A DNA stretch of 64,000 nucleotides, from assembly GCA_038211855.1 (NCBI GenBank), contig JBBQVE010000004.1, positions 867-64,866 on the forward strand. The letters run 5' to 3'. Position 1 is the stretch's first letter. Each line of letters opens with the position of its first letter. Below are positions 1 to 64,000 of this stretch, piece after piece. The translations under genes and the position numbers were made by a program. The notes under the pieces are model-generated. The model made no database searches and was not told where the DNA came from. It saw only the letters and a program-made list of their open reading frames with translations. This DNA comes from Candidatus Saccharimonadales bacterium (GTDB taxonomy: Bacteria > Patescibacteriota > Saccharimonadia > Saccharimonadales > SZUA-47).

Positions 1-97
1 ATGACAACTCTACACCGCCCTCAGTCTTAGCAATATTTCTTGACATTGTTGTCTTACCTGATACCGGTGCGCCGCCAATCAATGTGATTTTTTGCAT
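1..97 (-). CDS. P-loop NTPase/kinase, N-terminal fragment (gene continues past left edge)
   Basis: Not in the ORF track because it is too short. The reverse complement from ATG 97..95 reads MQKITLIGGAPVSGKTTMSRNIAKTEGGVELS, with Walker A GAPVSGKT. The frame is open to the window edge. Confidence 0.55.
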   Translation of the reverse strand, partial: MQKITLIGGAPVSGKTTMSRNIAKTEGGVELS

Positions 98-125
98 AAC
101 TACATTCTAGCTTACATCTAAGAAC

Positions 126-167
126 TTAGTTGCAATAGCGTTACAGATGGCCCTCCAAGCATAAGCC
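126..167 (+). repeat. Cassette-array element copy 1
   Basis: TTAGTTGCAATAGCGTTACAGATGGCCCTCCAAGCATAAGCC. It shares the core AATAGCGTTAnnGnTGGCCCTCCAA with copies 2-7. The right arm is in the GCATAAGC form. Confidence 0.8.
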
Positions 168-171
168 CTAT

Positions 172-197
172 AAAAGACTTCGTGAGGAGTCTTTTTG
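172..197 (+). terminator. Hairpin with T-run (AAAAGACT / AGTCTTTTT)
   Basis: The stem is AAAAGACT (172-179) paired with AGTCTTTT (188-195), and a T-run follows. An A-run upstream makes it look bidirectional. No plus-strand gene lies upstream in the window, so it is an orphan. Confidence 0.5.
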
Positions 198-199
198 TT

Positions 200-208
200 T
201 GGTATGAT
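200..208 (+). promoter_or_regulatory. Extended -10 (TGGTATGAT), 6 nt before ATG 215
   Basis: TGn plus TATGAT, then AGTTGC, then ATG. No Shine-Dalgarno, so a leaderless layout. Confidence 0.5.
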
Positions 209-214
209 AGTTGC

Positions 215-739
215 ATGTCTCATCTTTTCATTGCTGCAATTACTGGACCAGCTGGGTCTGGCAAGACTTCGGTTTCGGCTAAACTCACCAAACAACTTCC
301 AAAATGCGTGAACATTGAAGCCGATCATGTAAAGCATTTTGTTCCGAGCGGCTTTTCTTATGACAAAGATACAGACGGTACAGAGCGTTGGAATTTCAAT
401 GAATGGGAATTGGTGGGGGAATGTATTGGGATGCTTGCAAATAAATTCCAAGAAAAGGGTTTCGGCGTTATTATAAATGGCTATATAGACGAACTGGGCT
501 GGCCAGCAATTGAAAAGCAAATCAAGATTACTCACAAATTCCTACTTTTGCCACATGTTGACGAAGCAAAGCTTCGGGACCTACAGCGTCCTAGGGACAA
601 AGCTATGGGTGAGAAAGCAATCCAAGAACACCATGACTATTTTTCAAGTAATGAATTCTATGATGATTTCATAAAAATTGATTCAACAAAACAAACTATT
701 GATGAAACCGTAAATAGCATCGCCAAGCTACTAGTTTAG
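215..739 (+). CDS. P-loop kinase (AAA_33 / small-molecule or nucleotide kinase-like)
   Basis: The ORF track gives 182..739. I moved the start to ATG 215 (MSHLFIAAITGPAGSGKTS) because 182-197 lies inside the terminator hairpin and a -10 box sits 6 nt upstream of 215. Walker A is GPAGSGKT. Confidence 0.7.
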   Translation: MSHLFIAAITGPAGSGKTSVSAKLTKQLPKCVNIEADHVKHFVPSGFSYDKDTDGTERWNFNEWELVGECIGMLANKFQEKGFGVIINGYIDELGWPAIEKQIKITHKFLLLPHVDEAKLRDLQRPRDKAMGEKAIQEHHDYFSSNEFYDDFIKIDSTKQTIDETVNSIAKLLV

Positions 740-775
740 TAGAAATAGCGTCACATCGATCCTCCAGCTAATATG
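735..775 (+). repeat. Cassette-array element copy 2 (most diverged)
   Basis: TTTAGTAGAAATAGCGTCACATCGATCCTCCAGCTAATATG. It overlaps the TAG stop of the upstream gene. Confidence 0.65.
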
Positions 776-823
776 TCTCGTCGTGAGATGAGTCTTTTTA
801 GTTAGAGCATACCTATATTGAGT

Positions 824-829
824 TACTAT
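824..829 (+). promoter_or_regulatory. -10 box TACTAT, 7 nt before ATG 837
   Basis: TACTAT-ATACCTT-ATG. No Shine-Dalgarno. Confidence 0.4.
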
Positions 830-836
830 ATACCTT

Positions 837-1229
837 ATGGCATCTGAAAGAATTTATGTTGCTTCAAGTTTTGAGCAACGCGATGAGGTGAGTGCTTTAC
901 ACAGATTACTCCGCAATGCAGGCCATACAATTACTGCCGACTGGACTACTCACAGAGAAATTACTTCCCTGGAATCTATAGTAGAGCGCGAGAAACTAAA
1001 ACAGCAGTATGCGATTGAAGATACTAATGGTGTGAAGACTGCTACTATCTATGTCTTGTTGCTCGGCAATCGTAAAAGTACCGGCGCTCACATTGAGTTG
1101 GGTGTTGCACTTGGATCGAACATAAATCGAGTTTGTATAATTGGCGAGCCTGATACATCACAACTGTTTTACAGTCATCCAGCCATTACTATTTATCCAA
1201 ACATTCGTACATTCCTTGATTCACTCTAA
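837..1229 (+). CDS. Nucleoside 2-deoxyribosyltransferase-like family protein
   Basis: 130 aa. The IYVASSF start and HIELGVALG (conserved Glu) resemble the NDT-like Rossmann-type fold. The call is by eye. Confidence 0.5.
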   Translation: MASERIYVASSFEQRDEVSALHRLLRNAGHTITADWTTHREITSLESIVEREKLKQQYAIEDTNGVKTATIYVLLLGNRKSTGAHIELGVALGSNINRVCIIGEPDTSQLFYSHPAITIYPNIRTFLDSL

Positions 1230-1230
1230 T

Positions 1231-1277
1231 TTCAGTTGAAATAGCGTTCACGGTGGCCCTCCAATACGCTTATGCTT
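1231..1277 (+). repeat. Cassette-array element copy 3
   Basis: TTCAGTTGAAATAGCGTTCACGGTGGCCCTCCAATACGCTTATGCTT. The arms ATAGCGT and ACGCTTAT can pair with one bulged T. Confidence 0.8.
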
Positions 1278-1278
1278 G

Positions 1279-1306
1279 AAACAGAGGTTACTTGTCTCTG
1301 TTTTTT
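1279..1306 (+). terminator. Rho-independent terminator
   Basis: AAACAGAG-gttacttgt-CTCTGTTTTTT. Confidence 0.7.
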
Positions 1307-1314
1307 GATATAAT
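1306..1314 (+). promoter_or_regulatory. Extended -10 (TGATATAAT), 6 nt before ATG 1321
   Basis: TGATATAAT-TTACCT-ATG. Confidence 0.55.
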
Positions 1315-1320
1315 TTACCT

Positions 1321-1740
1321 ATGAATGATGATAAATATTTCCTTCAAATGGCAACGGATGAAGGCAACAAAAAACCACTTCCATATAACTTTGGTGCCGT
1401 AATCGTTAAAGACGGCAAGGTCATTGTAAAAGACTTTAATCACGTTCACGAAACAAACGATCCTTCCGCACACGCGGAAGTTTCGGCTCTAAGAAAAGCT
1501 GCAACTTTACTCGGTAACTATAATCTTGATGGTGCGATACTGTACGGTAGTCACGAACCGTGTTTGATGTGTTTTAGTTGCGCTGCTTGGGCAAATATAG
1601 AAAGAGTGGTTTATGCGATACCGGCATCCGAACAGGATGATTTTAGCTACGAGTTTAAGGATGTTAGCCTTAAAGATTTAGCGTCTAAACTTGTTAGGCG
1701 ACCGATAAGTGTTGAGTTGATTCGTTTGACTGAAAGTTAA
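1321..1740 (+). CDS. Cytidine/deoxycytidylate-type zinc deaminase (nucleoside/nucleotide or tRNA-adenosine deaminase family)
   Basis: HAEVSAL and HEPCLMCFSC give the H-A-E / P-C-x-x-C zinc-deaminase signature. 139 aa. Confidence 0.85.
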   Translation: MNDDKYFLQMATDEGNKKPLPYNFGAVIVKDGKVIVKDFNHVHETNDPSAHAEVSALRKAATLLGNYNLDGAILYGSHEPCLMCFSCAAWANIERVVYAIPASEQDDFSYEFKDVSLKDLASKLVRRPISVELIRLTES

Positions 1741-1779
1741 TTGCGATAACGCTGCAGACGGCCCTACAAGCATAAGCGG
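1736..1779 (+). repeat. Cassette-array element copy 4
   Basis: GTTAATTGCGATAACGCTGCAGACGGCCCTACAAGCATAAGCGG. The right arm is in the GCATAAGCG form. It overlaps the stop codon. Confidence 0.7.
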
Positions 1780-1802
1780 TTTAATTTAAAAACTTTTATA
1801 TT

Positions 1803-1811
1803 TGTTATTAT
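1803..1811 (+). promoter_or_regulatory. Extended -10 (TGTTATTAT), 6 nt before ATG 1818
   Basis: TGTTATTAT-GGTCAT-ATG. Confidence 0.5.
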
Positions 1812-1817
1812 GGTCAT

Positions 1818-2276
1818 ATGAGTAAAGTATGCGAGATCTGCGAGTTTATTAAAAATCCCCAAAATCAGATAATAGAAACGAAACACTGGACTGTAGGTAT
1901 TGGTGATAATCACGCATATTTGGGTAGAGCTTATGTGACACTAAAATCACATAAGGAGAGTCTTGGTGAACTTAACGACGAAGAATGGAAAGAATATCAA
2001 CAGCTGGTTGTAAAACTAGAGAAGGCTTATAAACAAGCTTTTGGAGCATCGCCATTAAATTGGGGATGTTTTATGAACTTTGCTTTTCAATCAAAGCCGT
2101 ATAACCCACACGTACATTGGCATATTTATCCTCGATATGAGGTGGCTCCAACGGTAAGTGGCATAACTTTTGACGACCCACTTTATGGCAAATTCTATGA
2201 TAACAATGCAGAACGGATAGTAAGTGGCAGCGTAGTTAAAGAAATTGCTGATAAACTTAAAAACAACTTAGAGTAA
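1818..2276 (+). CDS. HIT (histidine triad) family nucleotide hydrolase/transferase
   Basis: NPHVHWHIYPRY contains the HxHxHxx triad. 152 aa. Confidence 0.85.
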   Translation: MSKVCEICEFIKNPQNQIIETKHWTVGIGDNHAYLGRAYVTLKSHKESLGELNDEEWKEYQQLVVKLEKAYKQAFGASPLNWGCFMNFAFQSKPYNPHVHWHIYPRYEVAPTVSGITFDDPLYGKFYDNNAERIVSGSVVKEIADKLKNNLE

Positions 2277-2316
2277 TCGCTGTCTTGACAATCAGTACTA
2301 CGGAGAACCAACAATG

Positions 2317-2359
2317 GACGCAATAGCGTTACGGATGGCCATCCAACACGCTTATGCTT
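2317..2359 (+). repeat. Cassette-array element copy 5 (best dyad symmetry)
   Basis: GACGCAATAGCGTTACGGATGGCCATCCAACACGCTTATGCTT. The centre GGATGGCCATCC is a perfect palindrome. The 19-nt arms match at 14 of 19 positions. Confidence 0.8.
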
Positions 2360-2387
2360 AAAACTCTTCTATTATGAGGAGTTTTTA
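2360..2387 (+). terminator. Rho-independent terminator
   Basis: AAAACTCTTC-tattat-GAGGAGTTTTT. Confidence 0.65.
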
Positions 2388-2389
2388 GG

Positions 2390-2398
2390 TGGTAGTAT
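2390..2398 (+). promoter_or_regulatory. Extended -10 (TGGTAGTAT), 6 nt before ATG 2405
   Basis: TGGTAGTAT-TAAAGA-ATG. Confidence 0.5.
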
Positions 2399-2404
2399 TA
2401 AAGA

Positions 2405-2917
2405 ATGTCTAATGATGAAGAACTTCTCTGTAAAACTGTAAATAGGAAAAGAGTGGTTTTTGACCCAGTAAACTCACATACGGCAACTCATTTTAGAGAC
2501 GCACCAGGATTACGAGTAGTGGCAATTGAAGCTCTAAGTAGTATGAAGCTAGATGATGAACTAATTGCTAAAGATATTGATATGGGTAGGACAATTGGGA
2601 ATACTGACGTAGTAGATGTCTATGACACGGATACGATAGTGTATGCCATACGTAGTATGCGGGAAGATCAAGGTTATGTGCCCTTTACCAAGTCTAAAGC
2701 TACGCAGCCAAGTTCGTTCATATCTGTTCACTTGCTTCGTAGAGATGATAATACATATGAACTGTCCAGCACATGGATTGGTGAGTTTGAAAGTCCGATG
2801 TTTCCTCAGATGGATAACGCAACTGCGGATAGCATTCCCTACTGGAGCACACATGCATTTGTTTGGGGAAGCCAGGAGATTGTACAAGGTTCAGAGTTGT
2901 CAGAGTGTCCATGGTAG
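2405..2917 (+). CDS. Hypothetical protein (170 aa)
   Basis: Long ORF with the leaderless promoter layout. I recognise no motif. The overlapping track ORFs in other frames are treated as shadows. Confidence 0.5.
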   Translation: MSNDEELLCKTVNRKRVVFDPVNSHTATHFRDAPGLRVVAIEALSSMKLDDELIAKDIDMGRTIGNTDVVDVYDTDTIVYAIRSMREDQGYVPFTKSKATQPSSFISVHLLRRDDNTYELSSTWIGEFESPMFPQMDNATADSIPYWSTHAFVWGSQEIVQGSELSECPW

Positions 2918-2926
2918 CTATTGTAC

Positions 2927-2969
2927 CTAGTTGTAATAGCGTTAACGGTGGCCCTCCAACACGTTTAAC
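2927..2969 (+). repeat. Cassette-array element copy 6
   Basis: CTAGTTGTAATAGCGTTAACGGTGGCCCTCCAACACGTTTAAC. Confidence 0.8.
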
Positions 2970-2970
2970 T

Positions 2971-2998
2971 AAAAACTCCTTAGCGTAGGGGAGTTTTT
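2971..2998 (+). terminator. Rho-independent terminator
   Basis: AAAAACTCC-ttagcgta-GGGGAGTTTTT. Confidence 0.7.
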
Positions 2999-3001
2999 GT
3001 T

Positions 3002-3010
3002 TGTTGTAGT
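3002..3010 (+). promoter_or_regulatory. Extended -10-like (TGTTGTAGT), 6 nt before ATG 3017
   Basis: TGTTGTAGT-TACACT-ATG. Confidence 0.4.
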
Positions 3011-3016
3011 TACACT

Positions 3017-3649
3017 ATGAAATCAGTGCCTTTTTATGCCAATCGTGAAGATAACCTGCACTGTATGCTAGCTGTTTACGGATCTATCTTTGATTATTTT
3101 TATAACGAAAAGTTGGGCTGGCCAGAACTAGAAAAGCTTACGAGCTTTAAGCCAGGAAAGGCTGCCTGGAGCCTTACGATTATTTCGTATCTAGCAGAAC
3201 GAGGGATGGATATACGAATGATAGAGCCGTTCGATTACGCCCGCTACTACAATACCGGTGAACCTTATCTGGATGAATTCTTTACACTAGTTGAAAAAAA
3301 CTGGCAGCTCAAACACGGTAATATTTTAGAGATAAGACCTCTCATCCCTGATTTTCTTGAAAAAGTAAAATACGAACTGAAACGACCGACGACAGAAGAC
3401 ATCGATAGTATGTTGGCCGAGGAGAGACTTGTATTCGTTACCCTTGATTCAAGAGCACTGAACGATAAACCAGGATATTTCTCGCACGCAGTATTAATCA
3501 TAGGAGATAACGGCGACAGCTATATAATTCATGACCCCGGCTTACCCCCACAACCCAACCGACGTGTGAGTAAGCAAAAACTATATGCCGCAATGGGCGG
3601 AGAAAAAACAACTAGTGAAGTGACTGGTTTTAAATTGAACAAAGACTAA
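3017..3649 (+). CDS. Papain-like cysteine peptidase (C39-like) candidate
   Basis: The N-terminal NLHCMLAV supplies a candidate Cys. The C-terminal FSHAVLIIG...IIHDPG supplies candidate His/Asp. The layout resembles C39-like or BtrH-like peptidases. The call is by eye. Confidence 0.45.
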   Translation: MKSVPFYANREDNLHCMLAVYGSIFDYFYNEKLGWPELEKLTSFKPGKAAWSLTIISYLAERGMDIRMIEPFDYARYYNTGEPYLDEFFTLVEKNWQLKHGNILEIRPLIPDFLEKVKYELKRPTTEDIDSMLAEERLVFVTLDSRALNDKPGYFSHAVLIIGDNGDSYIIHDPGLPPQPNRRVSKQKLYAAMGGEKTTSEVTGFKLNKD

Positions 3650-3696
3650 GTTTAGTGAAATAGCGTTAACTGTGGCACTCTAATAACCACAAGCAC
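3650..3696 (+). repeat. Cassette-array element copy 7 (terminal, right half diverged)
   Basis: GTTTAGTGAAATAGCGTTAACTGTGGCACTCTAATAACCACAAGCAC. Confidence 0.65.
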
Positions 3697-3728
3697 TATC
3701 ATTTTTAGTTAGGATCTATAAAACTTAT

Positions 3729-3923
3729 CTAGCTTGCTAACTTGCAACATATGTTTGACCGACTACCCGACTTGCAGTAAAGAATGATTTCACTAGCTTT
3801 CGGTATATTTTCTAGTTCACCTAACTCCCCCATCAGCTTGGAAGGGGGTATGTTAACAGCGCCATCGAGGTGGCCACTTGCTTATTCCTCAGGTTCTCGT
3901 ACATCTATAATTATTCTGGCCAT
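3729..3923 (-). pseudogene. Rhodanese-domain gene remnant (in-frame TAA, C-terminus missing)
   Basis: Not in the track. The minus strand reads MARIIIDVREPEE*ASGHLDGAVNIPPSKLMGELGELENIPKASEIILYCKSGSRSNICCKLAS*. DVRepeE..GH..GA.NIP and the active-site loop YCKSGSRS are rhodanese hallmarks. The TAA at 3882-3884 sits where an aromatic residue is usual. The final strand of about 25 aa is absent. Confidence 0.6.
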
Positions 3924-3941
3924 CTCATCGCTTTCGAAAAA

Positions 3942-4172
3942 TTAACGCAAATCTTTCTTTAACCGCTCAAATTCTGCTTTATCAATTTCGCCTTTTGCGT
4001 ATCGTTCTTTGACAATATCGACGGGGTCACCATGTTGTTTATTAATGTATTGTTGTCCTCGCAAAAAGTGCACAGCAGCAAGTACGACGAGCACTAGAAA
4101 TACAAACATGAATAACATCATTACAAAACCCCAAGCTCCACTATCTCCATTCATCATGCGGTAGTCATACAT
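3942..4172 (-). CDS. SHOCT-domain small membrane protein
   Basis: The C-terminal ERYAKGEIDKAEFERLKKDL is a SHOCT motif, and one TM helix is present. I chose the start at ATG 4172 (MYDYRMMNG) because GAGGAG lies 8 nt upstream. The track begins at TTG 4190. Confidence 0.7.
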   Translation of the reverse strand: MYDYRMMNGDSGAWGFVMMLFMFVFLVLVVLAAVHFLRGQQYINKQHGDPVDIVKERYAKGEIDKAEFERLKKDLR

Positions 4173-4502
4173 ATAACTAGCTCCTCTCAACGATTCTTTA
4201 AGTTCTCAGAACGCGTTACCTATCCTACCCTTAGTATACGCTTACGAAACAACTGCTGACGGAGGAATAGTAAACAACTTACTAGATACGGGACACCGAA
4301 TCCTTTAGCCTCAAGAGTGTCCTTGTCCACGATGAGGAAAATATACGGTGAACAAATTGAAACCCTCGAACATCTCCAAAAAGAGGGTGGCGCTCGAGTA
4401 CCTCACTGACCATTGCGAGTACAAGCAAGACAAGGCACCCAAAAAGCTACTACGGACAAACTAAGTCTTTTGAGCAGTGGCTTATGCTCAGTTGCTATTA
4501 TG

Positions 4503-6008
4503 CTAGTAACCCGTGAAGTGATCAGTCTTTATCATCTTTCGTTCTACATGGAGATTATGCAGATATGTTTTGGTTGCATCGACCATGGTTGACGGGCCAG
4601 AAATATAGAACATGCGCTCGCTGTAATCAGGCAGGAGCCGAACCAGTAACTCCTGATTGAACTTAGCATGTACTACGCCCGCCCTAGTGTTAGGCGTCTT
4701 GGTCACTACCGGTATGATCTTGAGCCCATACTGCCGTGCCGCCAGGAATTCTTTATTATATGCGAGCTCTTCAACGTCAGGAATAACGTAGATCAAAACA
4801 ATGTCTTTTGTTAACTGATTATCGGTGAAATACTTGACCATGCTGCGGAACGGCGTAATCCCAATACCGCCAGCTATAAAAGCAAGTTTTTGTTTGGCTG
4901 CTTGATCAACGGTAAAGTTGCCTGCAAGCTGGCTCGCATACACTGCATCGCCCGGCTTTAAATTGAAAAATGTTGTTTTGTACGTACTCGCCGGCAAGTG
5001 ATACTTGAGGCCAACATGAATTTCTTCCTCCGTCGGCGATGATGCAATCGTCAATGACCTTCGGTTTCCCCTGCTGTCGTAGGGCACGCCCGCTAGCGTC
5101 CATTCCATGTACTGTCCCGGCAAAAAATTGAATCTTTTGTCAGGCTGAAAAACATAATTATACACACTGTCGGAAATTTTCTGGATTTTTGTGAGCGTCA
5201 TCCGAACGCGGAATTTTGGCGAAACAGCAAAAGCGTAGAGATTACCCAACAGGAGCGCGACTTCCGGGTAAACGACCAGCGGACCAAACTCCCAGGCAGT
5301 CACGTACAGCACTGCAACGATGGCCGCGAATAGTATTTGTTGCGTGCGGCGCGGCGGCATTGTAGCAGGTTCAGTCAGCATGATGGTCGAAAGAAACAGT
5401 AGTGGCGAAGCAATCAAGGAGCCCTTGAGGCCGACGGCGAGTGGTTGGTGATGGACCACAAATAAAATAATCTGCAGCATGGTACTGATGCCTACAAAGG
5501 TGACAAACAAAGGCAGGCGCCTGATCTTGCGGACAATCGTGACACCCAGCACTAAGGTAAATGGCCAAAAAACGCTATTACCGATCCACCAGGTGGTCGA
5601 TTGAAGCGCCGTTAAACTGAGGACAGCTGCAGCAAATGCTGCAGGGTTAAATATATGCTTACTATTCCAAACAATGAAAAACTTTGATGCGCTTGACACA
5701 ACTCCCGCCAAAACCAGTGCAAGGCCAGCAGCTACAGAAGTTGCCGGGTGGACGATCAGGAAGATGATGAGCGAAGTAATGAGCCACGACTCAGAGTTTG
5801 TCGGTGCTCGAAAGATCCTGCCAAGCCCTTTATCGACAATAAGGGCAGGCACAAGAATAAGTCCCAAAGAAACGATCAACGACGTGGCGCTATAGGGTAG
5901 CTTGCCAAATAAGGAGAAAAGGACAGCGAGGCCGCTCAATGTCCCCAGTACATAGACGACTAACCGGTACATTGTGATGCGGTCAAGAAAGGCATCAACA
6001 AATTTCAC
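4503..6008 (-). CDS. Membrane (RnfD/NqrB-like) domain fused to FNR-type FAD/NAD(P)-binding oxidoreductase
   Basis: The N-terminal 260 aa or so are polytopic and contain HIFNPAAF. The C-terminal part has RSLTIASSP (RxYS-type FAD motif) and AGGIGITP (NAD(P) motif). Confidence 0.65.
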   Translation of the reverse strand: MKFVDAFLDRITMYRLVVYVLGTLSGLAVLFSLFGKLPYSATSLIVSLGLILVPALIVDKGLGRIFRAPTNSESWLITSLIIFLIVHPATSVAAGLALVLAGVVSSASKFFIVWNSKHIFNPAAFAAAVLSLTALQSTTWWIGNSVFWPFTLVLGVTIVRKIRRLPLFVTFVGISTMLQIILFVVHHQPLAVGLKGSLIASPLLFLSTIMLTEPATMPPRRTQQILFAAIVAVLYVTAWEFGPLVVYPEVALLLGNLYAFAVSPKFRVRMTLTKIQKISDSVYNYVFQPDKRFNFLPGQYMEWTLAGVPYDSRGNRRSLTIASSPTEEEIHVGLKYHLPASTYKTTFFNLKPGDAVYASQLAGNFTVDQAAKQKLAFIAGGIGITPFRSMVKYFTDNQLTKDIVLIYVIPDVEELAYNKEFLAARQYGLKIIPVVTKTPNTRAGVVHAKFNQELLVRLLPDYSERMFYISGPSTMVDATKTYLHNLHVERKMIKTDHFTGY

Positions 6009-6011
6009 TCC

Positions 6012-6533
6012 TTATGCCTGTGCTTTTGAGACGATTTGCGTCAGCGCGTCGTTAAAGCCATGTGTCGTATCTGATGCACCCGAAATATTTCCAAGTTTAA
6101 GTGTCGAGATATGCTTACCTACAACGTAATTTTTGTAAGCTGCCGTGAAATCCTGTTGATAACTTGCGGAATCGCGATTACCTTCACTATTGGTGACGGA
6201 CGAATCGGTAATAACACCGTTTTTGAGAGTTACATCAACTGTTATTTCCTCATTCCCGTGTGGTACATAATACCTACTTGTGGCGCTATACGTGCCATCT
6301 TTGTACGTACCTGATGAAGCCGAGCTCGCGGGAGTGGCAGAGGTGGTGCTAGCCATAGTGACCGGTGTTGCTTGCGTCGGCTGAGCCGTCGTTGTTACGA
6401 TAGATGGTGTGGCGCCGCTCGCCCTGTTCGACTTCAGATGATCAATCACCAAAACGATACCGGCAATAACGATGATAGCAATCACCGTACCGATAAGTTT
6501 GCCTTTGGAGTGTTGTTCATATGATGGCCGCAT
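6012..6533 (-). CDS. Membrane-anchored FMN-binding domain protein
   Basis: An N-terminal TM helix is followed by an S/T/P-rich linker. DGTYSATS...ITVDVTLKNGVITD...ISGASDTT matches the FMN_bind layout, including the SGA(S/T)xT flavinylation-type motif. There is a 3-nt gap to the downstream oxidoreductase. Confidence 0.65.
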   Translation of the reverse strand: MRPSYEQHSKGKLIGTVIAIIVIAGIVLVIDHLKSNRASGATPSIVTTTAQPTQATPVTMASTTSATPASSASSGTYKDGTYSATSRYYVPHGNEEITVDVTLKNGVITDSSVTNSEGNRDSASYQQDFTAAYKNYVVGKHISTLKLGNISGASDTTHGFNDALTQIVSKAQA

Positions 6534-6641
6534 GAGTCTTCCTTATAGTCGCGAGTTCTTATCTATACTCTACCTTATGAACATTAAAAACAGCTGAGAA
6601 CAGAAAAAGTGATTATTTTTCATATTTCATAACGATGGGCA

Positions 6642-6647
6642 TACAAT
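6642..6647 (+). promoter_or_regulatory. -10 box TACAAT, 6 nt before ATG 6654
   Basis: TACAAT-AATGTT-ATG. Confidence 0.45.
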
Positions 6648-6653
6648 AATGTT

Positions 6654-7112
6654 ATGAAAGAAGAAGCAACTGGCAAGGCAACCACTATCAAGACAGCGTT
6701 CAGTCGGACAACTTCAATAACGATTGATATTAAATCAACACCATCTGTACTCTGGACATTGCTCACGACAGTTGCCGGCTACTCGGCGTGGAATTCTACC
6801 ATCACCTCGATTGATGGAGATATTGCTCTCGGGGAGACCATCATGCTCAGATCAACGCTCGATGCCAAACGAACTTTCAAATTAAAGATTAAGGAATTCG
6901 TTGAACCCACCAAACTGGTGTGGGGTGACGCCATGGGTACCCGAACCTATACAGTAACAGACCAAGGAAATGGTGTCGTTACCTTCTCGATGACCGAGAA
7001 AATTGGCAGTCCGCTATTTCCACTCTTTGCCAGCAAAATTCCCTCGTTTGACGCCAGTTTTGAACAATTCGCTTCCAATTTGAAAAATGCCGCCGAAACA
7101 GAATTTCTATAA
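6654..7112 (+). CDS. SRPBCC (START/polyketide cyclase-like) family protein
   Basis: 152 aa. The pattern VLWTLLT...YSAWNS...GD is typical of SRPBCC ligand-binding folds. The call is by eye. Confidence 0.5.
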   Translation: MKEEATGKATTIKTAFSRTTSITIDIKSTPSVLWTLLTTVAGYSAWNSTITSIDGDIALGETIMLRSTLDAKRTFKLKIKEFVEPTKLVWGDAMGTRTYTVTDQGNGVVTFSMTEKIGSPLFPLFASKIPSFDASFEQFASNLKNAAETEFL

Positions 7113-7335
7113 GTCTTTATTATCAGTCCCTCGGGCTTGGACGGATAAACCACAAATGGAGTTCGTGAACGCAAAGTACCTTTCGACACTGCTGTTCTCA
7201 TTTGTTTTTCCGAGTGCTAAAATGTCGTGCTATCTTGACGAGTTACCGCCATCTCAAACTTTCGAATCGCGATTTTTATAACTCAAAAAATACTAAGGCT
7301 TTTAACACGTTTTTGCAGCAATATAATTTACAACT

Positions 7336-7364
7336 AAAAACTCCCGGTGCACTCGGGAGTTTTT
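7336..7364. terminator. Bidirectional hairpin terminator
   Basis: AAAAACTCCCG-gtgcact-CGGGAGTTTTT, with an A-run and a T-run on either side. Confidence 0.7.
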
Positions 7365-7370
7365 AACAGA

Positions 7371-7775
7371 CTAGTTGTTGATGTTCATGAGATCTCCTTT
7401 CTTCATTGCATCTATCAGTCGCGTCAGCCCTATCCCACCGCCAGCACGTGGAAAGAACCCAAGCTCTAAGAACTCGTGAAGCTCTTTTTCTACTCGCTCG
7501 CGACTGAACAGATCAAAAAGTTTTTGGGCGTACGTACCCTTACTGATGGTATAGAACGCTTTTTTCATTTCCTCGACATTATCACTGCGCTCAGCACTGC
7601 CGATGGTCTCGTTGCCTTGTATGATCACATCGATTTTCTGGGCGTGTTTGCTGCCTTTCTTTTTTATATTCCAGAACGGTGCCCTGCTTGAAGACAAAGA
7701 CAAGCTCTTCAATAACGGCTTTGATTCCAAAAAGTCGCGCGGTATAGATCTGCACGAAGGTGAAACAATCGACAT
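7371..7775 (-). pseudogene. Class II aminoacyl-tRNA synthetase-like (Asn/Asp-RS or AsnA-type) C-terminal fragment
   Basis: Only the last 90 aa or so look protein-like: IIQGNETIGSAERS...FFPRAGGGIGLTRL, which is class II motif 3. The first 45 aa or so are low-complexity. A different frame upstream is open across a T6/A6 run at 7660-7665. The catalytic core is missing. Confidence 0.5.
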
Positions 7776-7826
7776 GAAAAAACTAGAAAACCTGATACTC
7801 GAATCACTAAGAATCGCTAAAAATTA

Positions 7827-7979
7827 ATGGCGATAACTCCAAAGTGCGATAAATGCTGCGACGAGCTGACTGAATTTGGGGCGATTTTGCTTGGCCCCCC
7901 AAATGAGAAAAATGAAGCCAGAAAGTTTCATTTATGCGTTGCCTGTTATCAAATAATGGCAGCTGATTTGATACTATAA
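7827..7979 (+). CDS. Small zinc-ribbon protein candidate (50 aa)
   Basis: Not in the track. It reads MAITPKCDKCCDELTEFGAILLGPPNEKNEARKFHLCVACYQIMAADLIL, with CxxC...CxxC. Confidence 0.3.
   Translation: MAITPKCDKCCDELTEFGAILLGPPNEKNEARKFHLCVACYQIMAADLIL
7969..7977 (+). promoter_or_regulatory. Extended -10 (TGATACTAT), 6 nt before ATG 7984
   Basis: TGATACTAT-AATATT-ATG. Confidence 0.45.
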
Positions 7980-7983
7980 TATT

Positions 7984-8694
7984 ATGGCTAAAAATACATC
8001 GTCACCTCATCCTGAAGAAGAGCATAAATCACACCGTGCCGGTTGGCTGCGCGCCGCTGTGCTTGGCATCAATGATGGCATTGTCTCAACATCCAGTTTG
8101 ATGCTAGGTGTCGCCGGAGCTTCTACGAGCGGTTCTGCCGTACTCACTGCCGGAGTTGCTGGATTATTTGCCGGTGCTCTTTCTATGGCGGTTGGGGAGT
8201 ATGTGTCAGTAAGCTCGCAGCTCGACTCTGAACGTGCCGACATTGCAATCGAGGAACGATCACTGGCACATAACCCTCAAGGTGAATTGGCGGAACTAGC
8301 CGCTATTTATGTCGATCGCGGATTAGACGAAAAGCTTGCCCTCGAAGTTGCAAAGCAGTTGCATGATCACGACGCCGTAAAAGCTCATGCCCGCGACGAA
8401 CTTGGTATAGACCATGAAGCGCTCGCCCGACCAACGCAGGCCGCAGTAACCTCGGCATTATCATTCTCAGTTGGAGCCGTACTTCCTATTATTGCTTCAT
8501 TATTCTTTCGACATAATCACGTTGAACTTGCAATTGTCGTGACGTCACTTGCCGCCCTCGCTATATCCGGTGGCATTGGTGCACATATTGGTGGCGGTAA
8601 TAGATTCCGCGCAGCCGCACGCGTATTTGTAGGTGGCGGGGTAGCCATGGCCATTACCTCGCTTATCGGTCATCTTGTGGGTTCACACATATAG
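7984..8694 (+). CDS. VIT1/CCC1 family iron/manganese transporter
   Basis: LGINDGIVSTSSLMLGVAGA plus C-terminal TM helices are typical of the VIT family. Confidence 0.8.
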   Translation: MAKNTSSPHPEEEHKSHRAGWLRAAVLGINDGIVSTSSLMLGVAGASTSGSAVLTAGVAGLFAGALSMAVGEYVSVSSQLDSERADIAIEERSLAHNPQGELAELAAIYVDRGLDEKLALEVAKQLHDHDAVKAHARDELGIDHEALARPTQAAVTSALSFSVGAVLPIIASLFFRHNHVELAIVVTSLAALAISGGIGAHIGGGNRFRAAARVFVGGGVAMAITSLIGHLVGSHI

Positions 8695-8701
8695 GCTTTG
8701 C

Positions 8702-8830
8702 CTTTGACATCGTGAATCTGCGGTCAAACAAGTCAAAATGGATATTGCTGGCGCCGATGTCGTTTTAAGCAAGGCGGTACTCGACGAAATCGAAACTATC
8801 TATCGCGACTTTCCTGACATCACCCACTAA
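8702..8830 (+). pseudogene. Possible 3' remnant of an aldo/keto reductase gene
   Basis: An open frame without a full gene reads ..ESAVKQVKMDIAGADVVLSKAVLDEIETIYRDFPDITH*. This resembles an AKR C-terminus (..ala.d..Ls.e.l.eid). It starts right after the VIT1 stop. Confidence 0.3.
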
Positions 8831-8858
8831 AAAACAGGGTCACAGACCCCGTTTTTTT
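8829..8858. terminator. Bidirectional hairpin terminator
   Basis: AAAAAACAGGGTC-aca-GACCCCGTTTTTTT. Confidence 0.65.
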
Positions 8859-8873
8859 AGTGAGCAACCAGTA

Positions 8874-9452
8874 TTAGTTGTTGCTAATGTTGATTGTCGT
8901 CGAAGTCGTTGCACCTGCTGCTGCATCGCCACTGGTTGCATCACCAGCTGAGGTATTACCCCATATAGATGCGTTACCTGAAGTAGAGCCCTGGAGCACG
9001 ACGTTACCAACATTGACGCCATTGTTGGTTGTTACTTTCACTTTGTTGACTGTTTTGTTGCTAATCACGTTCAGCGAACCGGCACCAGTTGTGTCGATAG
9101 AGCTGTCGACAACTGTAAGCGTCGGCGCCACAGTTGCCGTATCACAGGCCGAATTGTTTGCAAGCTTCACATTAGTCAACGTGTTTGCTGATGCATTTGC
9201 GTCTCCACTGACCGCACTGCCGCCAAGCGTGTTGTCGGAAACTTTTGCGTTGCCTGTCTTTGACATCTGACCAATAAAATTGAGAAGACCAATGTTATTG
9301 TTTGTCTTGCTCTTGCACGAGTTTAGAGTCTTGCTTTTGATCTTATTGACGGATCCCGCACCTGTCGTACTGATTGATGCTGCCATTGCTGCACTGCTCA
9401 AAAGAACTATTGTTGCCCCAAAGGTAACAGCGGCCGTTAGTAGTTTCTTCAT
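8874..9452 (-). CDS. Secreted repeat protein (TTGAGS-N repeats)
   Basis: Start set at MKKLLTAAVTFGATIVLLSSAAMA (signal peptide), with GGGGA upstream. The (I/D)TTGAGS(V/L)N motif occurs twice. The protein is rich in N, S, T and G. Confidence 0.6.
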   Translation of the reverse strand: MKKLLTAAVTFGATIVLLSSAAMAASISTTGAGSVNKIKSKTLNSCKSKTNNNIGLLNFIGQMSKTGNAKVSDNTLGGSAVSGDANASANTLTNVKLANNSACDTATVAPTLTVVDSSIDTTGAGSLNVISNKTVNKVKVTTNNGVNVGNVVLQGSTSGNASIWGNTSAGDATSGDAAAGATTSTTINISNN

Positions 9453-9583
9453 TCCATCCCCACATTTAAGAATTACTGTATACAACGTGTTGGATCCACC
9501 CTTTGTTGTACTTCGATAATAGTACATGCTTATGGTTTTGTGCAACTATTTTGATGCAGCGCAAGATTATTTTTTATTACAAC

Positions 9584-10495
9584 TTAGTAACACGCACTTT
9601 TGACAACATCAGCAATCGTTGGATCTTTGTACGAGATGGCGCGCTGGAACCACCATTCACCGCCCCACAAATCTATTGGGTAGAGATTTGTCGACTTGGC
9701 ATGCGTAAAGTTCGTTGCCATCTGTGTGGCTCCCATCGACTCATCTTGCTGCGGTGGTTCCATTTGCCAAATATCCTTTGGTCCCCACGGCTCCATTTGC
9801 AGTTCGTGAATAAAGCTTTGTTTGCGCCAAATTAGACGGATAAGGCGTGCCCGCAGGCGGTGGATCCAGGCGTAGTGATGCGTCGTGGTGTATTTTGTGT
9901 CGCGCCAGCGAATCAGGTAATATGAAAATCCGACAAGGTCGGGGATTGGTCCGATAATCGGAATGCCCCAAGCCGCGCTCGTCGAGAGCACCACAGGCCG
10001 CGCCGGATCGAGTTTTTTAACTAGTGCATACTCAGTGCGCAAACGCTTACGATCTATGTCGATACGCTCGCCAAAGCCGGTGAGAAGTGCTTCGTTTTCG
10101 AGGTGCCAAGAAATGATGCTGCCATTGCCTTTGTAGCGTTGTACAACCGCTTCCACAAATACCAATAAAGCCATGTCACGATCTGGCTTTGGCAGCGCCC
10201 ACGCCCAATCAGGCCAGTGATATTCCGGGTAGCGCGGCTGTTTAACGCCGATGCAAAGCGATAGCACTCCCTCCGCAGCAACGACTGCCTCAATCTGCCT
10301 ATCTACCTCAGTAAAATCATAGGTTCCCTGCACCTTTTCGACTTCGTTCCAATACGACATCAGCCTGAAGCGGCGGAAGCCCATGTCATTGATCAGCCAG
10401 TCCAGCACTGGCGCCGTCCCATAGCCAAAGTTACGGCATTGTTTGATCGAAAAACTAACGCCGAAGCGCATCGGATTAATGATTGTGTTATTCAT
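9584..10495 (-). CDS. Glycoside hydrolase, clan GH-A TIM-barrel (GH5-like)
   Basis: WHLENEAL supplies the acid/base NE motif. ELQMEPWG supplies a candidate nucleophile Glu. Confidence 0.6.
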   Translation of the reverse strand: MNNTIINPMRFGVSFSIKQCRNFGYGTAPVLDWLINDMGFRRFRLMSYWNEVEKVQGTYDFTEVDRQIEAVVAAEGVLSLCIGVKQPRYPEYHWPDWAWALPKPDRDMALLVFVEAVVQRYKGNGSIISWHLENEALLTGFGERIDIDRKRLRTEYALVKKLDPARPVVLSTSAAWGIPIIGPIPDLVGFSYYLIRWRDTKYTTTHHYAWIHRLRARLIRLIWRKQSFIHELQMEPWGPKDIWQMEPPQQDESMGATQMATNFTHAKSTNLYPIDLWGGEWWFQRAISYKDPTIADVVKSACY

Positions 10496-10521
10496 AGAAC
10501 TATTCTAATCTATTTGTGGCT

Positions 10522-11646
10522 TTATGGCTGATAATTGGCAACTCGTAGTAACAAACCAATTTTATCCATATCAGCTGAACCATTGTGATCCCAGTATTGG
10601 TATAACGGACCTACTTGGGCATCGCTGATCGTCGCGTTATCACGATAAAAAGCCGGCCACGCGCCACCAACAAAATCACCGACGTATGCCCCGTACGTCT
10701 GTAGCGCCACAAACAGTTCTGCCCCGATTGGACTTAAACCAGCCGGTTGGGCAACGCCTGCAGGAACACCGATTTTCGTTCCCATTTTGAACGGTCCACG
10801 TCCGCCACCATTGTCAAAACCTGTCGCTGGAGCTATGTAGTTTTTATATATCAGACCTTCCAACATATCTGCCGGCAACGCTAGTGCCAATGCGTGATCG
10901 ATTTTTCCAGAGGCGATGTCATGACCCGTAATCAACCCCGCATCCCACGAAAAATTCGCGGCCCGTGTTCCATCGTTATTCGCCAAAGTACCGGCTCCGG
11001 GACCCATCACGATGTCTCCTGTCGCCCATCCAGCCAGACTACCGTTGGTCACCGTACGCGTCGCTGTATTTACGACGGAATCCCATACTTCATAATAGGT
11101 TGTGCCATCAACGACGATCAAAACCTTGTCAGTATCGACTCCCGAAGCGATATTATCGGGGGCATGAACCTGAAATACGTGGGCCGGCCGATTGCGATTC
11201 CAGTCCGGAGCAATATAATCAGGCAAATTGAACGTCCACATGGGATCCGTTGATTTTGCATAATAGACGCCGAAAGGACCAAGTACATACCAGTGCCGTC
11301 GGCTATCATTGTTTTGTGGTGGGTTTATTGAATGCAATAGTGGTTGGTCAAACCAGACAGTCCCCGTTGGCGTTGGCATATTAAACGGAGAAGTCGCAGA
11401 AAATGGTTTGGCATTACCAGTAGCAGCGGGTGGTAGAACTGAGCCATTACTAATGGGGAATGTCACATAATTACCGCCCGACGCAGTGTTGTCAGCTGCA
11501 GCAAATGCTCCGGCAACAATCGAACCGTTTTCCGGTTCTATTGCATTAGTAACAGGAGTGGCGGCATGAGAAAAAAGAAGAATACTGCCGCCCGCCATGC
11601 CGAACACTACAGCGAAGCACGCAAGCAGACGTTTTTTCATAGGCAT
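10522..11646 (-). CDS. Secreted hypothetical protein
   Basis: The signal peptide is MKKRLLACFAVVFGMAGGSILLFSHA. 374 aa. I recognise no catalytic motif. Confidence 0.5.
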   Translation of the reverse strand: MPMKKRLLACFAVVFGMAGGSILLFSHAATPVTNAIEPENGSIVAGAFAAADNTASGGNYVTFPISNGSVLPPAATGNAKPFSATSPFNMPTPTGTVWFDQPLLHSINPPQNNDSRRHWYVLGPFGVYYAKSTDPMWTFNLPDYIAPDWNRNRPAHVFQVHAPDNIASGVDTDKVLIVVDGTTYYEVWDSVVNTATRTVTNGSLAGWATGDIVMGPGAGTLANNDGTRAANFSWDAGLITGHDIASGKIDHALALALPADMLEGLIYKNYIAPATGFDNGGGRGPFKMGTKIGVPAGVAQPAGLSPIGAELFVALQTYGAYVGDFVGGAWPAFYRDNATISDAQVGPLYQYWDHNGSADMDKIGLLLRVANYQP

Positions 11647-11697
11647 AGCCCTAGTATAGGCATATGCTTTTACGAATCAAAGCAGTAAATAACGAGA

Positions 11698-11706
11698 TGC
11701 TACAAT
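11698..11706 (+). promoter_or_regulatory. Extended -10 (TGCTACAAT), 7 nt before ATG 11714
   Basis: TGCTACAAT-AGGGGTA-ATG. Confidence 0.45.
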
Positions 11707-11713
11707 AGGGGTA

Positions 11714-13240
11714 ATGGCGCGCCTTTCCTTACGTTTTTCCATCATTATCCCCGCGCTTAATGAAGAAGCCTATATTACTGCATCGGTCAAGGCCGCCCAA
11801 GAGCAGGATTTTGCAGACTCATTCGAGATTATCGTCGTCAATAATAACAGCGTCGATCGTACTGCCGCCGTCGCCAAAGAACTGGGCGTGAAGGTCGTCA
11901 ACGAGTCACGCGTCGGCTTACCAAGTGCTCGCGAGGCCGGTAGACGAGCCGCCAAAGGCGAGTTTCTGGTCTACGTCGATGCAGACACCATGCTGCCAAA
12001 AAATTACCTAACTGTTATCGATAAAACCTTCAAAAAATACCCGAAGACCGTGGGTATCAGTAACCCGTTTGAATTTTACGATGGCGCACCAGCCGATCAA
12101 TTCGTCATAAAATTATTCTTCGGTTTTGCTTATCCAGCTCAGAACCTCATTCTCAAATTAATGGGTAAGTCACATCAGCTATTGGGCGGTAGTTTTGCGG
12201 TTCGCGCGCACATCCTTGAAGAGCTCGGCGGCTTTGACATCAGTATCACCTTTTCTGGCGAGGACCTGGCCATCTCCAAATCATTGGCGCGCTATGGCGA
12301 CATTACCATCTTGCAGACCGTCCGCAGCTACACGTCGGCACGGCGCTTTCAGACGCATGGCCGCATTAGGACCTGCGCCGTCTACACCAAAAGCTTTTTC
12401 AGTGTTTTATTGCTACGCAAAGACTCCGATGGAACGCTCCTCAGAAGCCTACTAAAGCTAATGCTGTTCGTCGCCGTCACATCGTTCTTGCTCCGGCATT
12501 TTCACCCGAATCGACACACTATGCACCATCTATATTCGTATGGCCGATGGATTCTGACAGCACTTGCTGCTATTGCCGCCTATGGTATATTTTATCCGAA
12601 ATCGAAACTGTTTGGTCCAACTATCAGCGAGTTCAATACCAGCGCTAAGATTATTGCTCTGACGTTCGACGATGGTCCGCGCCCTGGCTCAACCGAAAAA
12701 GTTTTGAAAATCCTAAAGGATAACGATGTACCTGCTACTTTCTTTTTGGTTGGAGAACACGTCCAAAAGTATCCAGCACTGGCAAAACGAATCCACAAAG
12801 AAGGCCACGAAATTGGCAATCATACCTGGAATCACCGCTGGCTTTTCCCTTTCCATTCACCATCAACTATTTATGAACAAATACGCCACACTCAGCACGA
12901 AATCACTACTGTTTTTGGCGGCAAAGACCCCAACACTTTTCACTTGATACGGCCACCGCACGGCTGGCGGACACCCTGGATGTTGGCTGAGTTGCAGCGA
13001 CGTGGCTTTAAGGTTGTGATGTGGTCGGTCTCGATTGACTTCGTGAATGGCGTCACTATGGAACAAGTCATCAAACGCTACATTACTAAAACTCGTGCGG
13101 GATCGATTTTACTCATGCATGATGCAATTTATGAAAAACCTAGTGACAACCGCAACGTCATGCTAGAAGCACTGCCGGTCATTATCAAGGAGCTCAAAGC
13201 CCAAGGCTACCGCTTTGTGCGTGTCGGCGATATGCTCTAA
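11714..13240 (+). CDS. Glycosyltransferase family 2 fused to polysaccharide deacetylase (CE4/NodB)
   Basis: The N-terminal part has FSIIIPALNEE...VYVDADT, a GT2 signature. A TM segment lies in the middle. The C-terminal part has LTFDDGP...GNHTWNH, the NodB motifs. Confidence 0.8.
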   Translation: MARLSLRFSIIIPALNEEAYITASVKAAQEQDFADSFEIIVVNNNSVDRTAAVAKELGVKVVNESRVGLPSAREAGRRAAKGEFLVYVDADTMLPKNYLTVIDKTFKKYPKTVGISNPFEFYDGAPADQFVIKLFFGFAYPAQNLILKLMGKSHQLLGGSFAVRAHILEELGGFDISITFSGEDLAISKSLARYGDITILQTVRSYTSARRFQTHGRIRTCAVYTKSFFSVLLLRKDSDGTLLRSLLKLMLFVAVTSFLLRHFHPNRHTMHHLYSYGRWILTALAAIAAYGIFYPKSKLFGPTISEFNTSAKIIALTFDDGPRPGSTEKVLKILKDNDVPATFFLVGEHVQKYPALAKRIHKEGHEIGNHTWNHRWLFPFHSPSTIYEQIRHTQHEITTVFGGKDPNTFHLIRPPHGWRTPWMLAELQRRGFKVVMWSVSIDFVNGVTMEQVIKRYITKTRAGSILLMHDAIYEKPSDNRNVMLEALPVIIKELKAQGYRFVRVGDML

Positions 13241-14118
13241 GTAAGGTGTGGTTTTTTAGTGACTGGCTGCGGCATCAAAGCCAACACAGTTACGCCGACC
13301 AGTGTTACAAGGCCTCCGACCACTACCAACCCCCACAGACCATTACGGGCGCTGTCACCCAGAAATACAATGCCAACTGTGGCTGGAATCAGCGTTTGAG
13401 TAGCCGCCATTGTCGCGTTTACAGTCGTGGCTTGGGCACGCTGCAAAGCCGTCGAAAACAATAAAATTCCGATCACACCATCGGCCACTAACGCAAAGGT
13501 CAACGGACTGTAGATAGTGTGCCAAAACGGCGTAGAAAGCGTAAATATTCTTCCTAAAACAGAAGTGCCGCCAAAGGCCAGTCCGGCAAGTACCGCCATG
13601 CCGACAGCCGAGCTATTCTTCTTACTACGAGCAACAAAATAACCTATGAAGGCAATCGGCAACGGAGCAAAAATGATAATTGATTTTAAGACCGAACCAA
13701 CTGGACGGGCGGTTTCTGGTGACGAGGCCAGCGCTAACATACAGAGACCCGTGACAATCAGACCCATGGCAATAAAAGCTCTTGGACGAATCTTTTGATG
13801 GCGGTAAAATCGCTCCAGAAGCGCCGTAATCACAATACTGGCAGCAATGATCGACTGGACCAAGTACAGTGGCAAATGCCGCACGGCATAGATGGTAAGT
13901 GCGTAACCACTGATGTCCAAAACAATGCCAAAAAAGTACGGCACATCTTTGATGAGTCTTAGCAAAAAGCGCACATCCAACGAGTGGGTGTTGTGCTGCT
14001 TGTCGGCACTCAGTTTTTGCAAAACAACCGCAGTACCATTACAAAAAGCGCAAGTAAGCGCCGCAGCCATAGGCAATAGGGGAATATGCATTACCACTAT
14101 TTTACCAAATAAGCGCAA
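13237..14118 (-). CDS. EamA/DMT-like membrane transporter
   Basis: About 10 predicted TM helices in 293 aa. Weak family call. Confidence 0.5.
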   Translation of the reverse strand: MRLFGKIVVMHIPLLPMAAALTCAFCNGTAVVLQKLSADKQHNTHSLDVRFLLRLIKDVPYFFGIVLDISGYALTIYAVRHLPLYLVQSIIAASIVITALLERFYRHQKIRPRAFIAMGLIVTGLCMLALASSPETARPVGSVLKSIIIFAPLPIAFIGYFVARSKKNSSAVGMAVLAGLAFGGTSVLGRIFTLSTPFWHTIYSPLTFALVADGVIGILLFSTALQRAQATTVNATMAATQTLIPATVGIVFLGDSARNGLWGLVVVGGLVTLVGVTVLALMPQPVTKKPHLT

Positions 14119-14120
14119 AT

Positions 14121-14153
14121 AAAAAACGGAGAGCCGTGCGTTGCTCTCCGTTT
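14121..14153 (-). terminator. Rho-independent terminator
   Basis: The minus strand reads ACGGAGAGC-aacgcacg-GCTCTCCGTTTTTT. Confidence 0.7.
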
Positions 14154-14173
14154 AAATGTGGCAGGTGAAGCCT

Positions 14174-14299
14174 TTATAGGATGATGTTGAAATCGCCATC
14201 AAGGCCGATTTCACTTTGACCTTTAAAAAGGTTATCCGCGAAGCTCCCCCTGCGATCTAATGTGGTGTCATGTAGTGGTGCGATATATGTAATTTTCAT
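14174..14299 (-). CDS. Small ORF (41 aa) with SD
   Basis: Not in the track. It reads MKITYIAPLHDTTLDRRGSFADNLFKGQSEIGLDGDFNIIL. GGAG lies 8 nt upstream of the ATG. Confidence 0.3.
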   Translation of the reverse strand: MKITYIAPLHDTTLDRRGSFADNLFKGQSEIGLDGDFNIIL

Positions 14300-14375
14300 A
14301 GTTGAGTCTCCTTTGACACTCCCCTAGTCTAACGGGTCTTTACATGAACCGGCTGTAAGCAATTTCACAAAACGC

Positions 14376-14699
14376 TTAAGATACTGCGGAGGGCGGATGC
14401 TGTGGCTGATTCTGACGTTCACGGCTCCTCGTCATGACCGCGCGGGCAATCAGTTCAGCTTCATCTGGATCACCTTCGCACTGCACTGAAGTCTCACGCC
14501 AGTGAGCAATAACATCGCCTTCTCTGCCAGACTGCAAAGTGTCCATGCCAAGGGAGCGCTTTAAATATGCGACCCGTTTAACAACGGCGGCGCGATCTGC
14601 CAACAAGGGACTCGTCACGCGAACAATCTGACGATCAATACCGTCTAATGTATCTCGAAGTTCATCGAGACTGCCTCGTGCCCATTCACCATCTGTCAT
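14376..14699 (-). CDS. Chorismate mutase-like (AroQ type) protein
   Basis: LDELRDTLDGIDRQIVRVTSPLLADRAAVVKRVAYLK resembles the first helix of AroQ chorismate mutases (R..ID..D..I). The call is by eye. Confidence 0.45.
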   Translation of the reverse strand: MTDGEWARGSLDELRDTLDGIDRQIVRVTSPLLADRAAVVKRVAYLKRSLGMDTLQSGREGDVIAHWRETSVQCEGDPDEAELIARAVMTRSRERQNQPQHPPSAVS

Positions 14700-14759
14700 A
14701 ATCCGAATAGAATAGCATCATACCCCTGTTATAGCAACCATGAGCGCTATCGAAATAAA

Positions 14760-14993
14760 CTAGTAGATGAAGTGCTGTGAATGATGCATGTTTTTGGTAA
14801 TGTAATAGACAGCTGCGGTCAACGGCAACAGTGGCACCATAGCTACGCACCACAGCGTCTTGGCGACACGACTCATTTGGCTATCGTGCAAAACTTCGCG
14901 CACCATCTTGGTTTCGAAATATAGAATTATGGCCACGCAACTTGCCCATAGCGCGATGGGAATTAGAAACAACGGATAAATGAAAAAATGCAT
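14760..14993 (-). CDS. PLDc_N-type small membrane protein
   Basis: 77 aa with two TM helices. KTLWCVAMVPLLPLTAAVYYI matches the W...P..G/A..Y pattern of PLD-nuclease N-terminal domain proteins. Confidence 0.5.
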   Translation of the reverse strand: MHFFIYPLFLIPIALWASCVAIILYFETKMVREVLHDSQMSRVAKTLWCVAMVPLLPLTAAVYYITKNMHHSQHFIY

Positions 14994-15059
14994 ACGTACT
15001 CCTCTTTAACACTCATATCATAAGCGTTTTTTTAAGCGAACGCAGTAATAAAACCTGCT

Positions 15060-15314
15060 TTAAAATCTCAGCTCGTTGACGTACGATTTGTAGTGGGTCC
15101 GCACATTGAGTCTCATAAAGCACAGAAATGCGCCCACCGGTTGTATAAACAGGATAGCGATACTCCACACAAGTTTCTTCAATATAGAAAATCTGTGGTT
15201 CGATATCACATCAATCAAAACCTTAAGTTCAAAAAAGAACAAAAATAAGGCTGCTATTAGTACTACCATCGGCACAAAAATAGGCAAGAGAATTGCCAGA
15301 AAATCGTTCATCAT
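15060..15314 (-). CDS. PLDc_N-type small membrane protein (paralog)
   Basis: 84 aa. KKLVWSIAILFIQPVGAFLCF shows the same pattern as the neighbouring gene. Confidence 0.5.
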   Translation of the reverse strand: MMNDFLAILLPIFVPMVVLIAALFLFFFELKVLIDVISNHRFSILKKLVWSIAILFIQPVGAFLCFMRLNVRTHYKSYVNELRF

Positions 15315-15394
15315 AATCGCCTCCTTTTTTATTGAATAATCACATGGAGTTTATTATTTTCTGACACTATGCGCTGTAAAAAAACCTGCAGCGC

Positions 15395-15823
15395 TTATTT
15401 TGTTTTTACACTCAGCGCGAGCTGATCAAAACCAGCTTGAAAGTCATCCTTCGAGGTGTAGGTATATTCGATTTTGATACTGCCATGACCGGTATCGATA
15501 TAATAATCTGAGAAAGTCGTGTTTACTGTGTAGACGGATGCTTGATCGAACGTCGTAGAGGCATTCAGACTCTTGTGGCCGTTGATATATTGTGATTTAC
15601 AGACATGATTACTTACATGTTGGTTATCCTGCAGCTGATTGCAGTTATTCGTGTTTTTTGCATCAACTGAAATACTTATCGGCGTACTGGCGGGTGTATC
15701 GCAGTTGGCTGCCGAATGGTCTGTGGGCTTGAGAGATAGCCGACAGTCCCTGCCAAAACAAGGATTAACAAAATCAAAAGAGTGACTATGCGGGTGGACC
15801 ACCGGTAGTGTGAATCTAGTCAT
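15395..15823 (-). CDS. Hypothetical Cys-containing protein
   Basis: 142-aa ORF with no recognisable motif or signal peptide. Confidence 0.35.
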   Translation of the reverse strand: MTRFTLPVVHPHSHSFDFVNPCFGRDCRLSLKPTDHSAANCDTPASTPISISVDAKNTNNCNQLQDNQHVSNHVCKSQYINGHKSLNASTTFDQASVYTVNTTFSDYYIDTGHGSIKIEYTYTSKDDFQAGFDQLALSVKTK

Positions 15824-15876
15824 TCATAGGTGCTAGTATGTGTCGTTTACCAAAATCAGGTGTAATAAAACCTGCT

Positions 15877-16638
15877 TCAGTTCATGAAGTAGTCTTTTTC
15901 GATGCTGATAGTAAACAAATACTGATCTTTCATGGCTATGCTTGGAATGACTTTGGTAAGTTGCGCGACGGATTTCTTGGTATATTCCACGGTAGAGGTC
16001 GCGTTTGGTAGGATGTCCTGCGCATCAGTCATCGACGAGGTCAAGTAAATAGCGTTCCGGATATCTTGATACGTAATGCCCATAGCAAAGTCACCCTTCT
16101 TGGCATTCTGGCCGCCGTTCAGCAGTGTGGCAGGATCGGCGTTGACGGTCGGTAGATCCTTGTAGGCGTTTGCCGTCTTCGTGATGCCGTTGGTGTACGT
16201 GGTGGCTGACGTCCCCCAGCCGAGCGACGCTAAATATTGAAACTGCCCCATAGTCTGTGCCGTAAAGTCACCGGTATAACCAAAATATTGCTTCTTCCGA
16301 TACGAACAGCGGTGAGCAAAGCCGTCGCGCGTCAGTTTGTTGTTCTGTCCCTTGTAACACTCGTCCAGCACGTCAGTTCCTTTTACTGTCAGGCCGGTTT
16401 TTTCATCGATGGCCGCGAACTCTTTCTCGATATCAGTTGTGAGTGTTTTTCTCAGCGTTGCCAACTCTGGACTTTCTGGATCAGGCAATTTTGTGAAGTT
16501 TTTCCGGATATTCCCAAAACCGCCTGCATAGTTAGCAATCAGCAACGCCACACCTCCCATGAGGATGACAATAACAGATAGAACAATAAGTAAGCGGTGA
16601 GCGTGTTTGCTAAAAGCCATTCCGACAGTATATACCAT
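15877..16638 (-). CDS. Membrane-anchored hypothetical protein
   Basis: The N-terminal TM helix is LLIVLSVIVILMGGVALLIA. 253 aa. Confidence 0.5.
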   Translation of the reverse strand: MVYTVGMAFSKHAHRLLIVLSVIVILMGGVALLIANYAGGFGNIRKNFTKLPDPESPELATLRKTLTTDIEKEFAAIDEKTGLTVKGTDVLDECYKGQNNKLTRDGFAHRCSYRKKQYFGYTGDFTAQTMGQFQYLASLGWGTSATTYTNGITKTANAYKDLPTVNADPATLLNGGQNAKKGDFAMGITYQDIRNAIYLTSSMTDAQDILPNATSTVEYTKKSVAQLTKVIPSIAMKDQYLFTISIEKDYFMN

Positions 16639-16937
16639 AAGCGTTCATATTTTTAGGTCGATGCTATTCTGTTAGGTGGCACTCCTCATTCTCACGCAGT
16701 TAAACGTACCGATGCCGCCGACAGCTTCACCATCTTCACGTTAATTTCCTCACCATTAGTGTTATACTCACGATTGTTCAACTCCATATGAACTGAACAT
16801 TTACCATGAAAAGAATGTAGAATGGTCAACGGTGTCAGGGGTCAGAATCATGAGTAACTTATCTTACAGTAGTCCTCTGCCCGCCTCGCATACACTCAAA
16901 TCATGTTAAAGTATAAATGCTTAAAAAAGATTAATTA

Positions 16938-17228
16938 ATGAAGAACGTTTTCCACACCATCTTTGGAAGTTCTCTTGTTAGCAAAATCCTCTTTGGTGTT
17001 GCTTCACTCGGGCTTGTGAGCCTAATTGGCTTTGGTACTGCCGCTGCTCAAAGCGGAACAAACACCGCTACAGTAACGACCATCAGCAATTCTACGAACC
17101 AAAGTTCACATACTGGCAGTGTAACAACCAGTGTAAATATAAGCGGTGGGTCTGCTTCGAGTGGTAGTGCTAGTAACTCAAGCTCAAGAAGTGTGAGCAT
17201 TACCATTGGTAATAATCCATCGTTCTAG
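16938..17228 (+). CDS. Small secreted S/T/N-rich protein
   Basis: The signal/TM segment is ILFGVASLGLVSLIGFGTAAA, followed by a Ser/Thr/Asn-rich tail. Confidence 0.5.
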   Translation: MKNVFHTIFGSSLVSKILFGVASLGLVSLIGFGTAAAQSGTNTATVTTISNSTNQSSHTGSVTTSVNISGGSASSGSASNSSSRSVSITIGNNPSF

Positions 17229-17266
17229 GCCCTTCGTCAGGTGGTCAAACGTTTAACTAAAGGAGG

Positions 17267-17294
17267 CGCAGCAATGCGCCTCCTTTAGCATAGA
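17267..17294 (+). terminator. Strong hairpin (short T-run)
   Basis: AAAGGAGGCGCA-gcaa-TGCGCCTCCTTT. Confidence 0.5.
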
Positions 17295-17300
17295 CAGAAC

Positions 17301-17309
17301 TGGTATGAT
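17301..17309 (+). promoter_or_regulatory. Extended -10 (TGGTATGAT), 6 nt before ATG 17316
   Basis: TGGTATGAT-AGGTCC-ATG. This supports the plus-strand ORF over the antisense ORF 17253..17693. Confidence 0.5.
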
Positions 17310-17315
17310 AGGTCC

Positions 17316-17699
17316 ATGAGTCAAACGCCCTACGAGCGCAAAATGGTTGAGAATGAGGTGATGTTTAAGCAGTTCAACCAAAAGGTTCAAGATGGCTTTA
17401 AAGAGCTTAAGGCTGTCGCACTCGAAGAAGGTCAGATGAATATGATCAAGAGCATCGACTACCGACTGCACTTCTATTGTGAATGCGCTGACGAAAAATG
17501 CATCGAACGGATACCCATAAAACCAAGTACCTATGAAAAGATTCACAAGAACAAGTTCCGATTTATAATTGTTCCTGGACACCTTGTGCGCGAGATCGAG
17601 CGGAGTGTCAAGACGACGAAGATCTACCAAATCGTAGAAAAAAACATGACGCCTCCTGCGCACGTTGATAGCTTGAACACCACTAATCTGCATAACTAA
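17316..17699 (+). CDS. Hypothetical protein (127 aa)
   Basis: The promoter layout favours this strand. It contains CECADEKC, a possible metal site. Confidence 0.45.
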   Translation: MSQTPYERKMVENEVMFKQFNQKVQDGFKELKAVALEEGQMNMIKSIDYRLHFYCECADEKCIERIPIKPSTYEKIHKNKFRFIIVPGHLVREIERSVKTTKIYQIVEKNMTPPAHVDSLNTTNLHN

Positions 17700-17706
17700 T
17701 TAGATT

Positions 17707-19605
17707 ATGTCTCGCAGCAAAGAAACAGCCGTAAAATCTCTGCCTTGGCTCAGACTTGGCGCACTGCTGGCTGGTGTCTACCTTATCTGTGCAGCAGCCT
17801 ATTACGTTGGCCATCATACGGTACAACTGCCTCCTCCTCCGGCCGACGCGTTGTACAAACAAAAAGAAGCCCCGATCGACCTCAGAGTGATTGATTTATT
17901 ATCGCGGATGACACTGTCGGAAAAAATCGGCCAAATGGCTTTGGTCGATAAGGACAGCCTGATCAAACCAGTTGATATCATACGCTACAACTTGGGCGGC
18001 ATGCTCAGCGGAGCCAGCGCCAAACCACCGCTAAATACCCCTCAGGGCTGGCAAAATATGATTGAAGCTTACAAAGCACAGGCCGCAAAATCCAGACTGC
18101 AGATTCCACTTTTATATGGCGCTGATGCGAATCACGGGAGTGCAAATGTCCCCGGTGCAACCATTTTTCCGCATTCGATTGGTCTGGGAGCGACTGGCAA
18201 TGCGGGTCTCGTGCAACAGGTTGCAGCGGCAACAGCGCAAGAAGTCGCGGCTGAAGGCATTAACTGGACGTACTCACCCTCTCTCGATGAGCCGAGTGAT
18301 ATCCGCTGGGGACGTGTCTATGAAGCTTTTTCAGACAGTCCGGCTTTAAATGCCCTGCTTGGCGCTGCGTACATTGACGGTATACAAGCACCCAACGGCG
18401 ATATGAAGATGGTTGCGACCGCCAAACATTATATCGGTGCCGGTGCCATGCTGTGGAATACTTCAGCGAATAAAAATTATAAAATTGACCAGGGTACAAC
18501 TGCTGTGAACGAAAACTTGCTGGAGCAGGAGTATCTGCCACCGTACGCCGCAGCTATCCAGGCGGGAGTTGGCAGCGTCATGGTCGGCTTGAATCACTAC
18601 GGCAAAGAACGGGTCATCGACAGTCACTACCTCATTACTGACAAACTGAAAACTGAACTTGGCTTTAAGGGGTTTGTCGTATCAGATTGGTACGGGATGT
18701 ACGAAGCTTCCAAGACCAGCATTTACCAATCAAATATAAATGCCATCAACGCCGGCGTCGACATGGCGATGTTGCCGTACGACTACAAATCGTTTGTGCG
18801 CGATGTCACCGAGGCTGTTAAGAGTAACCAGATTTCCGAGTCACGAATTGACGACGCCGTCAGCCGGATATTATACGTAAAATTTAAGGCTGGTTTGTTT
18901 GATGCGACCGCCGCACCTCCCCCTGTAAGCGATGTCGGCGCGGCCAGTCATCGGGCGCTAGCCCGGCAAGTTGCCAGCGCGTCGGCCGTTCTGCTTAAAA
19001 ACAGTGGCCATGTCCTGCCACTAAAGGCTGGCCAACACGTGCTTATTGCCGGTAGCGGGGCTGATAATTTTGGCCGGCAAGCCGGTGGCTGGACGTTGGA
19101 ATGGCAAGGCGTCGATGGCAACTGGCCAGTTGGCACGACTTCTATTTTGGCCGGCTTACGGCAGGTCGCACCCACCGGCACAAAACTTGAATACAGCCAA
19201 AATGCTTCGTTTGTGGCTGGTCCCAAAGCCGATATCGGCCTAGCCATTATCAGTGAGAAACCGGCCGCTGAAGGCTGGGACGACAATGCCACACCGACTT
19301 TGGAAGCCAGCGACCTGCAAGTGATTGCCCAACTAAAAAAGCGTGCCAATAAAGTAGTGGTGATCGTAGTGGCCGGACGTCCCTTGCTCATCCAGAACCA
19401 GCTCAGCAGCTGGGATGGCCTGGTGATGGCCTGGCTGCCGGGGAGCGAAGGCGAAGGCATTGCCGACGTCATATTTGGAAAAACACCGTTTACTGGTCAC
19501 CTGCCCCTGCCGTGGCCATCCAGCACCGCCCAATTACCCATTACGAGCGATGGCAAAACCAAAGACGGTACCGCAGTTTTATTCGCGCGCGGCTTTGGCC
19601 TCTAA
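17707..19605 (+). CDS. Glycoside hydrolase family 3 (beta-glucosidase/beta-hexosaminidase-like), membrane anchored
   Basis: GFKGFVVSDW carries the GH3 nucleophile Asp motif. An N-terminal TM helix is present. 632 aa. Confidence 0.85.
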   Translation: MSRSKETAVKSLPWLRLGALLAGVYLICAAAYYVGHHTVQLPPPPADALYKQKEAPIDLRVIDLLSRMTLSEKIGQMALVDKDSLIKPVDIIRYNLGGMLSGASAKPPLNTPQGWQNMIEAYKAQAAKSRLQIPLLYGADANHGSANVPGATIFPHSIGLGATGNAGLVQQVAAATAQEVAAEGINWTYSPSLDEPSDIRWGRVYEAFSDSPALNALLGAAYIDGIQAPNGDMKMVATAKHYIGAGAMLWNTSANKNYKIDQGTTAVNENLLEQEYLPPYAAAIQAGVGSVMVGLNHYGKERVIDSHYLITDKLKTELGFKGFVVSDWYGMYEASKTSIYQSNINAINAGVDMAMLPYDYKSFVRDVTEAVKSNQISESRIDDAVSRILYVKFKAGLFDATAAPPPVSDVGAASHRALARQVASASAVLLKNSGHVLPLKAGQHVLIAGSGADNFGRQAGGWTLEWQGVDGNWPVGTTSILAGLRQVAPTGTKLEYSQNASFVAGPKADIGLAIISEKPAAEGWDDNATPTLEASDLQVIAQLKKRANKVVVIVVAGRPLLIQNQLSSWDGLVMAWLPGSEGEGIADVIFGKTPFTGHLPLPWPSSTAQLPITSDGKTKDGTAVLFARGFGL

Positions 19606-19650
19606 CAGATGTAAAAAATGCTATTCGTGCTACACTGTAGCAGTTACAAT

Positions 19651-19727
19651 GCACTCGTAGCTCAGTTGGATAGAGTACTTGGCTTCGAACCAAGGGGTCG
19701 CAAGTTCGAGTCTTGCCGAGTGCACCA
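19651..19727 (+). tRNA. tRNA-Arg (anticodon TCG)
   Basis: Cloverleaf read by eye: acceptor GCACTCG/CGAGTGC, anticodon arm CTTGG-CTTCGAA-CCAAG, T-loop TTCGAGT. CCA is encoded. Confidence 0.85.
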
Positions 19728-19754
19728 CATAGAATCACAAAATCGGGAAGTAAG

Positions 19755-20132
19755 ATGGTCCAGCAACAACTCATCGACTACATAAAGGAATGCCTCGGTC
19801 GAGGCATCAAGCCAGATGTTATTAGCGCGCAGCTCATACAAAGTGGCTGGGCGCAGGCCACAGTAAATCAAGCACTTGACGCGACCCAGGCAGGCTACAA
19901 GCAAAAGCCGCAAGACCCTCACAAAGTCAGAAACGGAATCCTATGGATTTGCTCACCATTCATCTTGCTAGTCTCAGTATCATTGATACAATTTGTTGCA
20001 CGTCTTGCGAATCCGAATGCGCGAGGCGGCCTCGGTATCAACATTATCAGTCTCTTGATTGGCGTCGCAGCAATCATACTGATCCCCGTCGGCCTTATCG
20101 TCGGCATCATGAAACTTTCGAAGAAATCTTAA
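19755..20132 (+). CDS. Hypothetical membrane protein
   Basis: Start moved to MVQQQLIDYIK so that it clears the tRNA. Two C-terminal TM helices. Confidence 0.45.
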   Translation: MVQQQLIDYIKECLGRGIKPDVISAQLIQSGWAQATVNQALDATQAGYKQKPQDPHKVRNGILWICSPFILLVSVSLIQFVARLANPNARGGLGINIISLLIGVAAIILIPVGLIVGIMKLSKKS

Positions 20133-20134
20133 AT

Positions 20135-20692
20135 CTATAAACTGATATTGATGTGCTTGCCGACACTGCCACCGATTTGACCCGGCTTGAGCACTTGAAT
20201 TTCCTGGCGTCTTGAAGGGTCAAAAGATATACCATCAACATCTGCAACCACCTCAACATAGTGTTTGAAATTTGAGGTATCTGCGGCATCCATTACTGTT
20301 TGCAAGCCGCCGAGGAGCTTTGCAGCTCCTTGCGCGAAGGCGTTATCGGGCAGCGCTTCTTGGGCGAATTTTCCCATGTTGAGAGGCACTGTCAGGGTCA
20401 TTTGCTTGGCTTCAGTCGGCTGCAATACGAATGGATTGGCGTCAGAGACTACGGACATTTGTCTTTGCGAGCTACTCGTTGTATTTGTCGCCTGGCCGTT
20501 CATTGTCTGCATTCGATCTTCTATGAGAGAAATCTTCACAACTTTGACAGTTTGCGGCGCCTCACCAGTATTGGTAATCGTTATGGCGACTGAAAATCCC
20601 GGATCCATTTCCGATACCGTCTCTGGCGCAGTCATCTCTACCTTCACGCCACCATGATTGAAGTTCAGTTTGAGCTTACCGAAAAATCCCAT
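20135..20692 (-). CDS. Spo0M-like (arrestin-fold) protein candidate
   Basis: The N-terminus MGFFGKLKLNFNHGGVKVEM resembles the Spo0M family start. The call is by eye. Confidence 0.4.
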   Translation of the reverse strand: MGFFGKLKLNFNHGGVKVEMTAPETVSEMDPGFSVAITITNTGEAPQTVKVVKISLIEDRMQTMNGQATNTTSSSQRQMSVVSDANPFVLQPTEAKQMTLTVPLNMGKFAQEALPDNAFAQGAAKLLGGLQTVMDAADTSNFKHYVEVVADVDGISFDPSRRQEIQVLKPGQIGGSVGKHINISL

Positions 20693-20707
20693 ACCGTTGC
20701 CTCTCTG

Positions 20708-20941
20708 TTACTTTAGATCTGAGCCGATAAATGTATTACCAGCGACACTCGTCCAAGCACTTGGCGAGGTGCCAGCAATGGTGTCTTGGTGCGCTGACTG
20801 GCCACTGCGGATGCCGGCACCCGCCATGTAGGCGTTGCTGTCAACTGAGCTAAGGCTGTGCCGCTGCAGATAGAACGGAACGAGGAACAAGACCATAAGA
20901 AGGACGATAACTGCTGTTTTGTGGAGAACCTGTGTATTCAT
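20708..20941 (-). CDS. Small membrane-anchored protein
   Basis: 77 aa with one N-terminal TM helix. Confidence 0.4.
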   Translation of the reverse strand: MNTQVLHKTAVIVLLMVLFLVPFYLQRHSLSSVDSNAYMAGAGIRSGQSAHQDTIAGTSPSAWTSVAGNTFIGSDLK

Positions 20942-20952
20942 GTCTTCTTACT

Positions 20953-21891
20953 CTACTTCCAATCCCAAGCACTTTCAATGTCTGAAACGTCGTACTTCTT
21001 ACCAGTACGCTGGGTGTGGATCACAATCACAAGGTTGCCACTGGCGGTGAGCCTATAAATATAATCTATCGTCCCGGCACTGCCGTCGGTCGACGCCAAA
21101 CTAACTTCATAAGCTGGACTCCCCGAGAATGTCGCGGGCTCCTGACCTGAAATCGAACCGCCTGGCGTTGAACTGATGACATTCTTGGAGTCAGCTTGGG
21201 CAGCATCAGAGAGATTGGTAGGCGTCACATCCGGTGCTTGGAGCACCTTCACTGTATATGTCTCACCCGTGGCTTGGCTGACCGCCTGAAAGGTACAACT
21301 CCCACTCGCCACTGTCACCTTGAGCGAGGCTGGAATTTTGGTAGTATAACAGGGGGTCGAGATGTCCTGTGTGGTACCGCTGCCACTTGGAGTAGTAATG
21401 CCAGAAAGCGGATTAGAGCGATTCATGACGATGGACTGCGCGGCTCGCACCCAAAAGAAAATCGACAAAGCCAATACCGGGACCGCTAAGACGATACCAA
21501 TGATGGCAAAGACTCGCTTTTGTGAGCGGATCGCGATGGTACCAAAGATTAGCGCAAGTAGTCCGAGAACAACACCCAATAGCGGTATAATCCAGCCAAC
21601 AAGACCGAGCACACCGCACACAAAAGCTGCGATCGCTTTGCCATTATTATGAGTTGGTGTGGCCAGTGCAGCGCTATTGTTGGACTGTCCGAAGACAGCT
21701 ATCGGTTGAGTAAAAGGGGCAGGATGCATATGCGCAGGTACCACGGGTGTTAGTTGCTGTTCAACTGCTGGAACCTGCTGAGGGGCAGGCTGAGGGGCGA
21801 CAGGGGCCTGTGCGGTAGCCAATTGGAAGCCGCAATTACCGCAAAAAGCGGCTCCTGGTTTAACGACTTGATGGCAATTGGGACAAATCAT
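20953..21891 (-). CDS. Zinc-ribbon membrane protein with extracellular domain
   Basis: The order is MICPNCHQVVKPGAAFCGNCG (zinc ribbon), a P/Q-rich linker, two TM helices and then a 150-aa C-terminal domain. Confidence 0.55.
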   Translation of the reverse strand: MICPNCHQVVKPGAAFCGNCGFQLATAQAPVAPQPAPQQVPAVEQQLTPVVPAHMHPAPFTQPIAVFGQSNNSAALATPTHNNGKAIAAFVCGVLGLVGWIIPLLGVVLGLLALIFGTIAIRSQKRVFAIIGIVLAVPVLALSIFFWVRAAQSIVMNRSNPLSGITTPSGSGTTQDISTPCYTTKIPASLKVTVASGSCTFQAVSQATGETYTVKVLQAPDVTPTNLSDAAQADSKNVISSTPGGSISGQEPATFSGSPAYEVSLASTDGSAGTIDYIYRLTASGNLVIVIHTQRTGKKYDVSDIESAWDWK

Positions 21892-21909
21892 AAGCGTCTT
21901 TAACCGCGA

Positions 21910-22677
21910 TTATAATCTGTTTCCACAGTATTCACAAAACATTGTGCCGCCCTGGTTTTGACGACCGCAGCGGCTACAGAACCTATCAACAATCGGTACA
22001 AACGCCAGTTCTTGCTTATCAAAATCATTCGCCTGCATAAAATACAGGAAAAGCCCCATCGTCAAAAGTAGCGTAGTCATAAGCGATAAAACGAGAAACT
22101 CCTGGACCTGCGAATCGAGACCAAAGTCATAAAAACCGTGCAAAAAGGGTATGAGGACAAGTGCGCCAATAAAGCGAGCCTTGAGTTTTTTGTCGAGTTT
22201 ATAACTGGCTAAATAATAGCCAATCACAGCAGTACAGGAGGCGTGGAAGAATGGTGTCATAATGAGTCGCAGCAAGCCAGCCTTCGCCCCGAGTGAAAAA
22301 GTATAAAGAATATTTTCACAGAGGCCAAAGCTAAGTCCACAGATCGCAAAATAGATGACGCCGTCAGTTCGCTCATCAAAATAGGTCTTCTTACGGATAT
22401 ACAAAGCGAGTGGCACGAACTTTGTGAGTTCCTCGATGGCACCCACTGCCATGAACCAGAAAAAGCGAGAGCCAAGCGAAAACGTTGATGAGGCAGCGAA
22501 TAACTGATGGGGTAAAACGTACCGCTCTAAAGCGGCCGAACTGATAACCGCCAAAACGCCAAAACCAGCCGCCATCCATAGCGTAGCCACCGGCAGCTTC
22601 CGACCGTGGTCATGACGCAGCAAATACCACACCAGCGTGCTGGACAAGCCGATAAATGCGAGGATTACGGGGTACAT
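21910..22677 (-). CDS. PrsW-family intramembrane protease with C-terminal zinc ribbon
   Basis: AIEELTKF gives the EExxK motif and HGFYDF gives the HxxxD motif. The protein is polytopic. The C-terminus is CSRCGRQNQGGTMFCEYCG. Confidence 0.7.
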   Translation of the reverse strand: MYPVILAFIGLSSTLVWYLLRHDHGRKLPVATLWMAAGFGVLAVISSAALERYVLPHQLFAASSTFSLGSRFFWFMAVGAIEELTKFVPLALYIRKKTYFDERTDGVIYFAICGLSFGLCENILYTFSLGAKAGLLRLIMTPFFHASCTAVIGYYLASYKLDKKLKARFIGALVLIPFLHGFYDFGLDSQVQEFLVLSLMTTLLLTMGLFLYFMQANDFDKQELAFVPIVDRFCSRCGRQNQGGTMFCEYCGNRL

Positions 22678-22833
22678 TTTTTATTTTTGCCTAGTTTAGT
22701 ACTTATTAATAGTACCATTGTTTGCTAAGATTTGTGCTTGAGTGGGGGCCTATATTAAGCAGCGGTACTCATCCTCAGCTGCGCCTTCGTCTTCACTCGC
22801 ACTGGAACCAGTCGCTGCTCCCACCGAATAAGC

Positions 22834-22839
22834 TATAAT
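22834..22839 (+). promoter_or_regulatory. -10 box TATAAT upstream of tRNA-Arg(CCG)
   Basis: GCTATAAT lies 13 nt before the tRNA 5' end. Confidence 0.45.
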
Positions 22840-22852
22840 AGTTTCAAGACGA

Positions 22853-22929
22853 GCACCCGTAGCTCAGCTGGATAGAGCGTTGGTTTCCGGAACCAAAGGT
22901 CGTAGGTTCAAATCCTATCGGGTGCACCA
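22853..22929 (+). tRNA. tRNA-Arg (anticodon CCG)
   Basis: Acceptor GCACCCG/CGGGTGC, anticodon arm TTGGT-TTCCGGA-ACCAA, T-loop TTCAAAT. CCA is encoded. Confidence 0.85.
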
Positions 22930-22955
22930 CATCACTTATATATAAGGATTATTAC

Positions 22956-23546
22956 GTGACACTATATGTTCCAACACAGTTTCCATATCAGGAGTATGTT
23001 CGTGTGGGTGGTGAACGCTTACAGAGTTTTCTGCTCGAAGACTCAAAGAATAACTATCGATGGAGAAAAGATTCCGATGATCGGATTCATGGCGGCGCTC
23101 GAAGGACGTACTTACCTTTTGCACATAACCCAGTTGATCGATTATTTTTTGGAGGTACTAGCAGTTTCAGGAAGATGATTAATTTGTGTATTGGTGCGGC
23201 CAATAGCTTAATGTCAGAAATCACAGACGAAGCTTGGAATGGGAACAGAGTAATCATAAATAAAATGCCCCCAGACGAGACTTTGGCGGAGCATATAGAC
23301 CCGACCCACTTCCAAGATGGCGCAGTTGTTGTAGGAGTTGGAGAAGCGCATTTCTTGTATCGATGCGGCGATCAAGTACAGACCCTAGAAGACCCAATTG
23401 AAAGTTTGATGTATGTACCACCCAATGTACCGCATTGGGTCGAGAACTGCGGAAGTGAAAGAATTTCGATTGTTGTAGCTCATGATACACAGCTCGCTAG
23501 CGGCAAATCGGCTATTGGTCAATTTGTTTTTAATCAATTTAGATAG
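22956..23546 (+). CDS. Cupin-domain protein
   Basis: GEAHFLY...VPPNVPHWVEN follows the cupin motif layout. GTG start. Confidence 0.5.
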   Translation: MTLYVPTQFPYQEYVRVGGERLQSFLLEDSKNNYRWRKDSDDRIHGGARRTYLPFAHNPVDRLFFGGTSSFRKMINLCIGAANSLMSEITDEAWNGNRVIINKMPPDETLAEHIDPTHFQDGAVVVGVGEAHFLYRCGDQVQTLEDPIESLMYVPPNVPHWVENCGSERISIVVAHDTQLASGKSAIGQFVFNQFR

Positions 23547-23575
23547 TTCTGACATCAGTGATGATGACGCGTAGT

Positions 23576-24283
23576 CTAGAGATACATATCAGTGAGCAGT
23601 TCAATGTTGAGTATGGTGATTTTATCATTATGTAACTTAATGAGTTTTTTCTTACTGAAACTATCGAGGGCTTTTTGGGCAGCAGCAACTTTTATATTAA
23701 GTTGTTCAGCTAGGTCAGTGGCGGTCTGAGGTAGCGGCAGAGCGACAGAATTTCCAGTGTAGCCTGCAGTTACACCACCAAACTCATAAGCTAAACCTAC
23801 AAGTTGATGTGCGACCTTCTGTGAGTCAGCTTTCATAGAATTGCTAGCCAGTCGGAGAATATTGGATCGGAGTTTTAGACCAGATTCATAAAAGAAATCT
23901 TGATACATTGCTGGGTCACGCGCCAGTTCTTTTATGACTGCGTCGGCATCAATCGACTGCATTTCAACATCGGTCATCGCTTGATATACGTAAAGAAAAG
24001 CATCTTGGTTTTGATCAATTCCAAATAAGCGTTTATACAGTTGCGAAAGTGAGATGAGATGATCTGGTCCATAAATAAGCTCGAGTACCCGATGCTTTAT
24101 GTTTTTAGTCTGGTAGCGCTTCACATAGCCTTTTTTAAGCAAAAATAATTTATCCGGAAAGTCCTGTGAATGGAATATTCGCCCTTTTTCGTATAATTCT
24201 ATACTACCGTGCTTTGCGACAAAGGCTTCAAATTTTTTGGGTTTGATAATTTTCATTACATACAGTGTAGCAAGGTCGTACAA
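23576..24283 (-). CDS. Crp/Fnr-family transcriptional regulator
   Basis: The N-terminal part is a cNMP-binding-like beta-barrel (LFLLKKGYVKRY). The C-terminal part is an HTH (TATDLAEQLNIKVAAAQKAL). Confidence 0.65.
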   Translation of the reverse strand: MYDLATLYVMKIIKPKKFEAFVAKHGSIELYEKGRIFHSQDFPDKLFLLKKGYVKRYQTKNIKHRVLELIYGPDHLISLSQLYKRLFGIDQNQDAFLYVYQAMTDVEMQSIDADAVIKELARDPAMYQDFFYESGLKLRSNILRLASNSMKADSQKVAHQLVGLAYEFGGVTAGYTGNSVALPLPQTATDLAEQLNIKVAAAQKALDSFSKKKLIKLHNDKITILNIELLTDMYL

Positions 24284-24340
24284 TCCGATAAACTGATGCC
24301 ATAGAATAAATGTGCAATTGATGCTAAATTATTAATAATC

Positions 24341-25261
24341 ATGATCTCCGCATCTAACCCGTTTGACCACCCAGACTCACATGCATATATGATGACGCGT
24401 AGAGAAATAAACCATACTTTCGCAGAACAGCGAGTCGATTTTAATGCAGAAGGGTTGCGAGCCGGAGAACTCGTAATTGGACGACAATTTACGGAACAAG
24501 ACGTCATCGTTGATATTGGTAGCAACAGCGGTAAAATGATTGCCGAAGCTTCAATCGAAAACGGCACTCGAGCTCAGCTCCTGTGCATAGAACCAGATAG
24601 AGAAGCAAGTGAGTTATATGCAGATATACCTTTTTCATTAAAAGAACATACCCGATTTATAGCGGCCAAAGGGGAAGAGTTGCCGCTAGACGGTTGTACC
24701 GTCACAGGAGTCAGTCTTCACAATGTCATATTTCGAGCGCGCGATGCAGTAACTATGCTCAAAGAAGCAACAAGAGTCGTAAAGCCAGGAGGCTTTATTG
24801 TAATAAGCTCAAACGGTATCGGCCACGCCACATACCGTCATCACTTTGAACGTGTTGTTGCCGAAGAAGTTATCCGTACGTTGAATATCGATTTTACGAT
24901 CCCTGCTCCTCCGGCAGAGGGCAGTTATCTTGAAGATATACCGGCCATTATGAGAATAATTGATGGCGTTACAGAAATTGAAGATCTTTACGTTCCGCAG
25001 ATGACCCGTGCGATCATAACACCAGGATACCGTCTTCAAACATATGCCGATTCTCTTCGCTTCGGTGCTGCCAATACAGATTTACCAATACTCTTACGCG
25101 GCACATGGCGAGATGCGGTGAATCGGAAGGTGGTTCCAAAAATCGAGGCTATCATAAACACCTCTGACACGAAAAATGACTCTCTTGCAGCAAAAATCGG
25201 ACCATATTTTGCTGATACAATTATGCGCGGTATGTTCGTCTACCAAAAAATTGTTAATTGA
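24341..25261 (+). CDS. Class I SAM-dependent methyltransferase
   Basis: VVDIGSNSGKM is motif I. VKPGGFIVISS is the post-II motif. Confidence 0.65.
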   Translation: MISASNPFDHPDSHAYMMTRREINHTFAEQRVDFNAEGLRAGELVIGRQFTEQDVIVDIGSNSGKMIAEASIENGTRAQLLCIEPDREASELYADIPFSLKEHTRFIAAKGEELPLDGCTVTGVSLHNVIFRARDAVTMLKEATRVVKPGGFIVISSNGIGHATYRHHFERVVAEEVIRTLNIDFTIPAPPAEGSYLEDIPAIMRIIDGVTEIEDLYVPQMTRAIITPGYRLQTYADSLRFGAANTDLPILLRGTWRDAVNRKVVPKIEAIINTSDTKNDSLAAKIGPYFADTIMRGMFVYQKIVN

Positions 25262-25323
25262 TTTTTAATATGTTGGCATATAATATAATTACATATTAAT
25301 TTACATCTGTGGAAAATTTATAA

Positions 25324-25749
25324 ATGTCACATAACGTGTTTAAATTAGGTCAGTTACTGACGAATTCTGGTCAGCAGTGGCGCGCTGGTGTTGTTGAGGT
25401 TCTGGAGCCTTTTGGACTCACGCCTTCCCAGTTTTTCATGCTTGTGGCGATTCAGCATCAACAGTTTGCTAGGGATCACCTACCAAGCCAGAAGACGGCC
25501 GCCAACGCAGCTGGGCTCGATCTAAACGTCGCTTCGCAAGCGACGAAGATTCTTGCGTCGCATTACCTTGTTAACCGTGAACTTGATAACGATGATAGTC
25601 GTGCATATGTGCTGTCTTGTACGTTGGCCGGTGAACAACTTGGCAAAACGGCCAGTGAAGCTGTTTGTACCTATACTGAACAGTTTTTTGAAGCCTGTAA
25701 TGCTGATGCGCTCGCACGCGAACTATTTAAACTCACTAAGCAGAAGTAA
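25324..25749 (+). CDS. MarR-family transcriptional regulator
   Basis: LTPSQFFMLVAI followed by a winged-HTH layout. 141 aa. Confidence 0.65.
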   Translation: MSHNVFKLGQLLTNSGQQWRAGVVEVLEPFGLTPSQFFMLVAIQHQQFARDHLPSQKTAANAAGLDLNVASQATKILASHYLVNRELDNDDSRAYVLSCTLAGEQLGKTASEAVCTYTEQFFEACNADALARELFKLTKQK

Positions 25750-25760
25750 AATATTTATTT

Positions 25761-25769
25761 TGTTATGAT
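25761..25769 (+). promoter_or_regulatory. Extended -10 (TGTTATGAT), 6 nt before ATG 25776
   Basis: TGTTATGAT-AGGTTC-ATG. Confidence 0.45.
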
Positions 25770-25775
25770 AGGTTC

Positions 25776-26186
25776 ATGCGAAAACGATATCTTCATATTC
25801 CAACCTGGGCCGCCGTCTTGTATGGTGCTGCGGGCGGTGTGCTGATTCCTTGGACAGTGAGTCTAGCACAGAGCCTTCCAGAACGTCATGTGGCACGTCA
25901 TTGGGATGCGGCATGGGTTGGATTCGACATCTTTATGATATTCCTACTCCTCTTAACTGCCGTACTGGCATTAGGTAAGAACATATACGTCGTGGTAACT
26001 TCAAGCGCACTCGGCACAATCCTCCTTATTGATGCTTGGTTTGATGTTCTCACAGCGAAGCCGGGCCATGAACAGCGCGAATCTCTTCTCTTTGCCTTAC
26101 TCATCGAGTTACCTCTGGCGATTCTCACTTTTTATCTTGCCGTCAATGCCACGCACATCTTCAAAAAATCCAATAAAATCGTGTAA
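25776..26186 (+). CDS. Hypothetical 4-TM membrane protein
   Basis: 136 aa and hydrophobic. Confidence 0.5.
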   Translation: MRKRYLHIPTWAAVLYGAAGGVLIPWTVSLAQSLPERHVARHWDAAWVGFDIFMIFLLLLTAVLALGKNIYVVVTSSALGTILLIDAWFDVLTAKPGHEQRESLLFALLIELPLAILTFYLAVNATHIFKKSNKIV

Positions 26187-26207
26187 CGCGGCTTTTCGAT
26201 TATACTA

Positions 26208-26759
26208 GTGCTTATGTACCAGCCACTGCACCCGCACATCCCCGAGCCACCGACCAAAAAATTGACGATGCTGACAGCAATGAGCCTGATTGCAGTTGCG
26301 TTACTGACGTTGGCGATAATAATTTTAAGTCTGCAATTGACCACCTGGCATCGGCAAGCCAATGATCAAGCGACAGTCGCTGAACAGTTAGTGAATAAAC
26401 TGAGTAAACAGTCTGATGAACTCACCTTGGCAAAACGGCAGCTGATCGTCCAAAGTCTCCTGCCCGATCCGAGCAGTTTTCCGCCACAGTGCCCGAATGG
26501 CAATAACAAAGACAGCCTGTTTACACCACTGAGCCAGACGCCCATAGAGGGCTACAATGTCTTTTTAGTTGACTGCCGCAGCTACATTACTACCGGCAAA
26601 AGTCTGCCGCGTATTCTCGTCTTCCATGTAAGCGATACGGGCAATAAAGACTTTACCTACGGATCCTCTGCCTCGGAGCCACTGTGCATCTCGAACAAAA
26701 TTCCGACGGCCAACACCCTCGCCAGCAAACTCTCCTTGCCCGTCTGCCAAACTAACTAG
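26208..26759 (+). CDS. Membrane-anchored hypothetical protein
   Basis: One TM helix (LTAMSLIAVALLTLAIIILSL) followed by a soluble domain. Confidence 0.45.
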   Translation: MLMYQPLHPHIPEPPTKKLTMLTAMSLIAVALLTLAIIILSLQLTTWHRQANDQATVAEQLVNKLSKQSDELTLAKRQLIVQSLLPDPSSFPPQCPNGNNKDSLFTPLSQTPIEGYNVFLVDCRSYITTGKSLPRILVFHVSDTGNKDFTYGSSASEPLCISNKIPTANTLASKLSLPVCQTN

Positions 26760-28021
26760 TGCGTCAGCTTAAGCAGGTCATTTCGGACCTCAAATAACAG
26801 ATATAACGAGCCGGTTACGAGCACATTGACCTGATCTGACAGGAGTGTTTGCAGAGCTTTATGTGGATCCCGCTCAATAATCGCTCCATGGTAGCCGGCG
26901 TGTTTAAATGCTTCTTGTAACACGTTTGGATTGATGGAAATCTTTTTCATGTCCTGCAAGGACTGGAACGAAGTCAAAATGATTTTTTTCGGTTTGATGG
27001 CAAGCAATGCAGCAACCGTCTGCTCGATTTTGGCATCGGGACCTTCGATACAGGCAAAGAGTACTGCTGTGGGCACTAACCCATGCCGATGCTGGAAACT
27101 TTCGATAAGTGCCTGCATCTTTTGGGGATTGTGTGCACCATCTAACGTGACAGTCGACTTACCGATGGTAAATTCCTCCATACGAGCGGGAATGACTTGT
27201 TTGGTCGCTTGGTGCAGCGACGTAGCATCTAACTTTATGTGGTATTTTTCGTGTAATACCCATGTAGCTGCCGAAACTGCCAATGAAAAGTTACGCTTTT
27301 GAAATAACGGCATCGTGTTTGGGAGTGATTTTTCCTGATTTTTGCGTATGTGCATGGTCGCGCGTTGGGCCTTGGAAGCGTTTTTGAACACCGACATCAC
27401 CGGCGGTGACTGCAGCCAGCAAAAGACTTCGTTATCTTCACCGATAATGCCGGCTTTTTGGGCAGCAATTTGTGGGATCGTCTCACCAAGCAGCGCGGTA
27501 TGGTCGAGTCCGATATCTGTTAAAACACAGACTTTCGTAGGCTTGCGTACCACATTACTCCCATCGAGCAGGCCACCTATGCCAGTCTCGATCACGGCTA
27601 CGTCGACCTTTTGACGGGCAAAGAACCAGTAAGCAAACGCCATCAACACCTCAAAATATGTCAGAGCGATGCCAACATTTTTTACGACCTCTAAAAACTC
27701 ATTAAGCTCGCTGGCAAATAATTCGTCAGACGCCGGTTCAAGGTTAATCTGAACACGTTCGGAAACTTTAGAAATATGCGGTGACACCGTTAAGCCCGTT
27801 TTGAGACCGCTGGCAGTTAGTAAGGCGGCCGTATAGTAACATGTGGATGTCTTGCCACTCGTCCCAGCGATATGCACCACCTGGTAGGTGTCTTGCGGAT
27901 TGCCGATTGCTTCCATGAATGCACGAATCGGTCCGAGGGTGTATTTTTGGCGCTGCGAACGGGGCGGTGGCACAAAGGCCAGTAAGGCTCGTTCAGCATC
28001 TTCAATTGTCCGCAGCTTCAT
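26756..28021 (-). CDS. folC: Folylpolyglutamate synthase/dihydrofolate synthase family (Mur ligase superfamily)
   Basis: VVHIAGTSGKTST is the P-loop. The FolC-like size and layout fit (421 aa). Confidence 0.7.
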   Translation of the reverse strand: MKLRTIEDAERALLAFVPPPRSQRQKYTLGPIRAFMEAIGNPQDTYQVVHIAGTSGKTSTCYYTAALLTASGLKTGLTVSPHISKVSERVQINLEPASDELFASELNEFLEVVKNVGIALTYFEVLMAFAYWFFARQKVDVAVIETGIGGLLDGSNVVRKPTKVCVLTDIGLDHTALLGETIPQIAAQKAGIIGEDNEVFCWLQSPPVMSVFKNASKAQRATMHIRKNQEKSLPNTMPLFQKRNFSLAVSAATWVLHEKYHIKLDATSLHQATKQVIPARMEEFTIGKSTVTLDGAHNPQKMQALIESFQHRHGLVPTAVLFACIEGPDAKIEQTVAALLAIKPKKIILTSFQSLQDMKKISINPNVLQEAFKHAGYHGAIIERDPHKALQTLLSDQVNVLVTGSLYLLFEVRNDLLKLTH

Positions 28022-28043
28022 GAGTGCTATTGTATCAGTTAGA

Positions 28044-29495
28044 CTACTGCAACGCCGCTGTTAACCGAGCAAGGTTGTCGAGTGAGCGCAGATAGAACGG
28101 TCGGCGCGTCCACGAGTAGGCATTTACCTGGGAACTGCCCTCCATGTATCGTTGCTCGATGGCACGTAGTTGGCGGACAACTTTTTTGTCGTACATCACC
28201 AGGCTGATTTCTTGATCAAGTTCAAAAGATCGGATATCCAGATTACTCGACCCGATCACTGCCACGCCGTCATCAATCGTGACGTGCTTGCTGTGCAGGA
28301 AGACAGGTGATTGATATAAGAACACCTTGATACCAGCCTTTAAAAGCTCACTGTAATAGGAGCGCTGGGCGTGCCCAACCAGAATCTTATCGATTATTTC
28401 GGAGTTAATAATGGTGATTTCGACACCGCGGTCGGCGGCGCTGGTCAGGGCCGTCAGAAGCGCGTCATCTGGCACAAAATAGGGCGTTACAATGGTGATT
28501 TTCTTCTCGGCACTATGAATAAGCGACGTGTACAATTTGAGGTTATTACTGCCGCCATGGCCTGGGCCACTCGGCAATATTTGCGCAGCGACATCACCTT
28601 GATGGCCGGCAATCGGATCATCCGGCAAAAAGACCTGCGTTTCGGCATACCAGTCCGAACGGAATATGGCGGCCAGCTGCCAGACGATTGGTCCCGTCAC
28701 CCGCGCCATCAGTTCCTCATAATACAATTCGTCACTACGATGATATGTTTTGTCGATAATGTTTTGCGAACCGGTATAGCCAATTGTGCCGTCAATAACA
28801 ACTATCTTACGGTGATTTCGCAGGTCTGGTCGGGTAAACTTTTTGCCTGGCCGTAAACTAATCGGCAACATGGGCATCCACAGAATACCGGCTGCAGTTA
28901 GTCGCTTTTTGAGCGAACGGAAGTTCGGGTAATGACGGCAGGCGAAGGCATCAAATAGCACGCGTACTTCAACACCACGCGCCACCGCAGTCTCGAGTGC
29001 CTGCCACACAGGGATGGTTGTGTCGTCGAGCGCAATAATGAAGTATTCGAACAGAATCCGCTTTTTGGCACCGTTGATATCACGAACAAGTGACTCCAGC
29101 GAGGTCTGATAGTCTTCCAAAAACCTTACGCTATTGCCACCAACAACCGGCAAGCCGCCAAGCGCCTGATTGAGCTTAATAAACTGCTCATTCTGCTCTG
29201 TTAATTCACGCGTCGGTACCGAGACACCAGCCTGTTGCATATTGTGTTCTGTGAGCTCTGTGGCAATGTGCGAATCGGCGTGTTTCTGCATTAACAAGCG
29301 ACTTTTTGGCAGCCGGGGATTGCCAAGTGAGGCAAATAATATCGTACCGATCGACGGTTCGAGCATGATAAGCATCAGCCAGGCTGTAGCACTGGAAGGA
29401 CGGCGGTTCTGCGGCACAATAAACAGCATGACAACTCGCAGCGCCCACTCAAAAGCAACAAAAAAAGTGACAAAAATATGCCACGTTACATGCAT
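28044..29495 (-). CDS. cls: Cardiolipin synthase
   Basis: Two HKD motifs are present: HRKIVVIDGTIGYTGSQN and HSKHVTIDDGVAVIGSSN. N-terminal TM helices are also present. Confidence 0.9.
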   Translation of the reverse strand: MHVTWHIFVTFFVAFEWALRVVMLFIVPQNRRPSSATAWLMLIMLEPSIGTILFASLGNPRLPKSRLLMQKHADSHIATELTEHNMQQAGVSVPTRELTEQNEQFIKLNQALGGLPVVGGNSVRFLEDYQTSLESLVRDINGAKKRILFEYFIIALDDTTIPVWQALETAVARGVEVRVLFDAFACRHYPNFRSLKKRLTAAGILWMPMLPISLRPGKKFTRPDLRNHRKIVVIDGTIGYTGSQNIIDKTYHRSDELYYEELMARVTGPIVWQLAAIFRSDWYAETQVFLPDDPIAGHQGDVAAQILPSGPGHGGSNNLKLYTSLIHSAEKKITIVTPYFVPDDALLTALTSAADRGVEITIINSEIIDKILVGHAQRSYYSELLKAGIKVFLYQSPVFLHSKHVTIDDGVAVIGSSNLDIRSFELDQEISLVMYDKKVVRQLRAIEQRYMEGSSQVNAYSWTRRPFYLRSLDNLARLTAALQ

Positions 29496-29501
29496 AAGAC
29501 T

Positions 29502-30056
29502 TTACAAAGATTTTGTTTCGGCATCGGGCGATTGTAGGAATTTGGTTGTATTCGTTGGATTGTCGGCTTCACTGAGGGTTTTCTGGAGGACTTCTAGGAC
29601 GCTTTTGGCGTGTTCGCGACTCATGCCGACGCGGGCGACTGCAAGTGGCTGATTGTTCGGGCCTGCACCTTGCATAAAGTTCATAATAACACCGTAGTTA
29701 TTAACCATGACATGCACCATATCGGTGTAAACGACACGCGCGTCAAACGGCATAACCATGACCGCTTGCTGGTTAAAGTTGGGGTCTTCTATGTGGTGGA
29801 GCAGGTCCTGCTTTTTTGCGTAGCCGGCCAAATCCCATAATTTGTCAGCCTCACGGTCGCCGAGTGCATAGTGCGCAATCACTAGTTCCAGAATGTCTTC
29901 GGAAGGACGCAGTTCACCGTTTTCAAAGCGGCTTAAACGGTCGTCGGAGACTTCGATTGCCGATGATAATTCAGTCACAGATTCTTTGGCGCGTTCACGC
30001 ATGGCACGCAAAGCATTACCAAGGGCCGCAAAAGGTGTTTTGTGCACATTTCCCAT
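29502..30056 (-). CDS. XRE-family HTH protein with C-terminal domain of unknown function
   Basis: LRAMRERAKESVTELSSAIEVSDDRLSRFENGELRPS is an HTH_XRE segment. Confidence 0.65.
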   Translation of the reverse strand: MGNVHKTPFAALGNALRAMRERAKESVTELSSAIEVSDDRLSRFENGELRPSEDILELVIAHYALGDREADKLWDLAGYAKKQDLLHHIEDPNFNQQAVMVMPFDARVVYTDMVHVMVNNYGVIMNFMQGAGPNNQPLAVARVGMSREHAKSVLEVLQKTLSEADNPTNTTKFLQSPDAETKSL

Positions 30057-30105
30057 ATGGGGTAAATTGTACGCTTTTTAGGTGCTATTCACAAGCAGAA
30101 GCGGG

Positions 30106-30111
30106 TATACT
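30106..30111 (+). promoter_or_regulatory. -10 box TATACT, 7 nt before murB ATG
   Basis: TATACT-AACAGTG-ATG. Confidence 0.45.
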
Positions 30112-30118
30112 AACAGTG

Positions 30119-31135
30119 ATGCATATTCTGGAAAACGTCTCATTGAAGCTCTATAGCACCATGCGCCTCGGGGGTACCACCCGCTACGCTTGCGAAATTA
30201 CCAGCGAAGATGAGCTGCTGGAAGCGCTGGCCTTTGCCCACTCCAATCAGCTTACCTACCGTGTGATTGGCAGCGGCAGCAATATTGTGTGGAGCGATGA
30301 AGGCTACCAAGGTCTTCTAATTATCAATAAAATCGAGAGTTTTGACGTCCTAACGGATGGCCTAAGCGTTACGATAGGCGCGGGGACAAATTGGGACGCA
30401 GCCGTCGAAAAATCCGTCGAAATTGGCCTTTCAGGTATCGAATTTTTAAGCCTGATTCCGGGAACAGCCGGTGCTACACCTGTCCAGAACGTCGGTGCCT
30501 ATGGACGAGAAATTAAGGATATATTCACGAGTTTGCGTGCCTATGATACGCGCAAAAAAGACTTTGTAGAACTGCACAATGAGGACTGCCAGTTTGGCTA
30601 TCGTACCAGCCGTTTTAAGACGCATGATGCTGGACGATTTATTATCACCTCAATCACCCTTAAACTGACAGGTCACCCTCCTGAGCCACCGTTTTACGAA
30701 AGCCTGCAGAAGTTCTTGATCGAACATGGTGTGGTTGACTTCACGTCGCAAAGTATTCGTGACGCAGTGCTTGCTATCCGCCGTGGCCGCATGCCAGACC
30801 CCGCCAAAGTCGCCAATAACGGTTCATTTTTTGCAAATCCCATCGTGTCCGCCATCCAGTTTACCGAGTTGCAATCCAACTTCCCAACCATCGTTGGCTG
30901 GCCAGTAAAAGATGGCGTGAAACTGGCGGCTGGTTGGCTGGTCGAGCATGCAGGATTTAGCGATTATCACGACGCAGAAACCGGCATGGCAACCTGGTCC
31001 GCACAGAACCTCGTGCTGATAAATGAACACGCTACAACAACCGCTGAACTCTTAAAATTCAAGCAAAAAATCGTCAGTGCAGTACAAGAAAAATTTGCTG
31101 TCACGCTCGAACAAGAACCGGAACTGCTACCTTAA
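30119..31135 (+). CDS. murB: UDP-N-acetylenolpyruvoylglucosamine reductase
   Basis: The track ORF 29816..31135 has a 101-aa N-terminal extension that overlaps the opposite-strand XRE gene. MurB homology begins at MHILENVSLKLYSTMRLGG (FAD-binding PCMH type) and includes GSNIV and GTAGATPVQNVGAYG. Confidence 0.85.
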   Translation: MHILENVSLKLYSTMRLGGTTRYACEITSEDELLEALAFAHSNQLTYRVIGSGSNIVWSDEGYQGLLIINKIESFDVLTDGLSVTIGAGTNWDAAVEKSVEIGLSGIEFLSLIPGTAGATPVQNVGAYGREIKDIFTSLRAYDTRKKDFVELHNEDCQFGYRTSRFKTHDAGRFIITSITLKLTGHPPEPPFYESLQKFLIEHGVVDFTSQSIRDAVLAIRRGRMPDPAKVANNGSFFANPIVSAIQFTELQSNFPTIVGWPVKDGVKLAAGWLVEHAGFSDYHDAETGMATWSAQNLVLINEHATTTAELLKFKQKIVSAVQEKFAVTLEQEPELLP

Positions 31136-32415
31136 AGAGGCAGTGGGAACTTTTTAGCAAAGAGTGTAATTTCTTCGTGCAATTTAGCTAGTTTTTTCTC
31201 ATCTTTGTGGTTTTTGACGGCTGCATCAATCCAATCTGCCACCATCACCATATCGGTTTCTTTCATGCCACGTGTCGTAAGTGCGGGCGTGCCAAGACGG
31301 ATACCACTTGGATCGAACGGACTACGCGGGTCGAACGGTACGGTGTTCTTATTAACGGTAATACCTGCTAAGCTAAGTGCTTTTTCGCCCTCGATACCGC
31401 TGATACCTTTATTGTTTAAATCGACGACCATAAGGTGATTGTCAGTGCCGCCGGTGACCAAGTTGAAGCCGCGATCGGTCAGTTCCTTGGCAAGTTTTTT
31501 GGCATTCTTGACGACCTGCGTACCATACGTTTTAAACTCAGGCTGAAGTGCTTCACCAAGTGCAACAGCGATAGCTGCTGTCTGATGATTGTGCGGTCCA
31601 CCTTGCAGTCCTGGAATAACGGCGCGATCGATCAGCGAAGGCAGGTTTTCAGCCGTACGCTCCGGCTTTTTCAATGGATTAGACTGATTACCGTTACAGA
31701 GAATCATCGCCCCGCGTGGACCGCGTAGCGTCTTATGTGTGGTCGTCATCGTCACATCGACGATGCCAACAGGACTGGGGTGTTCGCCCGCTACCACAAG
31801 GCCAGCGATATGTGAGATGTCGGCCGCCAGCCAAGCACCGCAGGAGTCGGCAATTGCCCGCATCTTTTGCCAATCTATAATGCGTGGATAGGCCGTGGTG
31901 CCGCTTATAATCATCTTTGGTTTGTGTTCGGCTGCGAGCTTCGCGATTGCCTCGTAATCCATAAAACCGTCTTTGTCGGTCGTGTATTGAACGGAGTTGT
32001 AGTAGGTACCCGAAAAGTTCACTTTGAGGCCGTGGGTCATATGCCCACCAAAGTAGAGCGACATGCCCATCACAGTGTCACCAGGGTCAACAAGAGCAAA
32101 ATAAATCGCTTGGTTGGCCGGACTACCGGAGTGTGGCTGCACATTGGCGTGGTCAACTCCAAACAGTTTTTTGGCGAGATCACGGGCTAGGTTTTCGACT
32201 TCATCAACGACTTCACAGCCGCCGTAATAGCGCATCCCTGGATAGCCTTCAGAATATTTATCGGTGAGGCGCGATCCCATCGCATTGAGGACGTTGCCTG
32301 AGGTGTGATTCTCACTTGGAATCATCTCTAGACCTCTCGTCTGGCGATCAATTTCTTTTTGTATTAACTCGCGAATTTTTTTATCAACTGCTGCTGCATT
32401 ATCGGGTAAGCTCAT
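31132..32415 (-). CDS. glyA: Serine hydroxymethyltransferase
   Basis: SENHTS, YPGMRYYGG and TTTHKTLRGPRG (PLP lysine motif) are present. AAGGAG Shine-Dalgarno upstream. Confidence 0.95.
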   Translation of the reverse strand: MSLPDNAAAVDKKIRELIQKEIDRQTRGLEMIPSENHTSGNVLNAMGSRLTDKYSEGYPGMRYYGGCEVVDEVENLARDLAKKLFGVDHANVQPHSGSPANQAIYFALVDPGDTVMGMSLYFGGHMTHGLKVNFSGTYYNSVQYTTDKDGFMDYEAIAKLAAEHKPKMIISGTTAYPRIIDWQKMRAIADSCGAWLAADISHIAGLVVAGEHPSPVGIVDVTMTTTHKTLRGPRGAMILCNGNQSNPLKKPERTAENLPSLIDRAVIPGLQGGPHNHQTAAIAVALGEALQPEFKTYGTQVVKNAKKLAKELTDRGFNLVTGGTDNHLMVVDLNNKGISGIEGEKALSLAGITVNKNTVPFDPRSPFDPSGIRLGTPALTTRGMKETDMVMVADWIDAAVKNHKDEKKLAKLHEEITLFAKKFPLPL

Positions 32416-32584
32416 ATGTAAACTCCTTAAGGGTAAGGTTGGTTTTTAGGTAGTAATGCAGGTCAATCTAAATCATATATTTACTATAGCACGCGCTGGG
32501 GCTTACGAAACTTTGCCAGCGGGTGAAGCTTAGTAGGCCCCAGCCGATTGCGCTATTGCTCAATATACCTTACGTGGTATACTA

Positions 32585-34117
32585 ATGCGGCCTATGATGC
32601 AAACCAACGAGAAAATCGGTGCACTTATACAACAGGTACGACAAGAAAGAGGCCTTACACAGGCTGAATTCGCGAAAAAGCTCGGTACCAGCCAATCCGC
32701 AGTCAATCGAATGGAAAAGGGCCGTCAGAACCTCAGCCTTGAAACCCTCGGTCGAATCAGTGAAGTCCTTCATAAGCAGTTAATTTCCTTGAATTCCGGT
32801 GCCATCAACCTTCGCATAGAAGGCGGACATGAGCTTTCTGGCTCAATCGATGTTAAGACAAGCAAGAATGCCGCCGTTGCCCTGCTCTGTGCCTCGCTCA
32901 TGAACAAAGGTAAGACGCGTCTTAAAAACGTCGCCCGCATAGAAGAAATGAATCGTCTGGTTGAAGTCATCGAAAGCATGGGCGTCAAAACCCGCTGGCT
33001 GCCCGGAAACGACCTCGAAATCCATCCACCCGCCAAGTTGAACTGGGAAAAAATGAATAAAGTCGCCGCCCGTAAGACGCGTAGCGTGATTATGTTCGTC
33101 GGTGCTATGATTCACGATTATAAATACTTCGAAATCCCTTATGCTGGCGGCTGTGAACTAGGCAAACGCACCGTGTTGCCTCACATTTATGCATTAGAAG
33201 AGTTTGGTGTTTCGATCACCGCTAAGAGTGGTGCTTATCATGTTGATGCTAAAACGCGGGCGCCAAAACGCTCAGTCGTCCTGTATGAATCGGGGGATAC
33301 GACCACCGAAAACACCCTCATGGCTGCCGCCCGCCTCGAAAGCGAAACTATCATCAAGATGGCCAGCGCAAATTATGCCATCCAGGACCTCTGTTTGTAC
33401 CTTAAGAAGCTCGGTGTGAAGATTGACGGCATAGGTACGACGACTTTGCGCGTCCGCGGCGTCAAGAATATCAAGAAAAACGTCAGTTTCAGTCCAAGCG
33501 AAGACCCGGTTGAAGCGATGACCTTTATTGCTGCCGCTATTACAACCGACTCATCTATCACCATCAAGCGCTCACCAATTGAGTTCCTCGAACTAGAGTT
33601 ACTAAAGCTTGAAAAAATGGGCTTAAGTTACAAATTAAGCCCGATTTACAAAGCTGAGAACGGTTTTACGCAGCTCGCAGACATCACTATCCACAAACAC
33701 CACGGTAAATTAGTAGCCCCTGAAGACAAGCTGTACGGTCGCCCCTTCCCTGGTCTCAACATCGATAATCTACCGTATTTTGTGCCAATCAGTGCCGTCG
33801 CCAAAGGCCGCACGCTGATTCATGACTGGGTCTACGAAGATCGCGCCCTGATGTACACCGAAATCAAGAAGATTGGTGTCGATTTGGAGTTGGCCGACCC
33901 GCACCGCGCTTACGTCACCGGACCGACCAAGTGGCGCGCCGCTGATGTCGTCTGTCCATCTGGCATCCGCCCGGCCGTCATGCTGCTCATCGGTATGCTG
34001 GCCGCTCCTGGAATTTCGACGCTACGCAACGTCTATACCATTAACCGCGGCTACGAAGACCTTGCTGCCCGACTAAACAGCCTTGGTGCACAGATCACCG
34101 TGATGAACGATATTTAA
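32585..34117 (+). CDS. murA: XRE-type HTH domain fused to UDP-N-acetylglucosamine 1-carboxyvinyltransferase
   Basis: Residues 10-65 or so form an HTH_XRE (LTQAEFAKKLGTSQSAVNRMEKG). The remainder is MurA (KTSKNAAVALLCASL; GGCELGKRTV with a Cys at the expected catalytic position). The true start may be ATG 32594 or 32597, because the -10 TATACT ends at 32583. Confidence 0.85.
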   Translation: MRPMMQTNEKIGALIQQVRQERGLTQAEFAKKLGTSQSAVNRMEKGRQNLSLETLGRISEVLHKQLISLNSGAINLRIEGGHELSGSIDVKTSKNAAVALLCASLMNKGKTRLKNVARIEEMNRLVEVIESMGVKTRWLPGNDLEIHPPAKLNWEKMNKVAARKTRSVIMFVGAMIHDYKYFEIPYAGGCELGKRTVLPHIYALEEFGVSITAKSGAYHVDAKTRAPKRSVVLYESGDTTTENTLMAAARLESETIIKMASANYAIQDLCLYLKKLGVKIDGIGTTTLRVRGVKNIKKNVSFSPSEDPVEAMTFIAAAITTDSSITIKRSPIEFLELELLKLEKMGLSYKLSPIYKAENGFTQLADITIHKHHGKLVAPEDKLYGRPFPGLNIDNLPYFVPISAVAKGRTLIHDWVYEDRALMYTEIKKIGVDLELADPHRAYVTGPTKWRAADVVCPSGIRPAVMLLIGMLAAPGISTLRNVYTINRGYEDLAARLNSLGAQITVMNDI

Positions 34118-34165
34118 CATACTACTATTGCTTTTTTAGCTATTTTATGTTATCATTAACTCCTT

Positions 34166-35293
34166 ATGCGTGGAGTTTCTAAAGTGTACCGACCCAAGCC
34201 TTCAGTTCGCCGTAAAAAACTGGCGCTCTTACTGCCTGGCCACAATGAAGAGCTGATTATCGCCACAACCATCCGTTCAGCGATTGCTGCCGGCCAAAAA
34301 CTGGAAGATATTTATGTCGTTGATGACAACTCCAGCGACAAAACCCGCCGCGAAGCCCTCACGATTCTACCGAAGTCAAATGTTTTGAGCGTTGCCCGCA
34401 GCGGCAAAGCCTTAGCCGTTCACAAAGCCATCAAAAAATTCGAAATTGTGAAACGCTACCACTGGGTACACATCGCTGACGCCGACAGTATCTTCTCGTC
34501 CGACTATTTCAGAATTTATAAAAGAAAACTGAACAATCGTCGATACGTCGTTGCAGTCGGGTTCGTGCAAAGTATGCGCGGCAACTGGATCAGCACCTAT
34601 CGAGCACTGTCATACTCGTACGGTCAGCACCTCGTGCGACGCCTCCAGTCGATGGTTGGCATGATTACCGTCTTCCCTGGCCCTACGACCAGCTTCCGCA
34701 CCGACATCTTAGAATACCTCGACTTCAATACCGGTACTCTCACTGAAGATTTTGATATCACTCTGCAAGTACACCGTCAAAAATTGGGCAAAATTGCCTA
34801 TATCCCAGAAGCTATCAGCTATACGCAGGATCCGCAGTCGCTGCATGACTTTATCAAACAAACTGAACGTTGGTTTCGCGGCTATTTCCAAGGTATAAGC
34901 AAATATAAAATCGGCCGTAGCTTGCAGGCTATCGACATCGGCATCGGCTACCAGCTGCTCGAAACACTGCTTTACTTCGTACAGCTGTTTGTCTTCGTCC
35001 CGATTGTCATTGCAATCACTGGCAATTGGCTGATACTCCCCTTAATTATCGCAACGGATTTCATCGTTATGAGCCTTATCGCCATGTTTTCAGGCATTCT
35101 CGCTAAACGGTGGTCCATTGTAGGGGCTCTGCCTTACTTTTACTTCTTGCGCTGGGTTGAACTGACCGTTTTCGCCAAAGCCTTTATCGACATCGTCTTA
35201 CTGAAGAAGTTCAAAGCCGATATCAAAGGCTGGGCAACTGAAGGCCGCCGCTACGAGCTAAATGTGCACGCATTACGGGATGTTGCAAAATGA
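34166..35293 (+). CDS. Processive membrane glycosyltransferase family 2 (PgaC/IcaA/chitin-synthase-like)
   Basis: LLLPGHNEE, VVDDNSSD, DADS and QTERWFRG (QxxRW) are present, with C-terminal TM helices. Confidence 0.75.
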   Translation: MRGVSKVYRPKPSVRRKKLALLLPGHNEELIIATTIRSAIAAGQKLEDIYVVDDNSSDKTRREALTILPKSNVLSVARSGKALAVHKAIKKFEIVKRYHWVHIADADSIFSSDYFRIYKRKLNNRRYVVAVGFVQSMRGNWISTYRALSYSYGQHLVRRLQSMVGMITVFPGPTTSFRTDILEYLDFNTGTLTEDFDITLQVHRQKLGKIAYIPEAISYTQDPQSLHDFIKQTERWFRGYFQGISKYKIGRSLQAIDIGIGYQLLETLLYFVQLFVFVPIVIAITGNWLILPLIIATDFIVMSLIAMFSGILAKRWSIVGALPYFYFLRWVELTVFAKAFIDIVLLKKFKADIKGWATEGRRYELNVHALRDVAK

Positions 35294-35445
35294 GTACCAC
35301 CTCCAAAAAAAAAGCCTCTCGTAAACGGCTCAGGCATACCATGTATACCCTCCTTGTCACCACTATCGTCGTAGCTGGCTTCTTATATCTATTATTCTTA
35401 AGAGCCTCCGGTCTTGTAGAGACGGTTGCCCGCCATATCCGCTAG
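35290..35445 (+). CDS. Small single-TM protein translationally coupled to GT2 (51 aa)
   Basis: Not in the track. An ATGA overlap links it to the GT2 stop. It reads MSTTSKKKASRKRLRHTMYTLLVTTIVVAGFLYLLFLRASGLVETVARHIR. Confidence 0.45.
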   Translation: MSTTSKKKASRKRLRHTMYTLLVTTIVVAGFLYLLFLRASGLVETVARHIR

Positions 35446-36038
35446 CCTCTTTCAAACGCTTCCACACTTACAAAATCGAAAGTAAACTGCTGGCGGTTCT
35501 GAAACCAAGCGCCCGAGCAGGTCTGCAAGGTAAGGATAGGCGGCCCTACATAGCTGAAAATTGATGTATCGGCTGGTCCGACATCGTGCTTTTCGCGTAA
35601 TCTATAAGTGAATCGATGGCCGTTATTTGTATCGATAATTGCTTCGCTGCCATCCTTTATGTTGTGCAGATAGGCAAAGACTGCTGGACGATAATGGCCG
35701 TAGATATATGTGTCGCCGGAGAGATTGTTCGGCTGAGTCGTAATGGTGGCAAATTGGGCGCTACTTAGTCCAAGATTCCACTCGCGTGTCCTGGGATCGT
35801 ATGAGCCATGTACGATAGGTACATTGATGTTCAGCGATGGAATTGAGATAGCAATCGGATCACCAGTGATGGCGGTGGGAGCGGTCTTGAGCGCCTTGAC
35901 CGATATACTCACAGGATTAACAGGGGCAGCATTAGACCTACCAAGCTTATATCGGTAATACAGCGACGGTGCAACTCCGGCTGTACCCAGAAGGATAAGA
36001 ACGACACTGAAGATTTGGACTGCCTTAAGCTTTTTCAT
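35442..36038 (-). CDS. Sortase (transpeptidase)
   Basis: An N-terminal TM anchor, His in IYGHYRP, the TLQTC catalytic motif and a downstream Arg are all present. Confidence 0.8.
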   Translation of the reverse strand: MKKLKAVQIFSVVLILLGTAGVAPSLYYRYKLGRSNAAPVNPVSISVKALKTAPTAITGDPIAISIPSLNINVPIVHGSYDPRTREWNLGLSSAQFATITTQPNNLSGDTYIYGHYRPAVFAYLHNIKDGSEAIIDTNNGHRFTYRLREKHDVGPADTSIFSYVGPPILTLQTCSGAWFQNRQQFTFDFVSVEAFERG

Positions 36039-36112
36039 CTATCCCCCATTATATTCGTAAAAAATAAAATCAGCGCGAATAACTTCACGCTGATTTTTTG
36101 TTGCGCCGCTGC

Positions 36113-36295
36113 TTAGGCTTTGGTAGCGCGCTGTTTGTAAGCTAAAAGACTTGAGACAGCAAACGTTACTACACCGACAGCAAGCATGAAGGCGGCAATC
36201 GTAAACAATAGCTTGGTACTGCCAGTGTTTGGCAATACTGCGACACCGACGGTTCCTGTTACTACTGTTGAAGCACCTAAAACTTGTCCATACAT
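36113..36295 (-). CDS. Minimal LPXTG-type sortase substrate (60 aa)
   Basis: It reads MYGQVLGASTVVTGTVGVAVLPNTGSTKLLFTIAAFMLAVGVVTFAVSSLLAYKQRATKA. LPNTG is followed by a hydrophobic helix and a basic tail. GAGGA lies 8 nt upstream of the ATG. Confidence 0.6.
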   Translation of the reverse strand: MYGQVLGASTVVTGTVGVAVLPNTGSTKLLFTIAAFMLAVGVVTFAVSSLLAYKQRATKA

Positions 36296-36397
36296 AGATA
36301 ATTCCTCATCTATTAATTAACCTGACTTAGACTTATTATACACCTTTGTGTTTTTTTTGTAAAGTACATTGTTATATATACTATGGTTAGCCTATTA

Positions 36398-36426
36398 TTG
36401 ACAAATAGAGTAATTACTTGTATCAT
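36398..36426 (+). promoter_or_regulatory. Canonical sigma70-type promoter (TTGACA-17-TATCAT)
   Basis: TTGACA (36398-36403), then a 17-nt spacer ending in TG, then TATCAT (36421-36426). It lies 33 nt upstream of ATG 36460. Confidence 0.6.
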
Positions 36427-36459
36427 TAGCAATAAGTTTATATAAGGTGTTGTGGAACG

Positions 36460-38958
36460 ATGCGTCTACTGTCTCTCAAACGTCAACTGAGTTCTCTGTT
36501 AGCAGTCATACTGCTGATTAGTCTCAGCCTCCCTTTCCTAGGTCAGGCTTTTGCTGTCAGCCCGAACCTTGTCAGTAATCCCTCGGCCGAAACCGTGGAT
36601 CCTACCAACAGTCAGTCGGCACAAGATTGGAATCAAGGGCAGTGGGGGACGAATTCGAGTACTTTCAGCTATGCGACTAGTGGCAATACAGGGACGCGAA
36701 GTCTTACAGTTACTACATCTGCTTACACAAACGGCGATGCCAAATGGTATTTTAAAGCCGTCGCCATCAACCCTAGTACTGCTTACACTTTTAGCGACTA
36801 TTACCATTCTTCAGCTGCTACTTCTACTGTCGCCCAGTTTGACAATGGCAATGGCACGTATTCTTATATGAATATTGCTGCTGTGCCGGCAGCAGCCAGC
36901 TGGACGCAAACTACCAGCACCTTCACTTCACCTGCGACCGCTAAAAACGTGACAGTCTTCCACCTTATCAATGCCATCGGAAGCCTCTCAATCGACGACG
37001 CATCGTTAGCACTGTCTGAAGTCGTCACGCCGCCAGTGACGCCTCCGATTACTCCACCCGTGACACCACCTACAACTGGTAACTTGATCATGAACCCTTC
37101 ACTTGAAACGGCTGGCAGCACTCCCGCCCTTCCACAGAGCTGGTTGCAGGATGGCTGGGGCACAAACACCGCTGCCTACAGCTACCCAACGACAGGCGGC
37201 CAGAGTGGCAACAGATACGTAAAATTAGATGTCACGAAGTACACCAGCGGTGATGCCAAATGGTATTTTACCCCCGCTGCTGTCACTGTCGGCAAGAAAT
37301 ACACTTTCAGCGATTACTACAAATCGAACGTCGTGAGCTCTGTCGTCGCTCAGTATGACAATGGAAGCGGCACCTACAGCTATGTAGCTTTAGGAACCGG
37401 CACTGCTTCGACCGCTTGGAAACAGTTCACAACTGTGCTGACCGTTCCTGTAAATATGAAGAATGTGACCATTTTCCATCTATTAAATACAGTTGGATCA
37501 CTGCAGACTGACTCTTATTCGCTCACTGCCATTTCGGCTCCTGTCGTTACAGTGACAGCCCCTACGGCGAATACAAGCGTGAGCGGTATCGTTACTTTAG
37601 CTGCTACGGCAACAGATGACAGTGGTATTAAGAACGTCCAATTTATGGTTGATGGCAGTGCTCAGGGTGCTGCAGTGAACACCGCTCCATACCAGACCAC
37701 TTGGGACACTACGGCAATCGGTAACGGCCCGCACAGCGTTACCGCTAGTGCAACCAATACTGGCGGCACGACCACAACTTCTGCTGCCGTCAACATGACG
37801 GTCGCCAACGTCGTCAGTGGCAACATGATTCCAAACGCCTCTGTTGAAACCGTCAACTCCACTGACACTAAATTGCCGCAGGGCTGGCAGCACGGCAGCT
37901 GGGGAACTAACACGGCCGCGTTTACCTACCTGAACTCTGGCCACACTGGCAGCAGGAGCCTCAAAGCACAGATTACCAATTATACAAATGGTTCTGCCTA
38001 CTGGTACTTCGGTAATAAATCAATTGTTGCTGGTCAAATGTACAACTTCAGCGACTACTATAAATCAAACATTCCAAGCGAAATCGATGCTGCGATTAAC
38101 ATGAGCGACGGTAGTGTCCAATATATGTATCTTGGCGACCCCTCGCCAAGTCCTAACACCTGGACAAAGTTCGAGCAGCAATTCACCGCGCCAGCCGGTG
38201 CCGTATCAGTTGCGATGTACCACAACATCAACGGCGTCGGCCAAGTGACGACTGACGACTTTAGCCTGACCCCGTTTGCCTACGCTGGCTTTAACCAGCC
38301 AGTTGTCAGCCTCACGTTTGATGACGGCTACAAGTCGGCATACACCAATGGCCTGCCACTGCTTCAGAAATATCACCTGCTATCGACGCAGTACATCATC
38401 AGTGGCTCTCTAGATGTGGACACTAACTACATTACGACGGCTATGCTAAAAGACTATGTGACAAAGGGCCATGAAATTGGCTCTCACACCGTCTCTCACC
38501 CCGATCTGACGACCTTGACTGCTGCCAATGCAGACGCCGAACTGAAGAATTCGCAGTCGACATTGCAAATGGCATTAGCGCTTTCGATCAAGAATTTTGC
38601 ATCGCCTTATGGTGCGATGAATGATCAGGTGCTAACAAATGCCAAGAAGTACTACACCTCACACCGCGGTGTTCAGGCCGGCTTTAATGCCAAAAATAAC
38701 TTTAACGCTTATAACATCCGCGTTCAGAACGTCGTCAGTTCCACGACACCTGCAGAAGTTCAAGGCTGGGTACAGACGGCGATTACTACAAAAACGTGGC
38801 TAGTGCTGGTGTACCATCAGGTTGATACCAATCCGGCAGCCGGCGACTACAATACCTATCCTGTCGATCTTGACGCTGAGCTATCAGGTATTCAAGCGAG
38901 TGGCGTCAAAGTCGACACCGTCGCCCAGGCACTTGCCGAACTCACCCCACAGCTCTAA
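36460..38958 (+). CDS. Secreted multidomain protein: 3x CBM-like modules, Ig-like domain, CE4 polysaccharide deacetylase
   Basis: A signal peptide is present. Three paralogous modules of about 150 aa follow the pattern NPS.ET...WGTN...GDAKWYF...FSDYY...F.L. A (V/I)TPP linker and an Ig-like segment (VTVTAPTANTSVSG...DDSGIKNVQFMVDG) follow. The C-terminal part has LTFDDGYKS and HTVSHPDL, the NodB motifs. Confidence 0.8.
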   Translation: MRLLSLKRQLSSLLAVILLISLSLPFLGQAFAVSPNLVSNPSAETVDPTNSQSAQDWNQGQWGTNSSTFSYATSGNTGTRSLTVTTSAYTNGDAKWYFKAVAINPSTAYTFSDYYHSSAATSTVAQFDNGNGTYSYMNIAAVPAAASWTQTTSTFTSPATAKNVTVFHLINAIGSLSIDDASLALSEVVTPPVTPPITPPVTPPTTGNLIMNPSLETAGSTPALPQSWLQDGWGTNTAAYSYPTTGGQSGNRYVKLDVTKYTSGDAKWYFTPAAVTVGKKYTFSDYYKSNVVSSVVAQYDNGSGTYSYVALGTGTASTAWKQFTTVLTVPVNMKNVTIFHLLNTVGSLQTDSYSLTAISAPVVTVTAPTANTSVSGIVTLAATATDDSGIKNVQFMVDGSAQGAAVNTAPYQTTWDTTAIGNGPHSVTASATNTGGTTTTSAAVNMTVANVVSGNMIPNASVETVNSTDTKLPQGWQHGSWGTNTAAFTYLNSGHTGSRSLKAQITNYTNGSAYWYFGNKSIVAGQMYNFSDYYKSNIPSEIDAAINMSDGSVQYMYLGDPSPSPNTWTKFEQQFTAPAGAVSVAMYHNINGVGQVTTDDFSLTPFAYAGFNQPVVSLTFDDGYKSAYTNGLPLLQKYHLLSTQYIISGSLDVDTNYITTAMLKDYVTKGHEIGSHTVSHPDLTTLTAANADAELKNSQSTLQMALALSIKNFASPYGAMNDQVLTNAKKYYTSHRGVQAGFNAKNNFNAYNIRVQNVVSSTTPAEVQGWVQTAITTKTWLVLVYHQVDTNPAAGDYNTYPVDLDAELSGIQASGVKVDTVAQALAELTPQL

Positions 38959-38975
38959 CCCCCCGCCCTGTTTTT

Positions 38976-38984
38976 TGCTATAAT
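38976..38984 (+). promoter_or_regulatory. Extended -10 (TGCTATAAT) for the tRNA-Gly/tRNA-Arg pair
   Basis: It ends 9 nt before the tRNA-Gly 5' end. Confidence 0.5.
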
Positions 38985-38993
38985 TCTTGGGAT

Positions 38994-39068
38994 GCGGGAT
39001 TCGTATAACGGTTAATATGTAAGTTTTCCAAACTTGAGATGGGGTTTCGACTACCCCATCCCGCACCA
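38994..39068 (+). tRNA. tRNA-Gly (anticodon TCC)
   Basis: Acceptor GCGGGAT/ATCCCGC, anticodon arm TAAGT-TTTCCAA-ACTTG, T arm GGGGT-TTCGACT-ACCCC. CCA is encoded. Confidence 0.8.
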
Positions 39069-39071
39069 GGC

Positions 39072-39148
39072 GCACCCGTAGCTCAGTTGGACAGAGCAAT
39101 GGGCTTCTATCCCACAGGTCGGGGGTTCGAATCCCTCCGGGTGTACCA
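39072..39148 (+). tRNA. tRNA-Arg (anticodon TCT)
   Basis: Acceptor GCACCCG/CGGGTGT (G1-U72), anticodon loop CTTCTAT, T-loop TTCGAAT. CCA is encoded. Confidence 0.8.
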
Positions 39149-39183
39149 AAACAGAAGCATAATAGAAAGTGCTTCTGTTTTTA
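39149..39183 (+). terminator. Rho-independent terminator
   Basis: ACAGAAGCA-taatagaaag-TGCTTCTGTTTTT. Confidence 0.7.
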
Positions 39184-39196
39184 TTTACAGAGCGCG

Positions 39197-39205
39197 TGCT
39201 ACCAT
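39197..39205 (+). promoter_or_regulatory. Extended -10 (TGCTACCAT), 6 nt before ATG 39212
   Basis: TGCTACCAT-GCAGGT-ATG. Confidence 0.45.
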
Positions 39206-39211
39206 GCAGGT

Positions 39212-39838
39212 ATGAAGATTGTCGTTTTTGGCGCGTCAGGGAAAATAGGTCGACTACTCGTGCTCGAGCTCCTAAAAAACGGCCACACCGTTACCGCATT
39301 CGTGCATAGCACTGCACCATTTACGGCTCACCCTCACTTAAATGTCATAAAAGGTGATGTACATAATCAGGAAGACGTTGCCCACGCTTTAGAAAAACAA
39401 GAAATTGTTATCAGTACACTCGGCAGCTGGCATACCAAAACCAAAGATATCGTGTCGAGCGCTATTGCTAACATTGTGCCGATCATGGAGCAAAAAGGTA
39501 TGAAGCGCATCGTGACGCTCACTGGCTCTGGCGCGCGAGCTACTGGCGACAAGAAAAGCCTCCTCGAATCTTTTGGCCACGCCGTGTTTTCCGTTATTGC
39601 AGGCAAAATTGTGCGAGATTCTGAAGAGCACATCAAGCTACTTGAACAGAGCTCGCTCGACTATACAGTGCTTCGTTCACCAGTTATGACAAACAAACCG
39701 AGCAATAAGTACGAGCTTTCGACGCTAGCAAATGGGGCGATCGATACGATTAGCCGTACAGCAATTACTGCGGCACTGAAAGAATTAGTGACCTCTACCC
39801 GGCATACCCGCGCCGCGCCTTATATTCATCAGAGATAG
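39212..39838 (+). CDS. NAD(P)-binding (NmrA/atypical SDR-like) oxidoreductase
   Basis: MKIVVFGASGKIGRLLV is a Rossmann GxxGxxG motif. 208 aa. Confidence 0.7.
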   Translation: MKIVVFGASGKIGRLLVLELLKNGHTVTAFVHSTAPFTAHPHLNVIKGDVHNQEDVAHALEKQEIVISTLGSWHTKTKDIVSSAIANIVPIMEQKGMKRIVTLTGSGARATGDKKSLLESFGHAVFSVIAGKIVRDSEEHIKLLEQSSLDYTVLRSPVMTNKPSNKYELSTLANGAIDTISRTAITAALKELVTSTRHTRAAPYIHQR

Positions 39839-39992
39839 AATACTAAATTATATTTAATGAGTCCGTGATGATTACAAGAGACATTTTTGTATTTATTTAA
39901 TTAATATGTTATACTATCAAACCTATGGTAAACATGTCTAACGGAGTGACCCCTTATTCGGACTTGAGATTGATCCCGAGGCTCTTCGAGAG

Positions 39993-41315
39993 TTGATTAC
40001 TGATTTATCTGGGCAGATACCAGACATTGCAGATGAAGAAAAGCTGGTTGAAACTGGCACATGGCTCGCAACTGCTCTTGAAGCTTTGCCCCACGCCGTA
40101 GCAGCACATGAGGACTTATCGACAGAAAAAGCTATGACTGTTGAGGCATTTACATCTGACATCGCCGCCAGAGCTTTGGCGCGTTCGATTGAAGTGAGGG
40201 GTAACTCACCGCTAAATTCCTTGCTATCACCCCACACCCGAACTCCCTACCGAGATGCCAAACGACGTGCCGATGAAGCCGCCAAACAGACTGAGAAAAA
40301 GTCGATGATTGAAGGCTTTTTAGGCAGCATTGAAACGGAAGAGAAAAAGTACTGGGCTTCTTCTGACGTAATGCGCAGTCGAACCTATCAGGTTGATGCA
40401 ACAGAACGTAAAGGACCGTGGCTCAAACAGAAAATCATCAACATTCCTGATAATGGTTCAGGCAATACGTTGTTTCGAGACGACGAAGCTCACTACTTGG
40501 CCGGTATCTCGCTTGGTACTCTCACGCATCAGAACATCCTCGACATGAAAGCGAGTATGGCGACAGTGGCTCAAATGAATGAAACTATCCGTAAACTTGG
40601 TGGTAGAAATGTAAAACCAAGCCTTTTTAGCGCTCTAAATACGCTCAAAGAACTCCATGAGACCGGATCACTCAAACAGATGAATTACGGTGACCTCAAA
40701 CCACTTGGCGACTTTGCAAACCTCTACTTTAAAGAAAACGACGACCTCCTTGAACATTTCGTAAACACCGTTGATGAAGGCCCTTTTGCAGATGCCGCTG
40801 AACTCGCCATCGTCCCTTTTGAAGCAAAATCGATCAGTCCCGAAGAACGCATGGCCATGGTCGAAATCTCGAAAGATAATATGACCGAGGACAACATCCT
40901 TGATGACATCACGAAGGCGGTCGCGAGTAGCCGAGGCGACTATGTGGTAGAAGAGGCCCGAATTACAGACTTTGTGAAGGTTCTCGATAAACTCACGGCA
41001 GTGTACGGTGACGAGGCCATCTCCACGTTCCGTTCACTGAGGCCAAACTGGTCACCGATGCCGTGGTATCTCATTGTCGTCAATATACCTGGTGAGGTTC
41101 CTCGGGTCTTACTTGAAACACCCATAAAAGGTAACGCCAGCTATTTCATAGATACCAAAGGATATAACTGGATGGATCTGATTCAGCTTACAAGGACCGA
41201 TGCTCAAACATTCGGAGCAAAATATATTATTCATGCCCCTGGGCCAAATGATACGCCACTAAACCATGTCGAAAAATTGTATAACAAAGTTCGTGTCAGC
41301 TTTGGAGTCAAATAA
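39993..41315 (+). CDS. Hypothetical protein (440 aa), non-ATG start or 5' frameshift
   Basis: Long ORF whose only in-frame start is TTG 39993. ATG 39925/39934 upstream is in another frame (MVNMSNGVTPYSDLRLIPRLFES*). I recognise no motif. Confidence 0.5.
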   Translation: MITDLSGQIPDIADEEKLVETGTWLATALEALPHAVAAHEDLSTEKAMTVEAFTSDIAARALARSIEVRGNSPLNSLLSPHTRTPYRDAKRRADEAAKQTEKKSMIEGFLGSIETEEKKYWASSDVMRSRTYQVDATERKGPWLKQKIINIPDNGSGNTLFRDDEAHYLAGISLGTLTHQNILDMKASMATVAQMNETIRKLGGRNVKPSLFSALNTLKELHETGSLKQMNYGDLKPLGDFANLYFKENDDLLEHFVNTVDEGPFADAAELAIVPFEAKSISPEERMAMVEISKDNMTEDNILDDITKAVASSRGDYVVEEARITDFVKVLDKLTAVYGDEAISTFRSLRPNWSPMPWYLIVVNIPGEVPRVLLETPIKGNASYFIDTKGYNWMDLIQLTRTDAQTFGAKYIIHAPGPNDTPLNHVEKLYNKVRVSFGVK

Positions 41316-41611
41316 TGTCAGCTGAATATTCTCTCAGAGAAACCGATGAGTTTGCCTACAAACTCGATATGTCTGCCACAGCAGCTGCTACGATACCAAT
41401 TATTATGACTGCTGTTGCTGTGGGCATGGAACAAATAGCTACACATACCGATGCACCACTGATATCTGCTGACGGCTATAAACGAGTCGATGCAACTGAG
41501 TATAACTTTATCGGGTCTGATCCCAGTGTCGACGCCAGTGGCAAATGGCAAGTACACAGCGAGAAGAGTCCAGGTACACTTAACTGCGCGCGAGATTCTG
41601 CCGCTCCATAG
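41315..41611 (+). CDS. Hypothetical protein (98 aa)
   Basis: A TAATG overlap links it to the upstream stop. It has one hydrophobic segment. Confidence 0.4.
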   Translation: MSAEYSLRETDEFAYKLDMSATAAATIPIIMTAVAVGMEQIATHTDAPLISADGYKRVDATEYNFIGSDPSVDASGKWQVHSEKSPGTLNCARDSAAP

Positions 41612-41894
41612 TGCGACAGATGCCACAGAAATAGGTGATACGGTGGCAAAAGCTATCAAAGAAATGACGACTGGGTCCAATAGTTCACTTTTAGCAAATG
41701 TCGTTATATACAACCCGTCGACAAGTGCCATAAGCTTTTCGAATTATACAAACGCGAGCTACACGACCAAAACGCTTGATAGCAAGGGTGAGCATGAGAC
41801 GATGCAGCTAAACACATTCACTGTCTCGAGCGCGATTCATGGCCCAGATAATAGTCAACTACTTTCGAAAATCAGAGATCAGTACTACATTTAA
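41490..41894 (+). CDS. Hypothetical protein (start uncertain; overlaps previous ORF by 122 nt)
   Basis: The ORF is in the same frame as the next gene. Its real start is either internal, or a frameshift joins it to 41315..41611. Confidence 0.35.
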   Translation: MQLSITLSGLIPVSTPVANGKYTARRVQVHLTAREILPLHSATDATEIGDTVAKAIKEMTTGSNSSLLANVVIYNPSTSAISFSNYTNASYTTKTLDSKGEHETMQLNTFTVSSAIHGPDNSQLLSKIRDQYYI

Positions 41895-41897
41895 CCT

Positions 41898-42743
41898 GTG
41901 TGGGCAAAGCAGCTTCCGCCTTCAGTCCCAATCTATTCTGATACGGTATCGCTTCCATATAATTTTACGCAATACTCGGCGATGTTTAATCTGGCTCGGC
42001 AGAACAATTTTACTGATGTTTCACATCTAAATGCTTCATTATCAGGCGCCGTCGACCACACTGCTGTCCAGTCACAGGCAAAAACGATAGTTCGTGGTAC
42101 AGATGGTCTGATGAATACTCCGGTCGTAATTGTAACGACAACGAATCCTGAAAAAGGTGGTCCCGCTACAGTCGTAGTAAACAATCAACCGCTCAGCGAA
42201 GTCTGTGTTGTCGCGACACAATCAATCCTCAAAAACTACACTGTTGTGGGTCCGGAACATGTCGCCAATCCAATTGGAGTCGGTTCTCTTACGCTTCTGA
42301 CCTCTGCTATACTCGCGGCCTCACGAGTTCGTCGTCAGCGCCGAAAAGTAGGTACCGTCAAAGTTCCTTCAGCCGAGATGAATCAAGCGCTTGAAGATGG
42401 CACTGCCACGACGCTCGACAAACTAAAAATCCTCACCTACCGACAAGCAGTCGCTAAGCGAGGTGGTGAGGTCCTGCAACACAAACCAAACAGAAAAGCC
42501 GTTCGTGCCCTGAGCGGTATTGCCGGCTTTGGTCTTGTCGTTGCCTTAAGTACGTCGATACCAAACTATCTAGGATCAATTGACGCGCCGGTCAAGGATG
42601 TCAAAAAACCAATTATAACATCCTCTGACTGCAGTCCAGATCTCCCTGTTATCACAAGTCCAACGGATTCGACTCAAACAAAACATCTCAATGTCTTGAT
42701 CGAAGATCTACCGCCCGAAGTCAAATTATCTGTCGGCAAATAG
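41898..42743 (+). CDS. Hypothetical protein with two C-terminal TM segments
   Basis: GTG start 3 nt after the upstream TAA, in the same frame. The TM segments are GVGSLTLLTSAILAA and ALSGIAGFGLVVAL. Confidence 0.45.
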   Translation: MWAKQLPPSVPIYSDTVSLPYNFTQYSAMFNLARQNNFTDVSHLNASLSGAVDHTAVQSQAKTIVRGTDGLMNTPVVIVTTTNPEKGGPATVVVNNQPLSEVCVVATQSILKNYTVVGPEHVANPIGVGSLTLLTSAILAASRVRRQRRKVGTVKVPSAEMNQALEDGTATTLDKLKILTYRQAVAKRGGEVLQHKPNRKAVRALSGIAGFGLVVALSTSIPNYLGSIDAPVKDVKKPIITSSDCSPDLPVITSPTDSTQTKHLNVLIEDLPPEVKLSVGK

Positions 42744-42744
42744 T

Positions 42745-43209
42745 TTAAGCTTTTTGTAGGAATTTGTTGAGGCCGGTTTCACCATCACGCATTAATTTGC
42801 GGTGGTTATAGATGAAGAAAGGTCGTAGCAGCGGCGAGAGGACCGTCATCCACGGTTTTGTGGTTGCAACTTCCCACGTCATCTCTATTTTAGTTACGTT
42901 TGGGCTCTTTGCTTCAAACAACCATTTTCCCGTACCTTTTAAATCACCTTCTGACGAGAATGTAATATCTTTTCCGTTTCTGTAATCTGTTGCAGTCAGG
43001 TAGATATTTATTTTATACCCAGTTGCGGCCTTCCAAGTCATCTTCGCTGTACTACCAACAATTGCTGGTTTTTCTACGACGTTTTGCACCACTTCAAGAC
43101 CTGGCCACCATAGTGGCCAGTCAGTAACTTTCATAATTGATGTAGAAGTTACAAGCAGCGGCCCTTCAATCTTCCAGGCACTTTTCAAGAGGTACTGTGC
43201 AGTTTTCAT
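42745..43209 (-). CDS. SRPBCC (polyketide cyclase/dehydrase-like) family protein
   Basis: 154 aa with the WPLWWPG...GTGKW pattern typical of this fold. The call is by eye. Confidence 0.5.
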   Translation of the reverse strand: MKTAQYLLKSAWKIEGPLLVTSTSIMKVTDWPLWWPGLEVVQNVVEKPAIVGSTAKMTWKAATGYKINIYLTATDYRNGKDITFSSEGDLKGTGKWLFEAKSPNVTKIEMTWEVATTKPWMTVLSPLLRPFFIYNHRKLMRDGETGLNKFLQKA

Positions 43210-43337
43210 AGTGCCCTTCTGTCAAATAGTTTACTTAACAAGGTTAGCTTATATTTATTTTTTTGTCATTTGCTTGTCTGGTAGTACTATAACAGTAGCA
43301 TAAGCATTTAGCTTGGTGTTAAACAAGGAGGTACGTC

Positions 43338-43730
43338 ATGTACAAGAAATTAGCTCTGCTGTTCGGTGCGGTATTCTTATTGGTAGGTATCTTAGGCTTT
43401 GTGCCGACATTTTCGCCACTCCATAGTGATGGCATGCGCTATTTGTTAGGCTTATTCATGGTCGGAGGCATTCATAATGCTATCCATATTCTCTCAGGCG
43501 TCGCTGCACTTGCCGGTGGTTACTCGTCTGAGAAATACGCTCAGATGTACTTTAGAGTCTTTGGCGCAGTGTATGCATTAGTCACAGTCATCGGCTTTAT
43601 CCAGAAGGATACGGTCTTAGGAATTTTTCATGTCAATATGGCCGATAACTTCTTGCACCTTGGTTTAGCTGTGGCTATTCTTGGCATCGGCTTCGGAATG
43701 AAAGTCACGGATTCAACCGCAAAAGTCTAG
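43338..43730 (+). CDS. DUF4383-like small membrane protein
   Basis: Four TM helices with NAIHILSG and NFLHLG. A strong Shine-Dalgarno (AAGGAGG) lies 5 nt upstream. Confidence 0.55.
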   Translation: MYKKLALLFGAVFLLVGILGFVPTFSPLHSDGMRYLLGLFMVGGIHNAIHILSGVAALAGGYSSEKYAQMYFRVFGAVYALVTVIGFIQKDTVLGIFHVNMADNFLHLGLAVAILGIGFGMKVTDSTAKV

Positions 43731-43746
43731 TTCATTTTTAGCATTT

Positions 43747-43777
43747 AAAAAACGTCGCTCACTGCGGCGTTTTTTTA
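43747..43777 (+). terminator. Rho-independent terminator
   Basis: AAAAAACGTCGC-tcact-GCGGCGTTTTTTT. Confidence 0.7.
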
Positions 43778-43873
43778 ATTTCAACAATTCTTACTGACAA
43801 GGCTGACGTTTTGTACTAAGGTATAAGGCCAGATTAAACATAAATTGTATATGCGTAATAATTATTATATAAT

Positions 43874-44218
43874 ATGAAGATGCCTTCAAAATCCAATCGA
43901 TTCAAAAACTACGACGAGCACTATGTCCGCTACGCGGAAGCTAGTCTAGTTGGCCGTACTGCTCATGATGCACTACGACTAGACCGCTCGCGTGAGCTCG
44001 GTGCAGCCACGATTATTAAGGATATACGTCATAAACAGATTATGTTAGATATCATAAATATTCAGCCAAAGATGACTGGTATGACGAGCACTGAATTCAT
44101 TACTCTATACCGTAGTCGCGTTGATGAGCTTGATGTTCTGGCGCAACTTGCCATTTATCGAACTGAATTAGATTTTCCCGAACATACCTATGGCCTGACC
44201 GACGTTATAGAGTTGTAA
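43874..44218 (+). CDS. Hypothetical protein (114 aa)
   Basis: The ORF is preceded by an AT-rich TATATAAT region. No motif. Confidence 0.4.
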   Translation: MKMPSKSNRFKNYDEHYVRYAEASLVGRTAHDALRLDRSRELGAATIIKDIRHKQIMLDIINIQPKMTGMTSTEFITLYRSRVDELDVLAQLAIYRTELDFPEHTYGLTDVIEL

Positions 44219-44235
44219 AAAACGGATGTAAAAGG

Positions 44236-44241
44236 TATAAT
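44236..44241 (+). promoter_or_regulatory. -10 box TATAAT upstream of tRNA-His
   Basis: GGTATAAT lies 16 nt before the tRNA. Confidence 0.45.
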
Positions 44242-44257
44242 CCAATCTGTTATTTAT

Positions 44258-44335
44258 GGCGAACTTAGCTCAGTTGGTTAGAGCGCCGGGTTGTGGTTCC
44301 GGAGGTCGTGGGTTCGATCCCCATAGTTCGCCCCA
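44258..44335 (+). tRNA. tRNA-His (anticodon GTG) with encoded G-1
   Basis: G-1 followed by GCGAACT/AGTTCGC. C73 lies opposite G-1. The anticodon loop is TTGTGGT and the T-loop is TTCGATC. CCA is encoded. Confidence 0.85.
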
Positions 44336-44337
44336 AC

Positions 44338-44368
44338 AAAAAAATCCCCCTGCAAAGAGGGATTTTTT
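44338..44368 (+). terminator. Rho-independent terminator
   Basis: AAAAAATCCC-cctgcaaaga-GGGATTTTTT. Confidence 0.65.
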
Positions 44369-44556
44369 AGTTGAGTTACTTTTGCATTACACCCACGTGC
44401 GCGACTGATTCGCATGTTAATTTGACTTTTTATAACACTTATGCTAAAATGTAATTACATACATCGGTCTGATCCTCTCCAATTCAGGACTGACCACGGT
44501 AAAAGTGCCTCCTACTCTTCATTCTATTTGAATCAAACCTAACAAGAAAGTCCATT

Positions 44557-45426
44557 ATGTGGATACTATATGCGCTGTTTAGCGCACTCTTTGCGGCCAC
44601 GCGTCGCACCAATGAAAAACAACTCACAGGCAAACTAAATCACTTTACGATTGCCTTTGCCGTACAACTTCTTTCACTGCCTGCCATCGGCATCGCCCTC
44701 CTGTTGCACGGCCATTACTTTAACCCTTTCCTTCTGGGATACAAATTTTGGCTTCCACTGATTGCCACAAGCATTGGTTTCTACCCTTTAAACGCTTACT
44801 TGTATTTGCAATCAATAAAACGCGCTGAACTTTCAAGTGTTTTACCAATCCAGAGTTTATGGCCTGCGTTCTCGCTCTTGCCCGCTTGGCTGACATTAGG
44901 CGAAACACCATCCGCCCTCGGTATAGTTGGTATCTTCATGACACTCTTGGGGGTATACGCGCTGGGACTCAAAGGGAGATCGCTGCACCATCCACTAAAA
45001 CCATTCCGTGAAAACAAGGCAAGCCGCTACATGCTTTTTGCCGTTGTGCTGGTTACTGCAGCAGGTGTCCTCGACAAGATTGCTATACGAGCTTCTGACG
45101 CGGTATTTTATAGCTTCACCAGCACAATCGGTGCGGTGATTGCACTGTACCTGACCATATATTTACTCAAAATTAATGAGTTTGGTAAACTTCGGAAATC
45201 GATACGTGAACTCAGTATCATCGGTTCCCTGCAGGGAGCAAGTTATACGACATATCTCTTAGCAGTTGGTGCTGGTCCTTTAGCGTACGTGTCTTCCGTC
45301 CGCTCAAGTAACGTGTTAATTGGATCAGTACTCGGCATTCTATTGCTCAAAGAAAAGCTCACTCGCGCTAAATTACTTTCTTTTGGTTTGATTGCCGCAG
45401 GGGCCATTCTGTTAGCCTTCAGCTAG
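44557..45426 (+). CDS. EamA/DMT-family transporter
   Basis: Ten TM helices in 289 aa, with a two-EamA-repeat layout. Confidence 0.6.
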   Translation: MWILYALFSALFAATRRTNEKQLTGKLNHFTIAFAVQLLSLPAIGIALLLHGHYFNPFLLGYKFWLPLIATSIGFYPLNAYLYLQSIKRAELSSVLPIQSLWPAFSLLPAWLTLGETPSALGIVGIFMTLLGVYALGLKGRSLHHPLKPFRENKASRYMLFAVVLVTAAGVLDKIAIRASDAVFYSFTSTIGAVIALYLTIYLLKINEFGKLRKSIRELSIIGSLQGASYTTYLLAVGAGPLAYVSSVRSSNVLIGSVLGILLLKEKLTRAKLLSFGLIAAGAILLAFS

Positions 45427-45459
45427 GATGAGAAGTTTCAAAGAGTTCGCCTCTGGCTG

Positions 45460-45465
45460 TACAAT
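45460..45465 (+). promoter_or_regulatory. -10 box TACAAT, 6 nt before ATG 45472
   Basis: TGTACAAT-AAGCAT-ATG. Confidence 0.45.
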
Positions 45466-45471
45466 AAGCAT

Positions 45472-46131
45472 ATGACTTTTAAGAAAATTGCTTCGACTGC
45501 GCCTGTTATCGAGTATCTGACCAAGACTATTTTAGAGGCTCTTGGCGAAGACAAGCGTGTGCTGTGGCTTGTGACCGGTGGTTCTGGTATTGCAATTGAT
45601 GCCGCTGTGAGCAAGGAGTTACTTGGCAAAGACCTGCACAATCTGATGGTGACTTTGACCGACGAACGTTTTGGACCAGTCGGACATCCTGACTCAAATT
45701 GGCAACAATTAAATGAAGCGGGATTCGATTTGAGTGGCGCACAAGTGATGCCGGTGCTCGGCGGTGAATCACAAGACGAAACTACCATTCGTTATGGTGA
45801 TACCGTCAAGCAACTCATGGAACAGGCCGATTTTAGCTTGGGATTCTTTGGCATGGGCCCTGACGGTCATATTGCTGGTAATCTACCAGGCAGCACATCC
45901 GTCACTAGCACAAACCTTGTTGAAGGTTATGAAGCAGGTCCTTTTATTCGTCTGACGATGACGCCTCTGGCAATCAGTCATCTCGATGAAATTGTCGTCT
46001 GCGCGATGGGTGAGTCAAAGCTGACGGCACTCGAAAATCTAAAGAAGGACCTGCCACTCATCGAGCAACCGGCTCAAATTATCAAACAAGTCTCAAAAGT
46101 AACCATCTTTAACGATCAGATTGGAGAATAA
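45472..46131 (+). CDS. pgl: 6-phosphogluconolactonase
   Basis: TGGSG, LTDERF and GMGPDGHIAG are present. Confidence 0.8.
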   Translation: MTFKKIASTAPVIEYLTKTILEALGEDKRVLWLVTGGSGIAIDAAVSKELLGKDLHNLMVTLTDERFGPVGHPDSNWQQLNEAGFDLSGAQVMPVLGGESQDETTIRYGDTVKQLMEQADFSLGFFGMGPDGHIAGNLPGSTSVTSTNLVEGYEAGPFIRLTMTPLAISHLDEIVVCAMGESKLTALENLKKDLPLIEQPAQIIKQVSKVTIFNDQIGE

Positions 46132-46133
46132 TC

Positions 46134-47039
46134 ATGAAAATAGCTATTATTGGCCTTGGGAAAATGGGCATGCAGATTGTACGCAAACTTGCTGAGGGTG
46201 AGCATGAAGTTATTGCTTACGACCAGTCTGTAGAAGCAATCCAAACAGCTGTTGGCTATGGTGCGTCGGCTGCAGCCAATGAACAGGCAGTTGTTGACGC
46301 GTTTGCTGGACAGCCGGCAACGATCTGGCTGATGATTCCCTCGGAATATGTTGATCAATCTCTTGAAAGCTGGTTAGCAATTCTACCCGCAGGCAGTGTG
46401 ATTATTGATGGTGGCAACTCAGATTTTCGACACACCAAAGAACGATCAGTCAAAACTGCAGCAGCTGGCGTCCAACTCGTCGATGTCGGTACGAGCGGCG
46501 GCGTCTGGGGTTACCAGAATGGCTTTTCGATGATGGCTGGCGGTGATAAAGCCGCCTATGATAGCGTTGAACCAGTTCTAAAAACGCTTGCCTTGCCCTC
46601 AGGTGCTTATAATTATTTTGGCCCAAGCGGCGCTGGTCACTACACAAAAATGGTCCATAACGCGATAGAATATGGCATGATGGAATCTTTGGCAGAAGGC
46701 TATCGCATGCTCAAAGAAGGTCCTTACGAAGGACTTGATCTGGCAGCTGCCGGGGAAGTCTGGCAGCACCATAGTGTGGTGACATCGTGGCTCAACGAAC
46801 TTGCCCAAGCCGCCGTGGCGGAAAATCCGGAGCTGGAAGGGATTGATGGCTTTGTTGCTGAATCTGGAGAAGCGCGCTGGACGTTAGAAGTCGCCAAAGA
46901 AAAAGGCATCGCCTTGCCGGCAATTCAGACAGCGTTCGATGTGCGCCTAGCTTCACAAACAGGCGATGTGAACTTCGCCACCAAGATGTTGGCAGCCATG
47001 CGCAACAAATTTGGTGGCCATCAAATCAATAAGTCATAA
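46134..47039 (+). CDS. gnd: 6-phosphogluconate dehydrogenase, short (about 300 aa) decarboxylating form
   Basis: MKIAIIGLGKMG is a Rossmann motif. GAGHYTKMVHNAIEYGMM is the Gnd signature. Confidence 0.85.
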   Translation: MKIAIIGLGKMGMQIVRKLAEGEHEVIAYDQSVEAIQTAVGYGASAAANEQAVVDAFAGQPATIWLMIPSEYVDQSLESWLAILPAGSVIIDGGNSDFRHTKERSVKTAAAGVQLVDVGTSGGVWGYQNGFSMMAGGDKAAYDSVEPVLKTLALPSGAYNYFGPSGAGHYTKMVHNAIEYGMMESLAEGYRMLKEGPYEGLDLAAAGEVWQHHSVVTSWLNELAQAAVAENPELEGIDGFVAESGEARWTLEVAKEKGIALPAIQTAFDVRLASQTGDVNFATKMLAAMRNKFGGHQINKS

Positions 47040-47060
47040 ACACACAGAGGGAGTCTTTAC

Positions 47061-48698
47061 TTGAAAGCTGCACAACTATTCGTCAAATCACTTGAAGCTG
47101 CTGGCATCATGCACATTTTTGGTGTGCCGGGTGAAGAAAATCTGGCCTTTGTTGAAGCAGTACGTGCATCGACAATTACACTTGTAACGACGCGTGATGA
47201 GCAGGCGGCAGTCTTTATGGCTGCAACCCTCGGTCGACTCACCGGTCGGACCGGCGTGGCGCTTTCTACGCTCGGACCAGGCGCCACAAACCTGGTGACG
47301 GGCGTTGCCTACGCCCAACTCGGCGGTATGCCTCTGCTCGTGATTACCGGACAAAAACCGATCAAAAAAAGTAAGCAGGGTAAGTTTCAGATCGTTGATG
47401 TCGTCGGTATGATGAAGCCGATTACCAAATTGGCTGAAACAATCGTCAGCGCCGACCGAATTCCGGCAAGCGTCTACCAAGCCATCCGCTGTGCCGAAAG
47501 TGAACGCCCTGGCGCTGTTCATATTGAGCTTCCGGAGGACGTCGCCGAAGAAGAAAGTGACAGCCAACCGATTGTGTGGCAGAAGACTCGACGCCCAGTG
47601 CCAGATGAAAAAAGCCTTCAAACACTTATTGAAGCTGTTAAATCTGCTGTGTCGCCTGTAGTCGTCATAGCTGCTGGTGCCAACCGCAAATTAATCGGTA
47701 AACAGCTCAAGAGCTTTATCGAGAAAACCGGCATTCCATTCGTCTCGACACAAATGGGTAAAGGCGTCGAAGATGAGGCGTCGGACTTATACCTCGGTAC
47801 GACTGCGCTGAGTAGCGATGATTTTGTGCATGGGGCTTTAAAAAACGCCGACCTTATCTTGATGCTTGGTCATGACATTACTGAGAAGCCGCCCGTCATT
47901 GCCGGACCTACCCAGAAGATTGTTCATTTGAACTTTTATCCAGCTGAAATCGACAGTGTCTATATACCCGACATCGAAGTTATCGGTGATATTTCGCATT
48001 CCTTGTGGGCACTCAGCGAGGCGGTCGACCCACAATCACATTGGAAGTTTGAAGCCTTCTTTGTCAGCAAACAAAAACAGTTGGCCGACACTCTCAATCA
48101 AGCAGATAGCGACAGTTTTCCAATCAAACCACAACGCTTCGTGCAAGACTTACGGGCAGCGGTCCCCCGTGACGGCATCCTGAGCCTCGATAATGGCATG
48201 TACAAAATCTGGATTGCACGCAACTACCCAGCATACGAACAAAACACCGTCTTGCTTGATAACGCGCTGGCTACGATGGGTGCCGGCCTACCCGTTGGTA
48301 TGGCGGCCAAACTGCATAATCCAGAAAAAAAAGTCGTGGTCGTTGCCGGTGACGGTGGCATTATGATGAACATTGCTGACCTCGAAACGGCAGTTCGTTT
48401 GCAGCTCGATCTGGTCGTTGTCATCGTCAACGATAATGGCTTTGGTATGATCAAATGGAAACAGGCCAGTATGGGACTGCAAGATTTTGGTCTAAGTTTT
48501 GGTAACCCTGATTTTGTGAAATTAGCCGAGAGCTTTGGGGCAACAGGCTATCGAATTGCCGCGAGTGCCGACTTCAAACCAACCCTTGAAGCTGCTCTGC
48601 AAAAACCAGGTGTCCATATTATTGAATTGCCCATCGACTATAGTGAAAATCAGACTTTAACGAGCGTCAATCTTAAAGCACGTACCAAGGAGGCTTAA
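47061..48698 (+). CDS. Thiamine-diphosphate enzyme (acetolactate synthase large subunit-like)
   Basis: TTG start. FGVPGEENLAFVEA is present, and GDGGIMMNIADLETAV is the ThDP GDG-x-N motif. Confidence 0.75.
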   Translation: MKAAQLFVKSLEAAGIMHIFGVPGEENLAFVEAVRASTITLVTTRDEQAAVFMAATLGRLTGRTGVALSTLGPGATNLVTGVAYAQLGGMPLLVITGQKPIKKSKQGKFQIVDVVGMMKPITKLAETIVSADRIPASVYQAIRCAESERPGAVHIELPEDVAEEESDSQPIVWQKTRRPVPDEKSLQTLIEAVKSAVSPVVVIAAGANRKLIGKQLKSFIEKTGIPFVSTQMGKGVEDEASDLYLGTTALSSDDFVHGALKNADLILMLGHDITEKPPVIAGPTQKIVHLNFYPAEIDSVYIPDIEVIGDISHSLWALSEAVDPQSHWKFEAFFVSKQKQLADTLNQADSDSFPIKPQRFVQDLRAAVPRDGILSLDNGMYKIWIARNYPAYEQNTVLLDNALATMGAGLPVGMAAKLHNPEKKVVVVAGDGGIMMNIADLETAVRLQLDLVVVIVNDNGFGMIKWKQASMGLQDFGLSFGNPDFVKLAESFGATGYRIAASADFKPTLEAALQKPGVHIIELPIDYSENQTLTSVNLKARTKEA

Positions 48699-48699
48699 C

Positions 48700-50067
48700 G
48701 TGGCACTGCAATCAGTCAATCCAGCAACCGAGGAAATCATTCAGAATTTTGCCGAACTATCCGCCGAACAGATAGAAGCTCAACTTGCGAAGTCTCAAGC
48801 TACTTTCGAAATGTGGCGCACGGTACCGATTGCCGAGCGAGCGATTAAGATGAAAAAAGCCGCCCAGATCTTACGTACAAGAAAATCAGAGATTGCTCAT
48901 ACTATGAGTTTGGAAGTCGGCAAAACTCGTGCTGCTGGCGAAGCTGAAGTCGAAAAATGCGCGCTAACGTGCGACTACTATGCGGACAACGCTGCTGATT
49001 TCTTAAAGCCAGAGGTCATTGTCACTGACGGTAGCGAAAGCTTTGTGCGGTTTGATCCGATTGGCATCGTACTGGCCGTCATGCCATGGAACTTCCCTTT
49101 CTGGCAGGTCTTCCGCTTTGTGGCTCCTGCCCTAATGGCAGGTAACGTCGGTGTGTTGAAGCATGCTTCAAATGTGCAAATGAGCGCTGCCCTAATTGAA
49201 GATGTTCTAACTGAAGCCGGTTTTGCCGAAGGCACGTTCTCGAACCTTGCCATTGGATCTGCCAAAGTCGAAGCCATTATCCGCGATCCACGCGTCAAAG
49301 CCGTAACGATCACCGGCAGCGAATACGCCGGTAGCCAAGTTGCAAAAACCGCTGGTGAAGAAATCAAAAAAACTGTCTTGGAACTGGGCGGCAGCGATCC
49401 ATTTATTATTCTGGCTGACGCCGACATCGATGCAGCAGCAGAGAGCGCAGTTTTAGCACGCTTGCAGGCCAATGCCGGCCAAAGCTGTATTGCCGCCAAG
49501 CGCTTTATCGTCGAAGCGCCAGTGGCGAAGGTGTTTAGTGCAAAACTAAAAGCAGCCGTCGAAAAACTCGTTGTTGGCGATCCGCTCGATGCCGCAACAA
49601 ACGTCGGACCACTCGCTAGTAAACAACAGCTTGATGATGTCACCAGGCAAGTGAATGACTCGGTGGCAAAAGGTGCCACACTGCTGTGCGGCGGCACACG
49701 ACAAGGCAAGAAAGGCTATTTCTATCTGCCAGCTGTCTTGACTGGTGTTAAAAAGGGGATGCCCGTCTACGACGAAGAAGTCTTTGGTCCTGCGCTGCCA
49801 GTCATCGTCGTGAAAGATGCCGATGAAGCAGTCATGGTTGCAAATGATTGTGACTACGGACTCGGCTCCACAATTTTTACAGCTGATGTCGAAAAAGGCA
49901 AAGCACTCGCTGAGCGCATTGAGTCTGGCTCAGTTTTCATTAATAGCCAAGTAAAATCTGATCCGCGGCTGCCCTTTGGTGGTGTCAAAAAATCCGGTTA
50001 TGGCCGCGAATTATCCCACTATGGCATCAAAGAATTCGTTAATATCAAGACAGTGTGGGTGAAATAG
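48700..50067 (+). CDS. NAD(P)-dependent aldehyde dehydrogenase (succinate-semialdehyde DH-like)
   Basis: VLELGGSDP and AGQSCIAAKR (catalytic Cys) are present. GTG start 2 nt after the upstream stop. Confidence 0.8.
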   Translation: MALQSVNPATEEIIQNFAELSAEQIEAQLAKSQATFEMWRTVPIAERAIKMKKAAQILRTRKSEIAHTMSLEVGKTRAAGEAEVEKCALTCDYYADNAADFLKPEVIVTDGSESFVRFDPIGIVLAVMPWNFPFWQVFRFVAPALMAGNVGVLKHASNVQMSAALIEDVLTEAGFAEGTFSNLAIGSAKVEAIIRDPRVKAVTITGSEYAGSQVAKTAGEEIKKTVLELGGSDPFIILADADIDAAAESAVLARLQANAGQSCIAAKRFIVEAPVAKVFSAKLKAAVEKLVVGDPLDAATNVGPLASKQQLDDVTRQVNDSVAKGATLLCGGTRQGKKGYFYLPAVLTGVKKGMPVYDEEVFGPALPVIVVKDADEAVMVANDCDYGLGSTIFTADVEKGKALAERIESGSVFINSQVKSDPRLPFGGVKKSGYGRELSHYGIKEFVNIKTVWVK

Positions 50068-51467
50068 TGGAGCCAACGATTCTGGTTATTTTCGGTATCA
50101 CCGGTGATCTTTCTAAGCGCTATTTGTTGCCTTCTTTATACCACTTAGTTGAACAGAATCTGCTGCACGAAAAAACCGAAATCATAGGGGTGACTCGCGG
50201 CGAACTCGCGCTCGATGAACTCCTCTCGACCGTGGAACTTTGCGTCAACAAAGTCGATGGCACGTGTGATCCAGTTACCGTTAACAAACTGCGGGATAAA
50301 CTAAAAATCCGACACATGGACGTGACGAAGCCCGAAGAATATGACGCTTTGCTAATTGACTTAAACAAACTCGAAGATGAGCATCAGGTACATATGAATC
50401 GACTCTATTATTTGTCGATCCCACCGACCACGGCCCAACCGATTATCACTTTTCTCGGGCAACATGGTTTAAATGCCAGCTGTCCGCATGGTGCTGCCAG
50501 CACGCGATTGCTTATCGAAAAACCATTCGGCTTCGACCTCACTTCTGCCCGTGAACTCATTGACACCACTTCAAAACATTTTGGTGAAGACCAAGTCTTT
50601 CGTATCGATCACTACCTCGCGAAAGAAACTGTCCAGAATATTTTGGCTGTGCGCTTCAACAATCCAATATTTGAGCCACTCTGGAATACCGCACACGTCG
50701 ATTATATTGAAGTGCTCGCTAATGAAAAACTTGGCATCGAAGGTCGTGTAAATTTCTATGAACAAACCGGGGCACTGCGCGATCTCATTCAAAGCCACTT
50801 ATTGCAAGTACTCGCGCTGGTCACGATGGAGCAGCCGGAGGTCGTAAATAGTGACACGATCCACGAGAATAAACTAGCGCTCATGAAACAGATGCAGGCG
50901 ATTCCGTCTGCAGACATTCACAAAGATAGCCTCCGCGGACAATACAAAAGCTATCGTGCTGAGGTCAACAATCCCGGCAGCACAGTCGAGACCTATCTTG
51001 CTCTACGTATGTACATCGAAAACGAACGCTGGCATGGTGTTCCAATGATCGTGCGTACTGGTAAGGCATTAACCGCCAAGCTAAGTGAAGTGAATATCGT
51101 CTTTAAGCCAACGACTGGTACACAGGAACATAACGTTCTGACGTTCCGCCTGCAGCCAAACGAAAGCCTCGAACTATCACTGAGAATCAAAAAACCTGGC
51201 TTCGATAATGAAGTCCAACCAGTCGAAATGGAGTTTGAATATAAGAGTGCGTTTTCGGGGACTTACACACCGACTGCTTATGAGCGCGTCTTGGTCGACG
51301 CCATTCGTGGTGATCACACTTTGTTTGCAACAGCCGGTGAAATCATCGAATCATGGCGTGTCGTGCAGCCCTTACTTGATGCTTGGAAAATGACCAGTAC
51401 GGATGTGCAGACGTATGATGATGGTACTTCTGGTCCAGACATCGCACAACTTTATTCTGCAGATTAG
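50055..51467 (+). CDS. zwf: Glucose-6-phosphate 1-dehydrogenase
   Basis: FGITGDLSKR, EKPFG and RIDHYLAKE are present. An alternative GTG start at 50067 overlaps the upstream TAG by 1 nt. Confidence 0.9.
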   Translation: MGEIVEPTILVIFGITGDLSKRYLLPSLYHLVEQNLLHEKTEIIGVTRGELALDELLSTVELCVNKVDGTCDPVTVNKLRDKLKIRHMDVTKPEEYDALLIDLNKLEDEHQVHMNRLYYLSIPPTTAQPIITFLGQHGLNASCPHGAASTRLLIEKPFGFDLTSARELIDTTSKHFGEDQVFRIDHYLAKETVQNILAVRFNNPIFEPLWNTAHVDYIEVLANEKLGIEGRVNFYEQTGALRDLIQSHLLQVLALVTMEQPEVVNSDTIHENKLALMKQMQAIPSADIHKDSLRGQYKSYRAEVNNPGSTVETYLALRMYIENERWHGVPMIVRTGKALTAKLSEVNIVFKPTTGTQEHNVLTFRLQPNESLELSLRIKKPGFDNEVQPVEMEFEYKSAFSGTYTPTAYERVLVDAIRGDHTLFATAGEIIESWRVVQPLLDAWKMTSTDVQTYDDGTSGPDIAQLYSAD

Positions 51468-52024
51468 CCGGTGAATGTCAGCTTTTCATAGATATCCGTA
51501 AAGGTTTCGTGCTCATAAAAACTGGTGCCGTATTTGGCTTTCAGTACTTTCTTTTTGCGGCCGTCGATCAAAAACGTCGCTGGTACCAAAAAGAATTCAC
51601 CATCAATTTTGGTCTGCTTAAAGCCATGCTGTTTGACAGCATGCACCCACGACGGTATGTGCGTAATGCTTTTTGCAAATGCAATCTTGGAGGTTTGGAC
51701 ATGATACTTGTCGTACACCGTCATGGCTGAATCAGCTATGATTGGAAATAGCGGTTTTTTGGCATGGCGCTCGTAGATATTCGCAATGATATGTTCGGAA
51801 TCAGACTGTACGAAGGCTATCACCTCACAGCCACTTTTTTTGAGAAGCGGATATTCCAGCGTCAAACGATGGATTGCTAAATTACACCAAGGACAGCCGG
51901 CATAGCGCAAAAAAACGACCAGCACCTTGCAGCGCCTATAATCGCTGAGGCTCACTTTATGGCCATTCACGTCTTTGACGGAAAAGTCAGGTGCTCGGTC
52001 TCCTACCAGTAAACGTTCTTTCAT
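51464..52024 (-). CDS. Peroxiredoxin-like / AhpC-TSA thioredoxin-fold protein
   Basis: DRAPDFSVKDVNG and AGCPWCN (CxxC) are present. Confidence 0.65.
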   Translation of the reverse strand: MKERLLVGDRAPDFSVKDVNGHKVSLSDYRRCKVLVVFLRYAGCPWCNLAIHRLTLEYPLLKKSGCEVIAFVQSDSEHIIANIYERHAKKPLFPIIADSAMTVYDKYHVQTSKIAFAKSITHIPSWVHAVKQHGFKQTKIDGEFFLVPATFLIDGRKKKVLKAKYGTSFYEHETFTDIYEKLTFTG

Positions 52025-52088
52025 ATATACCTAGTATACCTGTTTACGTTTTTACGCTATACTAACAGATAAGAATTGGAGAAAAAGT

Positions 52089-53924
52089 ATGAGAAAATTT
52101 CTTAAGGCTATTAGAGCCTATCCGCACGTCTTTTTGGTCAGCGTTGCCGTCCTCATAGCCCTACCGCTTGATTTGGGAGGTCTCGATAAGTGGGCACATC
52201 TGATACTTGGCATAACAGCCCTCGTTTCTACGCTCCCTCTACTAGCAGGTATGCTACAGACTTTACGCGACGGTAAATATGGGGTGGACATTCTGGCGGT
52301 GACGGCAATCATTACATCTGTGCTGCTTCATGAATATTGGGCTGGTATCATTATTTGCTTGATGCTGACGGGCGGCGAAGCGCTCGAAGACTACGCTGAT
52401 ACACGAGCTGGTATCGAGCTATCCAGCCTTCTTGCGCACGCACCGGTCATCGCGCATCTTCTGAAGGGGCAGACTGAGACAGACATTGAAGTGTCAAAGA
52501 TTAGCGTTGGCGATAAGTTACTTATTAAAGCTGGCGAAGTGGTGCCAGTTGATGCCGAGGTGACTGAGGGCACATCGAGTGTCGACGAAGCCTCGCTGAC
52601 CGGCGAAAGTTTGCCAATCGAAAAAAGCGAGGGCGATCAGTTATTGAGTGGTTCCATAAATATGGAAGGTACTTTGACTGTCCGCGCCCTGCAGACTGCC
52701 AGTAATAGCCAATACCAACAGATTATAAAACTAGTGAAGATTGCGCAGAATACACCATCGCCGTTCGTACGATTAGCAGATAAATACAGTATTCCATTTA
52801 CTGTTCTGTCGTTCTTTTTGGCAGGTGTTGCCTGGGCTGCTTCCGGCCAGCCAGTACGGTTCCTAGAAGTCCTTGTTGTTGCAACGCCATGCCCCCTCCT
52901 GCTTGGTGCGCCAATTGCCATTGTCAGCGGCATGAGCCGCGCAGCCCGGGCTGGTGTCATTGTAAAAACTGGTGCTGGACTCGAAAAACTGGCCGCCGCG
53001 CAGACAATTGCCTTTGATAAGACTGGCACGCTCACGCTCGGAACGCCTTCGGTGATCAGCGTTAAAACTTATGGAAAATTTAAGAAAGACGACGTCATCA
53101 GCTACGCAGCAGCCGTAGAAGCTGGTTCGAATCATATCTTGGCTCGAGCCGTTACAACATACGCCGAAAAACATAACGCGAAAGTTCCGAAGGCCAAAAA
53201 CAGTAAAGAAACCAGTGGTGGTGGACTTACGGCAACCGTACAAGGCAAAATCGTGCGCGTCGGTACGGCACGCTACTTGAATCAATTCGACATCGTCGTT
53301 CCCAAAGAGGATCTTGCTGGTACCCATGCCTATGTGGTGATTCAAAACAGCTTGGCTGGTTACCTGGAGTTCGTGGATGAGATTCGTCCGGAGAGTAAGG
53401 GCGTCCTGAAGCTCTTAAAGAAGCTCGGCGTCAAGCACATCCTGATGGTGACAGGCGACAATAAGCAAGTTGCAGCACAGGTTGCCAAAGAACTTGGTAT
53501 CACCGAATTTGAGGCCGAAGCATTGCCGGGTGATAAGTTGCAGAAAATCGAAAGCCTAGAACACCGCCCGGTGGCCTTCGTTGGTGACGGCGTCAATGAC
53601 GCACCGGTTCTGACAGCATCTGATGTAGGCATCGCTCTTGGCGCCCGTGGCTCGACCGCTGCCAGTGAAACTGCCGACATCGTCATTTTGCGAGATGACC
53701 TTTCGCGCGTAGGCGAGGCAGTTGCGATTGCCAAGCGCACGGTCTTCATTGCCCGCCAGAGCATACTCATCGGTATTGGTATGAGTGTTGTCCTGATGGT
53801 GATCTTCTCAACCGGCAAGTTTAAACCGTCGGTCGGCGCCGCCGTACAGGAGCTGGTTGATGTGACCGTCATTATTAACGCTTTGCGCGCCCACTCCAAG
53901 AAGAGTTTAACGTCTTTAAAGTAG
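52089..53924 (+). CDS. Heavy-metal translocating P1B-type ATPase (no N-terminal HMA domain)
   Basis: TGES, ATPCPLLLG (CPx), DKTGTLT and GDGVNDAP are present. Confidence 0.9.
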   Translation: MRKFLKAIRAYPHVFLVSVAVLIALPLDLGGLDKWAHLILGITALVSTLPLLAGMLQTLRDGKYGVDILAVTAIITSVLLHEYWAGIIICLMLTGGEALEDYADTRAGIELSSLLAHAPVIAHLLKGQTETDIEVSKISVGDKLLIKAGEVVPVDAEVTEGTSSVDEASLTGESLPIEKSEGDQLLSGSINMEGTLTVRALQTASNSQYQQIIKLVKIAQNTPSPFVRLADKYSIPFTVLSFFLAGVAWAASGQPVRFLEVLVVATPCPLLLGAPIAIVSGMSRAARAGVIVKTGAGLEKLAAAQTIAFDKTGTLTLGTPSVISVKTYGKFKKDDVISYAAAVEAGSNHILARAVTTYAEKHNAKVPKAKNSKETSGGGLTATVQGKIVRVGTARYLNQFDIVVPKEDLAGTHAYVVIQNSLAGYLEFVDEIRPESKGVLKLLKKLGVKHILMVTGDNKQVAAQVAKELGITEFEAEALPGDKLQKIESLEHRPVAFVGDGVNDAPVLTASDVGIALGARGSTAASETADIVILRDDLSRVGEAVAIAKRTVFIARQSILIGIGMSVVLMVIFSTGKFKPSVGAAVQELVDVTVIINALRAHSKKSLTSLK

Positions 53925-54578
53925 GGTCATCGTCATCGCAAAATTCAAAACGAAGACGACAATAAGCGGAATTGTTAAGTTGTCGGTTCCAAATGGTGAG
54001 ATGTTTTCCGCAAAAACGGTCACAATCGGCAGCCACACGAGAGTGAGGAGTGGCGAGTGCATAATCACCGTTCGACCGCCAACTGTCATGCCGATAATCA
54101 ATACAATATAGGCACAGACGAGATAGGCAGTACTGCCCTGCAGGCTCTTTTTGCCGCCATAGACTTTGTACGTTGTCTGCTTGGTCGCATACTTCTTACC
54201 GATGATGGCTGCCATACCATCAGCCAAGGCCAAAAATAATATACTGACCATAAAGATCCAGTGGTCTTTGGCAATTAACGCCACTAGCAGAACACTGATC
54301 GGATACAAAAGCTCGCCAATCGTCGGCCGGTTAATGTCATGTAGAGCATAAGAAATGTGCATGGTTCTCGTGAGGAGCCACACCACTACCGAACCAGCTG
54401 CAATGATCTCAATCGTACGAAAGCTCAAAAAAAATGGCCAGAATGCCACAAATGTCCCGCCAAGAATATGCACAAACTTACGCGCGTACTCGCCGCTCAT
54501 GTATTTGCGGTGCCACAGGATTTCAGCGATGAAAAGCAATATAGCCATGCCAGCAAGTGCGGCTAAGATAGAAAACAT
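53916..54578 (-). CDS. CTP-dependent polyprenol/diacylglycerol kinase-like (CTP_transf_1 superfamily) membrane protein
   Basis: Polytopic, 220 aa. RKFVHILGG resembles the phytol/dolichol kinase family. The call is by eye. Confidence 0.4.
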   Translation of the reverse strand: MFSILAALAGMAILLFIAEILWHRKYMSGEYARKFVHILGGTFVAFWPFFLSFRTIEIIAAGSVVVWLLTRTMHISYALHDINRPTIGELLYPISVLLVALIAKDHWIFMVSILFLALADGMAAIIGKKYATKQTTYKVYGGKKSLQGSTAYLVCAYIVLIIGMTVGGRTVIMHSPLLTLVWLPIVTVFAENISPFGTDNLTIPLIVVFVLNFAMTMTLL

Positions 54579-54592
54579 GAGCTTATTGTACT

Positions 54593-55390
54593 CTAACTCG
54601 AAAGCGATTTCTTTTCGGACTTCAGCCAGAGAATCAACATAAAACTAAATATAATGAGAATTGACCACGAACCGACTTTGCTGCCGTGTACGATATGCCA
54701 ACTATTCGTTTGACTTGGATAGCGCCATGCACCAATAAAAGTACCGACATTTTCAGCGACCCAGATGAAGAAGCCGATGAGTAGGAATGACACCGATAAA
54801 TGCATATGATATTTATTACCTCGAACATAAAATCGTACCCAAGTTTTACGCAAAAGAATGAGAGCGGCCAATACCAAAATCCATCTGAAATCTGGCAACC
54901 AGTGATTGGTATAAAAGTTCGCGTAAATGAGCACAGCAACCACCATCGTTGGCGCCATAGGTACGTAATCTACTTCAAGTTTGAAGCGCCGCCAGGCCTG
55001 ACACATATAACTGGCGATGGCTGCATACATAAACCCACTGTAGAGTGGTACGCCGGCGATACGGGCGTGTCCAGCGTCCGGATACGACCATGAACCAAAA
55101 TGTACTTTGAAGATTTCCAGGCAGAGGCCGATGAGGTGAAAGACACAGATGACTTTTAGCTCATCATATGACTCGAGCTTGCTCCACACCATGGCAATCT
55201 GCAGGATCAGACACCAGATCAGCATGACGTCATAGCGCGGTAAACCCAGATGAACGTAACGTGTTATGATTAATCCGCTAAAAATTCCGATAGCAAAAAT
55301 ACTAGACAAAGCCTGCTGCCAAGCGAACCAAAGCAGATCTTTTGACCATTTGCTTAACTTGCTAACTATAGACTTTTCGATATACTTCAC
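54593..55390 (-). CDS. Polytopic integral membrane protein (possibly DUF817-like)
   Basis: 265 aa with about 8 TM helices. Weak family recollection only. Confidence 0.4.
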   Translation of the reverse strand: MKYIEKSIVSKLSKWSKDLLWFAWQQALSSIFAIGIFSGLIITRYVHLGLPRYDVMLIWCLILQIAMVWSKLESYDELKVICVFHLIGLCLEIFKVHFGSWSYPDAGHARIAGVPLYSGFMYAAIASYMCQAWRRFKLEVDYVPMAPTMVVAVLIYANFYTNHWLPDFRWILVLAALILLRKTWVRFYVRGNKYHMHLSVSFLLIGFFIWVAENVGTFIGAWRYPSQTNSWHIVHGSKVGSWSILIIFSFMLILWLKSEKKSLSS

Positions 55391-55419
55391 GTGCTACGTA
55401 TCATAGCAAAACTTTTTAA

Positions 55420-55578
55420 CTATCTTAGTTTCGCAAGTTGCTTTTTGAGCTTTTCATTTTCTACTTTTAGGGAAATCATTTTGAGTTCCTGCCCAACCAT
55501 AGAATCGTTCAGCCGTGTGAGTGCTTCAACAGCGTTTACTTTATCGGTCACGTCTGTCGCTAGCCCCACTGCGCCCAT
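55420..55578 (-). CDS. Small coiled-coil ORF (52 aa)
   Basis: Not in the track. It reads MGAVGLATDVTDKVNAVEALTRLNDSMVGQELKMISLKVENEKLKKQLAKLR. Confidence 0.3.
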   Translation of the reverse strand: MGAVGLATDVTDKVNAVEALTRLNDSMVGQELKMISLKVENEKLKKQLAKLR

Positions 55579-55603
55579 AAATTTGTGGTATCCGTCGTCT
55601 TAA

Positions 55604-55634
55604 TGAAAAAGCCGCCCTTTTGGACGGCGCTTTC
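55604..55634 (-). terminator. Rho-independent terminator abutting the left att repeat (predicted original tRNA-Pro terminator)
   Basis: The minus strand reads GCCGTCC-AAAA-GGGCGGCTTTTTC. It starts 5 nt after the ATTGGTCG repeat (CGACCAAT on the minus strand). Confidence 0.65.
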
Positions 55635-55642
55635 ATTGGTCG
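55635..55642 (+). repeat. Left copy of 8-bp direct repeat ATTGGTCG (candidate att core)
   Basis: Identical to 60679-60686, which covers the last acceptor bases, the discriminator and the CCA of tRNA-Pro. Confidence 0.55.
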
Positions 55643-55791
55643 AGATGCACGGATGTTACTTGAACTGTTTAGGTACATCGTTGCTGAGCCTGAGTCGTCG
55701 CAGCTATTACTAGAGAAGATACGCCACACAGAGCAACGACAGTCTGCACCAGTAGACAATCTGGTCTTTTAAGACATCGCCGAGAGCAGCC

Positions 55792-56220
55792 CTAGTCGTT
55801 GGCAGGGGCGGTCTGTTCGGTACGCTCGGCCAACTCTATCGTCCGAATTTGGTCCTTTAGGACGCCTGGCACGTTTCCGTTAACTATCTCCTGTTGCATC
55901 TCTACTAAGTCTTCGTGACAAAGTTTGTCATCTTCACCATGCATAACTTGCCCAGGATTTTTGTCGTCGTCGGTTCGGGCCAGTGATGCAATGTGTTGTT
56001 CATACCCAGTCGTCTGAAGCTCTACGAAACAAAACATCGGCTTAGCTCGCGTCTCCAGCACGCCGTCTTTTTTTACGCTGCCAGCACGCGCTGTAATCAC
56101 CTCACGCGCTTGCTGTGGGCCTACAATCAGCGCTGCATAAAGGACCTGGTCAATAATAGCGAGGTAGACATACTGTCGGTCTAAGTAAGTGAATATGTCC
56201 CCGTAGCCCATGAAAAGCAT
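55792..56220 (-). CDS. Candidate toxin partner of the Panacea-domain antitoxin (142 aa, no recognisable domain)
   Basis: The track ORF is 55792..56304. I set the start at ATG 56220 (MLFMGYGDIF), which lies 16 nt after the upstream stop and 7 nt after a TGCTAAAAT extended -10. Confidence 0.45.
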   Translation of the reverse strand: MLFMGYGDIFTYLDRQYVYLAIIDQVLYAALIVGPQQAREVITARAGSVKKDGVLETRAKPMFCFVELQTTGYEQHIASLARTDDDKNPGQVMHGEDDKLCHEDLVEMQQEIVNGNVPGVLKDQIRTIELAERTEQTAPAND

Positions 56221-56227
56221 GTCTACT

Positions 56228-56236
56228 ATTTTAGCA
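56228..56236 (-). promoter_or_regulatory. Extended -10 (TGCTAAAAT), 7 nt before ATG 56220
   Basis: The minus strand reads TGCTAAAAT-AGTAGAC-ATG. Confidence 0.4.
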
Positions 56237-56773
56237 CTAGAGGATAGAGAGTGCCAACTTGATTTCGTCTTCCGATACTTTGGCACGCTTATCGTGCGCT
56301 GCAAGGTAGTACGGGATTTGCTCGTTCAGTTTGGTTTCTGACCAAGGGGCTTCCGAATGAGAAGCAGCCTCTATATCTTCAGTGGTAGTCCTTTTAAACT
56401 GTGATGCGACTTGTTCCAGCACCTTCAACTCTGTTTCGCTGAATAACTTCGCGTCGTCGTCGGTAAACCCTCTTGCTGGCAAAAACCTGCACATCTTTGT
56501 GCCTTTAGGATGTTCGCAGCTAACTGTACCTTCAAACACTTGACCTGTGGACTTTGACTCAAAGGTGTCTGCCCAGTCTTTAATCGTTGTAGGTATTGGA
56601 CCGTGTTCTAGATTGTAGTACGTGTCGTAGGTAACGGGGATGCCGTATTCCCTTGTGTGGGTAAAATCAAGATTGTAGAAAAGCTTCATCAGCTTTACTT
56701 TTCCGAGGTACTTCGTATCAGTATAGTTTGCGAAATATGCGAGTATCGCTTCTATCTTCCTCTGATTAGTCAT
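56237..56773 (-). CDS. Panacea (DUF4065 / SocA-like) domain antitoxin candidate
   Basis: KVKLMKLFYNLDFTHTREYGIPVTYDTYYNLEHGPIPTTI matches the DUF4065 core pattern (K.qKLlY..d......g.p......y.a...GPv). 178 aa. Confidence 0.6.
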   Translation of the reverse strand: MTNQRKIEAILAYFANYTDTKYLGKVKLMKLFYNLDFTHTREYGIPVTYDTYYNLEHGPIPTTIKDWADTFESKSTGQVFEGTVSCEHPKGTKMCRFLPARGFTDDDAKLFSETELKVLEQVASQFKRTTTEDIEAASHSEAPWSETKLNEQIPYYLAAHDKRAKVSEDEIKLALSIL

Positions 56774-57061
56774 TTCAACCTCTTCTTGCTATTGTTTCAT
56801 TTTTATTATATACGATTCCCCTGCTCACTGCAACCCACTCCATGCTCTTACCATAAGCATAACATAAGCGCAATAATCAAGTAATTTCTTATATTATTAA
56901 CTCTTTAAATTGTGCTGTTGAAACTTTTATTGTCCAAATAACTAATACTGCAGGTAGGTAAATGTTTACGCCTAATTAGAAATGAGATGGCTCGCAGGGG
57001 GTAGAGTCTGGAAAAGCTGTATCGAGAGTATTTACACTACAGTTTAGAGGTTAGAGGTACA

Positions 57062-57286
57062 CTATGCTGATTGTGAAGCATTAAGCTGATCACGGAACCA
57101 CTCCCATTGCTTGAAGCGTTCTTCCGCAATTATGTCATTCCAAGTACCGCCACAATACTGAGTCGTGTCCAATATAGCAACCTTAATAATATTCACTGCT
57201 TCCGTCTCTATTCGCTCGTACTCTTTTTCGCCATCTTTTGGCATAAACATTTCGCGTAAACTAAGTTCAAATTCTTCTTGTGTCAT
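57062..57286 (-). CDS. Hypothetical protein (74 aa)
   Basis: Acidic ORF in an AT-rich segment of the element. Confidence 0.35.
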   Translation of the reverse strand: MTQEEFELSLREMFMPKDGEKEYERIETEAVNIIKVAILDTTQYCGGTWNDIIAEERFKQWEWFRDQLNASQSA

Positions 57287-57482
57287 ACGTCTATATTAAC
57301 TCATTAAGCACGCTACGTCGTACAATGTATCTTGTACGCAAGAGATTAACAGAGGTGGGCGTCTATTATTTAGTTAAAAAAGGCTTGTCAAGTGGAACGC
57401 TATTCCGTGTTCACCCCTGTTAAATTAATTATTATGCTACATTCTATTATTTATGGTCTGGTAATTTTTAAGATTCCTGTAC

Positions 57483-58187
57483 TTATAGATTGAAAGCATC
57501 ATTGTTTAATTTATTATTATCAATCTTAATTGTATTTGCTAATTCAATAGACTGTTTTTGCTGTTCATTCAACGTATCTTGATCTTTAGCTAACTGAGAT
57601 TTATCAGTATTAAGTTTAGTTTTAGCAGTCGTAACATATGAATAGTCACATATCCCAATATTGCATCCGTTATTTGCAAGTCCTGACTGTATCGTAATCT
57701 GCGAATTATCATTACTGATTGCATTCATATCAGTCTGGATTTGAAAACTCATATCACTTACTGACTTACCTAGGGCATAAAAATTCAGTGAATCATTTAG
57801 GGCTGTAGCAAGATCAGAGTTTAAGGTAATTAAAGTTGGTTGGTTATACGTCGTTCCATTTACGGACGACTGAATAGTTTGTACCTGCGAAGCAATGTCG
57901 TCGTAATAAGTATCCCATTCATCTTTAGTTTTTGTGGTAGTTGAAGGTAATGTTGAGGCCTTTTGGTTAAGTGCGAGGTACTGTTTATAGTTAGTTTCAA
58001 GGCTTGATTTCTCTTTTGCTAATGCCGCGACCTGCTTATTGTGTTGAGCATGACTATTAAAAGAAGTCAGAGCAATGGTTAATGCCACAGCTGCCACCCC
58101 TACGACTATCCAGAAAATATACCTCAAGCGTTGGTTAGCGTCTCTATGTTGTTTAATGTCGTCGTGTAACCACATTCCGTCACTCAT
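57483..58187 (-). CDS. Membrane-anchored coiled-coil protein
   Basis: The TM helix is IFWIVVGVAAVALTIALT, followed by a long region rich in Q, N and K. GGAGA Shine-Dalgarno lies 7 nt upstream. Confidence 0.5.
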   Translation of the reverse strand: MSDGMWLHDDIKQHRDANQRLRYIFWIVVGVAAVALTIALTSFNSHAQHNKQVAALAKEKSSLETNYKQYLALNQKASTLPSTTTKTKDEWDTYYDDIASQVQTIQSSVNGTTYNQPTLITLNSDLATALNDSLNFYALGKSVSDMSFQIQTDMNAISNDNSQITIQSGLANNGCNIGICDYSYVTTAKTKLNTDKSQLAKDQDTLNEQQKQSIELANTIKIDNNKLNNDAFNL

Positions 58188-58274
58188 ATAATTGTCTCCA
58201 TAATAAAAAAGGCACCCGTACTTAGGTGTCTTACGCCACAGTAGGGTTTAGCCTACTGGTTTTGTACGGATGCC
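58188..58274 (-). promoter_or_regulatory. Structured 5' leader with terminator/antiterminator alternative
   Basis: On the minus-strand RNA the terminator is GACACC-uaaguacg-GGUGCC followed by U6, just before the Shine-Dalgarno. The upstream GGCAUCCGUAC (58274-58264) can instead pair with GUACGGGUGCC. An inner hairpin forms from CAGUAGG and CCUACUG. Confidence 0.35.
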
Positions 58275-58452
58275 ATTTTATTGGCTAAACCGTACACAGT
58301 TCGTGCAAGTAAATACTACTGTAGCGTAAGACTTTCTAAGCATACCTCTATCATATGACTTGAACAAGGAGTGCTATAGTAAATATAGGCAACTTAGCCA
58401 GAAGCTTTGTTGCCTTTTGTTTATAAATACTGCGAGAATACTGTGAGAATTT

Positions 58453-58773
58453 ATGGCTAATGAGCAGAATCTAAAACCGTTCCGCAATGGCTATGACGTA
58501 CGTCGTGGAAGTAAGCCTAAAGGCTCTAGGCATGTGTCTAGCTACATTAAAGAATTTCTAGAAGGTGTAGAGATTAAGTACACGCTAATGGGAACTGAAG
58601 TAGAAGGCACGCCCATAGAAGCTATCATTAAAGGTACGATAATCAAAGCAATACAAGGGGACCTAAAGGCATCTGAAATGCTTTTTAAATATGGTTATGG
58701 TCCAAGTGATCATACACTCCTAGAGGAGCAGAAGAAGCTTATTATCATACATCGGAGATATAAATCAAACTAA
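58453..58773 (+). CDS. DUF5681-like phage/plasmid-type protein
   Basis: NLKPFRNGYDVRRGSKPKGSRH resembles the N-terminal motif (nlkPfkkG.sgnp.GrPkGs) seen in phage-associated proteins. The call is by eye. Confidence 0.45.
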   Translation: MANEQNLKPFRNGYDVRRGSKPKGSRHVSSYIKEFLEGVEIKYTLMGTEVEGTPIEAIIKGTIIKAIQGDLKASEMLFKYGYGPSDHTLLEEQKKLIIIHRRYKSN

Positions 58774-58818
58774 ACTTTAGCTTTTTCGATAAATAGTGTA
58801 TAATTGCATTAAATAGGC

Positions 58819-58846
58819 AAATAGCCCTTAACGGAGGGCTATTTTT
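58819..58846 (+). terminator. Rho-independent terminator
   Basis: AAATAGCCCT-taacgg-AGGGCTATTTTT. Confidence 0.65.
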
Positions 58847-58993
58847 ATGCCTACAAAACTTCCAGAGAACGACAAATCGGCCAACAACCACACCAGATCA
58901 GCATTTTTACTAAAAGAAATTGCTATCCTTCCCCAAACTGGCCCTGTTGATTACTATGTTTTAGATAAGTATGGCAACAAAGTGACGTTGTAA
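58847..58993 (+). CDS. Small ORF (48 aa)
   Basis: Not in the track. It reads MPTKLPENDKSANNHTRSAFLLKEIAILPQTGPVDYYVLDKYGNKVTL. It lies directly upstream of the recombinase, so it is a possible excision/directionality factor. That role is speculative. Confidence 0.25.
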   Translation: MPTKLPENDKSANNHTRSAFLLKEIAILPQTGPVDYYVLDKYGNKVTL

Positions 58994-59037
58994 TTTGTTA
59001 GCTAATAACTACACGAACTCCTGTATAGCATATACTT

Positions 59038-60693
59038 ATGCTAATGGACGGAGAGAAGACCACGCAAGAACTACTTGCGATGCTGAGGGGAACATTTGCC
59101 AGTGGAGATTCGCGAGATATTGATATTAAGAGCGTGGTTTATGCTATATACGCACGTAAATCAACGAAGGGCGAGGAACGACAAGAGCGTAGTATTTCAG
59201 ACCAAATAAGTGATTGTGTTAAGCGCGAAGTTGAGCCAAACGGTCTACAAGTCAGTAAGGTAATCGAGGAGAAAGGTAGCGCGAAAGAACCAGACATAAG
59301 ACCAAAGTTTCGTGAGATGCTCAACGATATAAAAGCGGGTCGATACAGCGGTATTATCGCCTGGCACCCAGACCGACTCGCGCGGAACATGAAAGAAGCT
59401 GGTGAAATCATCGACCTCATAGATAAAGGCGTTATTAAGAGCCTCCGATTTGCTACGTTCAGTTTTGAAAACAGCCCTATGGGAAAGATGCTATTAGGTA
59501 TTTCATTCGTCATGTCTAAGCAATACTCCGAGCACTTGAGTGAGAGTGTATCGCGGGGCAATCGCAGGAAGACTGAGGACGGCGTATTCTTCGACGAACA
59601 GAAACATGGCTATTATATTTCCGACGGCCGCCTATTTCCTGACGGCAACAACTTCGTACTCATAAAACAAGCTTTCCAGAAGCGACTCGAAGATTGGTCA
59701 CAGCCAGATATTGTAGAGTGGCTCAACAAGCAGGGATACACTCTTAGAAGAAAAAATAAAGACCCTGTAAGTTTCAAGTGGGATAAGGATACTGTTAGCA
59801 AATTGCTACGAGACCCTGTATACGCAGGCGTGCTTAAGTACGGCAAGAGCTTCTCAGACCTAACACAATACTATGATTTTGAGTCTGCAGTAAGTGTCGA
59901 TGACTTCTTGAAGATTAATAAGATTAAAGATATACACGACCCAAGTCTAGTTTCATCGATGATGCTGAAACGACGTGGTGCGCCAAAAGCCGACCTATTG
60001 CGTGGGGTTGTGCTCTGTGGCTATTGTGACCACGCATTCTCATCAGGCATTACGGTCAAAAAAGATAAATTTACAGGTAAGATAATTTCTAGTCGCTACT
60101 TCTATCGTTGCGAGACAGAGAGTTGCTCCTTTAGAAATAAAAGTGTCAGAGCGAAGATAGTACTAGACTATGCGGTTAAATTCCTTTCGGAGCACTTATT
60201 TACTACTGAAAGTAACTATGTGTCTTACGCGGCCGAGGCTCGTGAGTACGCCAACACGCAGGCTAAGTCACTCGATAGCGACATTGCTAGTTTTGCACGG
60301 CAAGTAGGCAATAAGGAGGCTGAATATGAGCGTACAAAGGCCACAGTGCGAGATAACCCAAAACTTGCCAAACACTATAACCTAGATGAAGTGGAGAGCG
60401 AGCTAGTGATCATCAGAAAAGACCATGCAAAACTCGTAAACACACGGAAGCAACTAGGCTCCGCAATTATTACATACAAGCAATATCTCGAACTTTTTGA
60501 AAACATAGGTGTTATATTGCCAAAAACACACGATATGCAGGTATTAGATGAACTGCTAAGAAAGTTCTTCTCGAACTTCACAGTTAAACTTACGGGTGTA
60601 GGCAAAAAACAGAGGTCAGAAGTTACCCATAAATTAAACGAACCCTGGAATGGGTTCGTAGAATCGAATGAATTCGTGATTGGTCGGGGATAA
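59038..60693 (+). CDS. Large serine recombinase (integrase)
   Basis: The resolvase catalytic domain has YARKSTKGEERQERSISDQ and HPDRLARN. A recombinase domain, a zinc ribbon (CGYCDHAF...YYRCETESC) and a coiled coil follow. The start is probably ATG 59044, which is 7 nt after TATACT. The last 13 nt overlap the tRNA-Pro 3' end on the other strand. Confidence 0.85.
   Translation: MLMDGEKTTQELLAMLRGTFASGDSRDIDIKSVVYAIYARKSTKGEERQERSISDQISDCVKREVEPNGLQVSKVIEEKGSAKEPDIRPKFREMLNDIKAGRYSGIIAWHPDRLARNMKEAGEIIDLIDKGVIKSLRFATFSFENSPMGKMLLGISFVMSKQYSEHLSESVSRGNRRKTEDGVFFDEQKHGYYISDGRLFPDGNNFVLIKQAFQKRLEDWSQPDIVEWLNKQGYTLRRKNKDPVSFKWDKDTVSKLLRDPVYAGVLKYGKSFSDLTQYYDFESAVSVDDFLKINKIKDIHDPSLVSSMMLKRRGAPKADLLRGVVLCGYCDHAFSSGITVKKDKFTGKIISSRYFYRCETESCSFRNKSVRAKIVLDYAVKFLSEHLFTTESNYVSYAAEAREYANTQAKSLDSDIASFARQVGNKEAEYERTKATVRDNPKLAKHYNLDEVESELVIIRKDHAKLVNTRKQLGSAIITYKQYLELFENIGVILPKTHDMQVLDELLRKFFSNFTVKLTGVGKKQRSEVTHKLNEPWNGFVESNEFVIGRG
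60679..60686 (+). repeat. Right copy of 8-bp direct repeat ATTGGTCG (candidate att core)
   Basis: It lies inside the recombinase stop region and the tRNA-Pro 3' end. Confidence 0.55.
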
Positions 60694-60757
60694 AGGACTC
60701 GAACCTTCGACCTCGCGGTCCCAAACCGCGCGCGCTAGCCAACTGCGCCAATCCCCG
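60681..60757 (-). tRNA. tRNA-Pro (anticodon TGG)
   Basis: On the minus strand: acceptor CGGGGAT/ATCCCCG, anticodon arm CGCGG-TTTGGGA-CCGCG, T arm GAAGG-TTCGAGT-CCTTT. CCA is encoded. Confidence 0.85.
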
Positions 60758-60832
60758 TTATGTGCTCCATAAGTGGAGCGCAGACTAGATAGAGATTATA
60801 GCTGAGAAGGGTTAAATAAGCAATTATTTGCA

Positions 60833-61753
60833 TTAGGCAGCAAGGTCAAAAACACGCGGTCGAGCGATTCCGAGGGCTGCTACCGCAGCTTGCTGACCTG
60901 CCCAGTAACCGTTCATGAGAATCTCTGGTCTTTGTTCGAACGTGCCAGGAAGCACCCCTTCTGCCTTGGGATAAATGGTTTCGACGTTGTCAGGCAACCC
61001 ATTCGTGATCCTGACTGTCTGGTCGAGTGCAAACTTACAGAACTTGCCGAGGTTACTCATCCGCCCACTCGTCAAAGTATTCCATGCATCCACCGGTATC
61101 GATGGCCACTTGTTGTACTTCCAGGTCTTATAGGGATGATTGCTTATGTCGATGACGTGCGTAGCCCCCAAATGTAGCGCAAGGTCTGGTGTCGTCGGCC
61201 AGCTCGTTCCCCCATCAGTGTGATCACTGCGTGTCCAGCCTGCTGCTATTGGTAGTTCTGTTGCATTTCGCAAATGGCCGATCAGTTCTTTCGGATGGAA
61301 GTTCTTACTATTTACCGCAACTGGCTCCTGGGTGCGCCTGTCAGTCAAGCCGATGCCTAGGAGCGCAGGGTGGTTCATTATAGCGTTGATGTCCAGTTCC
61401 TTTGCCATATACGACTGGAGTATACCGAGGTCTACCATCCGCCAAAACCGTCGCTTATTAATGAAGCCTATTTCCTGTGCGCTCAGATGAAATTCAAGAG
61501 CCGTATCAGTCTGTCCTCCCATTGCTGCCGCAGCATGAACGGCACCTACTGAGATACCGACTATACCCTTAAAATAAGGCAGTAGGCCTTCGCTCTCGAA
61601 AAAACTCAGTGCCCCAAGCCCTGTTATACCGGCCATCCCGCCGCCTTGTACCGACAAGAATGGACTATCTTCCGGGTTATCTTGTGGCGTGACCCCATCG
61701 GCTTGATAGGCAAGTAAAAGTTCGGTTGGAGATAGGTGAGAATATTCTGACAT
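60833..61753 (-). CDS. Patatin-like phospholipase
   Basis: GGGMAGITGLG is the oxyanion motif, GISVGA is GxSxG, and HTDGG is the DGG motif. Confidence 0.7.
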   Translation of the reverse strand: MSEYSHLSPTELLLAYQADGVTPQDNPEDSPFLSVQGGGMAGITGLGALSFFESEGLLPYFKGIVGISVGAVHAAAAMGGQTDTALEFHLSAQEIGFINKRRFWRMVDLGILQSYMAKELDINAIMNHPALLGIGLTDRRTQEPVAVNSKNFHPKELIGHLRNATELPIAAGWTRSDHTDGGTSWPTTPDLALHLGATHVIDISNHPYKTWKYNKWPSIPVDAWNTLTSGRMSNLGKFCKFALDQTVRITNGLPDNVETIYPKAEGVLPGTFEQRPEILMNGYWAGQQAAVAALGIARPRVFDLAA

Positions 61754-61829
61754 GCGAAGATAGATTTTTGTTTTTAAACCTACACTCCGTTATAGTCCTA
61801 TTCTTGCGAAAGTCAATCAATAACGGGTT

Positions 61830-63341
61830 CTATTTGGCAAATTCAATAGCGCGAGTTTCACGGATAACGTTCACCTTGATTGTACCCGGATACTGCATGG
61901 TGCTTTCGATCTTGGTGGCAACGTCGCGGGCTAGCTTGATGGCGCCGAGGTCGTCCATCTGGGTTGGTTTGACGAAGATGCGGACTTCACGGCCTGCACT
62001 GATGGCATAGGCCTTCTCGACACCTTCAAACCCGACGGCGACGTTTTCGAGGTCGCGCATTCGCTCAGCAAAATTCTCAGCACTGATATTACGAGCTCCT
62101 GGGCGTGAGGCACTGATTGCGTCAACGACACGGACAATTAGGGCTTCAACGGATGTAGCTTCGACGTCGTCGTGGTGCTGTTCGGCCGCCAATGCGACTT
62201 CTTCTGGCACGCCATATTTACGGGCCATTTCACCACTGATGTGGTGGTGCTTGCCTTCCATTTTGTGCGTCAAGGCTTTGCCCATGTCATGAATAAGAGC
62301 AGCGTACTTCGCTGTCTTGACGTTGGCACCAAGCTGCTCAGCAATGATACCGGCCATATGTGCCATTTCTGTTGAATGTTTAAGGACATTTTGGCCGTAG
62401 CTTGTGCGGTATTTTAATTCACCAACAAGCTGTAACACTTCTTTTGGAATACCAATGATACCGACTTCACGGGCGGCATCTTCAGCAGCGTGCATGACTT
62501 CTTTCTGGACCTGGGCCTGAGCCTTTTCAACGACTTCTTCAATGCGTCCTGGGTGAATACGACCGTCTTTCATGAGCATTTCCATGGTGACACGGGCGAC
62601 TTCGCGGCGGACAGGATCGAACGAACTAAGAATCACCATGCCAGGCGTGTCATCGACCATGATATCGACACCAGTGGCACGCTGGATTGCCTGAATATTA
62701 CGGCCTTCCTTGCCGATAATGCGGCCCTTCATCTCATCGTCGGTTAGCTTGATGGCCGATACCGTACGCTCAGCGGTGACTTCACTAGCCATACGTTCCA
62801 TAGCGGTCACGATTGTCAGTGCTGCTAACTCTTCGGCATTGTCTTTGGCTTCATTCTGTAACTTATTAACCAGACCAACGAGATCATTCTTGATATCGCG
62901 CTCGGTCATCTGCATCAGTTTTTCGGCTGCCTCACTCTGTTTGAGCTTAGCAATCTTCTCAAGTTTCTCCTGTTGCTTCACGCGGATGCTGCGGATCTCA
63001 TCTTTAAGACCTTCGGCCTCGTCTTCTGCTTTGCGCAATACATCGCTGCGCTTGTCGAGGCTGTCGAGTTTTTTGTCGAGTGATTCTTCACGGTCAAGCA
63101 GGCGCTTTTCGATATCCTTGACTTCGTTACGACGTTTTTGCTCGTCTCTGCGGGCGTTTTCAGCGATTTCGCTGGCCTCTGCTTTGGCTGTTTCGATTGC
63201 TTTGGCGGCTTCTTTTTTGGCCTTGTCGAGTTCTTTTTTGGCGGCGTCTTCTGCAGTGCCAAGCTTACGTTTGGTCATAACTGTGCTGCCACCAAAGCCA
63301 ACGCCAAGGCCAACTATAGCTAAAATAATAGCTGGAACCAT
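61830..63341 (-). CDS. rny: Ribonuclease Y
   Basis: An N-terminal TM helix and a K/E-rich coiled coil are followed by a KH domain (IIGKEGRNI) and an HD domain (LIHDMGK). Confidence 0.9.
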   Translation of the reverse strand: MVPAIILAIVGLGVGFGGSTVMTKRKLGTAEDAAKKELDKAKKEAAKAIETAKAEASEIAENARRDEQKRRNEVKDIEKRLLDREESLDKKLDSLDKRSDVLRKAEDEAEGLKDEIRSIRVKQQEKLEKIAKLKQSEAAEKLMQMTERDIKNDLVGLVNKLQNEAKDNAEELAALTIVTAMERMASEVTAERTVSAIKLTDDEMKGRIIGKEGRNIQAIQRATGVDIMVDDTPGMVILSSFDPVRREVARVTMEMLMKDGRIHPGRIEEVVEKAQAQVQKEVMHAAEDAAREVGIIGIPKEVLQLVGELKYRTSYGQNVLKHSTEMAHMAGIIAEQLGANVKTAKYAALIHDMGKALTHKMEGKHHHISGEMARKYGVPEEVALAAEQHHDDVEATSVEALIVRVVDAISASRPGARNISAENFAERMRDLENVAVGFEGVEKAYAISAGREVRIFVKPTQMDDLGAIKLARDVATKIESTMQYPGTIKVNVIRETRAIEFAK

Positions 63342-63534
63342 ATCATCTCCTACTCTCGTTGCTGCAAAATTAACGGAGGTACATCACTATCACTTCATTA
63401 GTACCTGGGCGTCTTGCAGAAAAATAAATTAAAAACTATAAATTAACAGGTAAGGAGTCTCCCAAAACAAGTGGCGGCTTCCTTACTTATAATCATACGC
63501 CGAGCAGTGGCCTACACGCAAACGAAATAAATTA

Positions 63535-64000
63535 CTATTGTTGTTGAGCGTAGACAACTAAACGAGTGTCATAGACGCCATTTATGATATTGTACTTGCC
63601 CGCTGCTGTGATAAGTTTGAGATCATTTCTACCAAGTACTTCAGAGTTTAAATACTTCCTCATGCTAAGCTGATCGGCTGGTACTTTTTCGGTCTTCGTC
63701 ACCTTATACGTCACCACTTCACCAGAACCTTTTTCAATCTGAATCGTATCGCCATACACGAGCTTGTTCAAATCCCAGAAGACGCCGTGCTGCGTCGGAC
63801 CGGCAACATGTCCCTCGATGACCGAGGCGCCGTCCATGTCACCAGGTTTTACACTGGCATCGTACCAACCTGAATCATAGATATTGTTTGGTGTGCCGAC
63901 AGCACCTTTACTGTCGATGCCGAGCCTTCTGATACGAGTAGTGACGTTAATAGTTGGTATGCGCAAATAACGGGGATAAGCCGGTGTCACAAGGTAGGTC
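63535..64000 (-). CDS. Sortase-fold (class F-like) protein lacking the catalytic cysteine; partial at right edge
   Basis: LRIPTINVTT..., GWY...PGD.G..VIEGHV and YDTRLVVYA follow the sortase layout, but the TLxTC position reads LKLITAAG (Cys replaced by Ala). The frame is open beyond position 63990 to the window end. Confidence 0.55.
   Translation of the reverse strand, partial: TYLVTPAYPRYLRIPTINVTTRIRRLGIDSKGAVGTPNNIYDSGWYDASVKPGDMDGASVIEGHVAGPTQHGVFWDLNKLVYGDTIQIEKGSGEVVTYKVTKTEKVPADQLSMRKYLNSEVLGRNDLKLITAAGKYNIINGVYDTRLVVYAQQQ

Follow-up and report, generated by a model that had tools for sequence, protein, structure and literature searches.

The left end of the window, as the whole 64-kb stretch of DNA analyzed here is called, carries six genes on one strand that alternate with seven copies of a short element (Table 1). 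The copies are located where the first-pass annotation had placed them, and none is expected by chance; the core pattern AATAGCGTTNNNGNTGGCCCTCCAA, allowing up to three mismatches, has five matches in the window and 0.00 in shuffled sequences. An HMM built from the seven copies and scanned across the 64 kb returns only those seven, with the next best match at E>0.5, in agreement with the earlier remark that no clear copy is present elsewhere; the weak candidate proposed near 32530 (E=8.6) is noise. The array had been taken to start at position 98, but an eighth copy is present immediately left of the window (locus L004, 1-900) and is followed by a P-loop gene on the reverse strand, so that copy 1 does not stand behind a same-strand gene. 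The G+C content of the array is 0.40 compared with 0.43-0.52 in most of the remaining window, and is equally low only at 56-60 kb. Beyond copy 7 lie genes with higher G+C on the other strand. The best explanation of the window is that it holds the distal six cassettes of an array of the tRNA-Lys type described below; the longer record of the array stops 776 nt left of the window and shows neither a tRNA-Lys of this genome nor the left end of the array.

Table 1. Features of the cassette array at the left end of the window
Feature	Position	Strand	Remarks
P-loop kinase gene, 5' part (187 aa in full)	1..97	-	Pfam AAA_33; cassette gene on the opposite strand, between the eighth element and copy 1; full gene on L004 1-900
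Element copy 1	123..157	+	35-nt left arm and core; TGGCCCTCCA at 148-157; followed by class B flank GCATAAGC; 33.6 bits
Cassette 1 5' module	158..214	+	Class B flank; terminator hairpin 172-195 and T run; extended -10 TGgTATGAT 200-208; 6 nt to ATG 215
Cassette gene 1, P-loop kinase	215..739	+	Weak matches to AAA_33, AAA_18, Zeta_toxin
Element copy 2	733..766	+	Degenerate, 1-nt deletion; GTAGA.ATAGC left-arm subfamily; holds gene 1 stop codon; 18.2 bits
Cassette gene 2, nucleoside 2-deoxyribosyltransferase-like	837..1229	+	
Element copy 3	1229..1263	+	30.5 bits
Cassette 3 5' module, class A	1264..1320	+	ATACGC, TTATGCTTGAAA; hairpin 1282-1300 and T run; TGaTATAAT 1306-1314; 6 nt to ATG 1321
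Cassette gene 3, cytidine/deoxycytidylate deaminase	1321..1740	+	E=1.9e-22
Element copy 4	1734..1768	+	Diverged (ATTGCGATAACGC...GGCCCTACA); holds gene 3 stop codon; followed by class B flank; 21.2 bits
Cassette gene 4, HIT family	1818..2276	+	
Element copy 5	2311..2345	+	Core GGCCATCCA; the one copy that forms a real dyad, together with its class A flank
Cassette gene 5, no Pfam family	2405..2917	+	Cassette homologues in L091 and L075
Element copy 6	2924..2958	+	31.3 bits
Cassette gene 6, no Pfam family	3017..3649	+	
Element copy 7, last	3648..3682	+	Degenerate, core GGCACTCTA; distal end of the array; 23.8 bits

The conserved unit is an asymmetric sequence of 35 nt, A.TTTAGTTGCRATAGCGTCTACGRTGGCCCTCCA, that begins 6 nt ahead of GTTGC, ends with the A of CCTCCA, and can be written in two parts as A.TTTAGTTGCRATAGCGTCTACGR-TGGCCCTCCA, the last 10 nt being TGGCCCTCCA. 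The information content drops from 1.9 to 0.5 bits at the base that follows. In 121 copies that the search pattern had not selected, taken from samples of soil, lake, peat, and sludge, conservation runs from -6 to +28, is strong over the 24 nt left of the core, and collapses at +29, the position of the tRNA end. The first-pass annotation had described an imperfect palindrome of ∼40 nt, but the element is neither such a palindrome nor a hairpin. Copy 5, rightly called a near-dyad, does fold better than shuffles when both strands are considered (z -1.5/-2.3), but it alone does so, and the left and right arms display no covariation across 62 class A junctions; the element is conserved as sequence and not as structure. 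The two reverse-complementary forms of the right arm are confirmed: copies 1 and 4 carry GCATAAGC, whereas GCTTATGC is present in copies 3 and 5. The right arm is nevertheless not part of the element: the sequence right of the core falls into at least four flank classes, is not conserved between them, and travels with the downstream cassette.

Each cassette opens with a short flank that varies, followed by a terminator and an extended -10 promoter; mostly one leaderless ORF comes next, and the 35-nt site forms the 3' end. A module nearly identical to that of cassette 3 precedes an unrelated gene in L002. In the window, a terminator-like hairpin is called for gaps 1, 2, and 6, the hairpins reported in gaps 3 and 5 are visible by eye, and the -10 box reported 6-7 nt before each ATG is present for the genes at 215, 837, 1321, 1818, and 2405 and doubtful for the gene at 3017. 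The proposal that every cassette has its own promoter extends to 117 cassettes elsewhere, of which 57 have a -10-like hexamer exactly 6 nt before the start and only seven an SD-like motif; TG is present ahead of the -10-like hexamer in 67/98. The cassette genes are of the accessory type, including small kinases, NUDIX, HIT, HAD, GNAT, APH, ANT, and PIN proteins, and 52 of 297 are located on the opposite strand, including the gene left of copy 1.

The position of the element, usually 0-40 nt 3' of a same-strand stop codon with a terminator next, and its tRNA-like NCCA end are features expected of a repeat that acts at the RNA level or accompanies terminators (REP-like, a 3'-UTR stabilizer, or a tRNA-like processing end) and lies behind accessory genes by chance. 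Such a role, also raised in the first-pass annotation, is very improbable because the element lies outside the 3' UTR of the 52 opposite-strand genes. In addition, six of the seven window copies fold no better than shuffles on either strand, the putative stem halves do not covary, an Rfam search matches no family, and no 5' acceptor strand for a tRNA-like helix is evident by eye beside the element. The element is also not dispersed behind core genes; its copies cluster at one place both in the 64 kb and in long related loci, and none is present in L118-L120.

Related loci were retrieved with a pattern derived from the element, yielding 267 copies in 112 metagenome and MAG loci, a count that is therefore uninformative on how many Saccharibacteria lack the element; the three named loci are Saccharibacteria. 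All 157 pairs of neighboring copies agree in orientation, and their median spacing is 742 nt. The 196 complete cassettes form 172 sequence clusters, and 133 of the 196 contain one gene. The same cassettes recur beside different neighbors and at different ranks, and arrays share cassettes in altered order. Gene 5 of the window has homologues with 63% and 56% identity that are cassettes in other arrays (L091:505-1014 and L075:2680-3183). The earlier proposal of a cassette-like array with its boundaries in the element is borne out by this massive turnover of cassettes at the element across related loci. Two observations named at that time as contrary to the proposal, a motif scattered over the genome and a gene order conserved in all relatives, are not what was found: the long related loci, like the 64 kb, do not have the motif scattered through them, and the cassettes between its copies are exchanged.

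Copies can be compared in pairs to locate the exchange. Pairs that are alike on the upstream side only number 43, and those alike on the downstream side only number 15; polymorphisms bound the junctions to +19..+29 of the element, i.e. TGGCCCTCCA. No circular cassette or empty site was observed, and it is the comparison of loci that suggests the cassettes are mobile. Junctions within a conserved repeat would likewise be left by homologous recombination alone, in which DNA is taken up by Saccharibacteria and the 35-nt repeats with their flanks serve as short homology for RecA-dependent gene swaps that involve no site-specific enzyme. Arrays that lack a linked recombinase agree with this explanation, as does a ComEC competence gene that adjoins one array. 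Homologous exchange is nonetheless decidedly unlikely, as it leaves unexplained the strict single orientation and the retention of a non-coding 35-mer across lineages in which the flanking genes have only ∼60-68% protein identity. It also does not account for a repeat that ends at the exact CCA of tRNA-Lys or for arrays that start at tRNA-Lys, with only 10 nt common to both.

The last 10 nt of the element (TGGCCCTCCA) match the tRNA-Lys 3' end base for base, comprising the acceptor strand, the discriminator base, and CCA, and conservation of the element ends exactly at the CCA. The loci contain 45 tRNA genes, 38 of them tRNA-Lys; 36 of these 38 lack an element upstream and have one or more downstream, without exception on the same strand. 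Where 2.6 kb or more of upstream DNA is available, a same-strand tRNA-Lys lies upstream in 14 of 18 loci, and three of the other four have a tRNA-Lys remnant or tRNA-like end. The upstream neighbors of arrays are tRNA-Lys, FolD, and Mur ligase. The tRNA ends in ...CTGGCCCTCCA and is directly followed by the same flank classes that follow the elements. In this the arrays agree with tandem accretion at tRNA genes, where every unit lies between direct repeats of the tRNA 3' end and the intact tRNA stands at one end.

Elements that target tRNA genes are well known. Integration at the 3' end rebuilds the tRNA and leaves a direct repeat of the tRNA end on the far side, and repeated integration at a tRNA generates tandem units, as in the accretion of ICEs and CIMEs in streptococci and in tandem islands at tRNA loci; CIME-like units that lack an integrase can be moved in trans. 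The arrays described here resemble these elements in the tRNA 3'-end target that would be rebuilt, the far-side direct repeat, the tandem units, and the lack of an integrase in units that may be moved in trans. They differ in that the units are ∼0.3-1.6 kb with one gene rather than islands of several kb, in that the identity is limited to 10 nt and is joined by a further 25 conserved, cassette-specific nt, and in that arrays reach at least nine units in the recovered stretches. Also, no autonomous integrase-bearing element was found, and no integrase was found beside an att site in the cassettes examined. The units could be viewed as fossils: larger integrative elements, whether prophages, ICEs, or plasmids, would have entered at tRNA-Lys one after another, each with its own integrase, and shrunk to one or two genes, leaving the repeats as attR-type scars and the units immobile. 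Tandem tRNA integration is expected to leave a P-arm and core distally in each unit, two of the window copies (2 and 7) are decaying, and a unit of 6.6 kb in L055 harbors a replication-relaxation protein, a sortase, and an IS1595 transposase. Scars would drift, however, whereas the unselected copies strongly conserve the 24 nt to the left of the core. Exactly one gene in 133 of 196 units, the stereotyped terminator-promoter-leaderless layout, and identical units with varying neighbors and ranks also disagree with decay. No integrase or phage remnant is present within the cassettes examined, and no viral contigs with the site were found. Fossil att sites are thus an unlikely explanation.

Since the 10-nt end of the element equals the tRNA-Lys end and the arrays start at tRNA-Lys, the formal resemblance to cassette arrays that had been pointed out earlier becomes a concrete integration model. 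The element is probably a cassette recombination site in Saccharibacteria that plays the role of attC, with cassettes integrating site-specifically at the 3' end of tRNA-Lys. A cassette would be inserted via site-specific recombination within the 10-nt identity, the partner being either the 3' end of the tRNA-Lys gene, which would be attI-like, or the site of another cassette. Insertion would restore the tRNA, and cassettes would pile up head to tail behind tRNA-Lys in a single orientation. A dedicated recombinase would be supplied by a gene at another place in the genome or by a helper element.

No recombinase gene was found in or beside any array in 614 kb of related loci, and neither an intI-like gene nor a tyrosine recombinase is located in or beside the arrays in the 112 loci. 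The only Phage_integrase found, in L097, is 5 kb from its elements, and the large serine recombinase of the window is 55 kb from the array, beside tRNA-Pro. One lead to the type of enzyme is the geometry of the class A junctions (90 unique; the commonest flank class), ..GGCCCTCCA followed by 6-7 nt and then TTATGCTTAAA: the 11-nt arm, 6-7-nt spacer, and TTATGCTTAAA would suit a tyrosine (Xer-like) recombinase. The TTATG arm is absent from flank classes B, C, and D, and because of this variability right of the core a simple two-armed core site cannot fit all cassettes. The Xer/dif site consists of 28 bp, with two 11-bp arms around a 6-bp spacer and a TTATG-type XerD arm; the order of 11 nt, 6-7 nt, and TTATGCTTAAA in the class A junctions may be a likeness to dif, one that classes B-D do not share. 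Xer-dependent elements include IMEX at dif and the pdif modules on Acinetobacter plasmids, the latter flanked by inversely oriented sites (C/D, D/C). As in both, the recombinase is unlinked and small modules lie between short conserved sites, and IMEX also form tandem arrays of one orientation. Unlike these elements, the arrays are anchored at a tRNA gene and not at dif, and in contrast with pdif all sites are direct repeats.

The likeness to integrons and CALIN is broader. It comprises head-to-tail arrays of small, highly diverse, mostly single-gene cassettes, one site per cassette at the 3' end with the stop codon often within it, nearly the whole site moving with the upstream gene, entry that is fixed to one array end, and cargo such as GNAT and APH/ANT-like enzymes and toxin modules. 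These parallels, particularly the same-orientation arrays of promiscuous cassettes and the stop codons extending into the repeat, could indicate a classical integron or CALIN array whose attC sites are unusually short. That identity is extremely improbable. The R''(RYYYAAC)...R'(GTTRRRY) pair is present in 0/257 junction regions and 0/7 window gaps on either strand (shuffles, mean 1.85), the L'' and L' boxes are absent as well, and the site is conserved as sequence instead of a folded, covarying hairpin. Integrons enter cassettes at attI beside intI and rely on Pc for expression, whereas here the entry is the 3' end of tRNA-Lys, no integrase is linked, and each cassette has a terminator, promoter, and leaderless ORF. 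REPs are palindromic, dispersed over the genome in both orientations, and associated with RAYT transposases. The element shares with REP/BIME sequences only that it is a short intergenic repeat after genes, and differs in its single cluster, one orientation, lack of a stable hairpin, and lack of an association with RAYT. The earlier view that the element matches none of these systems canonically holds: it is no canonical form of attC, REP, or pdif, given no hairpin, covariation, or R''/R' boxes, no dispersal beyond a single cluster in the 64 kb or the long loci, and direct in place of inverted sites.

The element marks the borders of mostly single-gene cassettes behind tRNA-Lys and is probably part of an integron-like gene-shuffling system with no recombinase gene beside it; no published description of the system was found. 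A tentative but real possibility is that Saccharibacteria, and perhaps other Patescibacteria, have their own capture platform, evolved separately from integrons, in which an unlinked recombinase uses the invariant 3' end of tRNA-Lys for docking and a sequence-specific 35-nt site tags the cassettes. If so, docking at tRNA-Lys together with a tag on each cassette would make self-expressing single-gene cassettes exchangeable throughout the lineage.

Six open reading frames at the left end of the window share one strand, and a common sequence is present in all the gaps between them, as the first-pass annotation had described. The motif AATAGCGTTNNNGNTGGCCCTCCAA, allowing up to three mismatches, has five matches in the window and 0.00 in shuffled sequences (n = 100). 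When the 64 kb are searched with a profile of the seven copies, these seven are detected and no other; the next match has an E-value of 0.55, and a further copy suggested near 32530 is dismissed with an E-value of 8.6. The G+C content of the array is 0.40 versus 0.43-0.52 for most of the other DNA in the window, where the 56-60 kb stretch alone is equally low. Pfam families were found for four of the six array genes (P-loop kinase, nucleoside deoxyribosyltransferase-like, cytidine deaminase, and HIT) and for neither of the other two. A public 7.3-kb Logan contig that matches the left end of the window exactly reaches 776 nt further left and carries an eighth copy, which contains the stop codon of a 57-aa ORF, and a reverse-oriented P-loop gene between this copy and copy 1. 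The array therefore continues past the window edge, and copy 1 has no same-strand gene before it. Tracing the locus in relatives through the adjoining oxidoreductase, whose homologs are labeled Saccharibacteria or Saccharimonadales, yielded three loci of 7-21 kb (L118-L120) in which the array is absent; hence, the distal flank is not conserved.

The extent of the element was defined by conservation among 121 distinct copies that had not been picked by the search pattern. Counted from the G of GTTGC, the conserved stretch occupies positions -6 to +28, with the consensus A.TTTAGTTGCgATAGCgTCTACGaTGGCCCTCCA; position +28 still carries 1.9 bits of information, position +29 carries 0.5, and the positions beyond carry about 0.2. 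The 'right arm', previously taken as part of the element, thus falls outside the conserved unit and belongs to one of several classes of flank (see the table). The 10-mer GCTTATGCTT of class A and its exact reverse complement AAGCATAAGC of class B, which overlaps the last AA after the core (the last 10 nt of the element), both directly follow the core, so that one short motif serves in either orientation. The class C flank extends ∼95 nt after the core and comprises AAGATACCTAAACAGATACC, a variable inner hairpin with the left-arm-like GTTCCAATAGCAGTAC, and GTATCTGTTATTTAGTTCTAGTC; a promoter and unrelated genes come next. The base of the class C stem is kept while its interior varies, and the flank has no match in Rfam. 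Class D is a bidirectional terminator followed, on the opposite strand, by a sequence resembling the 3' third of a tRNA, such as GGGTGTCCGCGGATCAAGTCCCAACTAGCTTCTGCCA, that neither ARAGORN nor Rfam calls a tRNA. Within the same arrays, a second subfamily of left arm occurs alongside the main GTTGCGATAGCGTCTAC form.

Coordinates of the array, its flanks, and other features (window positions unless a related locus, L001-L120, is named)
Feature	Location	Description
Array ORFs	215-739, 837-1229, 1321-1740, 1818-2276, 2405-2917, 3017-3649	window 1-4200, one common strand
-10 box before start codon	215, 837, 1321, 1818, 2405	present
-10 box before start codon	3017	doubtful
Terminator hairpins	172-195, 777-792, 2970-2999	called
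Terminator hairpins	1282-1300, 2362-2386	by eye
Second left-arm subfamily	733-766 (copy 2); L055:824, 7444, 8251, 10586	GTAGATATAGCAATCAC.GTGGCCCTCCA
Flank class A	copies 3, 5 (copy 6 a variant); other flanks also occur in the window	CCA, 6-7 nt (ATACGC), TTATGCTTAAA, hairpin; 90 distinct cases
Class A 10-mer	e.g. 1264-1275	GCTTATGCTT
Flank class B	copies 1, 4	CCAAGCATAAGCAtTATgAAAGAC; includes reverse complement of class A 10-mer
Class B 10-mer	156-165	AAGCATAAGC
Flank class C	L003:6440-6565, L001:2200-2312, L065:6337-6450, L074:2870-2980, L060:7880-7992, L085:10750-10860, about 10 more	long hairpin AACAGATAC...GTATCTGTTATTTAGTTCTAGTC
Flank class D	L020:73-200, 653-780, 1462-1600; L113/L114 directly after tRNA-Lys; L089, L100, L022, L054, L039	terminator, stem takes in CCAA of the core
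In-array tRNA-Lys(CTT)	L065:5294-5370, L070:1377-1452	acceptor pair changed to T7-A66
6.6-kb unit	L055:824-7444	
Phage_integrase	L097:1061-2041	
Island	L097:1061-5151	integrase and restriction-modification pair
Serine recombinase	59038-60693	551 aa; Resolvase, Recombinase, Zn_ribbon_recom
tRNA-Pro	60681-60757	minus strand
Serine recombinase context	55800-60800	G+C 0.40-0.42

A hairpin or an attC-like folded site was considered for the element. Copy 5 alone beats shuffled sequences when both strands are folded as single-stranded DNA (z -1.5 and -2.3), and six of the seven copies do not. In 62 class A junctions, ten putative stem pairs occur at the frequency obtained after partners are shuffled; for example, A11 stands opposite C32 in 17 cases and T32 in two. 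The R''...R' boxes of integrons were found in 0 of 257 junction regions. This reading is rejected on the comparison with shuffles, the stem-pair test, and the box search. A search of the window and 15 related loci with Rfam detected tRNAs alone. The element was also considered as coding sequence, since it can be read as VAIASTMALQ.. in a plus frame and WRAIVDAIAT in a minus frame with wobble-like variation. The periodicity is only partial, and the coding reading is rejected because the element is out of frame with the upstream genes and lies past their stop codons.

The strict form of the pattern identified three loci in a genome collection, all in MAGs of 'Candidatus Saccharibacteria', and a looser form identified 112 metagenome contig stretches from soil, lakes, peat, sludge, and mats; these loci were gathered by means of the element itself, and their counts reflect that selection. 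Two scans of viral contigs gave no match to the element. A profile search of the related loci detected 267 copies with a median spacing of 742 nt, and neighboring copies agree in orientation in all 157 pairs within a locus, with 0 disagreeing. The ORFs between copies lie mostly on the strand of the element (212, with 44 on the other), and the first bases of the element often coincide with the stop codon of the gene before it (TAG|TTGC in 37 cases and ATAG in 12). Dispersal outside arrays was judged on the 64-kb window, the long loci, and the three 7-21-kb loci from relatives.

The arrays are anchored at tRNA-Lys genes. ARAGORN detected 45 tRNA genes in the related loci, 38 of which are tRNA-Lys (29 CTT and 9 TTT), and for 36 of these 38 genes, one or more elements lie downstream and none upstream, in every case on the strand of the tRNA. 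The gene ends in ...CC-TGGCCCTCCA, so that the last 10 nt of the element read as the 3' end of tRNA-Lys, consisting of the acceptor 3' strand, the discriminator base, and CCA. The 25 nt of the element that precede the core are unrelated to the tRNA T arm. Directly 3' of tRNA-Lys comes a flank of class A, B, or D, as after the elements, and then a promoter and a gene. Eighteen loci extend at least 2.6 kb upstream of their first element, and 14 of these include the tRNA; of the exceptions, L047 begins at a 25-nt 3' fragment of tRNA-Lys, L102 begins at a tRNA-like end, L002 shows TGGCCCTCCA where its stretch is cut off, and L097 is the sole one without a trace of tRNA-Lys. The upstream neighbors of tRNA-Lys(CTT) are housekeeping genes, FolD and Mur ligase. 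No GGCCCTCCA occurs in the window outside the array, and the tRNA-Lys end of the window array lies beyond view, as the visible DNA stops 776 nt left of the window. Two loci, L065 and L070, harbor extra tRNA-Lys(CTT) genes within their arrays, in which the changed acceptor pair makes the 3' ends read GATGGCCCTCCA, like the element; these may be tRNA-carrying cassettes or a clue to the origin of the site.

Comparison of all pairs of copies revealed 43 pairs that are at least 90% identical upstream but not downstream and 15 with the reverse pattern. The upstream-sharing pairs first diverge at +29 to +31, and the downstream-sharing pairs differ in polymorphisms within the element up to +19, which places the junctions within (R)TGGCCCTCCA. 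When the arrays were cut at +28, 196 complete cassettes resulted (median length, 732 nt), and 133 of them contain one ORF; the 196 form 172 clusters at 80% identity, including 153 singletons. Common cassettes recur with differing neighbors, as in the cluster orders tRNA>3-4-105-106-11 (L114), tRNA>3-128-5-6-7 (L113), 47-5-6-7 (L094), ..-11-2 (L020), and tRNA>2-142-8 (L044), and gene 5 of the window has cassette homologs in L091 and L075 with 63% and 56% identity. The encoded proteins are of accessory type, with histidine phosphatases, AadA-like enzymes, AAA_18/AAA_33 kinases, and NUDIX, HIT, HAD, GNAT, APH, PIN, and PadR proteins. Taken together, the sequence comparisons suggest that the cassettes are mobile.

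A junction at the core assigns the terminator and promoter between an element and the next gene to the downstream cassette, so that every cassette carries its own insulation and promoter. A set of 117 non-redundant cassettes was examined, each with its first same-strand ORF beginning 25-250 nt past the core; their start codons lie a median of 58 nt from the core. In 57 of them a -10-like hexamer has its end exactly 6 nt ahead of the start codon, in 10 the distance is 7 nt, and in six it is 8 nt; TG precedes the hexamer in 67 of 98, and Shine-Dalgarno (SD)-like motifs occur in 7 of the 117. The -10 boxes proposed 6-7 nt before the ATG of all six window genes hold for five, and the terminator hairpins proposed in the gaps are in part called and in part visible by eye. 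The remainder of the window (4300-64000) has 57 ORFs of at least 100 aa, of which only 10 show an SD-like motif and 14 a -10-like hexamer placed 6-7 nt ahead of the start codon; leaderless expression may be widespread in this genome and no peculiarity of the cassettes.

The simplest account of the arrays is site-specific recombination inside the 10-nt identity, in which a cassette site recombines with the 3' end of tRNA-Lys or with the site of another cassette. It would explain the tRNA-Lys anchor, the intact tRNA, the single orientation, the conservation ending exactly at CCA, and the reshuffling. The layout of class A, with 11 nt ending in CCA, a 6-7-nt spacer, and TTATGCTTAAA, has the look of a tyrosine-recombinase core site and stays a lead because the other flank classes do not have the same layout. 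Across the 614 kb of related loci, no array was found to contain or adjoin a tyrosine or serine recombinase gene. A linked recombinase was detected neither by phmmer with XerD and gamma-delta resolvase queries (approximate sequences), nor by Pfam on 45 large or flanking proteins, nor by six-frame phmmer with the window serine recombinase and the L097 integrase, and a Pfam overview of 150 cassette proteins contained no recombinase. The sole tyrosine recombinase in the 614 kb, the L097 Phage_integrase, lies 5.4 kb upstream of two elements that are followed by a ComEC gene; it adjoins an MvaI/BcnI-type restriction-modification pair in an island, and the locus has no tRNA-Lys.

The window itself encodes a large serine recombinase, which could be considered as the cassette enzyme. 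Its stop codon is inside the 3' end of tRNA-Pro, it is adjoined by SocA/Panacea antitoxin-like and DUF5681 genes, and the region is probably a separate integrated element at tRNA-Pro. A role in the arrays is not favored, as the gene is 55 kb from the array and a search for another copy of the tRNA-Pro end gave none. A large serine integrase without a directionality factor is ill-suited to recombining two internal sites of identical type. One unit in L055, 6.6 kb in length, contains a replication-relaxation family protein, a sortase, a Kelch-like protein, and an IS1595 transposase, and no integrase was found in it. It looks like a plasmid-like element between two sites and fits an enzyme acting in trans, like that of Xer-dependent elements.

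The arrays are functionally similar to integron and CALIN cassette arrays and topologically similar to the tandem accretion of integrase-less elements at a tRNA gene. The element lacks the R''/R' boxes and conserved hairpin of attC, the palindromic units dispersed in both orientations of REP, and the inverted site pairs of pdif, and tRNA-targeting islands encode their own integrase, whereas none was found in the cassettes. The full-text literature covered, with subscription journals outside it, contained no account of arrays like these, whether from Saccharibacteria or from other CPR bacteria, and identification of the recombinase could show them to be a new class. With genomes of about 1 Mb, Saccharibacteria are ultra-small episymbionts, and the acquisition and trading of accessory genes by such small genomes is poorly understood. 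The cassette pool is very diverse (172 clusters from 196 cassettes), with nucleotide-housecleaning enzymes, small kinases, toxin modules, and relatives of antibiotic-modifying enzymes (GNAT, APH, and ANT). The 35-nt site can be used as a probe or PCR handle to harvest cassettes from metagenomes, and the recombinase with its 10-nt tRNA target could provide a tool for a group that is hard to manipulate genetically. If the proposed account is true, the anchoring of a cassette array at a universally conserved tRNA end would give the lineage a portable platform for sharing genes. This platform would represent a second, independent answer to the problem solved by integrons, with a different logic: recognition of the site by its sequence instead of by a folded hairpin, entry at a tRNA gene, and a terminator, promoter, and leaderless ORF supplied by each cassette.

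Follow-up and report, generated by a model that had tools for sequence, protein, structure and literature searches.

In the 64,000-nt window analysed here, the whole stretch of DNA under study, a large serine recombinase (LSR) gene runs into the 3' end of a tRNA-Pro gene on the opposite strand. The question is whether this overlap marks an insertion and, if so, what was inserted. Our analysis indicates, with a probability of roughly 0.85, that a Saccharibacteria genome carries, at 55643-60686, a small integrative element that is site-specific, is mobilised by the LSR and has its attP inside the LSR gene. The predicted boundaries and their surroundings are as follows.

55643-60686, no strand: integrated element, 5,044 bp including one copy of an 8-bp repeat
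55635-55642, no strand: attL core ATTGGTCG; the family-wide core TGGTCG is 55637-55642
60679-60686, no strand: attR core ATTGGTCG; the family-wide core TGGTCG is 60681-60686, the tRNA 3' CGACCA
60681-60757, minus strand: target gene, tRNA-Pro(UGG), identified by ARAGORN; intact, CCA encoded
55611-55628, minus strand: stem-loop of the host terminator that originally served tRNA-Pro, at present 5 kb away from it

An earlier note on this DNA had proposed an insertion at the tRNA-Pro 3' end flanked by an 8-bp repeat, and both copies, their coordinates and the boundaries hold. The 64-kb window has no copies of ATTGGTCG beyond these two, but chance alone would give 2.0 copies per window, so the repeat alone is not significant. 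The case for an element beyond chance comes instead from the comparison with other genomes. When 55643-60686 is deleted in silico, tRNA-Pro(UGG) is followed directly by the terminator, which the earlier note had placed on the tRNA strand beyond the left copy and which we find as the hairpin at 55628-55611. This is the layout of real sites in four related species (L013, L045, L031 and L025), which read CGACCA, ATGAAA, hairpin, TTTTCAT and share 77/77 nucleotides of the tRNA-Pro with the window. Among 67 related species loci from GTDB, about 27 have the equivalent hairpin directly adjoining tRNA-Pro. For the exact window element no empty site, circle or attP junction was seen in the only other data for the strain, Logan SRR19962015, which has attL in the integrated state. 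Window-type LSRs or their remnants are found at 8-9 of the loci, a second LSR type of about 30% identity at 8-9 and a third type at one, all at the same tRNA-Pro end, which is used recurrently. The core common to the whole family is the 6 bp TGGTCG (tRNA end CGACCA), and the two extra matching bases (AT) of the 8-bp repeat are private to the window element. Relatives have the same attL arrangement as the window, with the host terminator, then TGGTCG, then AGA; a crossover dinucleotide was sought, and no position for it was found. The GC content is 41.7% in the element vs about 47-52% in the flanks. The LSR would target the last 6 bp of the tRNA gene, CGACCA (TGGTCG on the LSR strand), and attB would consist of the tRNA 3' end and its terminator; integration would keep the tRNA intact, as previously claimed.

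The recombinase is represented by two separate stretches.

59038-60693, plus strand: LSR, integrated isoform, 551 aa, with Pfam Resolvase and Recombinase domains; ends …VIGRG*
55643-55772, plus strand: putative 3' part severed from the LSR gene (42 codons and a stop), joining in frame after …VIGR in the circle

The Resolvase (78 bits) and Recombinase (52 bits) matches of the LSR are above their cut-offs, the Zn_ribbon_recom match is below (22.5 bits vs 25.3), and matches to the NCBIfam families XisF and CcrB are far below. By sequence, only the N-terminal domain matches solved structures. The 551-aa protein is identical to database protein P0001. In the AlphaFold model of a homologue, P0003 (mean pLDDT 81.5), the Gly-Arg codons come only after the complete coiled coil and the complete catalytic, recombinase and zinc-ribbon domains, and the 551-aa integrated LSR accordingly retains all canonical LSR domains. 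As observed earlier, the ORF ends 13 nt inside the tRNA-Pro; its last codon and stop come from the antisense tRNA. The same read-through is seen in most homologues: about 95 of the top 120 in the database (~80%, listing read by eye) end in GRG*, GRGERT* or GRGERTRTFDL.VPNRAR*, which is the frame-1 translation of antisense tRNA-Pro.

We attribute the overlap of the LSR ORF with the tRNA to an attP within the recombinase gene, not to coincidence. In the proposed mechanism attP spans the conserved Gly-Arg codons (GGT CG), 42 codons upstream of the LSR stop. On the free circle of 5,044 bp, the LSR would be 592 aa long, ending …DNLVF*. Integration would sever the tail, leaving a gene that ends in the antisense tRNA (…GRG*, 551 aa), and excision would rejoin it. 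Judged from the sequence, insertion and excision exchange the last 43-44 amino acids of the LSR, and the two isoforms may behave differently. The spacer-looking 55643-55772 reads in frame across the circular junction and is homologous to the contiguous C-termini of the full-length LSRs P0003 (592 aa) and P0033 (593 aa). Homologues of the tail are present in L008 (E = 5e-10 and 1e-9), L080 and L020, always at the distal end of an element, oriented like the LSR and adjoining the host terminator. There are 23 orphan tail ORFs in the protein database, one of which shares an 858,670-bp contig with an LSR.

It is possible that the tail has no protein function and that the LSR 3' end is dispensable and shared with attP for compactness, what is conserved being DNA bound by the recombinase. 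The expected attP arm takes in the first ~10 codons of the tail, and the LLELF conserved there, within ~30 bp of the core and so inside a typical attP half-site (PMC3783163), could reflect DNA recognition, not protein function. The canonical fold is also complete without the tail, which is modelled as two helices (…GRDARMLLELFRYIVAEPESS…NLVF) at low confidence (pLDDT 32-61). We nevertheless consider this explanation unlikely, as the conservation reaches 130 bp from the core, far past a 25-bp half-site. From GR to the stop, each of the six tails compared is 44 codons long, with LV(F/Y) at its end; their pN/pS is 0.17-0.67, below 1 in 15/15 pairs, and 0.18-0.76 over codons 14-44, where synonymous sites are near saturation. 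Stops interrupt both other reading frames (1-6 in each), and L008a and L008b differ synonymously at every one of the final six codons (IENLVY). These comparisons show a tail that is in frame and under selection.

Integration would also displace the host terminator, whose hairpin with flanks folds at -21.8 kcal/mol (z = -3.6), to 5 kb from the tRNA. The element appears to bring a substitute.

60638-60659, minus strand: element-borne hairpin, probable replacement terminator; ACGAACCC-ATTCCA-GGGTTCGT, then TTTAATTT

This hairpin is 22 nt past the tRNA end, within the LSR codons N-E-P-W-N-G-F-V; it scores as terminator-like, folds stably and is kept in LSR-less remnants. Its codons GAA, CCC, GGG and TTC are invariant in 9/9 sequences, even though these genes use CCC for 19% of their prolines and GGG for 10% of their glycines. 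Rare, fixed synonymous codons thus seem to hold the hairpin in place, and it most likely ends tRNA-Pro transcription instead of the displaced terminator. The element hairpin, the attP within the LSR gene and the identity of 55643-55772 as the LSR 3' end go beyond the earlier note.

Closed circular relatives are present in five contigs. L084 and L085, from two samples, represent a single 5,637-bp circle in exactly permuted form, L113 is a closed circle of 5,194 bp, and L114 and L115 represent one 4,727-bp circle from two samples. All carry full-length LSRs of only 50-66% identity to the window LSR, and on three circles the tail is contiguous with the LSR. Since relatives' elements span 2.9-9 kb and the closed circles 4.7-5.6 kb, small size appears to be the native state and not the result of decay, which fits the minimal integrative or satellite-like element suggested before. 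Between the tail and the LSR the window element carries the following ORFs.

55792-56220, minus strand: 142-aa ORF, putative toxin partner by position only, downstream of the antitoxin
56237-56773, minus strand: SocA/Panacea-domain antitoxin, 178 aa (Pfam PF13274, 58 bits)
57062-57286, minus strand: 74-aa cargo ORF of unknown function, from the ORF list
57483-58187, minus strand: 234-aa cargo protein of unknown function, from the ORF list; N-terminal hydrophobic stretch by eye
58453-58773, plus strand: DUF5681 protein, 106 aa (Pfam DUF5681 24.5 bits, below the cut-off of 27.5)
58847-58993, plus strand: 48-aa ORF shortly before the LSR; may encode an accessory or directionality factor

Cargo varies between elements, and in the window it comprises the Panacea antitoxin pair, a putative membrane protein and the DUF5681 protein. 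The toxin-antitoxin-like pair of the earlier note stands on its antitoxin side, and a relative (L083) also has a Panacea gene; the putative toxin, whose longest version reaches 56304 and for which Logan contig L002 has a 142-aa gene call, has no match in family searches. The 234-aa protein has no match in any library searched and is not present at relatives' loci. Family searches gave no match for the 48-aa ORF, which shares the C-terminal motif Y-V/Y-x-D-x-x-G-N-K-V-x-L with same-position ORFs in L083 and L008. The DUF5681-like assignment, weak by its own match, gains from closer homologues that carry PF18932. Relatives' cargo is of defence type (a restriction-modification pair, a GmrSD-like protein), and, as had been stated, the element has no phage structural genes.

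What kind of element this is can be answered only tentatively, and our preferred reading is a helper-dependent phage satellite. This is suggested by the phage homologues of the DUF5681 protein, which occupy the small-terminase position: the genes of P0152 and P0155 (45-47% identity) directly precede, and overlap, those of terminase large subunits. The window element and several relatives have small-terminase-like proteins without a large terminase, capsid or recognisable replication gene, and their other cargo is addiction or defence modules. These proteins are unrelated on four different elements, which looks like functional convergence. The small-terminase-like matches are, however, weak or restricted to N-terminal domains, the acidic C-terminus of phage DUF5681 proteins is missing from the element versions, the L114 circle has no such protein, a search of IMG/VR gave no match to the element, and we know of no helper phage. 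An integrative plasmid or plain mobile island, existing as a ~5-kb circle with an unrecognised replicon or spread by natural competence, which is known in Saccharibacteria, is a possible alternative, under which the DUF5681 and terminase-like proteins would merely be DNA-binding regulators or directionality factors. Closed circles in five contigs from several samples suggest that the episomal form can dominate, and a replication gene could hide among the cargo ORFs, most of them of unknown function; against this, no replication, relaxase or partition gene is found in any of six elements.

The absence of structural genes would also suit a decayed prophage remnant or a fixed, immobile islet, and five loci (L028, L033, L048, L069 and L081) retain just LSR fragments or the hairpin at the tRNA-Pro site. 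In the window, though, the LSR ORF is intact, as are the 44-codon tail and the two cores, and small size is the rule among relatives, which makes decay improbable. A chance repeat and no insertion at all, the recombinase being an invertase or resolvase of the host, would be in keeping with the expected frequency of the 8-mer, but is effectively refuted by the comparative data: empty sites in relatives, distal tails, closed circles and tRNA read-through in most homologues.

As a phage satellite the element would resemble PICIs. Among these, SaPIs carry a small terminase. PICMI, of ~6.1 kb, has a tyrosine integrase next to fis and encodes alpA and a primase, with no terS (PMC10803314). All are very small, integrate site-specifically and have no capsid genes; the window element differs from PICMI in its LSR integrase and in that no primase or replication gene was found. 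Prochlorococcus tycheposons are tRNA-adjacent islands with tRNA-Pro(tgg) among their hotspots; a minority have LSRs, 910/937 use tyrosine recombinases and many have replication genes, and the window element has what their description does not report, an attP inside the recombinase gene (bioRxiv 10.1101/2020.12.28.424599).

Like the window LSR, the recombinases of phiC31, Bxb1, A118/LI, TP901-1, SPbeta (SprA), CcrAB and TnpX have resolvase catalytic and recombinase domains and a zinc ribbon into which a coiled coil is inserted. They too use a short common core without long repeats, and simple attP x attB integration is expected. Unlike them, the window LSR targets a tRNA gene end, and its attP in the recombinase ORF would give two enzyme isoforms. 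According to Mageeney et al. 2020 (PMC7192596), no use of a t(m)RNA gene by S-Ints was on record before the 14 cases that they predicted. Archaeal SSV-type 'suicidal' tyrosine integrases (SSV1, pTN3, pT26-2) split their own gene on tRNA integration, and self-disrupting recombinases have been called exclusively archaeal in a review (PMC8371274). The recombination site inside the integrase's own gene and the tRNA target are common to both systems, but the SSV-type enzymes are tyrosine recombinases of Archaea and the window enzyme is a serine recombinase. In the SSV-type enzymes the split cuts the N-terminal part away from the catalytic domain and activity is lost, whereas the window LSR would lose only a 44-aa accessory tail and keep all its catalytic and DNA-binding domains. 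In the integration-dependent immunity of mycobacteriophages, as reportedly described by Broussard et al. in 2013, attP lies inside the repressor gene and the integrase is of the tyrosine type. There, as in the window, integration would alter the C-terminus of an element protein, giving episomal and integrated isoforms; in the mycobacteriophages it is the repressor that changes, and in the window element the recombinase itself.

Our results bear out the boundaries that the earlier note had drawn around an element at the end of tRNA-Pro, where an 8-bp repeat and a recombinase ORF running into the tRNA gene had been seen. The tRNA is recovered by ARAGORN, the ORF of the large serine recombinase (LSR) stops 13 nt within it, and ATTGGTCG has exactly two copies in the window, at 55635-55642 and 60679-60686. 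On the tRNA strand this 8-mer reads CGACCAAT and spans the tRNA-Pro 3' end. The main features of the site are:

60681-60757, minus strand, tRNA-Pro(tgg), by ARAGORN
59038-60693, plus strand, LSR ORF of 551 aa with Pfam Resolvase (PF00239, 78 bits) and Recombinase (PF07508, 52 bits)
55628-55611, tRNA strand (minus), hairpin and T-run, the host terminator
60659-60638, tRNA strand, hairpin ACGAACCC-ATTCCA-GGGTTCGT followed by TTTAATTT, 22 nt past the tRNA end

The arrangement of an attL and an attR that have a common core and enclose an integrase gene is that of a site-specific element, and the host terminator hairpin, folded with its flanks, is stable (-21.8 kcal/mol, z = -3.6). The chance expectation for an 8-mer is 2.0 copies per window, so the repeat alone is not significant and the case has to be made from other genomes. 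With the adjacent RNase Y gene as query, 80 loci were returned, nearly all labelled Saccharibacteria (best protein identity 88%). Their gene order is conserved, with variable spacing, as RNase Y, tRNA-Pro(tgg), a 220-aa membrane protein and a P-type ATPase. Sixty-seven had sufficient sequence beyond the tRNA to be classified, and in about 27 of these the terminator begins within a few bases of CCA, leaving an uninterrupted attB. Several empty loci read CGACCA, ATGAAA, hairpin, TTTTCAT, and the window without 55643-60686 has the identical layout; its tRNA-Pro is 77/77 identical to those of four of the loci (L013, L045, L031 and L025). The empty site that had been constructed in silico thus has natural counterparts in other species, and the interpretation as an integrative element is correct. 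An empty site in the same strain was not found: exact-protein look-ups of the flanking genes returned two short Logan contigs from one run (SRR19962015), with proteins 100% identical to those of the window, and these show the integrated attL. One (L001) ends at window position 60708, within the tRNA, and the other (L002) starts at about 57272, within the element; no LSR-bearing contig was recovered from this run.

The same site has been occupied repeatedly. In eight or nine loci, homology to the 3' end of the window-type LSR directly follows the tRNA, with full-length genes in L008 (68% identity), L080 (55%) and L020 (48%) and LSR fragments or the hairpin alone in the remainder. A second LSR type (about 30% identity) is found at the tRNA-Pro end in eight or nine loci (listed as L003, L010, L014, L019, L030, L047, L071, L079 and L082), and a third in L023. 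In every occupied locus the LSR ORF extends into the tRNA's final ~10 nt. With an element or a scar at the site in roughly a quarter of the clade's species, these insertions are a major source of local variation.

A notable property of the element is the position of attP within the recombinase gene itself, which gives the enzyme an episomal and an integrated isoform. If 60686 is joined in silico to 55643, the LSR frame stays open for 42 further codons, with a product ending …VIGRDARMLLELFRYIVAEPESSQLLLEKIRHTEQRQSAPVDNLVF*. Homologues of this tail lie at the far end of the element, in LSR orientation, in L008 (two copies, E = 5e-10 and 1e-9), L080 and L020, each directly after a host-type terminator and TGGTCG. 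When the reconstructed protein of 592 aa was used as query, 1,443 homologues were found at E <= 0.001. Among the best 120, inspected by eye, about 95 end in GRG*, GRGERT*, GRGDRT* or GRGERTRTFDL.VPNRAR*; these C-termini are the exact frame-1 translation of antisense tRNA-Pro, and such homologues are integrated copies. A few longer homologues have a contiguous tail ending …LLELF…GLVF*, namely P0003 (592 aa) and P0033 (593 aa). All six tails examined have 44 codons from GR to stop, pN/pS is 0.17-0.67 in 15/15 pairs (with pS of 0.58-0.89, that is, synonymous sites near saturation), and each of the two remaining frames has 1-6 stops. Proteins annotated as small and hypothetical include 23 orphan tail ORFs, one of which shares an 858,670-bp contig with a truncated LSR. 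L008 has two attL-like units 1,249 bp apart (11601-11733 and 12850-12982), each with its own copy of the host terminator, TGGTCG and an intact 44-codon tail. They differ mainly synonymously, for example at all six IENLVY codons, which suggests a tandem or remnant element or the capture of host flank. Another intact 44-codon tail (GRDTHILLELFKYITENPDQSQRLLDKLRATRPKQPQLIEGLVY) lies at 2551-2686 of L097, a 58-kb JGI contig; it is an orphan tail, with no terminator upstream by eye and neither an LSR nor a tRNA in the 5.4 kb examined.

TGGTCG is the core common to attL and attR in the window and in all relatives with tails, and the target amounts to only six terminal tRNA-Pro bases. The enzyme would be expected to recombine attP with attB through a crossover staggered by 2 bp, which must then fall inside TGGTCG. 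Palindrome scoring at each candidate centre did not locate the crossover, there being no clear winner. GTTCG/CGAAC arms at about +/-24-28 are compatible with a TG centre but lie farther out than the A118 zinc-ribbon motif, which is at positions 16-24 (PMC3783163). The second-type LSR ORFs likewise cross the core at Gly-Arg codons; a search for their tail retrieved only window-type tails, and for this type we therefore claim only the crossing of the core. A sister LSR clade (P0106 and P0111, on the circular contigs L113-L115, with P0107, P0116 and P0117) has a Gly-Ala junction, not Gly-Arg, and tails of the form …EQNLLKLF…. Its truncated members continue into the antisense of another tRNA (GAG.ETLT..LILGKDAL), by back-translation probably tRNA-Gly(GCC), and the codons at the junction seem to change together with the tRNA end that is targeted.

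By all testable criteria the enzyme is a large serine recombinase, with predicted activity. The catalytic Y-A-R-K-S-T motif is conserved, S41 is invariant among 52 homologues, as are C327, C330, C358 and C363 in the same comparison, and Zn_ribbon_recom (PF13408) scores 22.5 bits, just under its cut-off of 25.3 bits. AlphaFold predicts a beta-rich domain interrupted by long paired helices (391-439 and 449-475). In the model of P0003 (mean pLDDT 81.5) the catalytic, recombinase and zinc-ribbon domains and the long inserted coiled coil all precede G549-R550, so the integrated 551-aa enzyme keeps every canonical domain. The tail of P0003 is modelled with low confidence as two helices (552-564 and 566-580), and no contacts are reported. 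A sequence search of solved structures matches the N-terminal catalytic domain only, and the tail therefore cannot be mapped onto a known LSR structure. Judged by sequence the enzyme is distant from characterised large serine recombinases; the XisF and CcrB models score far under their cut-offs.

We speculate, with a probability of about 0.3, that the self-splitting gene acts as an inbuilt sensor of the element's state, in which the 44-aa tail, made only from the circle, alters the behaviour of the recombinase. The tail might allow or promote attP x attB synapsis, contact an accessory protein (for example the product of the conserved small upstream ORF or the DUF5681 protein) or change protein stability, and the tail-less chromosomal isoform would be tuned to quiescence or excision. 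If so, directionality would be encoded partly by DNA topology and not wholly by a directionality factor of its own. No self-splitting recombinase gene would then have preceded this one in Bacteria or among serine recombinases, and it would offer ready-made integration tools for Saccharibacteria and other members of the candidate phyla radiation (CPR), in which genetic manipulation is hard. The trimming of the tail is a clean natural experiment on directionality control.

The position of attP within the LSR gene is a feature shared with the SSV-type suicidal integrases. Those are tyrosine recombinases inactivated by the split, which separates off the catalytic domain in the archaeal enzymes, whereas the split in the window trims only the tail of a serine recombinase that keeps all its canonical domains. 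According to one review, self-disrupting recombinases, described as tyrosine enzymes, are exclusive to Archaea (PMC8371274); the LSR is a bacterial serine-family counterpart, trimmed and not destroyed. Serine integrases are thought rarely, if ever, to use tRNA genes, and Mageeney et al. (2020) called their 14/297 predicted tRNA-targeting serine integrases previously unreported (PMC7192596). The whole LSR family described here targets tRNA, a rare target class for these enzymes. In the literature, of which our coverage is incomplete, we found nothing on LSR elements of Saccharibacteria, on targeting of the tRNA-Pro CCA end or on an attP situated within the ORF of a serine recombinase, and the family is large and apparently undescribed. 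Its two notable design features are the attP in the recombinase gene and a probable replacement terminator embedded in the coding sequence. Serine integrases are prized tools of genome engineering, and the epibiotic Saccharibacteria of the CPR are hard to manipulate and have few genetic tools. For them, an LSR of their own that has defined attP and attB sites and uses a conserved tRNA is an obvious candidate for an integration system.

The probable replacement terminator is the hairpin at 60659-60638, the second-listed terminator-like site in the region, which folds stably here and in relatives. It is the antisense of the LSR codons E-P-x-x-G-F, and GAA, CCC, GGG and TTC are used at these codons in 9/9 sequences, although in these genes only 19% of the codons for Pro are CCC and 10% of those for Gly are GGG. 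The hairpin and T-run are retained despite decay or loss of the LSR in three loci (L028, L033 and L069). Fixed rare codons and a hairpin that outlasts the LSR point to selection at the nucleic-acid level, for which the simplest explanation is that the hairpin terminates tRNA-Pro transcripts, although it may possibly be part of the attP arm. The second and third LSR types each have their own distinct hairpin about 20 nt past the tRNA, that of the second type being AAATCCACCAT…ATGGTGGATTT.

The element carries the following cargo, and a 142-aa ORF adjoins the antitoxin gene as its putative partner:

SocA/Panacea antitoxin, 58 bits
74-aa ORF
234-aa protein, function unknown, with a stretch of hydrophobic residues close to its N-terminus
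DUF5681 protein
48-aa ORF just upstream of the LSR, with a C-terminal motif that recurs in L083 and L008

The lack of structural phage genes that had been noted earlier holds for Pfam and PHROGs searches: no capsid, tail, large-terminase or lysis gene was recognised in the window's 5 kb, so it does not qualify as a prophage. Nor was a replication, relaxase, large-terminase or capsid gene recognised in any element. Homologues of the DUF5681 protein on phage fragments (P0152 and P0155, 45-47% identity) are encoded directly upstream of, and overlapping, terminase large-subunit genes, which is the small-terminase position. The versions in the elements share the N-terminal ~90 residues with the phage proteins and are missing the acidic C-terminus. 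L080 encodes a Terminase_2-like protein (26.7 bits; phrog_51, E = 3e-10), L008 a 76-aa protein matching small-terminase PHROGs (E = 4e-8) and L020 a weak small-terminase match. These genes are indirect evidence for a phage satellite whose packaging is predicted to depend on a helper, a reading to which we give a little less than an even chance; against it, one of the circles (L114) has no terminase-like gene. Somewhat less probable, and still a serious alternative, is an unrecognised plasmid-like or otherwise mobilised island. In gene pattern the elements resemble SaPI-type phage satellites, and in size the PICMIs (6.1 kb; PMC10803314). A phage of the kind represented by the fragment L108 (7-2657), which has a DUF5681-type small terminase, could act as helper. 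This fragment also encodes GTP cyclohydrolase I/QueF-like, DUF6884 and ParB_N proteins, a set that looks like a 7-deazaguanine DNA-modification module.

Three closed homologous circles carry LSRs 50-59% identical to that of the window. Two runs each yielded a 5,667-bp contig encoding P0033; both contigs have a 30-bp terminal overlap, and they are exact permutations of one 5,637-bp circle. P0111 is on a 5,194-bp circle and P0106 on a 4,727-bp circle that was also assembled twice, while the 5,648-bp contig with P0003 does not close. Among the integrated relatives, the element is 2.9 kb long in L080 and 5.3 kb in L020, and in L008 it is about 7.8 kb and accompanied by a 1.25-kb remnant. Small size is therefore native to the family and not a product of decay. 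The circle of the window's own element was not found in Logan look-ups or in scans of IMG/VR and JGI. An attP-junction pattern, degenerate and family-wide and not the window's exact junction, had no matches in IMG/VR and 22 in JGI metagenomes, 21 of them unrelated and one the orphan tail of L097.

Cargo varies and includes restriction-modification, GmrSD-like, toxin-antitoxin and pyridine-nucleotide-disulphide-oxidoreductase types. The loci of the 80 relatives contain none of the window's cargo genes, and PADLOC and NCBIfam returned nothing for them. The 142-aa ORF has no match in Pfam, PADLOC or NCBIfam, and the sole PHROGs match of a longer 170-aa version is marginal (E = 0.008, a family of unknown function). 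An all-against-all BLAST of six elements linked only the DUF5681 proteins of the window and L084 and the Panacea proteins of the window and L083; other clusters, mostly antisense ORFs within LSR genes or chance links, were discounted. L020 carries a DNA methyltransferase-like and endonuclease-like gene pair (by eye), L114/L115 a GmrSD_N protein, and L008 a pyridine-nucleotide-disulphide oxidoreductase with regulator-like and NUDIX-like ORFs (by eye). A conserved non-coding stretch (…CTACACGAACTCCTG…) is found between the small upstream ORF and the LSR start (window 58994-59037, L083 ~213-264, L008 upstream of 18993) and may be a promoter or operator.

The host locus also varies. Many empty-site terminators (L013, L031, L045, L005, L039 and L074) are long palindromes that include the ACCA of the tRNA and end in TGGT(C), so that attB often holds the core a second time, inverted, about 40 nt off. 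The window has a patatin-like gene between RNase Y and the tRNA (60833-61753), and, separating the terminator from the gene of the 220-aa membrane protein, a 52-aa ORF and a DUF817 gene (54593-55578). None has a counterpart there in the 80 relatives' loci, and the tRNA neighbourhood thus varies beyond the LSR element. Unlike in the window and most loci, tRNA-Pro(tgg) is inverted relative to RNase Y in L003, L005, L008, L018, L034, L039 and L072, along with the whole element in L008, and recombinase-mediated inversion is a possible cause.
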